A stretch of 64,000 bases of DNA from Squalus acanthias (lineage: Eukaryota). Below the pieces are notes generated by a model. It ran no database searches. It worked only from the letters and a program-made list of their open reading frames with translations, and had not been told where the DNA came from. Where the stretch lies: NCBI GenBank assembly GCA_030390025.1, contig CM059432.1, positions 95,606,001 to 95,670,000 of the forward strand, in the 5' to 3' direction. The translations under genes were made by a program, and so were the position numbers. Each line of letters opens with the position of its first letter. Positions within the stretch are counted from its first letter, which is position 1. This document shows positions 1-64,000 of the stretch, piece by piece.

Positions 1-129
1 GCATTAGAATGTGTATTTTGTGTTGGATTTTATTTTTACATTGTGGCTAAGAGGACAATGTGATGGTCAGTGACAGAGGGACGGTAAGGAGTATGGGATT
101 GTTGGTGAATGGGGAATTGGGGTTGAGGT

Positions 130-292
130 CAACGTTCCCTTTAAGCTGTGTGGCCGCGCAGTGCTCTGTAGGTCACACGCAGCCGATGAGCTGGCTTTTA
201 AATAGAAAAAACGCACATGTGCTGAATCTTGAATGGCCCACGCAGCCCATTAAAGGGGCCACGCAGGCCAAAATTAATTAGAGGGAACATCG
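130..292. mobile_element. Small hAT-type MITE (family copy 1)
   Basis: Imperfect TIR CAACGTTCCCT...AGGGAACATCG, flanked by a perfect 8-bp direct repeat GTTGAGGT (122-129, 293-300). An 8-bp TSD is typical of hAT elements. Related copies lie at 29704 and 46086. Confidence 0.75.
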
Positions 293-299
293 GTTGAGG

Positions 300-1909
300 T
301 TACTGGTATCGCTGTTGAATTAGTTGTTCACATACAGCCTGGGCAGAAAGGGGCTGTCTAAGTTGCAGCCTCCCTTCCTCTTCCTCCTCTTTTGCCTCCT
401 CCTCCTCATGCTCCTGCTCCTCAGCTTCTCGCCTTATAGGTGGTGGCAAGTGCTGTTCCGTCATGATGGCAAGGTTGTGCAGCATGTAGCATACCACCAC
501 AAATCTTGAGACTGCAGGGCTCCTCCAGAGTGGTCCAGGCAGCGGAATCGTTGCTTCAGGATGCCAATGGTTTGCTCTATCAGATTACTTGTGGCAGCAT
601 GGCTCTCATTGTATGCCTGCTGCGTACGTGTGTGGGTTGCGAACAGGACTCATGAGCCATGCCGTCAGCGGATAGCCCTTGTTGCCCAGAAGCCGCCATT
701 TGGTTTGTTGTGGTAGCTGAAATACAGCAGGCCCAGAGGACGCCGCAGAATGAAGGCATCATGACTGCTACCAGGATACCGGGCATTGACCTGTATGATG
801 CACTGCCTATGGTCACACACCAGCTGCACGTTGAGGGAGTGGAATCTCTTTTGGTTCAGGTACATGACAGAGTTGACATGAGGCAGACGCAAAGCAATGT
901 GTGTGCGGTCAATGGCACCCTGGGGAAGCATGCAATCCTTGTGCTCACTCTGCCTGCTTCTCTAGCAACAGGGAATGAAATGAACTTATCGCTCTTTGAA
1001 TAGAGAGCCCCAGTAACCTCCCTTGTGCAACAGTGCACTGCAAACTGCGAGATGTTGCTAATATCTCCAGCAGCAGCCTGGAAGGAGCCAGACACACACG
1101 TTCATCGTCATGGTCACCTTCACAGCCACTGGCAATGCGATTCTTGCCCTGCTCTGAGGTTGGAATTGTGGCTGCAGCAGGTGGCAGATTTCAGTGACAG
1201 CCTCCTTAGTGAAGCACAGACGTCGCAGACATTGGTTGTCACTCAGGTTCAGGTAGGCGAATTGAGCCCTGAACACCCTCGTGTCCTAACTTGCACCAAG
1301 TCCCGTTCGCCCATCACCCCTATGCTCGCTGACCTACATTGGCTCCCGGTTAAGCAGCGCCTCGATTTCAAAATTCTCATCCTTGTTTTCAAATCCCTCC
1401 ATGGCCTCGCCCTTTCCTATCTCTCTAATCTCCTTCAGCCACACAACCCCCCCCCAAGATATCTGCGCTCCTCTAATTTTGCCCTCTTGAGCATCCCTGA
1501 TTATAATCGCTCAACCTTTGGTGGCCGTGCCTTCTGTTGCCTAAGCCCTAAGGTCTGGAATTCCCTGCCTAAACCTATCCGCCTCGCTACCTCTCTTTCC
1601 TCCTTTAAGACGCTCCTTAAAACCTACCTCTTTGACCAAGCCTTTGGTCACATGCCCTAATTTATCCTTATGTGGATCGGTGTCAAATTTTTTGTCTTAA
1701 AATACTCCTGTGCAGCGCCTTGGGACGTTTTACTACGTTAAAGGCGCTATATAAATACAAGTTGTTGTTGTGGGCGGATGTGGCCTCCTGCTGAGACCCC
1801 TTCTCCCCCTCCTCCTCCCTCTTCTAGCAGTTTGTCCTGCTCTGCGTGGCCTCTGCTCATTCTCCCAGTCATGTTCAATTCCAAGAGGAAGGCTTACCAG
1901 TGCACCCAT
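300..1909 (-). pseudogene. Degenerate PIF/Harbinger (HARBI1-like) transposase, split by an L2 insertion
   Basis: Frameshifted minus-strand pieces: MGALVSLPL...RRGRRGLSRRPHPP, then [67 protein letters not shown] and VVCYMLHNLAI. These are collinear with the transposase at 12662-13876. Confidence 0.85.
1281..1770 (+). mobile_element. L2 LINE 3' fragment
   Basis: C-terminal ORF2 motifs ITPMLADLHWLPVKQRLDFKIL and WNSLP...FKTLLKTYLF; 3' end AAAGGCGCTATATAAATACAAG(TTG)n. Confidence 0.9.
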
Positions 1910-3519
1910 GTCTGGAAACAACTGGTTTGTGCACAAGTTAAGTTAGCAAAAAAAGTACTTCAGCACCAGCCAGACCACTCCCTGTAGACGATTGAAACTT
2001 GTAACAACTATAGAAAAGCTTGCAAAACACGTAGAATTACAGCAACAGCCAGAAGAAATAATCTTGCAACTAACCTATAAGTAGTTGATCCCTTTAAATA
2101 GTGCTGGTGGGGGGGGGGGGTTTCATGCTGTTTAACGCGTGTTCAGCTATGGGAGGTTGAGCGAGGGTGCAGGCTGGAGCGGGAAGCTCCAAAATGGCAG
2201 CGCTGGCGTCAAATCAGAGTTGGACGCTGATTGACATAAGATCTACCTGTTCTACATACTTCCGGCGAATGTTAGGTGCGTGCGCTAACCCCATTACCAA
2301 TAAGGTGTCTGGCGCACGTCACGTCAGAAGTGTGCAAGTGTGCCGTGGACACCATTTTGGAACCTTAAGGGGCCTCGTAGCACCCAAACAACAGGCGCTA
2401 CTGAGCCCAATTTCACCCTTGACTCTTAGCATGGCTTGGAACAATGGTTTATTTAAATAACGAAAGCCTTTATAGTTCTTGTATAAGATACAAACGAGTG
2501 GAATGTTCTTTTGCCGAAGTAAGTGAAGCCTTTGGATTACTTGAATGTTAACTAGGTATCTGAAAAGGTTGTTTGCTATAATGCTAACTCCTGATTGAAA
2601 ATAAATGCCTTTACAAATGCCGATTAATTACTTTGGAACAAAGCTACGCCTGTCTATCTTTGCAAAAGAAGCTAGTGGTTTGTAAATGCTGAATAAGACT
2701 ATTCATGCTATCTGATTGTATCCCAGTTTACAGTACACTTTCTCAGTGGAGCTCTGTACACTGCGAAGGGTAGAGTGTTTCAGGAAACAGCTTGAGAATG
2801 GTTCGTATAAACTAAGCTAGTTTTCAACAAAAAAAAATTGCATTTCTAAAAGCAACTTGCTGTTCTAATTTTGCAAAATAAATTGTGTAGATGCCGTGAC
2901 ACTGCATTTTGTGTTCAGAAATGATTTTGCAACACTAGCCGCATTAACCAAGCTTTATAGTATACATTTAATTTGGAAAGTGCTTTTGCTTATTCATACT
3001 GCAGTATAGCTTCACCTCATGGGAAAGAGAAAGCAATATTGCCCCAAAACATTGCCAACCAGCTTCCAGCAGTCCAACCACAATGAAAGTAGATTTTGAA
3101 GGACTTTCAAGTGCAGTGGCTTCTCTGTATAATCAATGTAAAATGAGCGGAGGAGTTGTATTACAGCTGTTGCCTAACCCTATCCTCATCCAAAGGGCGC
3201 ACCTGCCATTCCACCAGGGGTTACTGTGCATTGATGAGTAGATGGAAACTCGGCTAATTTTCTTTTTTACTTTTATCCTTTTCTAGCCCAGGGATGTTGA
3301 AACTAATTGGAGTGCTCCTATAATGACTACATGCATTTTTAACAAAAACTTGGCCCATTTATATTATAGCCTACCCTAAATATAATGAATACCAGATATA
3401 CAATGAATGGAATTTAATTAGCACTTGGATACGTGTAAGAAGACCTGGAAGTAATAATAAACAGATCACTTTCAATGTCCAGACAATGTAGCGAAGCAAT
3501 TATAAAAAGTGAATAGAAT

Positions 3520-3994
3520 GCTAACTTGTGTCCTAACTCGCACCAAGTCCCGTTCACCCATCACCCCTGTGCTCGCTGACCTAGATTGGCTCCCGGTTAA
3601 GCAATGCCTCGATTTAATAAAAAAAAAAAATTCATCCTTGTTTTCAAATCCCTCCATGGCCTCTTCCCTCCCTATCTCTGTAATCTCCTCCAGCCCTACA
3701 ACCCTCAGATATCTGTGCTCCTCCAATTCTGGCCCATTGAGCATCCCCGATTTTAATCACTCCACCATTGGCAGCCGTACCTTCAGCTGCCAAGGCCCCA
3801 AGCTTTGGAATTCCCTCTATAAACCTCTCTGCCTCTCATTCTCTCTCTTTATAAGACACTCCTTAAAACCTACCTCTTTGACCAAGCTCTGCCCTAATAT
3901 CTCCTTATGTGGCTCGGTGTCAGATTTTGTTTTATAACGTGCCTTGGGGCGTATGACTACATTAAAGGCGCTACATTAATACACGTTGTTGTTG
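3520..3994 (+). mobile_element. L2 LINE 3' fragment
   Basis: ITPVLADLDWLPVKQ and PKLWNSL motifs with a (TTG)n tail; similar to 1281-1770. Confidence 0.88.
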
Positions 3995-4139
3995 CTAGGC
4001 AATAAAGCCATAACAATGGGCTACAAGTTTATATAAATTATGTTATGGTTTACAGTACACGGATCAGACCACACCTGTGTTCAGTTTTGGCCACTATTCT
4101 ACACAAAATAAATACATGCTGTGGAAAGGGTGCAAAGAG

Positions 4140-4245
4140 CAAAAATAAAAACAGGAAATGCTGGAAACACACAGCAGGTCAGTCAGCATCTAAAGAAACA
4201 AGATAATTTAATGCTTCGAGTGTGTAACCTTCATTGGAACTAAAC
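4140..4245. mobile_element. Degenerate Penelope-type terminal-repeat remnant
   Basis: GAAATGCTGGAAACACACAGCAGGTCAGTCAGCATC motif shared with 15930-16000, 22205-22370 and 57660-57885; the hammerhead core is decayed here. Confidence 0.45.
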
Positions 4246-5149
4246 ACTGAAAAATAAACAGTCATTCTGGTAAGGTTGAGAAAAATGGGAAAGGGAGAGA
4301 ATCATCAGATATGCCAGTCATAGAGAAAGGACCAAATTACATAGAATTGTATAGAAATTACAATGTGGGTACATGCTATATTGGTGTTTATCCTTCACAT
4401 GACCAGTAGTCCTAAATCCATGTGTCTGCCTGGTTACCATATCCCTTTATCTCCCTTTCCTTAAACCGCCTATCTAACCTATTCTTAAATGTTGACACGG
4501 TCTCTGGCTTCAATCACTAACTCTGGTAGTGAATTCCACAATCTGCCAATCCACTTAGTTTAAAAAAAATTCTCCATTCTCTGTCCTAAATCTCAGACTT
4601 GTATGTCCCCTCATTCTAGACCCCTCAGTCACTGGAAACAGCCTGTTTCTAACCTTTTCCATCCTTTCATAATTTGCAAAGCCTCTATTGAATCACCTCA
4701 TAATCTTTTATTCCCCAATGAAAACAGGCTCAATTTTTCAAGTCTTTCTTCTGATTTGTATTTCCTTATACCAGGCAGCATCCTAGAGAATGTGTGCTGT
4801 ACTCCCTCTATTACCTCAATATCCATTCTATGGTGTGGAGCCCAAAACTACACTGAGTACTCCAACTGTGATCTTTATTAAAGTTTTATGTAGATTCACA
4901 ATTACACCTCAACTTTGATATTCTCTTGCCATAAAACCATTAGCTTTTTTTTAAATGGCCTTGTCCACTTCATGTACTGCTTTTAATGTCTAAACCCCCA
5001 AATCCCTCTGCTCTTTCACATCACCCAGATCTCCCCAATTCAGAGTACAATTTTTACTTTTACTTCTCTCCACTAAAATATACCACCTCACACTTACTGA
5101 CCTTGAAGTGCAACTGATACTATTTTGCCCATTCCACCATCTTATCAAT

Positions 5150-5608
5150 GTGTTGTCCTATGAGAAATTGAGTAGATTGGGCCTATACGCTCTGGAATTT
5201 AGAAGAATGAGGTGTGATCTCATTGAAACATATAAGATTCTGAGAGGGCTTGACAGGGTAGATGCTGAGAGGCTGTTTACCCTGGCTGGACAGTCTCGAA
5301 CTAGGGGGCATAGTCTCTGGATAAGGAGTCGTCCATTTAGGACTGAGTTGAGAAATTTCTTTACTCAGGGTTGTGAATCTTTGGAATTCTCTACCCCAGA
5401 GGGATGTGGATGCTGAGTTGTTGATTATATTCAAGGCTGAAATCGATAGATTTTTGGACTCTAGGCAAATCAAGGGATACGGGGATCGGGCGGGAAAGTG
5501 GAGTTGAGGTCGAAGATCAGCTACGATCTTATTGAATGGTGGAACAGGTTCGAGGGGCCGTATGGCCTACTCCTGCTCCTAATTCTTATGTGCTTATTCT
5601 TATGTTCT
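5150..5608 (+). mobile_element. CR1 LINE 3' fragment
   Basis: LSYEKLSRLGLYALEFRRMRCDLIETYKIL motif; (TTCTTATG)-type 8-bp tail at ~5582-5608. Confidence 0.9.
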
Positions 5609-5717
5609 TAACCTCTTGCAGCTTCCTTTGGTCCTCATTTATTTACTATGCCCCCTAATTTACCATCTGCATTTCGCTCCCTCTAGGATTGTATTCAAAT
5701 CATTGATGTACATAGTA

Positions 5718-6155
5718 AAAGAAAGTCTTGCATTTATATAGTGTCTTTCCTGACATCGGGACGCTCCAAAGCGCATTACAGCCGATGAAGTCCTTTTTGA
5801 AGTTTAGTCACTGCCAATTTGCGCACAGCAAGGTCCCACAAACAGCAATGTAATAATGACCAGATAGTTTGCTTTTAGTTTTCAGTGATGTTGGTTGAGG
5901 GATAAATATTGGGCAGGAGTCAGGACACTGGGGAGAACTCCCCTGCTCTTCTTAGACTAGTGCTGTGGGATCTATTATATTCACCCGAGAGAGCAGACTT
6001 GGTTTAACGTCTCATCTGAAAAACGGCACCTCCAACAGTGCAGCACTCCCTCAGCACTGCACTGGAGTGTCAGCCTTGATATTGTGCTCAAGTCTCTGGA
6101 GTGGGACTTGAACCCACAACCTACTGACTCAGAGGTGAGTTTGCTGCCAACTGCC
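5718..6155 (-). mobile_element. tRNA-derived DeuSINE (SacSINE1-like)
   Basis: Reverse complement of the copy at 37352-37820, with a B-box-like GGGTTCAAGTCCC, the central domain and an L2-like tail. Confidence 0.75.
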
Positions 6156-6650
6156 AACTAAACAGAAGTGGTGCCAGAACAGAACCCTGTGGGATACTGC
6201 CACCCCCTTTCAACCACTGCTCTTAACTCCTACTCTCTCTTTCCTCCTTTCTAACTCATTTGAACCCTATTTTCTACCTAACTCTAATTGCAAACCCTTA
6301 TTCTTATCCTGTGTGGTACTTTGTTAAAGGCTTTCTGAAAGTCCAAGTACACCACATCGACTTCATTTCCCATCCACCACATCTGCCACCTCAAAGAACT
6401 TGGCTTTGTTGAGAACAGTCTTCCTTTCTGAAATTGTGTTGTCCACTTCTAAATATTTTTTCTTAATATTTTAGTAATTCTGTATTACATTGGCTGCATT
6501 CGAGCTGTTGAGCACACATCCACTCAATAGAACCCTGAAAAACTATTCTTCTTCATTTCGCTCAGGACCTTCTGATGTATTCAGTCAGGTCATGACATGT
6601 TGACCTCTTGTAGCTTAACTAACATCTCTAACACTTGGCTTTTATTTATT

Positions 6651-7070
6651 GGCCCAGATTTTCCTGCAACGGCGAGATCAGCGATGTACATGTTAAATTT
6701 TGCTGTCTAGAGCACCGATTTTGCCGTTGATAATTTACTCCATATTTTCCTGCATTTGTCATTGTGAGCATGGCAGCAAACCGGAAGCGGCATGGCCATT
6801 TTCCCCCCAGTAAATTGCCAAATACATTCCTTGCAAAGTATTTCACCTTTATGGGGGGCAGGGATTAGCTGCCAGAAATAATGACTGCAGTCTCCCAGAG
6901 CATTTTCATAATTAATGATTGAAGAAGATAAAACTTTGGACTGAAGCAGTTTGGAGCTCCAATTAATTCCTGGCCTTTTTTAATGTTCAGTGAATTTTAT
7001 TAGCTTAACCGGTCCCTAAAACTCTCACTTTCGTACAGGTACAGAATATTTTAATCTAAAGTATACAAAG
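6651..7070. mobile_element. Probable Harbinger-type MITE, one end only
   Basis: Starts ATT|GGCCCAGATTTTCCTG, similar to the terminus at 45766. No matching right end was found. Confidence 0.4.
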
Positions 7071-7074
7071 TATG

Positions 7075-10000
7075 ATCAGAATAAAACCGGACGGACCAAC
7101 CGGCATCGACCTAGGCATCGGATTCGGCCATGACAAAGGCACACCCAGCCCAGTCAACCCTGCAAAGTCCTCCTCACTAACATCTGGGGACTTGAGCCAA
7201 AATTGGGAGAGCTGCTCCACAGACTAGTCAAGCAACAGCCTGACCTAGTCATACTCACAGAATCATACCTTTCAGCCAACGTCCCAGACTCCTCCATCAC
7301 CATCCCTGGGTATGTCCTGTCCCACCGGCAGGACAGACCCACCAGAGGTGGCAGCATAGAAACATAGAAGATAGGAGCAGGAGTAGGCCATTCGGCCCCT
7401 CGAGCCTGTTCTGCCATTTAATGAGATCATGGCTGATCATCCAAATTCAGTATCCTGTCCCTGCTTTCTCCCCATATCCCTTGATCCCTTTAGCCTTAAG
7501 AAATATATCTAACTCCTTCTTGAATATATTTAATGAATTGGCCTCAACTGCCTTCTGTGGTAGAGAATTCCACAGGTTCACCACTCTGGGTGAAGAAATT
7601 CCTCCTCATCTCAGTCCTAAATGGCTTACCCCTTATCCTTAGACTGTGATCCCTGGTTCTGGACTCCCCGCCATCGGGAACATCCTTCCTGCATCTAGTC
7701 TGTCTAGTCCTGTTAGAATTTTATAAGTTTCAATGAGATCCCCTCTCATTCTTCTAAACTCTAGCGAATATAAGCCTAATCGGCCCAATCTCTCTTCATA
7801 CGTCATTCCTGCCATCCCAGGTATCAGTCTGGTGAATCTTCGCTGCACTCCCTCCATGGCAAGAACATCCTTCCTCAGATAAGGTGACCAAAACTGCACA
7901 CAATACTCAAGGTGTGGTCTCATCAAGGCCCTGTACAACTGCAGCAAGACATCCTTGCTCCTGTACTCGAATCCTCTCGCTATGAAGGCCAACATACCAT
8001 TTGCCTTCTTAACCGCCTGCTGCACCTGCATGCTTACCTTCAGTGACTGGTGCACAAGGACACCCAGGTCTCGTTGCACTTCCCCTTTTCCCAATCTATT
8101 GCCGTTCAGATAATAATCTGCCTTCCTGTTTTTGCCACCAAAGTGGATAACCTCGCATTTATCCACATTATACTGCATCTGCCCAATCACCCAACCTGTC
8201 CAAATCATACTGGAGTTTCTCTGCATCCTCCTCACAGCACACACGCCCACCCAGCTTTGTGTCATCTGCAAACTTGGAGATATTATATCTAGTCCCCTTG
8301 TCTAGATCATTAATATATATTGTGAATAGCTGGGGTCCTAGCACCGATCCCTGCGGTACCCCACTAGTCACTGCCTGCCACTCAGAAAAAGACCCGTTTA
8401 TTCGAACTCTTTGCTTCCTAAATGCCAACCAGTTTTCTATCCAAGTCAGTACCTTACTCCCAATCCCTTGTGCTTTAACTTTGCACACTAATCTCTTATG
8501 CGGGACCTTATCGAAAGCCTTCTGAAAGTCCAAATACACCACACCACTGGTTCTCCCTTATCTATCCTACCAGTTACATCCTCAAAAAATTCCAGTAGAT
8601 TAGTCAAGCATGATTTACCTTTTGTAAATCCATGTTGACTTTGTCCGATCCTGTCACTGTTTTCCAAGTGCTCTGCTATTACATCTTTTAAAATGGACTC
8701 TAGCATTTTCCCCACTACCGATGTCAGGCTTCCCCGTTTTCTCTCTACCACCTTTTTTAAATAGTGGGGCTACATTAGCTACCCTCCAATCCATGGGAAC
8801 TGTTCGAGTCTATAGAATTTTGGAAGATGACCAGCAATGCATCTACTATTTCTAGGGTATAGTGGTATACAATTGGGAGGGAGTGGCCCTGGGAGTCTTC
8901 AACATTGACTCCGGACCCCATGAAGTCTCATGGCATCAGGTCCAAACGTGGACAAAAGAGCTGAATTCCAGAGGTGAAGTGAGAGTGACTGCCCTCGACA
9001 TCAAGGCAGCATTTGACAGAGTGTGGCATCAAGGAGCCCTAGTAAAATTGAAGTTAATGGGAATCAGGGAAAACTTTCCATTGGCTGGAGTCACACCTAG
9101 CAAAAAGGAAGATGATTGTGATTGGCCTTCAACAATCATCTTGGCCCTAGGACATCGCTGCAGGAGTTCCTCAGGGCAGTGTTCTAGGCCCAACCATCTT
9201 CAGCTGCTTCATCAATGACCTTGCCTCCATCATAAGGTCAGATGTGTGGATGTTTGCTGATTGTGCAATGTTCAGTTCCATTCACAACTCCTCAGATAAT
9301 GAAGCAGTCCATGCCCGCATGCAGCAAGACCTGGACAACTTTCAGCCTTGGGCTGATAAGTGGCAAGTAACATTTGTGCCACAATGGCTATCTCCAACAA
9401 GAGAGAGTCTAATCACCTCCTCTTGACATTCAATGGCATTACAATTGTCGAATCCCCTACTATCAACATCCTGAGGGGTCACCATTAACCAGAAACTGAA
9501 CTGGACCAGCCACATAAATATTGCAGGTCAGAGGCTGGGTATTCTGTGGCGTGTGACTCAACTCCTGACTCCCCAAAGCCTTTCCATCAGCTACAAGGCA
9601 CAAGTCAGGAGTGATGGAATACTCTCTGCAGTTCCAACAACACTCAAGAAGCTCGACACCATCCAGGACAAAGCAGCTCACTTGATTGGCACCCCATCCA
9701 CCACCTTAAACGTTCACTCTTTCCACCACCGGCGCTCCGTGGCTGCAGTGTGTACCATCTACAAGAGGCACTGCAGCAATTCGCCAAGGTTTCTTCGACA
9801 GCACCTCCCAAACCTGCGACCTCTACCACCTAGAAGGACAAGGGCAGCAGGCGCATGGGAACACCATCACCTCCAAGTTCCCTCTCATGTCGCACACCAT
9901 CCTGACTTGGAAATATATCACCATTCCTTCATCATCCTGGAACTCCCTCCCTAACAGCGCTGTGGGAGTACCTTCACCACACGGACTGCAGGGGTTCAAG

Positions 10001-10095
10001 AAGGTGGCTCACCACCACCTTCTCTAGGGCAATTAGGGATGGGCAAAAGATGCTGGTCTTGCCCACGATGCCCACATTCCGTGAATAAATTTAAT
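7075..10095 (+). mobile_element. Non-LTR retrotransposon (APE endonuclease + RT), internally deleted and split by a CR1
   Basis: APE N-terminus VLLTNIWGL...QQPDLVILTESYL...IPGY...DRPTRGG at 7160-7355, resuming at 8860. It then jumps to RT motifs [23 protein letters not shown] and FAD(D); the 3' end is ~10090. Same family as 28790-30510. Confidence 0.8.
7357..8858 (-). mobile_element. CR1 LINE, 5'-truncated
   Basis: RT motifs [45 protein letters not shown] and RPHLEYCVQFWSP; CATAGAAA tail repeat at 7357. Confidence 0.95.
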
Positions 10096-10486
10096 AAGAT
10101 TGTAGAGCTGGGGCCAGCGTTATCGAAGAGTCCTTCAGCTTTTTGACTTCTTTGTAACAGCTTTTGCTGTACCCTCCTGTGCAAGTATTTCTGCCACTGT
10201 TTCAAAACAATTATATAGGGCTGGATTTTGTCAGTGTGGGCAGGCTGGGGCATGTCAGGTGGAAATCGTATCAGGACCCTGACTCCTAAGTGATGTGTTG
10301 AAAAAGTGGGATTTTCCCCTAATTGGGCAATTGATTTCCTAAGTGTGGGAACACCTGGTCCAATGAGTCTTTTCATACAGATGATGTCATCAATGCTGCT
10401 GTGGATTTAAGACCTGCAAGCAGCCTTGCTTCCTCTGGAGACTGCAAAGGCTCTGCAAATTGTATGAAGGAGTTGATTTCCCGACA

Positions 10487-12401
10487 ATGTCCACGATCAA
10501 GCAAAAGTGTGCACCTCGGTTTGATGCGCCCTCCCTCCAAGCTCTGGTGCACGGAGCCAGATGTAATAAGAAGGTGCTGTTCCCTTCCTCAGGGAGAAAA
10601 AAGCCACCCCAGCAGACACAAGCTGTGTGGCTGCAAGTGGCCCAGGAGGTCAACTCCATTTCGCTGAGCCGCAGAACCTGGCTGCAATGCAGGAAGAGGT
10701 TTCATGATCTTCTCCGCACAGGAAAAGTGAGTATGACTTTCCCATCACCCTCAATCTGATCCCCATCACCTCTCCTCACCAGCACTCTGCTTTGCCAACC
10801 TCTTCCTCCATATGCCACTTGACACTTACATGCCTGCACCCTTACCCATTCCCTCTCTCTCTGTGGTCACATTCACTTAACTATTTGACCATGCAGCCCT
10901 CACACTCCCTATCACTGTGATGCCATGATGACAACAACAACTTACAACACACTGGAAGGGTCCTTTGTCTCCTAAGTATCTATGCTATGGATTATCGACA
11001 CTCACTCCTTCATTCTCACTCAAACTCCACTTGTGTCCCTCATTGCAGGAAAAGAGAGCCCACAATAAGAGGGAAAGAGCCATGACAGGAGGAGGGCCAC
11101 CCTCAGTAGCCCAGCTCACCGCCTGGGAGGAGGCGGCCCTGGAAATCGCCGGGATCGAGGAGGATTCCTAAGTGGGGGACGGACAGATGGGCGCATCGCA
11201 GCAAGCTGGTGACAATAGTTTGGCATCTCTCTCATTGACATTGCATGAGTCACTGATAATGAATCTGATGCTCTAACAGATTGACTTATGATCATCTGCA
11301 CTATTCAATGTTCATGTAACCTTGACCTCACATCTCTAACTCTATCCTTTACTCCCCCACAGGACCATTGAAAGCCCCCGTCCCCACTGTCCAGGAGGAA
11401 GAGCCTGAGCTTCCAGACTCCTCAGAGGAAACTGCAACCTCTGAGGGCACAGCCTCAGCAGAATTCAGCGCAGACACTCACCTCGGTGGGACCATCGCGA
11501 GATAGATTAGTGTTGGCACCCGGTGTTTCACAGCTCACAAGTGAGCAACAGCAGATGGTGGAGACAGGGACAGCAGTGGAGAGTCCTCGTCGGAGGGCGC
11601 AGGGCTCTGCCAGCTCGGCTCAGCTGCATGTCGACCCTGTGCCTCCGGGTCCATGCAGAACGAGAGCGGTGCTGGAACTCCAGGAACAGGTGCAGGAGTC
11701 TCTGGCAGGTTTTGTCTCCAGGGTCGCTGCGAGTGTCGAGCGAATGGAGGAGTCCATCGCGAACATGAGCAGAGCCTTTGTGGAGGCATTGGCGCATGAA
11801 CACATCACCACGGAAAGGATGGCAACCTCCGTGGAAAGGATGGCTACAGTAGAGGAGAGGATGGCTACGGCCATGGAGGAGCTAAGTCGCCAGAGTGTAG
11901 AAAACATGGTCATTGTTCAGAATAGACTGGCATCTCTTGAGGAGCGATGGTCAGCTACTGAGCATAGAAACCAGACCTTCATGGAAGTCCTCTGGAGTAG
12001 GACTTCCAGTGCAGAAACGGGTCCTCATGGCCCCCCTGAAGAGCAGCAAGGTGCTGTCAAGCCATTTGCTAGCTCTGAAGTGGTGCTGGCCCATGGTGGC
12101 AGACAACAAGGAAGTGGGGGCTCCTCTCCAAGCGCTCAAACGACCATGCCACTGCAAAGTCCTCGGTCAGAGCCCCACCAGAGTCCTCACCCAACTGAGA
12201 TGGGCGCTTTAACCCCTGCACAGCCACAGGAGCAGCAGACTGTTGCCGAGCCCTCACAGGTTCGCAACCCCCAGAGGACGGCCGCCAAAGGTGTCGAGGC
12301 AGGAGCAGCAAGAAAGTGAACAAGGGGCCTCCACATCTGCTGAAGCCACAGGGGAAGCACCATGTAGGAGCACGCGTAAGAGGAAGATAATGCACAAGTA
12401 G
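10487..12401 (+). pseudogene. Harbinger Myb/SANT-like DNA-binding protein gene, 3 predicted exons (10487-10726, 11049-11208, 11363-12401), disrupted
   Basis: Exon 1 encodes a MSANTD/NAIF1-type domain (APRFDAPSLQALV...WLQVAQEVNS...RRTWLQCRKRFHDL) and ends at GTGAGT. Exon 2 (acceptor TTGCAG) encodes EKRAHNKRERAMTGGGPP...LTAWEE, with an in-frame TAA at 11169-11171. Exon 3 (acceptor CCCCACAG) needs frameshifts near 11480 and 12270. Confidence 0.85.
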
Positions 12402-12661
12402 TCACAAGGGTAGTCACTTGGGTGTTATGTTGTGTTTATTTTTGAAATGCCACCAGTTGCTTGTTGTGATAAAAATTTCTGATGGCAAACTGTTGTGAAG
12501 TTGTGGCCTGTGTCATTTCGCAAATGGGACTTCCACATTGAGGGCTTAGAGCGACTTGCAATTGTCAGTATGGTGGTCAGAGTGATAGGAATCCGCAGGT
12601 TCTTGGCCATTGTCGATGGTCTGGTAAGAAGCTGCGAGGCAAAAGTGCTTGATTGTCTCGG

Positions 12662-13876
12662 CTAAGCAAATCTGGCCAAGATGACTGCGTCCCTTGCATC
12701 CCTGGCAGCAATGTGCTCGCATGCTGCTGCCGCTGGTTGATGTGCCTCTTCAAGCTGTTCGTTGTCGCTCTCCTCCTCATCTGAGGAGGCTATGTGATGA
12801 GCCACTTGTTCCTCAGGCATCTGCAAGCCACGATGCTGTGCCATGTTGTGAAGTGCACAGCAGATAACGACCATTCTGGAGACCCTGGCTGCTGAGTACT
12901 GCAGGGCTCCACCTGATCTATCAAGGCATCTGAAGCGCATCGTCAGCAAGCCGATGGTTTGTTTGATTATGGATCTGGTGGAAATGTGGCTGGAGTTGTA
13001 GCGCTCCTCAGCTTCGTTGGATGGGCTCCTCAATGGCGTCATTAGCCATGTCTTCAGGGGATAGCCCTTGTCTCCAAGTAGCTATCCGAAAAGTTGGTCT
13101 GGCGGACTGAAGAGCGGAGGCACACTAGACTGGCGTAGGATGAAGGAGTCATGGCAACTGCCAGGGTACTTGGCGCAAACATGCAAAATTTCCTTCTTGT
13201 GGTCACACACCAGCTGTACGTTGAGGGAGTGGAAGCCCTTGCGGTTGACAAAAATACCTGGATTGTGATGGGGTGCCTTAAGTGCCACATGTTTGCAGTC
13301 AACGATGCCCTGCACCCTTGGAAAGCCTGCCAGATTGTCAAACCCAACCGCACACGCAGTTACACTGGCTTGATCCTTGGAGAAATTGATGTAATTGTGA
13401 GCGATGGCAAAGAGGGCATCGGTTACCTGCGTGATGGAAGTGTGTGCGGCCGCCTGGGAGACGCTGCTGATGTCTGCTGCTGATCCCTGGAATGAGCCTG
13501 AAGCCAAAAAGTTGAGTGCGGTGGTGATTTTGACAGCCACTGGTAAGGGATGTCCACCTGCTCCTCTGGGCTCCAGCTCTTGCTGCAGCATTGCGCAGAT
13601 GTCACCCACTACCTCTCGCGAAAGTCAGAGCCTCCTTTGGCACTGCTGCTCAATCATGTTGAGGTAGCTGATCCTCTGTCTGTAGACCCTGTTTTGAGGG
13701 TATCTCCTGCGCTGGTGCCTTCTGGCCTGTGCAGCTTCAGGTGGGTGAGCAGCAGCTTGGAGCTCCTGCTGTTGCTCCTGCAGTTGGTGCTGCTGTTGTT
13801 CAGGGTTCTGCTGCTGTCGCGGCTGGTCTTCGTCCGAATCTGATGTCCAGGAGGAAAGGAAATAAATGGTTCCCAT
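12662..13876 (-). pseudogene. Harbinger DDE transposase (HARBI1-like, 404 codons) with two in-frame stops
   Basis: Three ORF-track segments lie in one frame, with stops at 13625-13627 and 13082-13084. Motifs: [73 protein letters not shown] and CCALHN. Confidence 0.93.
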
Positions 13877-14845
13877 TCTTCTGGTATATGCCTCAGTTGA
13901 GGAAGCGCTCATTCAAGGTGGGGAGAGGGGTTTCCCAGGAGGTCACACTGGAGATGAGTGTCAGGCTCCAAACTTCCAGAACAATGAGTAGGCCTGCTAA
14001 AAGTTCCCCCAGACCTGAGACAACAAAGTTCTGCCACCTGCAAATGATGATTGCTGAAAACTCCTTTTTAATGGTGGAGCTGCAGCTGTTAGTAAGCAGT
14101 CCACTTGTGCTGCCGCCAGGATTCACTGGCGTGTTCCAGAGGAGACGTGGGAAAAGTGTTAAAATCAGAAAGGCCTCAAAATGGGATTGTAGAGGCAATT
14201 AAGTGGTTGTTAAGGGCCTTAAGGGCCTATCCCGCCTCTTGGAGGTGGGATGGAAACGGAGTCAGAAAACGCGTATGTGGGAAAATTGCTCGGAGGCGGG
14301 ATCAGGCCCGCTGCCTTTTTTTTTCGATTTTACCTCAAACGCCTCCAATCCCGCCTCCTCGGGCCTGGCAAAATCCAGCCCAATGTCTTCATAGCAACAA
14401 TCAGTGCTGAGAAAAAAACATCGATTTAAAAAATCTTAAAGAATAGTTAATCATGCATTTATATTGACATGACTTCCAACAAGTCCCAATCAGCAATCAC
14501 ATCAGCAGGTTATTTAAATAAATCAGAGAATGCCTTTAAAGGCAACCACGTGGTGCCAGGCCACCATTGCCTTTCAGTTTTAGTGGCAGTGGTATGAAAA
14601 CTGGCTTAAATGTAGGAAACTCATGATTGGCAATGACTTTACTGAGGGGGTGGAGCTATGGCAATTACCTTAGCCAAAAGCTTAAATGGTGATGCCGGGG
14701 CGGCACAAAGTTCTCAGGAAAATATGAAGTGCTATAATTAATGACGTAAGTAACTTCCTGCATAACTTTTTCTTTTGCGCCGTTCAAAAATCCCTATGGC
14801 ATAGTTGTGCCATTACAATGGTGCGACTACCCAGGTCATTGTAAT

Positions 14846-15480
14846 GCTCCAGAATTTGCTGGAGCGGAGCATCTTGCGACATGCCCTGAGTTAAATGTGG
14901 ACACCGTTAGGGGTGCGTTTATATAAAAAAAAATCAGCAATTTGTGGCGAAGAAAAGATATGCTGTGAGTTGCAAATCATCTCTCGATGCTGGATGAATT
15001 TTTCTCCACCGGTTGGCCTTGCAAAAACCAGAGCTCGACGTCAACCTCCCCATAAATTTCAAGAAATTTCTGCATTTGCGCTGTTAAAACAAACTAAACT
15101 CACCACAGAAAGTTAGGTCTGGTATTTAAAAGAGTTTCTTAAAATCTTAAATAAAAATCTTTCTTTTCCTTTCTGTTTTTTTTCCTCTTTCAATCTGACC
15201 TATTTTACCCTCTCTCTCTTTCTGTATTTAATTTGACTCTTAATTCACCCTTTCCTTCTCCGCTGTTCCTTTGTTTATTTCTCTATCGTTAAATCTCATT
15301 GATTAAGGAGATAGACAGTTGGTTCCATTGTTCACAAAGGACCCAGTTGACCTCGCTGCGCCGTTATCAGCTCACACTTCCAGCAATTTGCGCCACAAAT
15401 TTGTTGCGCTAATGGGTGAGGGAAAAAAATCCAACTGTGAGGCATGCTGTGTGATGCCCTGCTCCAGCAAATTCTGCCCC
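14846..15480. mobile_element. Harbinger-type MITE
   Basis: ~28-bp imperfect TIR (CAGAATTTGCTGGAGC core) with a 3-bp direct repeat AAT on both sides. The interior is shared with 45766-46527. Confidence 0.75.
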
Positions 15481-18400
15481 AATGTGTCCAGGTAACTTTC
15501 GCTGAATGTGGCCCACACCAAGTGCCACCGTATTGGATCATGCCCACCATATAAAATTAGTTTGACACCCCTGGTCCAAGCCAACACCTTATTGCTTTAT
15601 CTCGGCTCTTTTTCCATCTTCTAACTAGTAGATTTGATTTTTCTCCTCCTACTTCCTTTATTTATTCTGCATGTTATCTTATTTGCTAAATTATTATTTT
15701 TATATTTACCTCATGTATTTCAACCTTGTTTACTTGCTCTTTCTGGTTGCTTTTATTTTCCTGGTTCATTCCTTCCTAGTTTAAATTACTCTTCCCTTCC
15801 CTGTTTAGCCAGTTAATTAGCTCCCTTCCTGTTTAGATTTAGCCCAACCTTGGAGAATAGCTCTCATTTCCCCCATAACTGGGTGCCAGTACCCCATAAA
15901 ACGCAAGCCCTCTTCCTGACACAACAATAAAGTTCTTTCTCTTTATACGTGCTGTCTGACCTGCTGTGCATTTCCAGCATTTTGTGTTTTTATTTCGGAC
16001 AATTAAATTTTTTCCCTTTTTATTTTAAAGAGAAAAACAATGTATTCTGTTCCTGAGTGAAACAGCAGGGAGGTGAATTGCTTTCATGCTTTTCTCCTCT
16101 TATAATTGCCCTCTGGGAGGGGGTGTAAGAATTTCACAATTTTCATTATTTCCTCTTATTTCCAATGGACTGGCTGGATCTGGAAGTTAAGTGGGTAACT
16201 CTAGGCATTAACTTTTACTCCTACCATTCTGGCACGTGTGCCTGTATGTCTTCAACTAATATATTTCAAGTTTTCTCGGGTGGAGATTTAATGTTAAACA
16301 TTTTTTAGAATTTCAGTAACAGCACTGGGGTATAATTTACAGTTCTGAAGTTTTGTTTTAGCAGCTGACTGGTAAAAATGCATCTCGAGACTTTGCTTTA
16401 CATGTTGAGGTATGCACTGTACTGGCCTGGACACGTCGGGGATGATGGCTAACGTGCTGCATTATTTGTGCAAGTTGTTACAGCTGTTGTCACTAACCTC
16501 GTGGCATTTTTCTTCTTGTACCTGTAAAGAATAAGGCTTGTGATTGGAAAATAGGAAGGGTTCTTGGTTGGTAAGTAATTGTAGCACTGAAGGGCCTATG
16601 TACTTGATCTAATTAACTAAATTGCAATATTCTATAATAAGCATTTGAACTGAATGTCTTGCTCAGCATATTTCTTGGTATGTTTTTAGTTTTGTGTATG
16701 GACTTGAAGAATGGAATGCTATTGAAGTAATAGAACATTTAACAATTCTTGCATTACTGTATATGGTATTTTGTGTGAACTCTGAAAGGAAGGATAACCA
16801 TGTTGGGGATTGGAATGTTCTAACTGAGTGGAATGTTCTTACTGAGTATACTTGCAAGTCAACAATTAAAAGGGTTAAATGCAGTTCTTAAATCCCCTTG
16901 ATATTCCCTCCCTGAGACAAATGAGTCAAATAAAGAGGGATGGTCTCTAATCTCTTTATTCCTCCCCTCCTTCACCATAATTGGCATTCAGCAAGGTAGA
17001 TCAGTTTCACATATCTGGTAACCTTCTGAACTAGGTGAATGAGATTGCTTAACTAATTAATGTAACTAAGCTCCAAATAGTGAGTGATGTTTGTGATTTG
17101 TATACTAAATATTATGGGCTAGTTCTTGGGAGAGCAGCCCAAAAGCACTGTTCTCCCACATTTATTTTAAATTGCACTGTCAGCCTCCCTGTGAATGTTT
17201 GGCAGCGGTGAAGCGCATGTGCAGGCTGGCCATGATAGTTTGGTCAGTGCACTTGCACGGAATATTGACCTCTTGGTGCCAGTAAGTTTGTGCATGAAAA
17301 CGCCATGACATAACCGAAACTTGCTGCTGCCCTAATAAGTCTGGCAGCAGCCAGGAATTCCAATAAAAATGGGTCTTACTCATAGACTTCAATGCACTGT
17401 TTTGTAGGAGACAGGATGCAGACCTATGGTTCCTCACTCAATCACATTTGAGGGAGAGGTTCAGAGCAGAGGCCAGGTGCTTCCAAAGAATGCTAAGAGC
17501 CCCAGGCTACTCTCGTATTCCTCCTAAGCAGCTGGTTCCTAAGCAGCTGGTTACAAAGCAAAATTGGCAGTGATCTTGAGTAGGTCGCCTGTCCACTTGA
17601 CCAATCAGCACGGTGCATGGTACAGAGTGGCCTAAGAGGGGAAGGGAGAAAAATTAAGAAAAAAATCACCCAAAAAACTTTGCTTGGAGTCTGCTGTAGT
17701 CATCGGGTACTTTGGTTCAAATTAGAAACTGATGTATTGAGGTTTCTATGTCAATCGAATGTCTGTTACTAGTTCATTGAAAAAGTGCCCTGTTCAGAGC
17801 GTGGGTGGTTTTATGAATTAAACAGGAGTCTGAATTAATGTGGTTCCCACTCACCTGCAAAGCAGATTTCATCTTAGACTTTGGTTGTGTGGATCTAAGC
17901 AAAAGAATTCTTCACTCTGCAAACCAAAAATATTTGAATACTTTCATATGCTTAAGTATAGATATTCTTTTTTTCCTTTTAATTTCTTTAGCCAGCGCTT
18001 GTTGTAAAGAACTGTTAGAAGTAAGAGCTTGTGGTAGTTGTGCCATTGTTTTTTGTATGAAGAATTTGGGTATGCAGTGTAATGTTTTCTCTACCTGTCT
18101 CAAATTGTTCAGAGTTTCAGATTTGAGGCTAAGGCATGGAATTTGGCTGCTTTACTGTTCAAAATGGGCATTGGATTCATTGAAACTCAAAGAATCCAGT
18201 GTTCTTTTTCCTTAGTGAATGTGGGGAAATGACAGTACTGTACTGGGTTTGAATCAGGTCCCCAGTTAGGGAGGCATGCCAAATTCCTGCAGACCTGGGA
18301 AAATAATCTATAATTGTCGCCTTTACTTTACAACGCTTCTGCTGGCGATGGCACAACGTTGTTAGTAGCAGGCTGTAAGGTGAATGCAGTAATAGACCAC

Positions 18401-18639
18401 GGTATTGAGATTAATAGAAACACCTGGCTGAGATCCGTTAACCACGCACAGACTGGAGATTGAACCTGGGATTTTCTGGTCAGGTATTGATTACTAGACC
18501 GAGCGTTGCTTTTACGCACTCCTCCATTAGGGAAGCTGTTTTTGTGGTGTGTCATTGCTGTGGAATCTGCCCTGCAGTGTAAATGGGATGATTTTACAGT
18601 GCTGGGAGTTGAAATTATGCTGTATAATAACTGTTGGTG

Positions 18640-19397
18640 AAATTGGATTTAAAGTGGAAGATTTGAGTTATCCTAGGAAACAAACTGGACCAGAAAGAAA
18701 AGAGCAAAGAGTAGGAATGCTCGATATTGTGGATCAAAAAAACATAAGATATCGCACTATTGGCAAAAATTGAAGAAATTTCATGAAAATTTGGGCAACA
18801 ATTCAGGCAAAAGATCTCAGAAGAAAACAAAGATCATCACAATTGGAATGGATAACAACAATGTTTACCTCAAACTTAAAGCAACAACACTAAAGAAAGT
18901 AGACCACTTCACCTATTTTGAAATATGATAATGTAACAATACTAATATTGGGGAAGAGTTATCAGCTGAGTTGGGAAGAGTTACAACTTTTAACAAACTG
19001 GCTAACATCTAGAGAAACACTAAACTATTCTCAACAAGATCAGGCTTCACATAGCAGCACCCTAACCACATAGCACTGAAACTCAAGTCAGGCACAAAGA
19101 CTACAGAAAATAAATTTGTACGTTTTAACATTAGGTATCTTAAAGATACTGTACTCCGAAGCAGTTGGACAGATAAAGTCATGAACAAAATAAACAAAGA
19201 GTAATTCAGCTTCCAAAGGAAAAGTGCTTCAATTGACTAGATTGCAGGCATTGGATGCAAGACGCCAGACTACTGTGCCAAAGCAAAGTGTGGAACACCA
19301 ATAACCTGGCAAAACATTGTAGAGAACTTCCTTGAAGCTGACCCAGCAGCTTGCCAAAAAACAGGGTGGAGCGAAAAGATTGGTGCTGACCCTACGT
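18640..19397 (+). mobile_element. Highly degenerate RTE-like LINE remnant
   Basis: Scattered residual motifs (ISEENKDH/KTKI-like, KVDHFTY); no intact frame. Confidence 0.35.
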
Positions 19398-19405
19398 GAC
19401 TAGAA

Positions 19406-20083
19406 CAGTGGTTCTCAAACTTTCTTGGTTGAAGGACCAGTTTTCAAATCGATTTGTAATCACGGACCCACCCCCCATCTAAATTATAATACTCATAATA
19501 TGAAAGAACTGCATGTAAAGAGTGTTTTAATAATGCTTTAAGAAAACAGTTATTTACTTACAGGTATCGGTGAGATGGGTGAGCCTGCTTCTCACACCAA
19601 TTCTGGGCACTCCGCAGCAACAGATGGCCACTATTAGCCACTTAGTGCTGGACAATTTTTAAAGCTGTCAGCAGGCTGGCCAAGGTGAGTGAGGGCACGA
19701 GCACCCATGCACATGCTGGGATGTGGCTGGAAGCGTGACTCACTGCCATACTATCCCACTGGCATGTTCTGTAACAGCTGCATTGTGGGATTGGACGTGT
19801 TTGCGTGAACGTGTTCAGGCACGTGTTTGAAGGGCCCCGTAGGCGCTCTGATTACGTGTCGGGAGAATGACACAGTCGCCACGCCAGGGAGAGGAATCGG
19901 CTCAACCGGCAGGGAGGGCTCATTGCAAAGTGAGAGCGGGCCCAGCCATTGAGAATAATTCACAAGAACTGAATCAGTGTTGTTTTTTTAAAGAGGAGCA
20001 GGCTTGAAATTACCTCTGGCCGCGACCCCCTAGAAAGTCTCTGGACCTCCAGGGATCCGCGGACCCCAGTTTGAAAAACACTG
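19406..20083. mobile_element. Non-autonomous hAT (Charlie-like) transposon
   Basis: TIR CAGTGGTTCTCAAACT / AGTTTGAAAAACACTG; 8-bp TSD GACTAGAA / GCCTAGAA with the CTAG core typical of Charlie targets. Confidence 0.85.
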
Positions 20084-20678
20084 GCCTAGAATATGACACC
20101 ACCCACAGATGGTTAAAGGTGTTTAACCACTGTAAAACTAACTGAAGACCCCAGGCAAAAGTCTAAAAGTTGGGATTGCATTGATAAGATTTCCTTTTCA
20201 AGTAAACTCGAATGCTGAAGATGAGCTGCAACATAAGGAACAATATACTGATTTTTTTGTGTGTTTTAAATGGATCTTTTCTATATCCCAAGGCTATGCT
20301 TGAACAATGGAAACAAATCAATCAGCTGTTTCTAGTGCAGAGTCATGCAATCAGTATTCAAAGGAACATTCAGACATCTCTTACCATTTGAATACATGAT
20401 CCAAGCAACTAACAGTATATAGCTCCTCCACAGCTCCCATGACTTTAAAAGCAATGTCTTTCCAGGAAACATGAGCTGTATTTAAAGCCTTACTGAGAAA
20501 AAAGCTTTCATTTTTTAAAAACCGTATACTTTTTCACCATGTATGCTTCTCAGAGTTGAAAATAACTTCACTTGTATCTCAGAATATCAGTAAATCTCTT
20601 GCATCATATTCTGAACAGTTCAATCTGCACAGCTTTTATGAAATATATTTTTGAGTCATAAACCAGTCTGAAAACTAT

Positions 20679-21354
20679 GGGCTGGATTTTCATTGACCCG
20701 TGGAGGCGTGTGGGGGGTTAAAATTGCGAAAACTGGCGGGTGGGCACAAGTCCACCTCCATCCTGCCTCCACGCAATTTTCATTAAATCGTGTCTGCTGG
20801 TCCCGACCGGGATAGGCTGTTAAGGCCCTTAACGAGCCCTAATTTGCCTCTATAATGCCATTTTGAAAGGCCTTTGTGATTTTAACCCTTTTTCTATGTG
20901 AAGCACGCCAGTTCTGAACCACGAATGTGAAACCTGGCGGGAGCACATTTGGATAGCTGACTTTGGCTGGCGGGAGCACACTTGGCTGGATGGATGGATG
21001 GCTTGTATGGATGGATGGCTGTATGGATATATGGATAGCTATGTGGATGGATGTATATATGGATGGAGAGGAGACATATCTGGGAGTGGTGGTGTAAAAA
21101 TATCTGGGAGCAGACTTAGGACTGCTGCTGCTCATTGTGCATCCAGGCCCTCTCACAGCAAAGACCTTCAATGCAGCAGCAATGATGACATCATCAGAGG
21201 CGACTTTCAGACTGAAAACACTAATTGGTTCATGGGTTCCCACATGCTGGAACTCAATTGTCCAATTAGGTGAAAATTGCATCAATCTCCCACATCCAAT
21301 TGCAGTCGGGTGGATAACACGACCCCAACCCGCCCCAGTATCAAAATCCAGCCC
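20679..21354. mobile_element. Harbinger MITE related to the 10218-14381 element, in inverted orientation
   Basis: Perfect 12-bp TIR GGGCTGGATTTT and perfect TSD TAT (20676-20678, 21355-21357). Subterminal blocks match the reverse complements of ~14100-14235 and ~10315-10400. Confidence 0.9.
20984..21066 (+). repeat. Degenerate (TGGA)n microsatellite
   Basis: GGATGGATGGATG...GTATGGATGGATGG repeats. Confidence 0.85.
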
Positions 21355-22714
21355 TATGAATCTATACAGTATTCATACCAGTGAAGGATATCATGGGTAT
21401 TAATACTTAACACTAGGTATGTTCCAACAAATCTTTCTCAAGATGATCATTGACGAGACTGTTCCAAGGAATAAAATCATGAAGTGGAAACTTTGTTCTT
21501 GTTCATTTTCTGAATTGGCTTGTAGCATTACTCTGGTTGAACCCTGTTGTTGGGAGGCACAACTTGCTGAACTCTCCAACAGGGTTCTTAATGACCAATT
21601 GAAATATTGGAAAGTGATCTTGAAAGAATGGTTGAACTTCTGTTCTGACCAGGGACCCATCAGAGATATTATTGACGGCTGTTATATTCCATAAGACATG
21701 TGGTAGGGCTGCTGGCTTCCCAATCAGCCGGCTGCTGGGAAGACCAAATAAAATAAGTGTGTTAAATTTTGTTCCGAGGATAGCCTCCTGCATTTTTGAT
21801 GAATTCCACTTCAGGTTCTCTGCACGAGGGCTTTTTTTAAAAAAAAAAGTACCCTGGAAAAGTACTCTTGTCTGTATTTTCCAGCTTTCATTATTTTTTT
21901 TAAATGATGACTTTCTCCTACAAGAGAGGAGAAATCCCCTGATTTCAGAATGAAAAGATAGGTGATCCTGTTGCTTCAAATTAATTTTTTTAAACTATCG
22001 GAGGAGTTAAAATCGTCAGAGATTAAATTACAATGTTTTTTGTACTTGTTCAGTTGAAGTTAGGAAGTACTTTACTTTTCCTTCATCTCTACATCCTCCC
22101 TCCCTCACACCCCATAAAATATTTTCATCCTGTATGCTTTTTAGTGATGGTTGCTTTTTTTTTTACACTGGATAGAACCAACATTAAAACTGCTGGGGGG
22201 GAAAAAAGCAAAAAATATGCTGTAGCTACTGCAAATCTGAGCGAAAAGAACAAAATTCCAGAAGCAGGTCAGTCAGCATCTGTAGAGAGAATAAAAGAGT
22301 CAATCTTTCCAGTCAAGTTTAGTGTTCTGCCATGTAAAGCACAGTGTCTTATTGAGGCCACTGACTTATGATGATTGGGTAATCAAATTGTGTTTTTTGT
22401 TATTACATGGTATTTTGGTATGTTTACCAGTGTTTTACGAAATGAATTCTGAGACACTCAATTTTTTCCAGGAAAAGTGTTGCTTATTATATTCTTTGCC
22501 TATGTATTTAATTTCTATCTCTAACCTTTAAAGCCTAGGATACACACAAAAATGGCAGGTAATGTGTAGCTGATTGGCTGAAGGTGTGGAGATTAGAAAT
22601 AATGAGGTGGAAGGGGTTTTAGATTTAGCAGTACTGATGGGAGTGCTGGGCTATAGTAGGACAGTGGGAGGGGTTGTGGTATGTGGTCCAATGTCTCTAA
22701 ATTGTCTGACATCC

Positions 22715-23192
22715 AGTACTGGATGAGCAGAAATTTCCTCCAACTAAATATTGGGAAGACCTAAGCCATTGTCTTCATTCCCTGCCACAAACTCCGTTCC
22801 CTAGCCACCAAGTCCATCCCTTTCCCAGGAAACTGAGGCTGAACCAGACCATTCGCAACCTTGGTGACAAATTTGACTCCGAGATGAACTTCCGACCACA
22901 TATTCGCGCCATCACTAAGACCGCCTACTTCTACCTCACCTGTCTTCGCCCCTGCCTCAGCTCATCATCTGCTGAAGCCCTCATCCCATGCCTTTGTTAC
23001 CTCTAGACTTGACTATTCCAATGCATTCCTGGGCGGCCTCCCATCTTCCACCCTTCATAAACTTAAGGTCATCCAAAATTCTGCTGCCTGTACCCTAACT
23101 CGCACCAAGTCCCGTTCACCCATCACCCCTGTGCTCACTGACCTACAATGGCTCCTGGTTAAGCAATGCCTTGATTTCAAAATTCTCATCCT
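22715..23192 (+). mobile_element. L2 LINE fragment
   Basis: LQLNIGKT, HAFVTSRLDYSN and ITPVLTDLQWL motifs; ends abruptly at the G-rich tract. Confidence 0.85.
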
Positions 23193-24580
23193 GGCATGGA
23201 GGGCTTTGGAGAAACAAGCGGGCCCTAGGATGTGTCACAGCAGTTGGCGATTCCAGGATCTGGTAGCACTAGAAGGGAGGCTGGACTGGGGAGAAGTATC
23301 AGTGTCTGAAAGCAACGGGGATGTCCCCAAGAATCGATGTGGAGGGAGATCCCTGGGCTTAGGAATGCTGGGGCGTAGGCTCCAGGGGTCTTTGAATATA
23401 GCGGGTTTGGGATCATGGTTGGGGGTTGTTATTGATGGGGCCTGGTGGTACTGGAATGGAGGGTTGCTATATCTGGGAGAGAGTTCCTGTCATCTGGGAG
23501 CACTTATAGGGGAGCCTGTGAGTGTTGGTGCAGTGGTAAGGGATATTTCTGGATCTGGGAGCACTGGGGTGGGTCCCAGAGTATACAAGCCTTGGGCAGG
23601 AGGTGTGAATATGGGACTACTGATGGGGTTTCAGTGTCTGAGAGGGGTGTCTTGGGGTTCTGAGAATATAAGGGGGATAATGGGGTTTAAGAACATTGGG
23701 GATGGGGTTGCTGTGTGGGATTACTGGAAAGGGGGAATCCCAGGATCTGGGAGCAGGAGTGGTTTTGGGCTATAGAAATATAGGATGGGTGAGATCAAGG
23801 ACTGGGAGGGCAATTTTGGAATTTGGGAGCAATGGAGAAGTTGCTGGGGTCTGCGAGAGGTCCTGCTGTCTGGGAATGCTTGAAGTGGAGGCCTCAGTGT
23901 ACTGTAAAAGTGATCCTGGGGTATGTAAACATTGAGTAAGGGGTCACAGGATATGGGAGTATTGTAAGGATGTGTCCATGTCTGGGAGCCTGTGACTGAT
24001 GTATTTGTGTTCTGGGAGCAATAGAAGGGGAATAATGGGATTTGGGAGCAATGATGAGGTCTGGAAACATTGTAGACGGGATGTGGGACTACGGGGAGGA
24101 GGATCCTGGGATAAAGAAGCAGCAGGTGGTCTTGGGATGCTGAAGTATTGGGGTGGGAATCTGAGCATCTGGCAGCGATGAAATGGGTTTTGGGGACAGA
24201 TGAGGGGTGCTGGCATTTGGGAGCACTGGGAGGGAGTCCTGGTGTCTAGGAGCACGATGAGAGGGCTAGGTTTTGGGAGCACCTGAAGACAGGTTCTTAA
24301 GCAGTAGAGGGGTGGTTCTGCTTTTGGGGGATGGACCCTGGGGTATGCCAGTATTGGGTGGTTGGAGGATGCTAGGATATGGGAGTACTGGGGTCAGGGG
24401 TTCAGGTCCGGGAGCACCGGGAAGAGGTTTGTAGGTCTTTGGAGCAATGAAAGGGGTTGTTGGGTCTCTGAACATTGGGAAGAGGGTTGTTTGGTGCAGG
24501 ATTACTGGGAGGGGCTCCCTCTGGGAACGGAGATTAATGTTGGGAAGTGTGAGTACTGGGTGGGAGGGCATTGAACTCCT
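23192..24580 (+). repeat. G-rich degenerate tandem/low-complexity repeat
   Basis: About ten recurrences of (T/C)TGGGAGCA, many GGG/GGGG runs and strong strand asymmetry. Confidence 0.7.
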
Positions 24581-26734
24581 GGGACAATTGATGCAGAAAC
24601 TGGATCTTAGTTGTTTAAAGTACTTGGTGTACTTGTATTTCCCAGCTATATTAAAGTCTTGCAGCACGGACAGCTAGAGAGGGTGAGCTGAGGCTGCTGA
24701 AGAAACTGAGAATGGGAGGGTGTAGGCCAGGGCCACTGAAGCTGGTCAGAAAGTGGACCCAGGTAGTTCATGAATTGCATTGAGTGGCCGGGGTCACCGG
24801 TGGAGCACAATGCAAGAAGTGGGCTATGGTGGCTGCTACAGGATAGAGAGAAGGAAGGCGCTGGCTGGGGCTGTAACTACAACACAGAAAACAGAATGAA
24901 CAGGCTGGAACTGATGCAGCACAGAGAGTGGGTGGACGTGGGCTGTGGCTCAAGAGCATGGAGACCATTAGAAAAGTGCATTCATTTCCGTGTGCACCTA
25001 GGTGTTCTCATCTGATTTCCCCACATGCGCACTTCAACTGGGCTCCCTGAATAGCGATCAGAAGTGGGAACCTTGGTTCGTTCTTTTCTCCCTCATTTGG
25101 TTGGTATTTTTTTCTCCCTCCCTAATTCAAGGCTGCTAAGGTCAGTTACACTGCCCCCAACTGCTGCCTCACTTGAGATTAGCTAGCTCAGCACAGCTTG
25201 GGAATTGTACTTCAAACCTCTATATGGTGTAATACTACACTGGCTGTGCCTTCACCCCCAGGCCATTGAGAGAGCTAAGTTTGCATCTCTGTGGAACACA
25301 TGGTGATAATTATCCAGTTATATTTGGTTTGTATCATCATGTAGATAAATACTCATTTGCCTTTCAATTATACTTGGACTGATTTGCCCAATAGGAAAGA
25401 GGATTATATAATCAATGTACAGATTGTCTTTTCTCTTTTTTTAAAAAAAAAAGCTAGCATGTAATGTATAAACCTACAGCTACAGACTAATGTGATGACT
25501 GTAAAAGCCCTTTCTCCATACAATGATCACTGATGTCATTCACATTGTGTAATAGACTTAGGACCACAAAAGATGTGCATCTCTAGCGATCGTATTTCCT
25601 CAGCACTCCTCATGCAATGAGTTGAACAGCTGCAGTAGATTGAATAGTGTGGAGTAACATAATCCTTACCATTTTACTGATATGTGACAACTTCAGTAGC
25701 TTGGTGGTGCAGATATGATTTATTGACCATCTCGGCACCATTATGCAAAACAGTGTCAGAACCTGCTCCTCACATTTAAAAAAAACATTTCAATGCTGTT
25801 TTTCTAGCAAATTTTACAGAAAAATATTTCTTTGAAGGAATAGTTTTGAGCTAAACTGCCGATTAGAAATAATCTGAGCCCTAGCTTTCTCTCCTTACCT
25901 CATCCCCTTCAAACAAGTAAGGTTTGCACTTACTACTTTGTAGTTGCTAGAAGAATTATCTCCTATTAGCTTAAGAATTTACTGTTTTTTGATTAGTGGT
26001 AATCGTTTGGGAATTTCTAGTCAAAATTATCCTTTTTGGAGTTGCTGTGCTGTAGTGAAAGCCTGAATGCAATTGCTATCTGATGATCACTTCTTTTAAC
26101 TTCTAATTAACAGTTGATAAAATTACCATGTTTCTGTCATAATTGTTAGTCATTCAGAGAGGATGTCATTGTATATTAGTTATTGGATTGCCCTGACCAT
26201 GGATGCCTTCTATATATCTGCCAATAAAAGCACTGGATTGACTCTCCATTCATCAAAATGGGACAAAAATTCCTATGCAGAAAATTGTAAACAGTTAAAT
26301 CCTTAAAAAGCATCCAATCACATTGCCAAAAACATTTTGGCGTCCATTTTTGTTATTCAGCTAATTACATACTCCTTTAAAAAAAAAAATTATAACATAA
26401 CATAAACACACACAAAATCATCATCTTGCACATCAAATTATCTTCAATTCACTTCAGCAACTCTTGTACACACTCCATTGGACATGATAAACATTTCCCA
26501 TCCTAACCCTCCGCCATTCTACTGCAGGTAACGCCAATAACGTTTTAAACGCAAGTCCTGACCAAGCCTCTGGAATTGTGCCAAATGACTGGGTCACAAT
26601 TTTCAGAAGCCACTGCATGGCGCCCCTCCTCATTGGAGTGTCTATGCTTCATTATTTTAAGAAATTGACTTTGACCACACTGAGTGCACATGGATGCTAC
26701 TCTCTCTGTGATCACAATGTTTCCTGCCCTGCTG

Positions 26735-27115
26735 ATATGCGGAGCCTATTTTTAGCACACCAGTGCAGTACTGAGGGAGTGCTGCAGTGTTGGGGATGCC
26801 GTCTTTCGGATAAGATATTAAACCGAGGCCCCGTCTACTCTCTCGGATGGACATAAAAGATCCCACACTATTTCGAAGAAAAGCAGGGGAGTTATCCCCG
26901 GTGTCCTGGCCAATATTTATTCCTCAATCAACATCACTAAAACAGATCATCATATTGCTATTTGTGGGAGATTGCTGTGCACAAATTGGCTGCCGCATTT
27001 CCTACAATACTACAGTAACTACACTTCAAAAAAAAAAGTACTTCATTGGCTGTAAAGCGCTTTGGGACATCCGGTGGTCGTGAAAGGCCCTATATAAATG
27101 CAAGACTTTTTTTCT
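26735..27115 (+). mobile_element. DeuSINE (SacSINE1-like), 5'-truncated
   Basis: CCAGTGCAGTACTGAGGGAGTGCTGCA...AAACCGAGGCCCCG...GTGAAAGGCCCTATATAAATGCAAG; collinear with 37352-37820. Confidence 0.8.
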
Positions 27116-27949
27116 TTTCAAAAACGCTGCAGATATTGGGGCTTCCAAAGTCCCATCCCCTCCCTAGACACAACAGTCCAAAAGCACCATTGCTTCATGT
27201 TGTAACCCCCTCCCTGGGCTTTTCCCTTGCTATGTACAAAAGGAAGTGAGAAAAAGAAGTGCAGTAACAAAAATGTTTTCACTTTCTAATTTGCTGCAAG
27301 ATTGCCATTTTATCAGAACTTGTTTCGCTGGGAAGAAATACTTTTGTGCTGACTGTCGTGACCTCAATTGCTAAATGGAAGAAATTTGGAAACTAAAGCA
27401 TCTACTGTGGTCACAGATTTATAATGTTGCTATTTCTCTCTCAACTTTTTTGGAGTAAAGAATTATTTTAGTACATATGTTATCTGATATCATTGTACTC
27501 CAAAAGCACTGTAGCATATCTCCTTTTATAGACCTTGTAAAATGATCTATACATTTACCAAGGTATCAGTACCTTTTTTATATGGCTTCATTTATAAAAA
27601 GCATCTCGTGTCAATCTTTGCACTACATCCTGTCTTGTAAATGGAAAAGGCATCAAACTGTGACGTTGAACAATTCAGTCTTCCCATGTTTTTTAAGTAG
27701 CAAGTTTAATAAAAGAAATAGCCGATGTAGGTGATTGAATTAGACTACTTGAACATGGAATCCCTCTGTTGACTGGGAAAGGGTCTTGTGGCCAGTGCAC
27801 CTCTCTGCCAATTTACGTACGCATGAACATCGAGCACCCGCTCATTCCCTCTTCCTCAAAAGCCTCACCTCTTAGCAGACATGCACACAATGTCTCCATT
27901 CCCAGCAGCTTGACTGGGTCCTGGTCCCCTCTTCTCTGCTGCATTGTAC

Positions 27950-28460
27950 TTTCACAGCTCTGACTCTTTCCTCTCAGCAGTTCAGGTGTGCCTAGCGCCT
28001 ATCTCAGACCCTATTCCAGCCCCCCCTAGTGCTTCCAAACTACATCGTTTGTGCTCTCAAACCCAACTCTTTTCTCCCCCCGCCCCCCCAAGAGTAATCC
28101 CAATTCCACATACCAGCCCTCTTTCTCCTCCACCCCTCCACCCCCCGGCCAAACATATGCCTCTAGATACCAGCCCTCCGAAGTGCTCACATGCCCAACA
28201 TCCCATCCTCTCTACCAGATCTCCCAACCCTTTGAGTGACTTTAAGCTCCAGACTGTGGCTCTCCCAGACCCCATCCTCCATGAGTAATCCCAGGCCATA
28301 GCCTGCTGCCGCACCCCCCTCCCCCACCCCCCCCCCCCCCCCCCCCCCCCTGCCAATCTGCCCTAACTTCCTCCTAGGCATTGGTTCTCCACATTTCTTC
28401 CCAGGACCTAGAACCTAGCCCCCCGCCCCCCCCCCTCCTCCCAACACCCCAAAACCCTTG
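27950..28460 (+). repeat. C-rich low-complexity tract with a C24 run (28327-28350)
   Basis: Visible poly-C and repeated CCC runs. Confidence 0.8.
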
Positions 28461-28924
28461 TAGCCAGCTTTGCTAGAATGCAGATGATGAGAAATGTGTT
28501 GTATGATGTATTTCTCTCATTTGTGTGTTATTATAATACAGTCAATGATATGCGACTGCCCCCACTGTAAACACAAATTTAAATGGCAGAAAAGCATCAG
28601 GGACAATGTCCCCGTAAGCTGCACTGCCTCCTGCATGGCCTATTCAAATTTCTGCGCATGCGTGGTATTTACAATGTAAAAGCTGGTGAGCGGCCTGTGT
28701 GGGACCTCTCGCCTTAGTAGCAACTCTGGTCAGGGACCCAGCATAACTGGGTTCGCTCCACCCACCCAAGAATACAGCATTTTCATACCGGGGATACGGT
28801 AGCATAGTGGTTATGTTACTAGAGTAGTAATCTAGAGGCCTGGACTGGTGAGCCGGAGACATGAGTTCAAATTTCACCACAGCAGTTAGGGAATTTAAAA
28901 TCAGTTAATTAAATAAATCTGGAA

Positions 28925-29351
28925 TAGAAACATAGAAACATAGAATCTAGGAGCAGGAGTAGGCCATTCGGCCCGTCGAGCCTGCTCCACCATTCAATAC
29001 GATCATGGCTGATCATTCAAATCCAGTACCCTGTCCCTGCTTTAATCCCCACAGTACACATATCCCACCCTGCCCCCGTAACCCCACGTATTTAATTCCC
29101 CCTAACACATCCCATCCTATCCCCATAACCCCCATATTTAATCCCCCCCTAACACTAAGGGTCAATTTATCATAGCCAAATCAACCTAACCCGCATATTT
29201 TTGGACTGTGGGAGGAAACCGGAGCACCCGGAGGAAACCCACGCAGACACGGGGAGAATGTGCAAACTCCACACAGACAGTCACCCGAGGTCAGATTCGA
29301 ACCCGGGTCCCTGGCGCTGTGAGGCACCAGTGCTAACCACTATGCCACCGC
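28925..29351 (-). mobile_element. HE1-like V-SINE with CR1-derived 3' tail
   Basis: Minus strand reads a tRNA head (GTGGCATAGTGGTTAGCAC...GGGTTCGAATCT), a V-domain (GTGTGGAGTTTGCACATTCTCCCCGTGTCTGCGTGGGTTTCCTCCGGGTGCTCCGGTTTCCTCCCACA) and a tail matching the CR1 3' end at 7357-7470. Confidence 0.88.
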
Positions 29352-29703
29352 TAAATAAAAAGCTAATGGTGACCACAAAACTACCAGATTGTTGTAAAAA
29401 CCCATCTGGTTCACTAATGGGAAGGAAATCTGCTGTCCTTACCCTGCCTGGCCTATGTGTGACTCCACAGCAATGTGGTTGGCTCTTAACTGCCCTCTGA
29501 AATGGCCTAGCAAGCCGGTGGGACAGGACAGACGTACCAGAGGTGGCAGCACAGTGTTGGGAGGGAGTGGCCTTGGCACAATAGTATAGAGTTGGGAGGG
29601 AGTGGCTTTGGGACTCCTCAACATTGCCTCAGGACCCCATGAAGTCTCATGGCATCAGATCAAACATGGGCAAGCAAACCTCCTGCTGATTACCAGCTAT
29701 TGC

Positions 29704-29800
29704 CAGTGTTTCTTGTAAGGCGCTGCTCCAGGGAACCCGTAATGTAAAAACTGCGCATGCATGGCCCCTTAAATGCCAAAAAAAATTACAGGGAACATCG
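29704..29800. mobile_element. Small hAT-type MITE (family copy 2)
   Basis: CAGTGTTTCTT...AGGGAACATCG ends; degenerate 8-bp TSD GCTATTGC / CCTACTGC. Confidence 0.6.
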
Positions 29801-30518
29801 CCTACTGCCCACTGAATCAGTAGTCGTCCCTGTTGAACACCACTTGGTAGAAGTAGCAAGGGCACAGAATGTACTCTGGGTGGAGGGCTTCAATGTCCAT
29901 CACCAAGAGTGGCTCGGTAGCACCACTACTGACTAAGCTGGCTGAATTCTGAAGGACATAGCTGCCAGACTGGGCCTGCGGCAGGTGATGGGAGACCCAA
30001 TACGAGGGAAAAACCTACTTGACCTTGTCCTCGTCAATCTACCTGTTGTATCCACGGCGTTGTTCGGCACTACCACAGTGCTAAACGGGACAGATTCAGA
30101 ACAGATCTAGCAGCTCAAAACTGGGCATCTATGCGGCGCTGTGGGCCTTCAGCAGCAGCAGCAGCAGAATTGTATTCCACCACAATCTGTAACCTCATGG
30201 CCTGGCATACCCCTCACTCTACCACTACCATCAAGCCAGGGGACCAACTCTGGTTCAATGAGGAGCGTAGAAGAGCATGCCAAGAGTAGCACCAGGCATA
30301 CCTAAAAATGAGGTGCCAACCTGGTGAAGTTGCAACACAGGGCTACATGCAAGCTAACAGCAGAGGCAGCATGCTATAGACAGAGCTCAGCGATCCCACA
30401 ACCAATGGACCAGGTCCAAGCTCTGTAGACCTGCCACATCTAGTTGCGAATGGTGGTGGACAATTAAACAACTAACGGAAGGAGGAGGATCTATAAGCAT
30501 CCCCATCCTCAATGATGA

Positions 30519-30713
30519 TGTGGAGATGCCGGTGTTGGACTGGGGTGGACAAATGTGAGAAGTCGCACGACACCAGGTTATAGTCCAACAGCTTTATTTG
30601 AAATCACAAGCTTTCGGAGCGCTGCTCCTTCGTCAGGTGACGAAGGAGCAGCGCTCCGAAAGCTTGTGATTTCAAATAAAGCTGTTGGATTATAACCTGG
30701 TGTTGTGCGAATT
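30519..30713. mobile_element. Penelope-derived inverted terminal-repeat module
   Basis: 79-bp inverted arms (30557-30635 / 30638-30716, 3 mismatches), flanked by the direct repeat CTCAATGATGA (30508-30518, 30714-30724). Matches the end of the GIY-YIG-bearing element at 61130-61725. Confidence 0.85.
30604..30640 (-). ncRNA. Minimal type I hammerhead ribozyme motif
   Basis: UCAC-CUGACGA-A-GGAGC-AGC-GCUCC-GAAA-GC-UU-GUGA. It has the conserved CUGANGA/GAAA/UH core, a 4-bp stem I, a 5-bp stem II and a palindromic AGCU mini stem III. Confidence 0.78.
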
Positions 30714-31449
30714 CTCAATGATGACTGACATTGTTTCATGTTGGAGCTTTCAGAGTGGTAAGATGTGGATTTGCACCTGTGATTGTCCCACATAGTTACT
30801 GTATTGAAAGATATGGGAGTAGAGACTGATTACTTTCTGACAGAGGATTGTTCAAGACCTGTAGTGTTGTGTACTTTCAGCCTGCCCTCTTAAGGATTAG
30901 GTACATGCAGAAGGTAGACTTCAGCAAGGGAAAAATGATGAGAAATAACATATTTACAATTTTTTTCAGCTAAACAAAGACAGTCAATGGAAATCTCTAT
31001 GATGTAATAATGGCATAGCAATATTTTATTGTTGTAAAATTTTTTAACCATTTTGTTCCAATTGTATGGGGTAGGTTCTGGATTTGTGACGGAGGTGAAA
31101 TCTTCATTGCAATTTATATTTGGCGAACTCCAACTCAACTCAACTCAACCATTCAGTATTTTCAAATAAAGGAGAGCTGGGCAAGGGGAGATCAGTGGGG
31201 AATGGGCGAGTGACTGGGAGGATGCATGATGGACATCCTTTCCTTCTGAGAGTTTTAGGAAATACAGAATGCTGAATTCATTTTCCAATTTTCTTATTTG
31301 AAGGAGACACTGAGGGTAGCACAGTGAGTTAGAACACTGCATCCTATAAATTAATGTTGGTGATATTCGTAGATGAAGACTTAACCTGCTTGTATGACAA
31401 TTATCTGACAACTGTTTTAATGGCAGGAAGACCATTTTAAAACAAAATT

Positions 31450-31915
31450 AGAATTTACAGCTCAAACAGGCCATTTGGCCCAATAGGTCTATGTTGGTGT
31501 TTATGCTCCACGCACCTTACTTGCTCTCACCCCATCAACATATCCTTCTATTCCTTTCTCCCTTGTGTGTTTATCTAGCTTCCCCTTAAATACATCTATG
31601 CTGTACGCCTCAACTAATCCATGTGATAGCATGTTCCACATGCTAACCACTGAGTAAAGAAGTTTCTCCAGAATTTCTTATGGAATTCATTGGTGACTAT
31701 CTTGTATTAATGACCCCTAGTTTTGGACTTACCCCCCACAAGTGGAAACATCTTCTCTACATCTACCCTATTGAACACCTTCATAATTTTAAAGACCTCT
31801 ATCAGGTCACCTCAGCCTTTTCTTTTCTAGAGAAAAGAACCCCAACCTGTTCAATCTTTCCTGATCGTTCTAACCTCTCAGTTCTAGTAAAATTTTTAGC
31901 ACCGTCTCCAGTGTG
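31450..31915 (-). mobile_element. Old CR1 3' fragment
   Basis: Reverse-complement similarity to CR1 3' ends elsewhere in the window. Confidence 0.65.
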
Positions 31916-32714
31916 TTAAAATAGCAGACTAAGAATTGTCATATGAACCTGTTATTTGTCTTTTAATATGAACAACAGTAATTTTCTTTCGCTTTTATTT
32001 TCACCTCTAAGATTCAAAACTGTTTAAATCTTGCTCATGTGGAAGCAAAGTGGAAGAAAAATGAGTTTGAGCAGTTTGAATGCGTTTTCTATTGGCCACA
32101 AGAAACAAATAAATGATAGAAATGTGACTCTGTTGTAAAGATTCCAGCAGATCTAGTTCCTGTCATTTTCTCTGCACCTTTTAAGCTGGTAAGGGATGGG
32201 CCTGGCTTGAAGTAATTAAGTAATAGAGAAAGCCTATCACCTTTTATGTTGACCTGTACAGGTCAAGATCTGGTGGTTTTGCTGCTTTTAGTTGAGCTTT
32301 ACGAGGATCTGGGTTAACTACCAACTTCACAGACTTTAATGCTGTGGAAATGATTTGTTAAACACCAAAGACAGCTGCACCAATCTCCATTACAACTATT
32401 TTGTTATTTAACCTTACTTATTGTTTTTTAAACTCCTGTTGGCTTCCACCAGATGTAGTTGCATGAACAATTTAACTTGTTCCATCCCTACATGTTCAAT
32501 TTTGCTCAATGCCACTTCCTTTTATTTCTAAAGATTTAATTTCCTGTGAGTAGTACAGTTAACTAGTATCTGTATTTAAAAAAAAAAATAATAATAAATC
32601 CCTGACCAACCCTAACGAGATCCCTTTTTTTCACAACTTCCACAGTGGTGATCTTTTATATCTGTATTTTGCAGCTGTAAGTATGTACTCCACTTTAGTG
32701 AAAGCACTGTTAAT

Positions 32715-33466
32715 GGCCCGGATATTCCGATCCCTACGGGTGTGTAAGGGCTGTGTATCCCATCCGTAGGGACATCGGAAATGCCGGTTTCAGGCATGCA
32801 CAGCGCATGCGCTGAAAACCGGCATTTCCGATCTGTCAAGAATGCTCTTGACAGATCGGACGCCTGCCCGAGAGAAGGGCCTCTGCGGGCGGATAGTTCC
32901 ACTTTCTGGAGCCCCTCCACCCGCAGAAAACCTTTAGAATTCTTAAAGGCATAAGGCCTGCTTTTACCAGGATAAGAGTTGAAAAAAGTGGAAAAAAAAC
33001 ATTTCAGTCATTTATCATTTAAAAATACTTTTAAAAAAAGGTAAGCTTATTTTTAGCCCTGTTTTAAAAAAAAAACCATTAATTTTTTCAAAAAATTAAA
33101 TTCTTGTTTAAAATATTTAATTTATTGTAATTTCAACTAATTTTAAAAATGTGATGGTTTTTTAAAAATGTATTTAATGTTTTGAAGTGTTTTTGGGGTG
33201 ATCTCCATTCATATATTTGACAGGTCTATCTGTCAAGTGTATGAAGGGAGATTCCCTTCTTTGATTGGCTCCCCATGGCCCATGTGATCCCAGGGACGCT
33301 TGCGAACCACATGCGCCCCTGGGATACGTAGGCCCTGCACACTTGGAGTTCGAGAGGCCCAACATCGGAACTATACGCACCTCAGGAGCCCTCCGGTAAG
33401 TGTGTAGATTTTTTCCAGATCGGAGGCTTCTGCACGCGGGAAGCCTCCGATCGGAATATACGGCCC
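32715..33466. mobile_element. Harbinger-type MITE
   Basis: TIR GGCCCGGATATTCCGATC / GATCGGAATATACGGCCC; flanks AAT/ATT; AT-rich core; internal subterminal hairpins. Confidence 0.75.
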
Positions 33467-34679
33467 ATTATCTTTCCGTGTTTAGGATTGAGTGTGTATG
33501 AATGCACTTTTCCCACTGAATGTGTGACTCACTCTCTTAGTTTAGAGATACTGCTGGGGATAAAGTCATGTTTCCAGTGTGCAACATGTAACAATTTGTG
33601 CTCAGTACACTAGTCTGCGCTGAATTGCATTGTCATAAAAGGATCAAATTTACGCTGGGCCCTCAGACAACCTCAGGAGCGGGAACTATTGCTAAGGGAG
33701 TCTGTCCCCAGACAGACATTTTTTTTGTAAGGGGTAAAGGTGGTTCCACTCCTTATAAGACGGCCAGGAAACAGTGTGATCTGACGCAACTGGCGGGAGG
33801 CCAGCAGAACTAAAGAATTTCAGCTTCATTTATTTAATTTAATATTCGGTCTTGAATCCCAGGAAAAATAGGGACAAAAAAGTGAGAACAAATCAGCAGT
33901 AGTGCTGTTAGTGAGACTGTAGTCACTCCAATTTCACAGTTATGGAATTCATTTAGACGTTCTGACTATAGGGGTTATGGCTATTCCCAAATAAGTTTTG
34001 AATTTTTGGGAATTGTATGATTACTGAAAAGATGTTGGTCTCTTTCTGGTTAAATCTGTAAAGTGGCTCACTTCTACCTGGGCAAGAACTGACGGAATTG
34101 AGGAGAGTAAGCTTGGGTGCAGGATAACCTTGAGATTGAAACTCTGTGCCTTCGGGTTTCGAGTTGACCTGCTTGTGATGCTGAACCGTTCAATTATAGT
34201 TTTGAAAATAAGCATTTTGATTGTGGAAAGTACCTATGAAATACAGCAGTAGTTTGGATAGTTTCCAAATTGTTAAGTTCATCAAGAATTAAAGAAACAT
34301 TAGTGAACACCTTGAGTTTATCACATAATACCCAATTTTGAAACAAAGGGCTGGTTTTAGTGTAAAGCTAAGATAGTTGATTTTACAATAAGTTGCTAGG
34401 ATCATGCATACGGGAAAGGGTTTCAGTAAATTGACACTTTTTTGTAATAGCTCCCTGAAAATGCTATACTAATGACAAAAAAAACCAACTAATGGACATG
34501 TTTAAACAAACCCTATGCTCCATTAACATTTTTGCATGATACCAGAGAGGGATGGGTTATGCTGTGAATTTCTGTTATGAATTCTTGTACGGAAATATTT
34601 AGACTTGCATGTAACTGCTGCACAAGCAAGCCTGTGCTTGCACCATCTTACAAAGCTTCAGTTGTGTTTTTTTTTAAAA

Positions 34680-35179
34680 GACATGGTTAAAATACGTTGT
34701 TATTTTGAAAATTTTGAAAAGTTAAAAAAATTAAAAATTTTCATTCATTTATAATTTTAAAATACTTTTTAGCCCCGTAAAAAACTTTAATTATCTTTTT
34801 CAAAAAATTAAATTTTTGTTTAAAATATTTAATTTAATGTAATTTTAACTAATTTTAAATACGTGATTTAAAAAAAATGTATTTAATGTTTAACTTTAAG
34901 TGATCCCCATTCATACTTTTGACAGGTTTCTATACGCAGAACCTATCAAAAGTGTGAAAGGGGATTCACTTCTTTGATTGGTACCCCATAGCCCACGTGA
35001 TTCCAAGGGCGCTTGCGACCCGCATGCGCCCCTGGGATACCTGGGCCTCTGTGCATTTCGTAGTGGAGAGGCCCAGGATCGCAAGTCTCGGGACCTACAG
35101 AGCCAGCAGGGAAGTGCGTAGATTTTTTCTGATTGGAGGCATCCACACGCAGGAAGCCTCCGATCGGAAATTCAGGGCC
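34680..35179. mobile_element. Partial second copy of the 32715-33466 MITE
   Basis: Collinear with ~32960-33466 (AAAAATTAAATT..GTTTAAAATATTTAATTTA; GAAGCCTCCGATCGGAA..GGCC end, followed by AAT). Confidence 0.75.
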
Positions 35180-35315
35180 AATGAGCTTATAAGACTAATG
35201 AGCTCAAAGCATGGGATGTCTTTGACCTGGTGAAGCAAGGGACAATGTATAGTTGATGCTGGAAATGATTGTTTGAATCTTGTAATTTTTGCACAATGAT
35301 CATTATATCATAGTC

Positions 35316-35832
35316 ATACAGAAGGACGCCATTCAGCCCATTGTGCCTGTGCCGGCTCTTTGAAAGAGCTATCCAATTAATCACACTCCCCTGCTCTTTC
35401 CCCATAGCCCTGCAAATCTTTCCTTTTCAAGTATATATCCAATTCCCTTTTGAACGTTTACTATTGAATTTGCTTCCACCACCCTTTCAGCCAGTGCATT
35501 CCAGAGCATCGTAACTTGCTGCATGAAAACAAATTCTCCTCCTGTTCCCTCTGGTTCTTGTATCTGTACCCTCTGGATACTGACCCCCTGCCAGTGGGTC
35601 AGTAACCAGAGTTTCTCCATATTTACTCTTATCAAACCCTTCATAATTTTGAGCACTTCTGTTGAATCTTCCTTTAACCTTCTCGGCTCTGAGAAGAACA
35701 GTCCCAGCTTCTCTAATCTTTCGACATAACTGAAGTCCCTCATCTCTGGTACCATTCCAGTAAATCTCCTTTGCACACCTCTAACACCTTGACATCCTCC
35801 CTAAAGTGTGATGCCCAGAATTGGACAGAATA
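35316..35832 (-). mobile_element. CR1 3' fragment
   Basis: QRRFTGMVPEMRDFSYVERLEKLGLF and LWNAL motifs. Confidence 0.85.
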
Positions 35833-36324
35833 CTTATTTTGTTTCCCTTTTTGATTTAAAAAAAATAAATCATTAAATGTCTATTTGTTGATTCAGTGTT
35901 CATCTACTTCTATCAATAAATTTGTTAAAATTATAGGGGCTGAAATTCCTTGAGGGTTCTGCCATAACTCTAGTGGGAGACCAGCAGAATCCCCAGGAAA
36001 ATGGCGTCTGTCCAGTTCTGTCACGTTTCTGTTGTTTCCAGCAGCTTCTTGCCTGCCTCGTGTAAGGGAAATGCCCTTGGAATTGCCTTGAATGTTGTCC
36101 TCAAAATGGAGTCAGTAGCTACACGGAATGCTGGGATACCAAAATGTAATTAAAACCATGAGATTTGTGTGGAAGAAAGCATTCTTGCAGAAATTGGAGT
36201 AGCATAAGCTACAAAGGCCATAGGCCTAGAGAAAGCTCATCAAGTGATATAAGTGTGCCATTGCTTATCAGACTGGAGATTGACTCCCTGGCCGCCGCCT
36301 CTTGTGGTAAAAATGAAGAAATAA

Positions 36325-36535
36325 CGTGCATTTACATTGCGTGTTTCACAAGCTCGGGATCTTTCAAACAGCTTCACAGCCAATGAAGTACTTTTGAAGT
36401 GCAGTCACTGTCGTAATATGGGGAAATGTGGCAGCCAATTTATGCGCAGCAAGTTCCCCCAAACAGCAATGAAATAAATGACTAAACAATCTGGTTTATT
36501 GGTGTTGGTTGAGGGATAAATATTGGCTGGGACAA
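36325..36535 (-). mobile_element. DeuSINE 3' fragment
   Basis: Reverse complement of the 3' half of 37352-37820. Confidence 0.65.
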
Positions 36536-36649
36536 CATGTGGCTATCATCCTTCCTAACAAGATTTTTCTTTTAATTAAGGAGAATCTCTCTCTCTCATC
36601 TGATGGGGTCTGTGCAAGGCTGCATTCTTAGAGTATTTATACACTTCTC

Positions 36650-36820
36650 TTCGCCGCAGTGCCCCCTCAGCTGAATTCTGAATGCTGAATGTTGGGGCCC
36701 AATACGCAGCCCCTGTAGCTAGCGTTCTTGCAGTACAAATGGCGGAAAACACGACATGAGGCTGTGTTTCCTTAATTTACAGTTTGTTATAGTGTGCCCG
36801 CCCACATATGGGTAGGTGCA
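36650..36820 (+). promoter_or_regulatory. Candidate RBBP8 promoter / non-coding first exon region
   Basis: Non-repeat segment with local CpGs, a CTCF-like CAGTGCCCCCTCAGCTG (36657-36673) and AAATGGCGGAAAA (YY1-like overlapping an E2F-like site, 36737-36749), ~3.8 kb upstream of the first coding exon. Motif evidence only. Confidence 0.3.
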
Positions 36821-37351
36821 GTTTTTCATCATCGCTGTCCTGCAGAAAGCAGTGGGGGCACAGCCCAGCACGTCTTCAAGTTGCTTTCCACCTCTCCATT
36901 CGGCTCGAAGGTTTCTAGTTTTTAGTGTTTTTCTATTGGAGGGGTCTTCATTCTTTAAGCTATTTTTCATTTCCACTGAATTTGGTGGTTTATCAATGCT
37001 TTCATTTCATGCCATTGGAAAAATTTTAAATTTAACCAAAATCGAGTGCTGACTAATAGCTCGGTCAGCCTCATACTGTACAGCTTCGGGGAGTAGGCAC
37101 TAAAGCAAGAACAGCCATCAAGTGGAGACTCGAGGATGGGATTTTGAGTCTTACTTTTGAGTTGAGTACCTGACTTTTATTCTGTTGTTCCTTCATGTAT
37201 CAATCAAAAGTTTCTGGCACATCCGAATCAAATGCAACATTTTAGCATTGTATGTGTTAAAACCAGTTCAAAATTTTATTGAACGAGGGTTGTGTTTATC
37301 CATTTAACTTGAAAAGGGGGGACCTGAACCATACCTAGCCTGTATTGGGAG

Positions 37352-37820
37352 TTGTCAGCTGTGGCTCAGTTGGTAGCACTCTTGTGTCTGAGTCAGAAGG
37401 TTGTGAGTTCAAGTCCTGCTCCAGAGACTTGAGCACACAAATCTAGGCTGATACTCCAGTGCATACTGAGGGACCGCTGCACTGTGTCAGGTGCCATCTT
37501 TCGGATGACACGTTAAACCGAGGCCCCGCCTGTTCTCTAAGGTGGATGTAAAAGATCCCATGGCACTATTTCAAAGAAGAGCAGAGGAGTTATCCTTGGT
37601 GCCCTGGCCAATGTTTATCCCTTAATCAACATCACAAAAACAGATTATCTGGTCATTATCACATTGCTATTTGTGGGAGCTTGCTGTGTGCATATTGGCT
37701 GCCGCATTTCCGACATTACAACAGTGACTACACTCCAAAAGTACTTCATTGGCTGTAAAGTGCTTTGGGGCATCCTGAGGTCGTGAAAGGTGTTCTATAA
37801 ATGCAGCTCTTTTTTCTTTT
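37352..37820 (+). mobile_element. Full-length tRNA-derived DeuSINE (SacSINE1-like)
   Basis: A box TGGCTCAGTTGG, B box GAGTTCAAGTCC, central Deu-like domain, and an L2-like tail GTGAAAGG..CTATAAATGCAG. Confidence 0.82.
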
Positions 37821-40569
37821 GACGGCAGTGTGGCCTGTTTTTGCACATCAGGCTTATTCCTGAATCACCTCTGTAGGTTGAACTTTCCTTTGATGAGACT
37901 GGTTGAACCAGTTTCTAGTTGAGTGAAAAACCAGTTTGACTGGGCTGTTATGCCAACAAATTCTGGTATGATTCCCAGTCCCAGAGAGTGTACAAACCTG
38001 CTCGGCCAGTTGGGAAAAGCATATTGGGTTATCCATTGTGCATTTACTATATGCCCTAGCAGAACCAGACAGCTTGAGCTGAGCAGCTGCTTTCTCAGTG
38101 AGCAAGTGTGGTCCATGTGTATTGCCTCTTGTAATACACATATGAGGATTGTAGCTCCAGGGAATACCAAGATTAAATGCTCACTAATAAAAGGTTTCTC
38201 ACAATTTAAGTTTAAAGGTACGTAGCATATAATATTTGTTGTATTTTCAGTTAAGTTTGAATTTTAAATGTATTTAAGTTTGTGGTATGAAATTTAGATA
38301 TTCTTCTATATGAAGTAGGATGAGAAGATGCCTTCTGCAAATTTTGTAAATGGATAACTTTATTGTGTAGTATAGATTTTCTTTTAAAAGAAACTAATCT
38401 CTGATGTCTGTTCATTTTGTTAGACTTATCTTTAAAGTATGAATCTATTGGTCAGAAAAATAACTTACTGTAAATGAAGACCGAATCATTTTCTTGTGTA
38501 TGTATATACGATACATTATGCGAAAACTCAGAAAACGAGCACTTCTGGCTTTCATTTGGTAATTGATTAACTAGTCATAGTCCAGTAGTACGTGAAAAGC
38601 TGAATAGAAAGGAATGAAGGCATGTTTTGTCATGCCTAACAATACTGGAAATCTCAGACTTCAAAGTAAATTATGACTTTCATCCTGATCACTGAACTCC
38701 AATTCTGTTTCATTCAATAACTTTTAGTCCCTTATGTTGTAAATTACTTGTACAGCATTGTAGTACAGCAACTCGATTAGTACTGTGCAGATGGTTCTAA
38801 TGACTGCAGTCAGTGCCAAGTCTGCGGCAGCTTTGGTTGGCTGTAAGTATGGAATTGAAAGAAGTACTTTCCATATGCATAGGAATAAGGGAATTGCTGA
38901 AAAAAAAGACTATGGTCCATCTAGTTTGCCTTCTACCATTCTGGTAGTTGCATGATGCTACGATAATGGATTTGTTGACTAAACATAGCAATAAATCTGT
39001 ATCAATTAATCTACAACAGACGTTGTACATTAGGCGAGGCAGAATTGTGCATTAGGTGAGGAAAACTCCAGTGGTGCGAAGCTTTGGGAACCATAGGTCC
39101 CAAGCATGCTACACTTACTACATGTCATGTCTCAATTTACTCAAGTACTAGAGCCCCAAATTTTATTTTCTGAAAGAAATCTATCAAATTTGCATACTAC
39201 AGTGAATCTGGTTTGTAAGTACCATCTTAAGGCACTTTCATATTGATGCAGTCAGCAGATGGCCTCACCAGAAAATGTCTCCCTCTCTGGGTGCATTGTC
39301 AGGCTATACCTGACTGTGTGCAATCACAATGATCTGTCTGACCCTAAGCTGGGCTCAGCTTAAAACAACATATCTAGTCTATCACTAAGACTGACTGCTA
39401 CTGCCTCTGTAATATTTCCTGCTTTCTCCCCTACCTCATTCCCACCATTGGCAAAATTCACTCTCTGGCCTTTGTCACCTCCAACATTCTCCTTGCTAGA
39501 ATTTCAAACTCCAATGCACCTAAAATTCTGCTGTTTGTATCCTATTGTGCACTAATTATTGCTCACCTGTCACCCTTTCCTCACTGTCCTCTGCTTTCCA
39601 CAATGCATCAACTTCAAAATCCTTGTCCTTGTTCATAATTCCTTCTAAGGCCTTGTACTATACTTGTGTAGCTTTCTCTGGCCTTGCATCCCAGCTTTTG
39701 ACTAGCTTGTGCTGTATTCCTCTACTCCTCCATTGGTGGCAGAGCCTTCAGTCATCACGCCCCTGCACTCTGGAATCTCGTTCCTAAAGCCTTTCGTCTT
39801 GCCTTATTTTCTAAAGCCTTCTCAAAACCTGAGCCTAACTCTCCTTCATAATTTCTCAATGTGTCCTTCTTCATCTTTGTAAGGTGTCCCACTCCACCAC
39901 CGTAAGTAAAACTTTTAAGTTCTTTTCTTGGTCTTCCTCATTCCCACATTTTTCTTTGACCAGTGCACAATAATTTACATTGTTAAATTGCATTTGCCAT
40001 TTGCTGCCCAATTGCATAGCTTACCTAAATCCTATTGCACATGCTGTGTTTCTATAGCGTTCCCTATTAGTGCCACAAGCAAGTTTCACAAGCTTATATT
40101 TAGTTTTCACATCATTAATGTAGATTAGAAGCAACAGTTCTGGGCTCGGTTGTGTTGCACCCCTGCTGGATAACCAGCTGGGATCATACCAGGAAAAATA
40201 ACTAGCTGGAAAAGGTACTGGAAGGCTGCCGGTACCATCAGAGCTAAAGCCCAGCATAAATCCAGGAATTACACCAGGACTATTTGTTTACATAGATGGT
40301 GATCAATAGCGTGAATGGGTTGCTAGGAAGAGTATTTGAAGCCAGGGCATTAGACTTATTAAAGAAAAAAACCGATATTGTCATAGGAAGATTATATAGG
40401 GTTTTGTTTTCCAGAATGCTTGATCAAATGGGCTGAAGGGTCGTCTTCATCTGAATCTGAATTTATCTGTGCACCTTCTGGAGAAAAGATAAAATTGAGT
40501 GGGGGAGTGGGAAAATATTTTGTCTTTTAATCTCTAAGATCAGTTTTACCTAATCTGTTTTGCAGGTGA

Positions 40570-40761
<192 letters not shown>

Positions 40762-41905
40762 TGATCACTTCAGCTGGATTAGCATCATTTATCACCTTAA
40801 AATTACATGTAAAATCCAATAGCATAAAGCCTGAATGAGAGGTTTTGTCTGTATATCCAAATTATTAGTGGTTTTCTTGCATCTTTCTGTACTCCTTTTC
40901 ATGGGCATTTGATGGAACTTGCCTGTTTTTGCTATAGCAACATAACAGTACCCCAGTTGATGCATTGATAAGTGAGCAACTGGATAGTACTTCACCAAGG
41001 GCCTGTAGTGAACATCATTAACTCTCTCTTTGCTTCCAAGAATCTCAGGAATTTCTGGGTATTTTCTCCCTCCATTCCTGATGATCTAGATTCTTGCTCG
41101 GGTATAATTCTAGGTGTCTGGCTGCTCTTTGGCATCTCAACAAAAATCCCATTCTTTTTCTGAGCATAGACAATTAATGGCAGCAGACTGTTTGATCCTG
41201 AGGAAATATCATAGCCAACCCTGGATCTGCCCTTATTTGATATAACAACGAAAGCACATCAGTTGGAAACGCATTTTTGTTTTCCCCCTCTTCCCTAGAA
41301 GCACTGAGGCCATTTATCATGGCCCTCTATGTACCCCTGTCCTGCCTAATATCCCTTCCTAGTCTTTGTGGATCAGTTCTACATTCGGCAATGTTCTTGG
41401 CAATTGACTAATTTGGGAGCCCTCTATTTTCTGTTGCTTTTAATTAAATATTGTATTTTGTTGCAAAGTGGCTGTTTTATTTCCTATTCTGTCATTAAAG
41501 ACCTTTTTCAGTACAGGAGTGCAGCATTGGCAGATTCAGGGTTCTCTCTCAGTCAGTTGCTTTCATTAATGTAAAAGAACTGATGTTCAGGAAATCGATT
41601 GTATCATTGATCCACAAAAATGTAGGTCTATGAATCTGCAGTTGAGTTAAGATTCCTTGTTTTTGCAATGTAAATGTGGTGAACATAATCCCTTGAGTTT
41701 GCACTCTATTAAGAAACCAGTCTCCACATCAAGCAGCACAACAGAGGCCATCACCCAACGGAAAGTTAAGTGTGAGGGTAAAGGCACCTATAGTGAATCA
41801 AATCGGTCACATTTTTCATAAGTCTGTGGAGGTGGTGGTTAAATTATGTATAAATGTTTTTGTTTCCTCGCAAGTTGGTTGGGAATGGGGCTGGAATTGA
41901 CAGTT

Positions 41906-42067
41906 GGGGTGAATTTCCACAGGGCTTCTCCTGCACATCAGCCATAACTTTGGAAGAGCTGTGGAAATCCCGTAAAAAGAGTGTTTACGCCGTTTTCCAG
42001 GGTTTCTGCGACTCTTCCGCCGTAGTTACAGCAGATGAGTGGAAAAACCCCGGTGAAAATTTACCCT
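41906..42067. mobile_element. Short fully palindromic MITE-like element
   Basis: Left half GGGGTGAATTTCCACAGGG...GGAAGAG...GAAATCC is an imperfect reverse complement of the right half ...GGTTTC...CTCTTCC...CCCCGGTGAAAATTTACCC. Confidence 0.6.
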
Positions 42068-43740
42068 GCGTGCCTTGGCCACTGTGTTCATTCTTTTCTT
42101 CTTGTTGGTCCAACAGCCCCACAAAATAAATAGGGTGCTCTTATGAGTGAGAGTGTTTCAAAAGCTCAGAACTGATTGAATTGTCATTGTAGCATAAGCG
42201 AGCTATATTCTTCCCTCAGCATCCTCCATACACTCTTGAAGTTAGGCCAAGTTGCACAGTATTTTGGTAAAACCATGTGGTGTATGGTGCTCTCCAATGA
42301 TGATACTAAACCACCTATAGACCCATGTTCTTTCCCTCGGCTGATGCATTCAACAATTCATACTGATTGGTTGATATACCTACTTCGATCAGCATCGATT
42401 GATCCACTCTTTGAGCCCACTGAGGTTAACAGCTCTGTAGTGTTCACTTGCCAGCAAAAAGGTATCCTCCCTGGCTGTTTCATCATTGGGGACTGCCCCA
42501 AAATGGCTTGTCTTCTAACTATGAAATGAGATGAGGATTCTCCTGAAAAAGAAAAGGACGATGATGATCTGCTTGAGGGCAAAAGTTTTCCATTAATTAA
42601 TATCTAGGGTGGCTTAGAGTTTGAATGTCACAGCCACCAGAACTTCCTCACTCAGGCTGAAGTCATTGCTAGACATTTTTCAAAAATCCCATTCTGTGGC
42701 CGTTGTCACATTTCTTTGAACCACCATCAAGAGATTCTGATCGGAGATGTAAAAGCAACTTTTGGTATTAGCCAAGATGAACAAGATCTACCATTGTCCA
42801 TTGTGCTCCTGCCAACCTGTTATATGTTACTCTGGTTGCTGATTCAGCTGCTGTTTTAAGTTGTTATCTTGACATGGAAAGTCTACTGCCAGGATATAAA
42901 TCCTAAACTTCTTGATGGCTAGGCAAATAACTGATTCTTTCATCAGATTTTACAGATTAAGATTACCTGCCACCAAATCCACTGAGCTGGGTTTGCTAGT
43001 CAATGGGTGTCAACATAAGAAGATAAGAATTTCTGCCAATTTCCGTGATCTTTTGCACTAGTTTAAAAACATTGTGCTAGAAGCCGGCCCCGCCCACCAA
43101 ACGGGCCATGCCCCCAGATCAAATTAATGACACTTGCGACTTTCTGCTAATTGCCCATTTGCAGGCCTTCGAGAAGGTTCTTCAAATTAAGCTTTTTTTT
43201 GGCGCAAAGACACTAATGGGCACGTTTTTAAAAGCTTGAGTATTAATTTTTTTAATTTACTAAGAAACTGACTACTGTACACCAATGTAACTAGTAAATG
43301 CTTCTGTATAGGTTTTTTAAGTCTTTTTCAGTGATTGAAAATCAGGTTACTCACAGGTGGTGGACTAGACACTGATTTAAAATACTTATTTTTTGTGATA
43401 AATCCATTTTTAGCCATACTAATAAACTGCACCAGGTTACCACTCTTAAATATATCAAGGAATTTTATATTGCAATTTTTTATAATTGTGCTGGTTCATG
43501 GAAGATTTTACTTTCATCGATATGCTAATGAGTTTGAGTGGAAACTTGAGGAATAAAACCACTTCTGCAAACTAATGTAATTTTGAGCCGGATTGCCGAT
43601 TGCACCCAAAGTGGAAACGCTTGGCCTATATATGTAACTCCAGTTTAGACTTAGCAGCCATGGATACAGTTTATTCTTTTGAAATTTATTGCAACTCTTA
43701 ATCAATAATTTTAAAAGCATATTTAATGCTGATATTCTCT

Positions 43741-45157
43741 AAGGGAAATCCTGTTTGACAAACCTATTGAAGTTCTTTGAGGATGTAACTAGTGGAGTAG
43801 ACAAAGGGGAACCGGTAGATGTGGTGTATCTGGATTTTCAGAAGGCCTTCGATAAGGTCCCATACAAGAGGCTGGTGAACAAAATTAGCCATGATGTGGA
43901 GATGCCGGTGTTGGACTGGGGTGGACAAATGTGAGAAGTCGCACAACACCAGGTTATAGTCCAACAGCTTGTGATTTCAAATAAAACTGTTGGACTATAA
44001 CCTGGTGTTGTGCGACTTCGAACAAAATTAGGGCACATGGAATTGGGGGTAATATATATACTAGCATAGATTGAGAATTGGTTAACAGACAGAAAACAAA
44101 GAGTAGGGATAAACGGGTCTTTTTCAGGATGGCAGGCTGTGACTAGTGGGGTACCGCAAGGATCGGTGCTTGGGCCCCAGCTATTCACAATCTATATCAA
44201 TGATTTGGATGAGGGGACTAAATGTAACATTTCCAAATTTGCTGCTGATACAAGGCTAGGTGGCAGTGTTAGTTGTGAAGAGGCTTCAAGGGGATCTCGA
44301 CAGGCTCAGTGAGTGGGCGAGAACATGGCAGATGGAATAAAATGTGGATAAATGTGAAGTTATCCACTTTGGTAGAAAAAACAGAAAGGCAGAGTATTTC
44401 CTAAATGGTGAAAGATTGGGGAATGCAGATGCTCAAAGGGACCTGGGTGTCCTTGTACATGAGTCACTGAAAGTGAATGTGCAGGTGCAGCAAGCCATTA
44501 GGAAGGCAAATGGTATGCTGGCCTTCATTACAAGAGGATTTGAGTACAGGAGTAAAGAAGTCTTACTCCAATTATATAGGGCCTTGGTGAGACCACATCT
44601 GGAGTACTGTGTACAATTTTGGTCTCCTTACCTAAGGAAGGATATACTTGCCATAGAGGGAGTGCAACGAAGGTTCACGAGATTGATTTCTGGGATGGCG
44701 GGACTGTCGCACGAGAAGAGATTGAGTAAACTAGGCCTGTATTCTCTTGAATTCAGAAGAATGAGAGGGGATCTCATTGAAGCATACAAAATTATTACAG
44801 GGCTTGATAGGGTGGATGCTGGGAGAATGTTTCCCTTGGCTGGGGAGTCTAGAACCAAGGGCCACAGCCTCAGGATAAAGGGTAGGCCATTCAGGACGGA
44901 GATGAGAAGAAATTTCTTCACACAGAGGGTGGTGAATCTCTGGAATTCTCTACCCCAGAGGGCTGTGGAGGCTCAGTCATTGGGTATATTCAAAACAGAA
45001 GTCGATAGATTTCTGACTAGTAAGGGCATCAAGGGATATGGTGATAGGGCCGGTGAATGGAGTTGAGGCAGAAGATCAGCCATGATCTCATTGAATGGCG
45101 GAGCAGGCTCGAAGGGCCGAATGGCCTACTCCTGCTCCTATTTCTTATGTTCTTATG
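43741..45157 (+). mobile_element. CR1 LINE, 5'-truncated
   Basis: KGKSCLTNL and [12 protein letters not shown] motifs, a 240-aa C-terminal ORF (44344-45066) and a TTCTTATG tail. Confidence 0.95.
43889..44019. mobile_element. Penelope-derived inverted-repeat module lacking the hammerhead core
   Basis: Nearly identical to 30519-30713 but missing the central 71 bp; perfect 12-bp TSD GAACAAAATTAG (43877-43888, 44020-44031) inside the CR1. Confidence 0.88.
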
Positions 45158-45464
45158 ATAAGTATTGCAATAGGCCTTTGAAAAAAATTGTATGTAAAGC
45201 ATCATGTTTTCATTGTAAGAAACCAGTTTGTATAATGAGGATGTATTTTCAAATTTATCACCTAACTTTGCTATACAAATTGTTATGGATAATTGTGTTA
45301 ATCATTGTGGTGGGAGGCCTTTTATCGTATTGTGACGTGTCAGTTGAAGGAGTGACTATATGTATAAGATCAGTACAATTACTTTGTGTGTCTGTGATTA
45401 ACAAGCCAGCCTTGCAAGATCCTTGGTGAACATCTCTTTAGGAACATTGAACTCTCAACTTTTG

Positions 45465-45755
45465 TAACATGAAGCCATACAGACCACAAAGCCCCAGATT
45501 CTAAATGAATTCACTTATCTTTGCCGGGGCAAGAGTTAGGAGTGCTGCAATTCATCTGTGTCTCTGGGCTAGGGAACATGAAAATCATCTACCGTTCGGA
45601 GGACAGGTTCAGGCTTGGCTGTAATGCCTCCTGTGAACAAATTGCCTACTAACACCTGAGTAATAGCCACTTGGGCAAGGTACAAGAGAGTGGCAACCAG
45701 CAAATGTACCGTAGCAAGGTGTCAACGTCTTTGGGAGGGAAGGGAGAAAAAAAAT
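45465..45755 (+). mobile_element. Old SINE-like repeat (unnamed family)
   Basis: Shares blocks (CTGGGCTAGG, GGCT(T/C)GG(C/T)TGT, GGTAC..GA) with degenerate segments at ~3170-3320 (-), 25030-25270 (-), 40130-40255 (+) and 41200-41370 (-). Confidence 0.4.
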
Positions 45756-45765
45756 CAAAGACAAT

Positions 45766-46527
45766 GGCCCAGATTTTGCTGCCAGATGAGGAAGAGATGC
45801 CTCGTGAATTGCGAATCACCGTATGTTGCTAGACGATTTGCGGTCAGCCTTGTGAACAAGGCAGCTTGCCATCAACCTCCCTGTGAGTTTCATGAAATCG
45901 CTGCATCTGCACAGTAATTTCCAATTAAACTCGCTGCAGAAAGTTAAGGTTGCTACTTAACAGTGTAAGTATCTTTTTAATGAGGAGATTTATGTTCCTG
46001 CAATGCTAATCAAACTCTCCGGCCCAGAAAGGGAACAATTTAAACTGTGGATTCGCATTCCTACAGGTAGTAAATTTGTTGTTAGCAATGTTCCCTTTAA
46101 GCTCCAGGGATCCCGCGCAGCCAGCTTTTCAATGCAAAAACCGTGCATGCGTGGTATTTTGAAGGGGCCGCGCAGCGCCAAATAAAATTACAGGAACATT
46201 GGTGGTTAGAGGTTTTTTTAAATTTTAAATTTAAAAAAATCTCTCTCTCCTCTTTTTCTCTTTCCCTTAATCCAACTTTTCTTTCCCTCTACGTACCTGA
46301 TTTTATTTTATTTCCATCTCTATCATTCCTCGTATATCTCATTCCTTAAATTTGATTGGTTGAGGAGATAGACTGTTGGTCCCGTCGTTCACTAAGGTCC
46401 CAGGTGCCCCATTGTCCTCCTGCACCGTTATCAGTGCAGGGCAAAACAGTTTGAGCTGAAGGGAGAGGGAAAAAAACTAACTAACAGGGCACACCACGAG
46501 ATGCCCTGCTCCAGCAAAATTTGTGCC
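45766..46527. mobile_element. Harbinger-type MITE (same family as 14846-15480)
   Basis: TIR GGCCCAGATTTTGCTG / CAGCAAAATTTGTGCC; flanks AAT/AAG; shared interior GGAGATAGAC.GTTGGT.CC..GTTCAC.AAGG.CCCAG. Confidence 0.75.
46086..46201. mobile_element. Small hAT-type MITE (family copy 3), nested in the Harbinger MITE
   Basis: TIR CAATGTTCC / GGAACATTG; 8-bp TSD GTTGTTAG / GTGGTTAG. Confidence 0.75.
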
Positions 46528-47957
46528 AAGATTTCAGTTTCTTACAAATTTAAAAAAGGAATGGAGTTGAATCTGGGGTCTTTTTAGGGACCTCATTGTG
46601 TGAGACACTTTTACCCATTCACTATCTTGAATACTGTGAGAGAACACAGCATGAAATGTCTGAATTCCAAGTTTTTTTTAATGTTCCTTAACTTAAGAAA
46701 GGGATGAAAAGCAGTTCCAGTCATCTGGTGCATGGTTTTAAATAGGCACAGTGAGAAATTAAATGGTTAGGCATTTGTTAAAATCCCTTTTCATTCTTCA
46801 AGTATATATTTTCAGGGTGTGGACGGTATGGCAGTCATGTTTAGCCGTCGGGCAGGCATTTTTTTAAATCTTAAGCTGTCACTAAACTGTTTGCCTAAAC
46901 TTAGAACTTTCCCATTCCACATATCAGATGTAGGCACAGCCAAGGCAGCTGAAAAATAAAAACACTGATGCATTTTGTTGTCCTTTAATTTCTTTCTCTG
47001 ATTTTTGAAACCTTTGCATATATAGCTTAATTGTGCAGATGTTGGCAACAAAATACTGGTTTCTATAAATGTGCTAATAATCTCTCTCTTATAGTGCCAT
47101 TGAGCTGTACTGGCAATGGCAAGCACCTACTCTTTATTCAGAGTAGCCTGTTGTGAAATTATGATTACCTGCATTTCCTTTGAGGGCTGGCTGAGGTGAC
47201 CTCATTTTCTGTTTACATAGTGTTTACGGCAGGTACCAGTTTGAGACCTACTTAGATGAATAAAGAACTACAGTTTAAATAGCAGTTACATTTTTGATGC
47301 TAGTTTGAGGCTGAACACTGGAAAGTTAAATAATGAAGTTGAAAAAGTTCCTGCCTGGGAACTTTTTGAAACTTCTTTTGCTCTGCTTTTAGTTATACTG
47401 CCACCGAGGCAGCGCTGGTCTCACGTGGCTTGTCAAAATGCAATGTGGCATCAATTTGTTGACTTCACTTTCCAGATATATCCCAACCTACGTCAATGTG
47501 AGAAGAAAACCATGCCATGTTGACATAAAAGCTACAGTATATCTGGGCCATTCGTATCTATATATTGTGATGACTGTGGTAATTGCTTTGGGATCTGATC
47601 TTGGTCTCTGCTGTGAGGACTTGCAGGCATTGTTCAACAAGTTTTTAATTCCATGCTAAAGCGAACATAGCATTGATCCAGTCAGCCATTTAAAAGCAAA
47701 TGCAGGCATGTTTAGAAATTTGCACCATCATGAGATGTGAGGAGTGCATCAAAAAAATAGAAGACCTTATTTTAAACTCATAGGAATTTATCAAGATTTA
47801 GTTGCCTATTTAAAAGAAAGCAGTGCTTTCAATTAAAGACATTTCATAGAATTATAGAAACTTACAGCACAGAAAAAGGAGGCCATTCGACCTGACGTGC
47901 TTGTGTTGGCTCCTTGCAAGAGCAGTTGTGCTTGGTCCCACACCCCTACTTTTTGTT

Positions 47958-49850
47958 CATAAGAACATAAGAATTAGAAGCAGGAGTAGGCCATATGGCC
48001 CCTCGAGCCTGCTCCGCCATTCAATAAGATCATGGCTGATCATCGACCACAACTCCACTTTCTTGCCCTATCCCCAAATCGCTTAATTCCTCTGGAGTCC
48101 AAAAATCTATCTATCTCAGCCTTGAATATACTCAACGACTGAGCATCCACAGCACTTTGAGGCAGAGAATTCCAAAGATTCACAACCCTCTGAGTGAAGA
48201 AATTCCTCCTCAACTCAGTCTTAAAAGGCTGGCCCCTTTTTCCTGAGACTATGCCTCCTAGTTCTAGACTCTCCAGCCAGGGGAAACAACCTTTCAGCAT
48301 CTACCTTTTCACTCCCCCTCAGAAGCTTATATGTTTCTCTGAGATTACCTCTCATTCTTCTAAACTCCAGAAAGAAAAGGCCCAATCTACTTGATCTCTC
48401 CTCAGCGGACAACCCTCTCATTCTAGGAATCAATCTAGTGAATCTTTGTTGCCCCACCTCTAAGGCAAGAATATACTTCCTCAGGTAAGGAGACCAAAAC
48501 TGTGCACAGTACTCCAGGTGTGGTCTCGCCAAAGCCCTGTACAATTGTAGCAAGACTTCTTTACTCTTGTACTCCAACCCCCTTACAATAAAGGCCAACA
48601 TGACATTTGCCTTCCTAATTGCTTGCTGTACCTGCATGCTAACTCTTTGTGTTTCCTGTACGAGGACGCTAAATCTCTCTGAACACCAACATTTAATAGT
48701 TTCTCACCATTTAAAAAATATTCTGTTTTTCTATTCTTCCTACCAAAATGAATAACCTCACATTTCCCCACATTATACTCCATCTGCCACCTTATTGCCC
48801 ACTCACTTAACCTGTTTATATCCCTTTGCAGGCTCTTTGTGTCCTCCTCACAGCTTACTTTCCCACCTAGCTTTGTATCATTAGCAAACTTGGATACATT
48901 GCACTCGGTCCCTTCATCTAAATCATTAATATAAATTGTAAATAGCTGAGGCCCATGCACTGATTCCTTGCTGCACCCCACTAGTTACAGCCTGCCAACC
49001 TGAAAATGGCCAGTTTATCTCTACTCTCTGTTTTCTGTATGTTAACCAATCTTCTATCCGTACTAATATATTACCCCCATGAGCAATATCTTGTGTAACC
49101 TTTTATGTGGCACCTTTTGGAAATCCAAATATACTAGATCCACTGGTTCCCCTTTATCTACCCTGCTAGTTACATCCTCAAAAAACTAATAAATTTGTTA
49201 ACCATGATTTCCCTTTCATAAAACCACGTTGACTCTGCCGAGTCATATTTATGATTTTCTAAGTGCTCTGTTACCACCTCCTTAATAATAGATTCTAGCA
49301 TTTTCCCAACAACTGATGCCAGGCTAACTGGCCTGTAGTTCCCTGTTTTCTCTCTCCCTCCTTTCTTGAATAGCGGGGTTACATTTGTTACCTTCTAATC
49401 TGTTGGGACTGTTCTAGAATCTAGGGAATTTTGGAAGATCACAACCAATGCATCCACTATCTCTGCATGCACTTCTTTTAGAACCCTAGGATGTAGGCCA
49501 TCAGGTCCAGGGGATTTGTCGGCTTTTAGTCCCCTTAGTTTCTCAAGTACTTTTTCTCTACTGATATTAATTATTTTAAGTTCCTGGCTCTCATTAGCCC
49601 CTTGGTTCCCACTATTTTTGGTATACATTTTGTGTCTTCTACTGTGAAGACAGATACAAGATTTTTGTTTAAAATCTCTGCCATTTCTTTATTCCCCATT
49701 ATAATTTCACCTGTCTCAGCGTCTAAAGGACCAACACTTGCTTTTGCTACTCTCTTCCTTTTTACATACTTGTAGAAGCTCTTACAATCTGTGTTTATAT
49801 TTCTTGCTAATTTACTCTCATTCTATTTTCTCCCTTTTTATCAATTTTTT
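47958..49850 (-). mobile_element. Younger CR1 LINE, 5'-truncated
   Basis: CATAAGAACATAAGAA tail; KSPGPDGLHPRVLKE, KFANDTK and RPHLEYCAQFWSP motifs. Confidence 0.93.
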
Positions 49851-50084
49851 GGTCCTCATCCTCAAGTACCTCTCCAATTCCCTTTTAAAATGATTTATGG
49901 AATCGGCTTCCACCACATTTTCAGGTAGAGCATTCCAGATTTCGACAACTGAGTGGAAAACATTTGCCCTCATCTCCCCTTTAGATCTTTTGGCAATGAT
50001 TTTAAATCTGATCTCTGGATATTGACTCACTCGCCAGAGGGAGCAGCCTTTTTCTATCCACTCTATCAAAACTTCTATTTATAA

Positions 50085-50836
50085 ACGTCAGACGTCGACG
50101 ACGAAGTCCAACACTGCCTTCAGTGTCCCAGTACAGCCTTCGGTCGCTTGAGGAAGAGAGTGTTTGAAGACCAGGACCTCAAACCCGGCACTAAGCTCAT
50201 GGTCTACAGAGCAGCAGTGATACCCGCCCTCCTGTATGCCTCAGAGACATGGACCATGTACAGCAGGCACCTCAAAGCACTGGAGAGGTACCACCAATGC
50301 TGCCTCCGCAAGATCCTGCAAATCCATTGGCAGGATAGGCGCACCAACGTAGGTGTTCTTGCTCAGGTCAACATCCCCAGCATCGAAGCTTTGACCACGC
50401 TCGATCAGCTCCGATGGATGGGTCACATTGTCCTCATGCCCGATACGAGACTCCCAAAACAAGCGCTCTACTCGGAGCTCCGGCACGGCAAGAGAGCCCC
50501 AGGTGGGCAGAGGAAACGCTTCAAGGACACCCTCAAAGCCTCCTTGAAAAAGTGTAACATCCCCACCGACACCTGGGAATCCCTGGCCCAAGACTGCACA
50601 AAGTGGAGAAGCATCCAGGAAGGCACCGAACACCTCGAGTCTCTTCGCCGGGAGCAAGTGGAAGCCAAGGGCAGGCAGCGCAAGGAGCGCACCCACCTGC
50701 CCCTTCAACCACCGTCTGCCCCACCTGTGACAGAGACTGTAGGTCCCGCATTGAACTCATCAGTCACCTGAGAACTCATATTTTTAATGTGGAAGCAAGT
50801 CATCCTCAGTTCCGAGGGACTGCCTAAGAAGAGAAG
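50085..50836 (+). mobile_element. RTE-clade LINE 3' fragment
   Basis: TKLMVYRAAVIPALLYASETWT, QLRWMGHI, RLPKQALYSEL and a C-terminal CPTC...H zinc finger; short GA-rich tail; flanked by duplicated ACTCTATCAAAAC (50060, 50837). Confidence 0.9.
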
Positions 50837-51670
50837 ACTCTATCAAAACCTCTATTAGGTCATCTCTTAACTTTCTCTGTTCCAAGGAGAACAGTATTAA
50901 CTTTTCCAATCTCTCCTCATAACTGAAGTCCCTCATTCATCCCTGGTAACATCCTGATAAACTTCCTCTTTACCCTTTCTAAGGCCTCTACATCTTTCCT
51001 GAAGTGTGATGCCAAGAATTGTCCACAATACTCCAGCTGAGGCTGAAACAGTGATTTATAAAGTTTTAGCACGATCTCTTTACTTTTATATTCTATGCCT
51101 CTATTTATAAACCCAAGTAACCCATTTCCGGTACAGATACAATGGGCCAAATGGCGGCCTCCTGTGCTGTAAATATCTATGATTTTGTGCTTTTTTTTTT
51201 AAACCACCTTATGAACTTGCTCTGCCACCTTTTAAAGGTTTGTGTATATGGACACCAAGGTGTCTCTGCTCATTTTCACTTTTTTCAAAATTGTGCTATT
51301 TATAGTCTGCTGCCTTTCCATATTAGGCCTCCCAAAGTGCATCACTTCACACTTCTCCACATTGAACTCCATCTGCCATGCTTCTGCCCATTTCACCATC
51401 CTGTCTGTCATCCTGAAGTCTACAACTATCCTCATCATTATCTACTACATTGCCAAGTTTCGTATCATCTACAAACTTAAATCACTGAAATTAGCTCTTC
51501 TCCAGTTGCGTATTTTTAGCTTCGATATTTTCTGGTCTCTTTCCATAATTACTTTAAACCAAATTATGTTGTGGTCACTGTTAGCTAGATGATCTCCTAC
51601 TGTAACACCCTCCACTTGCCCTACTTCATTCCCCAGAACCAGATTCAACACGGCTTCCTTGCTTGTTGGA

Positions 51671-52515
51671 CAACAACAACAACTTGTATTTATATAGCAC
51701 CTTTAACGTAGTAAAACGTCCCAAGGCGCTTCACAGGAGTGTTATAAGACAAAAAATTGACACTGAGTCACATAAGAAATTAGGACAGATGACCAAAAGC
51801 TTGGTCAAAGAGGTAGGTTTTAAGGAGTGTCTTGAAAGAGGGATAGAGAGGCGGAGAGGTTTAGGGAGGGAGTTCCAGAGCTTAGGGCCTAGGCAGCTGA
51901 AGGCACGGCCAGTGATGGTTGAACGATTATAATCAGGGATGCTCAAGAGGGCATAATTTGAGGAGCGCAGATATCTCGGGGTTGGGGTGGGTGGGTGTTG
52001 TGGGGCTGAAGGAGATTAGAGAGATAGGGAGGGGCGAGGCCATGGAGGGATTTGAAAACAAGGATGAGAATTTTGAAATCAAGACGTTGCTTAATCGGGA
52101 GCCAATGTAGGTCGGCGAGCACAGGGGTGATGGGTGAACGGGACTTGGTGTGAGTTAAGACTTGGGCAGCCGAGTTTTGGATGACCTCAAGTTTACGTAG
52201 GGTAGAATGTGGGAGGCCAGCCAGGAGTGCATTGGAATAGTCAAGTCTAGCGGTATGAGGGTTTCAGCAGCAGATGAGCTGAGGCAGGGGCGGAGACGGG
52301 CAATGTTACGGAGGTGGAAATAGGCGGTCTTAGTTATGCCACGGATATGTGGTCAGAAGTTCATTTCAGGGTCAAATATGTCGCCACGGTTGCAAATGGT
52401 CTGGTTCAGCCTCAGACAGATGCTAGGGAGAGGGATGGAGTTGGTGGCTAGGGACCGGAGTTTGTGGCAAGGCCCGAAAACAATGGCTTCGGTCTTCCCA
52501 ATATTTAATTGGAGA
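51671..52515 (-). mobile_element. L2 LINE 3' portion
   Basis: (CAA)n tail at 51671; LQLNIGKTEAIVFG and KLWNSLP motifs. Confidence 0.9.
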
Positions 52516-53006
52516 CATATTGATCGCGAAAGTTCATTTGTACACATCAAATTCCTCTCCTTCCCTACCCTTAGCACTATTTTTCCCAGTCTATTAAAGT
52601 CTCCTAATATTACTATATTTTTGTTACTGTTGAAATTTGCCAACAAATTTGCTTATCTATCATCTCCTCACTGTTTGGAGATCTTTCTATTAAAAAAACC
52701 CAGCAATTTAACAGCACTCCAACAGCACTCCCTCTGTTCCTTAACTCAAACCAAATAGATTAATTCTTAGAACTATCGAGTTTATCCTTTCTATTTAGAA
52801 CTGTAACATCATCCTTAATACTGCCACGCCCTTCCTCTTTTTCCTTCTCTATCATTCATGAATACTTGGTAACCAGGAATATTAAGAATCCATTCCTGGC
52901 CTTGTTTGAGCCATGTCTCTGTTAATGCAACCACGTCATAATCCCATGTGGCAACTTGTGCATGCAGCTCACCAACCTTACTAGTTATACTATGGACATT
53001 GACGTA

Positions 53007-53370
53007 CAGGAAACTCTTTATTAACCGGCACCCAAATATCTGGAAATCTCTCTTAACCGGCAAAATTCTTGAGTAGGTAACCGGGGTTTTCCTTCATCTC
53101 TCGTTTAAAATTAACTTTAAAAAAAACCCCGAGGCGTTTGCCTTGTATCGGAGCGTGTAGATTGGGAGGGGAATGTGTAGCCCGGGTAGGCAGCGGACAC
53201 GACAGATGGTCAGCTGGCGGTCCCCGGGGAGACGGAGCTCCGAATGCAGGCGCATGTCAATGTGTACGGGGCTCTCGTACGTTGGGAGATATAACTCTCC
53301 ATTATCCGGACTTTTTGATTAACCGGCACCACGCCGGTCCCGTCGGTGCCGGTTAATAAAGAGTTTCCTG
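53007..53370. mobile_element. Tc1/mariner (pogo/Tigger-like) MITE
   Basis: Perfect 26-bp TIR CAGGAAACTCTTTATTAACCGGCACC with TA TSDs (53005-53006, 53371-53372). Confidence 0.92.
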
Positions 53371-54109
53371 TACATACAACACCTCATTTGTCACTTTTGC
53401 TATTTTCCTCAATCTGGAACCCTGCAATTTTTGGGATATTTCTAATTTTACTACTGTTTATATCTCTCTCTCCTCTGATCTCATTGCTGCTCCTTTCTGG
53501 TTCCCCTCCCCAATTTGTTTTAACTTGTTTTCTGTGATCTAATTTTAATTGCTGTCATAGTCCTCGGGTCTGACCCCAACTATGAAATGCCTTGGGGATG
53601 TAAGTTAAATTACTAATCCCCCCCCCCCCCCTTATATAAAAAAAGGATATGTAGAGATAGTATATTAAGGTTTTAGATCTTTAGGAAATAATGGGAAAAT
53701 TGCCTTAGTTATAGTGCATCTCGATTTCTGAGTTATTTTCCCCATCACAGCATTCTCAAATTGAGGAATATGGTGCTTTTTCATTTTCATACTAAAATGC
53801 ATACATATAGTTCTGCTCACTGTCCTCCGGTAAAGTTTGCAGGTAGGAAAGGAGTGTTGCATAATTATCTTTGAGGTGACCTTGTTCTTGTTTAACCTAT
53901 TGGTGTGATGCAAGATTGTGTCATAGTGATGCCAAACATGCAGCATAAAAGTGTGGGGAAAAGAGGACTCCCCTTGACATTTTTGAGAGCTTTTACTGTT
54001 CCAACAACATTTTTGTCTTCCATGCTCCAAATAGCACCTGGAAAACAGGTGCAATGCAGAGAAACTGGTCACTAATCCCGATAGCACTGCACCCGAACTT
54101 TCTCTATGG

Positions 54110-54503
54110 CAGAGGTTCCCAAACTTTACTTATTGCGTACCCTCTTCCAGATCTACCAGCTGCCAATTTACCCCTACCAGCAGACAGGTTTAATATTTTA
54201 ACCCCTTTAATGCCCAAGCTGTACAAATTATAATGCACATATACAACTTGGTGTATGGTGATTGGAGGTGAGGGCTCTGTATGTCATCGTATCTGTGTTC
54301 TCATTGGTACATCTTGAACTAAATTAACTGCTTTCTGTATCTCATTCCCACAGAGCTTTAAACCTTCATCTGAGTAGCCTATTATAACAATGCAATAAAT
54401 AAATAAAATAATGAATCCACCAGTAGACAATTTCTCTCGCGCACCTCCCAGAGATGTCTCGTGTACCCCCAGGGGTACGCGTACCACAGTCTGGGAACCC
54501 CTT
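54110..54503. mobile_element. Degenerate non-autonomous hAT element
   Basis: Ends CAGAGGTTCCCAAACT / AGTCTGGGAACCCCT; subterminal GTACCCCCAGGGGTAC palindrome; TSD poorly preserved. Confidence 0.65.
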
Positions 54504-55255
54504 TTTCTGATGTCTGCGCCTAAATAAGGCACAATGATGGACATTATGTACAAATAAATGTCAGAGAGCTCTGAATACTGATTTCCTTTAATAACATTGA
54601 GTGAAAATCAGGAGAAACTTTGCCTATTAAAAACTGGCACTACTGATTCCTGAGCTGTTGTTTCGGTGCTATCTGTCTTGAGTTAGGTATTGTCAAGAGA
54701 AGCCTTTATTTTTTTTTACTGAAAAATGGTTTTGTTACTTCAACACTTGTTGGAGAATGCTGTTAGTATTTTACACTTTGTGACGGAGGCAAATGTATCA
54801 CTAGCATCCCCTCCCACCCTCTCTATTTTTAAACGATATGACTTATTTAGAGGGGTGAGAGCCACAAGCCCTTTCGACAGCTGCTGAGGTCTGGCCCTTT
54901 CTTGAGCTAGTAACAACTTTTCTCTACCACAGTACAAGAATCTCTCTTCCCCTGAGCATACAAGCTTTCATACCACCTGGAATAAAAATAGTAGCCGCAC
55001 AGTCAAACAAGCACCCTCCTTCTATTTCTGTAACATTGGTCTTCATACCCATACATTTTCCCTGTTCCTCTACCGACTGTTTGGCACCGCAATGCTGCCC
55101 TCTTGCCCAGCTCCCTCCAAGCCAGACTGCAGGGGTACGCAGCCTGCTGATTGGAGTGCTTCTGCCATCCCAGCCGTGGTACAGCAGCATGAAGATAATC
55201 ACAGGGCTGTCCCGTTTCATTAAAGGAGAAGACCACAAAAATAAAAATCACAATT

Positions 55256-55510
55256 TTTGGTGGCTGTAAGTAATTTCAGTACTTGCCAATACTTGCCTGC
55301 AGCTGCTACTTTTAATATTTTATGTCCCATGTACAGGAAATCCTGAAAAATTACTCTTTTTTTTTTCTTTCATGGGGCTTCTACTGTGTTTGGTGGCTGT
55401 AAGTAATTTCAGTACTTGCCAATACGTGCCTGCAGCTGCTACTTTTAATATTTTATGTCCCATGTACAGGAAATCCTGAAAAATTATTCTTTTATGGGGC
55501 TTCTACTGTG
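55256..55510 (+). repeat. Two-copy tandem duplication (133 and 122 bp)
   Basis: TTTGGTGGCTGTAAG...GGGGCTTCTACTGTG at 55256-55388 and 55389-55510. Confidence 0.95.
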
Positions 55511-57659
55511 CATATAGGGGAAGGCTGCTTTCAAAGTCCAGGATGCACCCAGATGTCCTTATCGCCATGGCTACAGCTACTGGTGAGCCCCTTCATGCTA
55601 GTTGAGCCTGAGAGGAGGTTTGGGCACAGAGCTCGAAGTCCCAGAAGAGTGACCTTCTAGTATGCTCCACACTAATTGCCCTCAGACAGTGCTGAGAGAG
55701 AAAGATCGGCCCCTTAATCACATAGAATGCTAGCTATTGATGAGAATAAAATATTGCAAACATTTTGTTTAAGAAAATTGAAGTTTCCTTTACCTTGTAT
55801 TAAAGGTTCTATGAAATAGAATTTTTTTCAAGAATTGTTTGGACTTTGTTTATAAAGATATTCAGTAGCTATGCAAATTTCAATATTTAGAATCTCCCAT
55901 ATCTTTAGGATAGTGACAAAGCTCTCTGCATTACAGTCGATGTTAGCTTTTTGATTTGGTTGAATTCAGTAGGTTTTTGGGTTTGAATTACGTGCAGTGC
56001 AGTACTTGACTGCTTGAGTTACTGCTTCTCTTGTTCGTGGCTCAGGTTGCGGTTGTTTCAATTTGGAATGCTTTGTTGAACAAAATGCCTGTTCATACAG
56101 GAGCTTGTATTGTTGGGCAGTCTCATACCTTGGGATGGGTGTGGATCAGGATTAAAGTGCACTTTATATGGTTTTAATTGCAGTTGCCTATTTGACTTGG
56201 AGGAATAGAAAGGGCTTTCTTTCCCCTCTGTTTTACTACCGATCCGCATGATGGAACACACACATCTCACAGGTGTTGAATGGTTACAAATGAAAAGTAT
56301 CCACTTAAGTGTTTCAAATTATTTATTTAAAAATAGCTAGCAGGTAATTGTGCTTATTTCTTTTTTTTTCAAATGTGGAATAAATACATGTGATTTCTTC
56401 ATACAATTTTCCTGTTGATCTGGTTTTTGGATTGAGCAACTAACATTTGATATTTTAAGCTTTTCCCACAGCTTGCAGTGCTTGACCCCAAACCTTGATT
56501 TTGCTTTGATAAAGCTTTTACAACACGGAGAAACAATGAATACTGTTAATGTTGTGCACATCACTAGAGCACATCAAATGTGTATTACAGTTCAAGCACT
56601 CCCAACTCCGTGTTTACAGCAAAATGCATTTTCAGTAAGCAGTCACATCTGTTATGATCAGAAACTTGCACCCTTATGCGTGCGATGCATATATGGGTAG
56701 TGTGCCACAGGATTAACAACTCTTCTACTGAGTTATTTTATATCTGAAGTTACATGGGCTGCTTATCATAGAAAACAGCACGCTATCACACCCTACTTGT
56801 AAATCATATTTATTTACAAGGTTTATAATTACACTGAAGCAAAATGAATACAGCAGAATAACCACCAATACAAATGCTTAACTTTAATACACCACTTTAA
56901 ACTATCTTGAATATCACAAAAGTGTCTGAAACTTCAGTATTTTCTAGAATCTTTTAACTAACAGCCAAGTTATGCTGCTCTGGGTTTACACCACGAGTCC
57001 TGCTGCAGGGGAGGTAGACATTTGATGATTTGAGTGTGCGGGCAGGAACCACTGATCTAAACCACCCACCTGGCATTTGATATAAAAAAAAATCCAAACA
57101 TTTGTGATATAAACAAACCACCCACTTGTGCAAATGCTAAACTGCACAGTCTGATGCACTTACTATGGATAACCAGTTACTTAACTTGCATTCTTACCAT
57201 AAAAAATTGCTTACCTCCTCCCTGGAAAGGGAGAGCAGGAGGATCTGGATACAAAGATGTTAGTGATGAAAAACATTGCAATAGATTAATAACTGACTAG
57301 TTTTCTGTTGGTGCTGATATTCCACGTTCATATTTCTTTCTAGTAAAAGGTTGGGTATTGCTCATACAGATAACTAGACAGAAGAATAGCTAAGTAAGTA
57401 TGACTTTCAGCAGGCCCATATTAAAACAGGATCTTATTCCTAAAACAGAAAGTTCCCCTTATTGTTCTGATCACCTATTCTGTTACTGGTTGTTCAGGTT
57501 ATTTGTGTTACCCTATTAAAATTATGCTATCCAGTATTGAGACTATGCTTACAATTTTCTAAAAGCATTGGTAACTGACTGTCAAGTGAATCTATCAATG
57601 GCAAGGTGTTTTTTAAAGTACTTGTATTTAAAACTGTATACTGTGAACAACTAAGCAAA

Positions 57660-57885
57660 TGAAAATGGAAATAAAATGTTGGAGAAATACAGCAGGTCAG
57701 TCAGTGTCCATGGAGACAACAGACAAATTAACGTTTCGGGTGTGCACCCTTCTTCAAAACTGTTCTTGAAGAGCCGAAGCATTAACTTGTCTGTTCTTGC
57801 CGTGGATGCTGACTGACCTGCTGCGTTACTCCACCATTTTCCGATTTCATTCCAGATTTCCAACATCTGCAGTATTTTGCTTTTG
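57660..57885. mobile_element. Penelope-type inverted terminal-repeat remnant (second family) with a degenerate hammerhead
   Basis: Arms CAGCAGGTCAGTCAG...ACAGACAAATTAA / TTAACTTGTCTGT...CTGACTGACCTGCTG. The minus strand of 57728-57760 reads GUU-UUGAAGA-A-GGGUG-CA-CACCC-GAAA-CG-UU-AA. Confidence 0.65.
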
Positions 57886-58079
57886 CTAGTTCATGCTCTG
57901 TGAATTCCTCCTTGTCTTTCAGATAATGAAGGAAAGGAATAGAATTTCAGTTAACTCGCTGAGATTAGAGGATTTCTGCTTCCTGTATGCCTTCTCATTT
58001 GATCTTGATTACAATGTTGTAATACTTTTTGCTGTTCCTTATGTATCGTCCTGAAACATCATTTTTTTTCTTAATACAG

Positions 58080-58122
58080 TGCTGCAGGTGAAAGTAACCA
58101 AACTAAAGAAGGAGAGATGTTT
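58080..58122 (+). CDS. RBBP8: CtIP / RBBP8, second coding exon (43 nt)
   Basis: Polypyrimidine tract + TACAG acceptor and GTAAGT donor. In phase with the previous exon it gives (V)LQVKVTKLKKERC(L), versus recalled human GLQVKVTKLKQERIL. Confidence 0.93.
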
Positions 58123-58599
58123 GTAAGTATCATAATTTTACCCTAAAGTATTTCTTGTTATAATAATTATGTACTAAGTGTAGTTGAAACTGTCCGTTAC
58201 GGTGGCCCAAAGAAACACTTAGTTAGATTTACTACGTAGGTGGCCACTAAATGCAGGCAGGGTATGTGAAAAGGCAAATGTATTTAATTGCCTTAATGTT
58301 GGGTACCTTTTCAATCAGGTTAACAATGATATTTTGTTTCATTGAAAAGGCAATCATGCAATCAAACATTGAGGCAATTGACATTATTTTAGTATTACTG
58401 CACCTGTAATGTATTTAATCTGTATTCAGTAGTAATATCAACATTAAAAGTCCATCATGAATTTTATTTTCAAAAGAAAAATGTTTCTAACTTTATCTCA
58501 TATTCATAGCTATGAGACAGTGTAGAGCTACTGGAGTTGAATGTTTCATAGCAGTTGTCAATATTTCAGCTTCACTCTTCTCCAATATGAATTCTTTCA

Positions 58600-58705
58600 G
58601 TTTCCTACATTACAACAGTGATTACACTTCAAAGAGTACTTCATTAGTTGCAAAGTGCTTTGGAACATCGGCGGTCGTGAAAGGCGCTATATAAATGCAA
58701 GTCCT
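58600..58705 (+). mobile_element. DeuSINE 3' tail fragment
   Basis: TTTCCTACATTACAACAGTGA...GTCGTGAAAGGCGCTATATAAATGCAAG. Confidence 0.7.
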
Positions 58706-58799
58706 TCCCCTTTCCCTTTCTTCTCCTTCCCTCCCCCCCCCCCCCCTTCCTTCCTCCTTTTCCCTTACTTCCGCTCCTTTTCCCTTTCTTACGCTCCTT

Positions 58800-59916
58800 T
58801 CATAGAATGGCTACAGCACAGAAGGAGGCCACTCAGCCCATCAAGCCCGTGCCGGCTCTCTGCAAGAGCACTTCAGCTAGTCCCACTCCCCCGCCCTTTC
58901 CCCGTAGCCCTGCAAATTTTTTTCCTTCAGGTGCTTATCCAATTCCCTTTTGAAAGCCACAATTGAATCTGCCTCCACCACCCTTTCAGGCAGTGCATTC
59001 CAGATCGTAACCACTCGCTGCGTGAAAAAAGCATTTTCTCATGTCGCCTTTGGTTCTTTTGCCAATCACCTTAAATCTGTGCCCTCTGGTTCTTGACCCT
59101 TCTGCCAATGGGAACAGTTTCTCTCTATCTACTCTGTCTAGACCCCTCATGATTTTAAACACCGCCATCAAATCTCCTCTCGACCTTCTCCGCTCTAAGG
59201 AGAACAACCACAGCTTCTCCAGTCTATCCACGTAACTGAAGTCCCTCATCCCTGGAACCATTCTTGTAACTCTTTTCTGCACCCTCTCTAAGGCCTTCAC
59301 ATCCTTCCTAAAGTGCGGTACCCAGAATTGGACACAATACTCCAGTTGAGGCTAAACCAGTGTTTTATAAAGGTTCATCATAACTTCCTTGCTTTTGTAC
59401 TCTATGCCTCTATTTATGAAGCCTCGGACCCCGTATGCTTTTTTAACCGTTTTCTCAACCTGCTCTGCCACCTTCAATGATGTGTGCACATATACCCCCA
59501 GGTCTCTCTGTTCATGCACCCCCTTTAGGATTGTACCCTTTAGTTTTTATTGCCTCTCCTCGTTCTTCCGACCAAAATGTATCACTTCGCACTTTTCTGC
59601 GGTAAATTTCATCTGCCATGTGTCCGCCCATTCCACCAGCCTGTCTGTCTGTCTTGAAGTCTATCACTATCCTCATCACTGTTGACTATACTTCCAAGTT
59701 ATGTGTCATCTGCACATTTTGAAATTGTACCCTGTACTCCCAAGTCCAAGTCATTAATGTATATCAAGAAGAGCAGTAGTTCTAGTACAGACCCCTGGGG
59801 AACACCACTCTATACCTTCCTCCAGTCTGAAAAACAACCATTCACCACTACTCTCTGTTTCCTGTCATTTAGACAATTTCATATCCATGCTGCCACTGTC
59901 CCGTTTATTCCATGGG
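58800..59916 (-). mobile_element. CR1 LINE fragment
   Basis: ALERVQKRVTRMVPGMRDFSYVDRLEKL and SGVPQGSVL motifs. Confidence 0.9.
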
Positions 59917-60727
59917 CTTCACAATCTATATCAATGATTTGGATGAGGGGACCAACTATAATATATCCAGGTTTGCTGATGATACAAAGCTGGGTGGGAA
60001 TGTAAGTTGTGAGGAAGATGCAAAGAGGCTTCAAGGAGATATGGACAGGCTAAGTGAGTGGGCAAGAACATGGCAAATGGAATATAATGTGGAGAAATGT
60101 GAAGTTATCCACTTTGGTAGGAAAAATAGAAAAGTAGAGTATTTTTTAAATGGTGAGAGATTGGGAAATGTTGGTGTTCAGAGGGACCTGGGTGTCCTTG
60201 TACACAAATCACTGAAGGTTAACATGCAGGTACAGCAAGCAATTAGGAAAGCAAATGGTATGTTGGCCTTTATTACAAGAGGATTTGAGTATAAGAGTAA
60301 AGACGTCTTATTGCAATTATATAGGGCCCTGGTGAGATCACACCTGGAGTATTGTGTACAGTTTTGGTCTCCTTACCTAAGGAAGGATGTACTTGCCATA
60401 GAGTGAGTGCAACGATGGTTCACCAGACTGGTTCCTGGGATAGGGGGATTGTCCTATGAGGAGAGATTCAGTAGACTAGGCCTATATTCTCTGGAGTTTA
60501 GAAGAATGAGAGGTGATCTCATTGAAACATACAACATTCTTGCAGGGCTTGACAGGGTAGATGCAGGACGGATGTTTCCCCTGGCTGGGGAGTCTAGAAC
60601 CAGGGGTCACAGTCTCAGAATAAGGGGTCGGCCATTTAGGACTGATGAGAAATTTCTTCACACAGAGGGTGGTGAATCTTTGGAATTCTCTACCCCAGAG
60701 GGCTGTGGAGGCTCAGTCGTTGAGTAC
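59917..60727 (+). mobile_element. CR1 LINE internal fragment
   Basis: [16 protein letters not shown] and HLEYCVQFWSP motifs; lacks the 3' tail. Confidence 0.92.
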
Positions 60728-61129
60728 TTTAAAAAGAGCAGGAGCGGAGAGCCAGAACGGCAGAGTACTTTAAACAGCGAGGACCTAATTGGAGACACCA
60801 GCAGCAGCGGCGGGACCTTCTACGATTTCCAAAAAAATAAGGTGTGACGTCACAGGGCAGCAGTGTGCGGACCTGCGGGAGGAACGGAGTCGGAGACCGG
60901 GGATAAAGGCAGCGTGGAGCAGAGGCCTGGGTGTCTGAGTGAGCAGACTACCTGCGAGAGAGACAATCGGCAAGCGACACAACGAAGGAGTGACGTCAGA
61001 ATTCAAAGGTGTCGCTGGCACAAGGGAGCTGAGAGGTGAGTATAGGGTGAGTAGTTGTAGTAATTTTATTTGTTCTGTTTTGAGTATATTTCTGCTAAGT
61101 CATTCATAGCCCATCTAATAAAGAAAAAT

Positions 61130-61725
61130 GAGAAGTCGCACAACACCAGGTTATAGTCCAACAGATTTATTTAAAATTACAAGCTTTCGGAGCTATCGCC
61201 CCTTCTTCAGGTAAAGTTACAATGAGTGAATCTACAAAAGTTCACAGAATATAAACACAGAAACTGCAGAGATACAATCTTTCCTTACATCAAAGACATA
61301 CCAAGAGCACAGCCAAGACAATGAGATGTGTCCCAGGGGGTCCAACGTGTCAAATCCTGCTGTCTGCAGCAGATCTCTCTCCATATCCCTTCCCCTCTCT
61401 CCGTCTTTTTTGGGTTTGTTTTTTTGTTTGTTTTTTAAAAACTGGAAAGACAGACAACGATGTCAAGTCACGTTCTGTAGCGTGACATGAACCCGATATC
61501 CCTATTGAGGCCGTCCTCATGAGTGCGGAACTTGGCTATCAGTTTCTGCTTGATGATTTTGCGTTGTCGTGTGTCTCGAAGGCCGCCTTGGAGAACGCTA
61601 ACCCACAGATCCGAGGCTGAATGCCCTTGACTGCTGAAGTGTACCCCGACTGGGAGGCAACCATCCTGCCTGGCGATTGTTGCGCGGTGTCCGTTCATAC
61701 GTTGTCTCAGTGTCTGCATGGTCGA
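61130..61725 (-). mobile_element. Penelope-like element 3' fragment
   Basis: GIY-YIG C-terminal half (61468-61719: QTLRQRMNGHR...PVGVHF...H...GLN), followed by a 3' UTR containing a hammerhead and the terminal repeat. Confidence 0.88.
61177..61214 (-). ncRNA. Minimal type I hammerhead ribozyme motif
   Basis: UUAC-CUGAAGA-A-GGGGC-GAUA-GCUCC-GAAA-GC-UU-GUAA; intact core and stems, on the same strand as the GIY-YIG ORF. Confidence 0.8.
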
Positions 61726-61820
61726 GGGAAGTGCTGATTGGTGGGTAGCTGTTGAGTGTTTCTTGTTAAGTTTTAAGTTTATTTCTGCTAAATTACATCA
61801 AGAGTCTGGTAAATAGAGGC

Positions 61821-62773
61821 ATGGCAGGGAAGCTCAGTCCCATGATTTGCACATCCTTTGCCATGTGGGAAATCCTGGATGCTTCTTGTGGCCTGGACGA
61901 CTACGTGTGCAGGAAGTGTCGCCAACTGCAGCAACTCGAGCTCCGAGTTTTGGAGCTTGAGCGGCAGCTGGAGTCACTACAGTGCATCCGCGAGGCTGAG
62001 AAATACTTGGAAAGCACGTTTCTGGAAGTGGTCACCCTGCAGCCTCAGAATGTGCAGGCAGAGAGGGAATGGGTGACCCCCAGACAGAGAAGGAGGACCA
62101 GGCAGGTAGGGCAGGAATCCCCAGAGTGCATCTCGCTCACTAACCGGTTCACAGTTCTGGAAACTGTTGGGGGTGATGGTTCTCTGGGGAGAGCAGCCAG
62201 AGCCAAGGCCACGGCACCACGGGTGGCTCAGCTGCATGGGGTGGGGGAAGAAGAAGAGTGGAAGAGCAATAGTGATAGGGGATTCATTGATTAGGGGAGC
62301 AGATAGGCGTTTCTGTGGACGCAGATGTGACTCCAGGATGGTATGTTGCCTCCCTGGTGACAGAGTCAAGGATGTCACTGAGCGGCTGCAGGACACTCTG
62401 AGGGGGGGAGGGTGAACAGCCAGAGGTCGTTGTCCATATCGGTACCAACGACATCGGCAAAAAGAGGAATGAGGTCCTGCAGGCAGACTATAGGGATCTA
62501 GGAAAGAGATTAAAAAGCAGCACCTCAAAGGTAGTAATCTCCGGATTACTCCCGGTGCCACGTGCTAGTGAGTACAGAAATAGGAGGATAGAACAGATGA
62601 ATGTGTGGTTGGAGAGATGGTGCAGGAGGGAAGGCTTTAGATTCCTGAGGCACTGGGGCCATTTCTGGGGAAGGTGGGACCTGTACAAGCCAGACGGGTT
62701 ACACCTCAACAGAGCTGGGACCAATATTCTCGTGGGGAGGTTTGCTAGTGCTGTTGGGGAGGGTGTAAACTAG
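61821..62773 (+). pseudogene. CR1 ORF1 (zinc finger/coiled coil + SGNH esterase), disrupted
   Basis: CTSF...YVCRKC, a leucine-zipper-like LQQLELRVLELERQLESL, and SGNH blocks IVIGDS, GTND and DGLHLN; broken by a frameshift and a stop. Confidence 0.88.
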
Positions 62774-63263
62774 CTTGGCAGGGGGATGGGCACCAGCATA
62801 TAGGAGTAGAAAAGAGGAATAAGGTGCATAAGAGCATAAGTGTGTTGGATAGTACTAGAGAAGACAGTAGTACTAGAGGCGGAAGTAGTACCATATTAGA
62901 TAGGAGCAAACTAAGAAAGACTACGAAAAATTCAAAAATGGGTTTAGAATGCATGTACGTAAACGCACAAAGTGTGGTGAATAAGGTTGGTGAGCTACAA
63001 GCACAATTAGCGTTGTGGCAATAACGGAAACGTGGCTTAAAAACGGTGAGGACTGGGCACTTAATATTCAAGGGTACAAGGTATTCAGAAAAGATAGGGA
63101 AGAAAAAAGGGAGGGGAAGTGGCAGTGCTGATTAAGGAAGACATTGTAGTGTTGGAAAGGGAGGATGTTCTTGAGGGGACAAGGACAGAATCCATTTGGT
63201 TAGAGTTGAGGAGCAAAAAGGGTATGATCACGATATTGGGGGTATTCTACAGGCCTCCAAATA

Positions 63264-63688
63264 CAGGAAACTTTCGTTTATCCGGCACCCAAATATCCGG
63301 AATTCTCGCTTAACCGGCAAAAATCATCCTCCGAAAACTCCTCTCAAATAACCGGCAATGCTGCCGAGTCGCAGTCGAGTCTCCGCGAACGCCGAGTGCT
63401 CCGAAAAATCCTCTCAAATAACTGGCAATGTTGCCGATCCCGAGTCTGAGTCCGAGTCCGCGAACGCCGATTTAGTCAGTAGGGGTACTTTTCAAAAGTG
63501 CCACTACTCGGCCTCCTGGCGCTGTCGCAAGTCCGAAACATTGCAGTAGCATGAGTAGATTCTCCCGTGCTGCTTGGAGTCTCTTTGTTAAAAATAGCCT
63601 CGGTAGATATAACTCTCTGTTATCCGGTACTTTCGATAAACCGGCACCACGCCGGTCCCGTCGATGCCGGATAAACGAAAGTTTCCTG
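63264..63688. mobile_element. Tc1/mariner (pogo/Tigger-like) MITE
   Basis: Perfect 24-bp TIR CAGGAAACTTTCGTTTATCCGGCA with TA TSDs; interrupts CR1 ORF2 at YRPPN|S. Confidence 0.92.
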
Positions 63689-64000
63689 TAGTGAGAGGGA
63701 GGTAGAGGAACAAATCTGCAGGGAAATCGCAGAGATATGCAAGAGCTATAGAGTGGTGATATTGGGGGACTTTAATTACCCAAATATCGATTGGGATAAT
63801 GCTAGGGTCAAGGGAAAGGAGGGGGGAGGAATTTCTGAAATGTGTTCAGGAGAATTTCCTTGACCAGTATGTTCTTGGCCCAACTAGGAAGGAGGCATTG
63901 CTGGATCTGGTGCTGGGGAATGAGGTGGGCCAGGTCGACCAAGTGTCTGTGGGAGAACACTTGGGTACGAGTGATCATTGTATCATAAGATTTAGATTAG

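Follow-up and report, generated by a model that had tools for sequence, protein, structure and literature searches.

The module and its surroundings

The module lies at positions 30508–30724 of the window, the 64-kb stretch of DNA analysed here, and comprises an insert of 195 bp held between two copies of an 11-bp direct repeat, CTCAATGATGA. A script finds this repeat exactly twice in the window, on the plus strand at 30508–30518 and 30714–30724, one copy at each end of the module as had been predicted from the sequence; the chance of an 11-mer repeat within 20 × 20 offsets is, as a rough figure, ∼1.5 × 10−4. We take the two copies as the left and right target-site duplications. Element and target share four letters at each end of the insert: the last four letters of the left duplication, ATGA, are also the end of the element's tail, and the last four letters of the second arm, CTCA, overlap the right duplication.

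The insert is dominated by two inverted arms. Arm 1 (30556–30635) carries the element in sense orientation on the minus strand; arm 2 (30638–30717, plus strand) is an inverted copy that has no tail and whose hammerhead core is disrupted at C3. Pairing between the arms extends from 30635/30638 to 30556/30717, over 80 bp with a 2-nt loop and three mismatches, at 30562, 30569 and 30583; the original prediction had the loop and the mismatches right and the arms, at 79 bp, one short. No other hairpin with arms of at least 22 bp and a loop of at most 10 nt was returned by a scan of the 64-kb window. At the apex is a mini-palindrome, TCA-GG-TGA (30633–30640), that is native to the upstream sequence of the element, the family extending past 30640. 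Outside arm 1 only, a segment of ∼40 bp (30515–30555, minus strand), delimited by alignment and by contig ends, corresponds to the 'tail' of Penelope-like elements (PLEs) as the term is used in excerpts of PMC3846280 and PMC8557442. Its outer end is at 30515 and its inner end, from contigs and alignment, at ∼30551–30560, giving a length of about 36–45 bp. The left-arm letter at 30569 is private when compared with the family in contigs of public runs, and the three differences between the arms, spread over 160 bp and with no fewer than this one private to the locus, would fit decay after insertion.

The family gives five arm-sized matches at three places in the window. Copy 2, whose start at 43889 had been correctly anticipated, is an asymmetric fold-back of 131 bp (43889–44019) with its tail on the left, its arms joined at AGCTT and no hammerhead core. 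It is flanked by a 12-bp target duplication (43877–43888 and 44020–44031, plus strand), and its right junction is without microhomology. The insertion host is a LINE reverse-transcriptase frame that is open through the reconstructed empty site. Copy 3 (61129–61727, minus strand) is a 5′-truncated PLE without an inverted arm. It comprises, in order, the end of an endonuclease frame (61725–61474), a 259-bp spacer, a minimal hammerhead motif (61214–61177, minus strand) and a terminal 84 nt, 89% identical to the module, that form a tail-less end. A target duplication of 6 bp or more was looked for at copy 3 and none was found. The original prediction had overlooked the duplication of copy 2, its missing core and the link of copy 3 to a PLE frame. 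Copy 3 sits between two similar diverged repeat stretches (61040–61790), just upstream of a 174-residue frame (61770–62294) that has no Pfam match and that we presume to be LINE ORF1-like.

The left flank of the module (30180–30518) is a high-copy repeat which, from its translation, we take to be LINE-like. In contigs this repeat family continues with GCGGA after 30517. The sequence from 30725 onward is unrelated to it, and a continuation was looked for in the window and found to be absent. The host repeat ends precisely where the duplication lies, and this reflects a junction that was already present at the nick site or else a deletion beside the insert. Elsewhere in the window a PIF/Harbinger-like element (11372–13624) matches DDE_Tnp_4 in a pair of minus-strand frames separated by a stop codon (12662–13624), which face a 315-residue plus-strand frame without a Pfam match.

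Affiliation with Penelope-like elements

As far as sequence comparison can establish, the module represents the 3′ terminus of an endonuclease-positive PLE in a shark-like genome. An extremely truncated Penelope insertion was one of the two options originally raised for this locus, and it is supported by copy 3, in which the same end is joined to the remnant of a PLE frame. A search with the copy 3 peptide, the last 82 residues of that frame, matched 30 proteins among 64 candidates, those with named sources being from sharks; the best match, at 89% identity, is a reverse-transcriptase protein of a shark (P0001). Pfam RVT_1 is present in P0001 and P0014. A GIY-C..C-YIG pattern is found in 15 of the 30 matched proteins, P0001 included, and is preceded in 12 of the 15 by a CX2-5CxxC linker; the linker region lies outside the fragment preserved in the window. 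The 85-residue window fragment itself matched no Pfam family, and the Pfam GIY-YIG model, which was not reached by P0001 or P0014, matched P0024 only.

In excerpts of PMC8557442 the CX2-5CxxC linker marks the Neptune and Nematis clades and is absent from Penelope/Poseidon. Judged from the linker of its homologues, the shark family is likely to be of Neptune/Nematis type. Because copy 3 differs from the module by 11%, and may thus represent a sister subfamily, the connection of the module to the open reading frame and to this clade is indirect.

Several characteristics of PLEs are seen in the module itself, namely a hammerhead in the terminal region, a one-sided tail and an inverted, 5′-truncated copy with a palindrome at the junction. 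The length of the target duplication also varies among the copies (11 bp in copy 1, that is the module, and 12 bp in copy 2, with none found for copy 3). Linkage to a frame encoding reverse transcriptase together with a GIY-YIG endonuclease at its C terminus is provided by copy 3 and not by the module.

This architecture and this type of ribozyme have been described before, and the module works like an 'inverted pLTR plus tail' PLE insertion. Excerpts of PMC3846280 report PLE insertions with inverted pLTRs, a 31-bp tail, target duplications of 8–10 bp and palindromes at the inverted junction, and inverted pLTRs and short 3′ extensions appear as routine curation notes in an excerpt of PMC8969392. 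The module shares with the examples in the excerpts of PMC3846280 and PMC8557442 the head-to-head copy, an optional tail of 30–40 bp at one end, the junction palindrome, a variable target duplication and heavy 5′ truncation. It differs from them in that no open reading frame lies between its ends, the whole insert being 195 bp, and in its shark-like vertebrate host; the duplications of 11–12 bp in the shark copies compare with 8–10 bp in the rotifer examples of the PMC3846280 excerpt. A further counterpart is PAc, a Poseidon PLE of Anolis carolinensis (PMC11167929), in which two internal end points likewise bound a tail. The outer end lies ∼93 nt downstream of the predicted hammerhead cut in the module and, by subtraction from the numbers in PMC11167929, 85–92 nt downstream in PAc. 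PAc belongs to Poseidon, whereas the protein relatives of copy 3 carry the linker that Penelope/Poseidon lack according to the PMC8557442 excerpt. A published description of this shark PLE family was not found in the literature searched, a search whose scope lay outside Repbase/Dfam and subscription journals.

Nine predicted shark host proteins contain a PLE endonuclease end (P0002, P0010, P0015, P0017, P0023, P0026, P0028, P0029 and P0030), among them XRCC5, PPP1R12A and septin 5a isoforms; exonised insertions or errors of annotation are the probable cause. When metagenome contigs were scanned at the protein level, three distant plant-metagenome loci came up, at 29–31% identity, and were not used.

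The hammerhead motif

The original prediction of a complete minimal hammerhead on the minus strand at 30640–30604 is upheld both by a purpose-built descriptor and by the core features. Read from 30640 to 30604, the motif, which has the type I features given in excerpts of PMC4209133, consists of a 4-bp helix I (UCAC/GUGA), CUGACGA, an extra A, a 5-bp helix II that opens with G-C, GAAA, a palindromic AGCU and U17. All core positions are present (C3-U4-G5-A6-N7-G8-A9, G12-A13-A14-A15.1 and U16.1-H17, with H17 being U), as are the further hallmarks of minimal motifs: a base after A9, the G10.1-C11.1 pair, a palindromic 15–16 region and a helix I of 4–5 bp. Cleavage is predicted between 30608 and 30607. 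The descriptor matched twice in the window, at 30640–30604 and at 61214–61177 in copy 3, both on the minus strand, and once in 100 simulated 64-kb windows. In the plus-strand mirror copy C3 is replaced by G (GUGACGA), as predicted; the accompanying statement that this copy has no stem I was slightly too strong, as UCA/UGA could pair there, with a G-G closing pair. When copies 1 and 3 are compared, both bases of one helix I pair have changed, as has a single base of one helix II pair, which, with two sequences, is only suggestive.

The comparison with the Rfam hammerhead covariance models that had been proposed gave no hammerhead match, either across the whole window (E up to 1) or on 82 bases (E up to 10). 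This is unsurprising, in our view, since the minimal motifs of PMC4209133 were defined with a relaxed descriptor of its own. The single Rfam match in the window, to MIR396, scored 37.1 bits against a cut-off of 80 and was rejected as a generic signal of long hairpins, and two Rfam matches on the 82 bases were taken as chance. The exact hammerhead pattern had no matches in metagenome contigs and none in viral contigs. Helix II, at 5 bp, is shorter than the 7–8 bp of the Schistosoma motifs in the excerpted PMC4209133, whose main text does not name sharks among the metazoan PLE minimal hammerheads, although its supplements may list shark motifs.

The hammerhead motif is real; self-cleavage by copy 1 is unlikely. 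The RNA of the whole module folds as a long hairpin at −132.9 kcal/mol, and to force helices I and II costs 53 kcal/mol in the whole module compared with 1.4 kcal/mol in a single arm. A read-through RNA would therefore bury the motif in the 80-bp duplex, and the hammerhead in copy 1 is predicted to be silent. A one-core dimer is computed at −18.7 kcal/mol, compared with −10.8 kcal/mol per monomer, and the arrangement in trans is not favoured. Position 17 is U in the module; C accounts for ∼10% of the depth in X1 and 26% in X3 (two of the runs described below), depth not being copy number. Hammerheads with U17 cleave more slowly than those with C17. A U17 triplet is included among the cleavable NUH sites in an excerpt of PMC3138052. 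PLE minimal hammerheads were inactive as monomers and weak as dimers in the excerpts of PMC4209133, and the anole PLE hammerhead cleaved only when protein was added, with RNA-seq ends absent at its cut site (PMC11167929). Given this behaviour, failure of the monomer or dimer to cut in Mg2+ would not count as a refutation of function.

Origin of the hairpin

Contigs from four of 24 listed public runs were aligned to one arm plus the left flank; runs with small word shares were left out as evidence. The alignments comprise 16,103 contigs from X1, 9,393 from X3, 1,798 from X19 (a run only guessed to be RNA) and 6,640 from X6, contigs of the flanking repeat included. Results on contig ends are based on 24 of 546 rows of loose ends, with counts taken among the matches listed, and summed contig depths were not treated as copy numbers. 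Of the X1 contigs, 436 overrun the ends of the aligned stretch and are unsorted.

Among the matches listed, loose ends fall before 30515 in at least 127 X1, 114 X3, 20 X19 and 65 X6 contigs, and the flanks outside this position are unlike one another (agreement 0.37–0.41). A second end falls at 30556 in 23 X3 contigs, again among the matches listed. The loose ends behind 30640, in contrast, share an AGTG start in 66 X1, 50 X3, 11 X19 and 68 X6 contigs among those matches, and the element thus runs past 30640, so that the apex is not an element end.

Comparison of the centres of the two fold-backs in the window and of a few contig joints shows that they vary. Besides the centre of copy 1 and the AGCTT of copy 2, there is one that is 5 bp further out, deduced from the letters of one X1 contig, and another, in a single X3 contig, that connects 30552 with 30640 across opposite strands. 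This last joint, seen in one of the four runs, has a depth of 135 compared with ∼20–30 for long, single-looking contigs, and some fold-back junctions may accordingly be multi-copy. It would set a bare tail against the sense hammerhead arm. In a further X3 contig, with a joint of 30640 to 30515, the ∼126-bp end seems to be repeated head to tail around a spacer of 26 nt, and in another, with 30607 to 30564, the piece ends precisely at the predicted cut and carries one extra C; neither joint has an assigned strand. No loose ends at the predicted cut site were found among the 24 of 546 rows, although one X3 joint does start at 30607, and truncation at the cut site is not visibly a main class in these rows.

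Site 30592 is polymorphic, with T in about half of the X1 depth and C in both arms of copy 1. The right arm of copy 2 has the T allele at the equivalent site. Assuming one template, its CTT therefore belongs to the right arm and its junction lies upstream of the cut, and we did not accept that copy 2 records a cDNA stopped at the cut. This junction also fits a deletion that arose afterwards between short repeats.

We conclude that the module consists of two head-to-head PLE 3′ ends between an 11-bp duplication, and that it was very probably built in a single, very short insertion. Since the family passes the apex and the centres differ between copies, the hairpin appears to have been built at each insertion and not moved as a unit. 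As to how, two-sided priming is in our estimate an even call among the possible routes. The PLE protein would nick both target strands 10–11 bp apart, and from each 3′-OH a cDNA would be primed on PLE RNA that had not been cleaved, at the outer (tail) start on one strand and at the inner start on the other. Synthesis would end after ∼120 and 80 nt, a little beyond the hammerhead, and the native TCA-GG-TGA palindrome would serve to join the two cDNAs. We regard the hammerhead as a passenger from the pseudo-LTR of the parent element. The four letters common to target and element at both ends of copy 1 are as priming on RNA would need, and the template would have been uncut, or re-ligated, at the predicted cut site, because both arms run through it. 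This route would also explain the asymmetry of copy 2 without a second event. It has a precedent in the anole PLE protein, which both cleaves and extends the two strands, initiates at a pair of internal positions delimiting the tail and inserts independently of hammerhead cleavage; PAc is inserted from uncleaved RNA, as proposed here for the module (PMC11167929).

A route that we regard as possible but rather doubtful is self-priming by fold-back, in which the tail-primed cDNA would stop at GGTGA, fold back on TCA and copy itself, an endonuclease cut near the inner site then resolving the product. The excerpt of PMC3846280 (Arkhipova et al.) ascribes the junction palindromes to such self-priming rather than to two-sided priming, and the excerpt of PMC8557442 ascribes the tail to endonuclease resolution; the presence of C at 30592 in both arms of copy 1, where about half the X1 depth has T, also speaks for this route. 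The fold would nevertheless need a 2-nt loop, and the cDNA ending at 30640 has no terminal hairpin in DNA folding, in which two such ends pair at −3.7 kcal/mol, both being weak. Moreover, the tail-less arm of copy 2 has central sequence that is missing from its tail arm, which after one fold-back would need a later deletion, and tail-less ends correspond to reverse-transcription start sites in PMC11167929.

The other option originally raised, a non-autonomous, ribozyme-bearing unit that is mobilised by itself, is not supported. Such a unit, retrozyme- or SINE-like, would be transcribed as a hairpin and moved whole by the PLE machinery, and we consider it unlikely in spite of the X3 opposite-strand joint at high depth, the X3 contig suggestive of a head-to-tail repeat and the existence of non-autonomous PLE derivatives in excerpts of PMC7229834, PMC8557442 and bioRxiv 10.64898/2026.07.22.740005. 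The common outer start of copies 1 and 2, both bounded by target duplications, had been read as a hint of a discrete unit; the outer ends of PLEs sit at reverse-transcription start sites (PMC11167929), however, so that any PLE insertion should show fixed outer ends, and these would not reveal a discrete family. It is the centre, not the outer end, that is informative in separating a unit from truncation, and the centres differ while the family continues past the apex. In addition, copy 2 has no ribozyme core, and in a whole-unit RNA the hammerhead is predicted to be fully masked. The non-LTR retrozymes of the excerpted PMC7229834 and bioRxiv 10.64898/2026.07.22.740005, the latter a survey with one chondrichthyan in it, resemble the module in being short and non-coding, with a type I hammerhead and an origin in PLE pLTRs, but they form head-to-tail tandems with mostly canonical hammerheads and circular RNA, whereas the module has one intact minimal motif in a head-to-head arrangement and the window contains no tandem array of this unit. 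A miniature inverted-repeat DNA transposon (MITE) is hardly credible. The module is short, palindromic, of high copy number and flanked by direct repeats, as a MITE would be, but its inverted repeat is not terminal, being offset by ∼40 bp on its left side, the duplications are of 11 bp in one copy and 12 bp in another where a MITE has one fixed length, and the sequence is the end of an element that encodes reverse transcriptase, copy 3 by itself largely refuting this reading. Palindromes can also arise in library preparation, and no single contig spans the aligned stretch among the matches listed. An assembly or library fold-back artefact is still very improbable, given that the arms differ at three sites, with a letter at 30569 private to the left arm, that a clean target duplication lies on both sides of the unit, and that 63–66% of the sampled words of 30400–30850 occur in five runs from two samples, one of them possibly the source of the assembly.

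The single locus matters little in itself, and the interest lies in the family, with its very many tiny, readable products of the PLE insertion step. If transcribed, such hairpins, with their 80 bp, would already be double-stranded RNA, and heavy A-to-I editing of a Penelope family is reported from a lizard in an excerpt of PMC5625713. There are hints of remobilised units or cleavage footprints in the multi-depth X3 joint, the X3 piece ending at 30607 with its extra C and the junction of copy 2, for which a start at the cut site is one possible reading. That fold-backs without an open reading frame are remobilised as a hairpin, pLTR-only non-autonomous family, with some arms ending exactly at the scissile bond, seems to us improbable; if true, such arms would be a genome-wide record of cleavage by the PLE minimal hammerhead in vivo. 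The centres, tails and arm differences across the copies could distinguish two-sided priming from fold-back, and copies of this kind could show whether PLE hammerheads cut in vivo.
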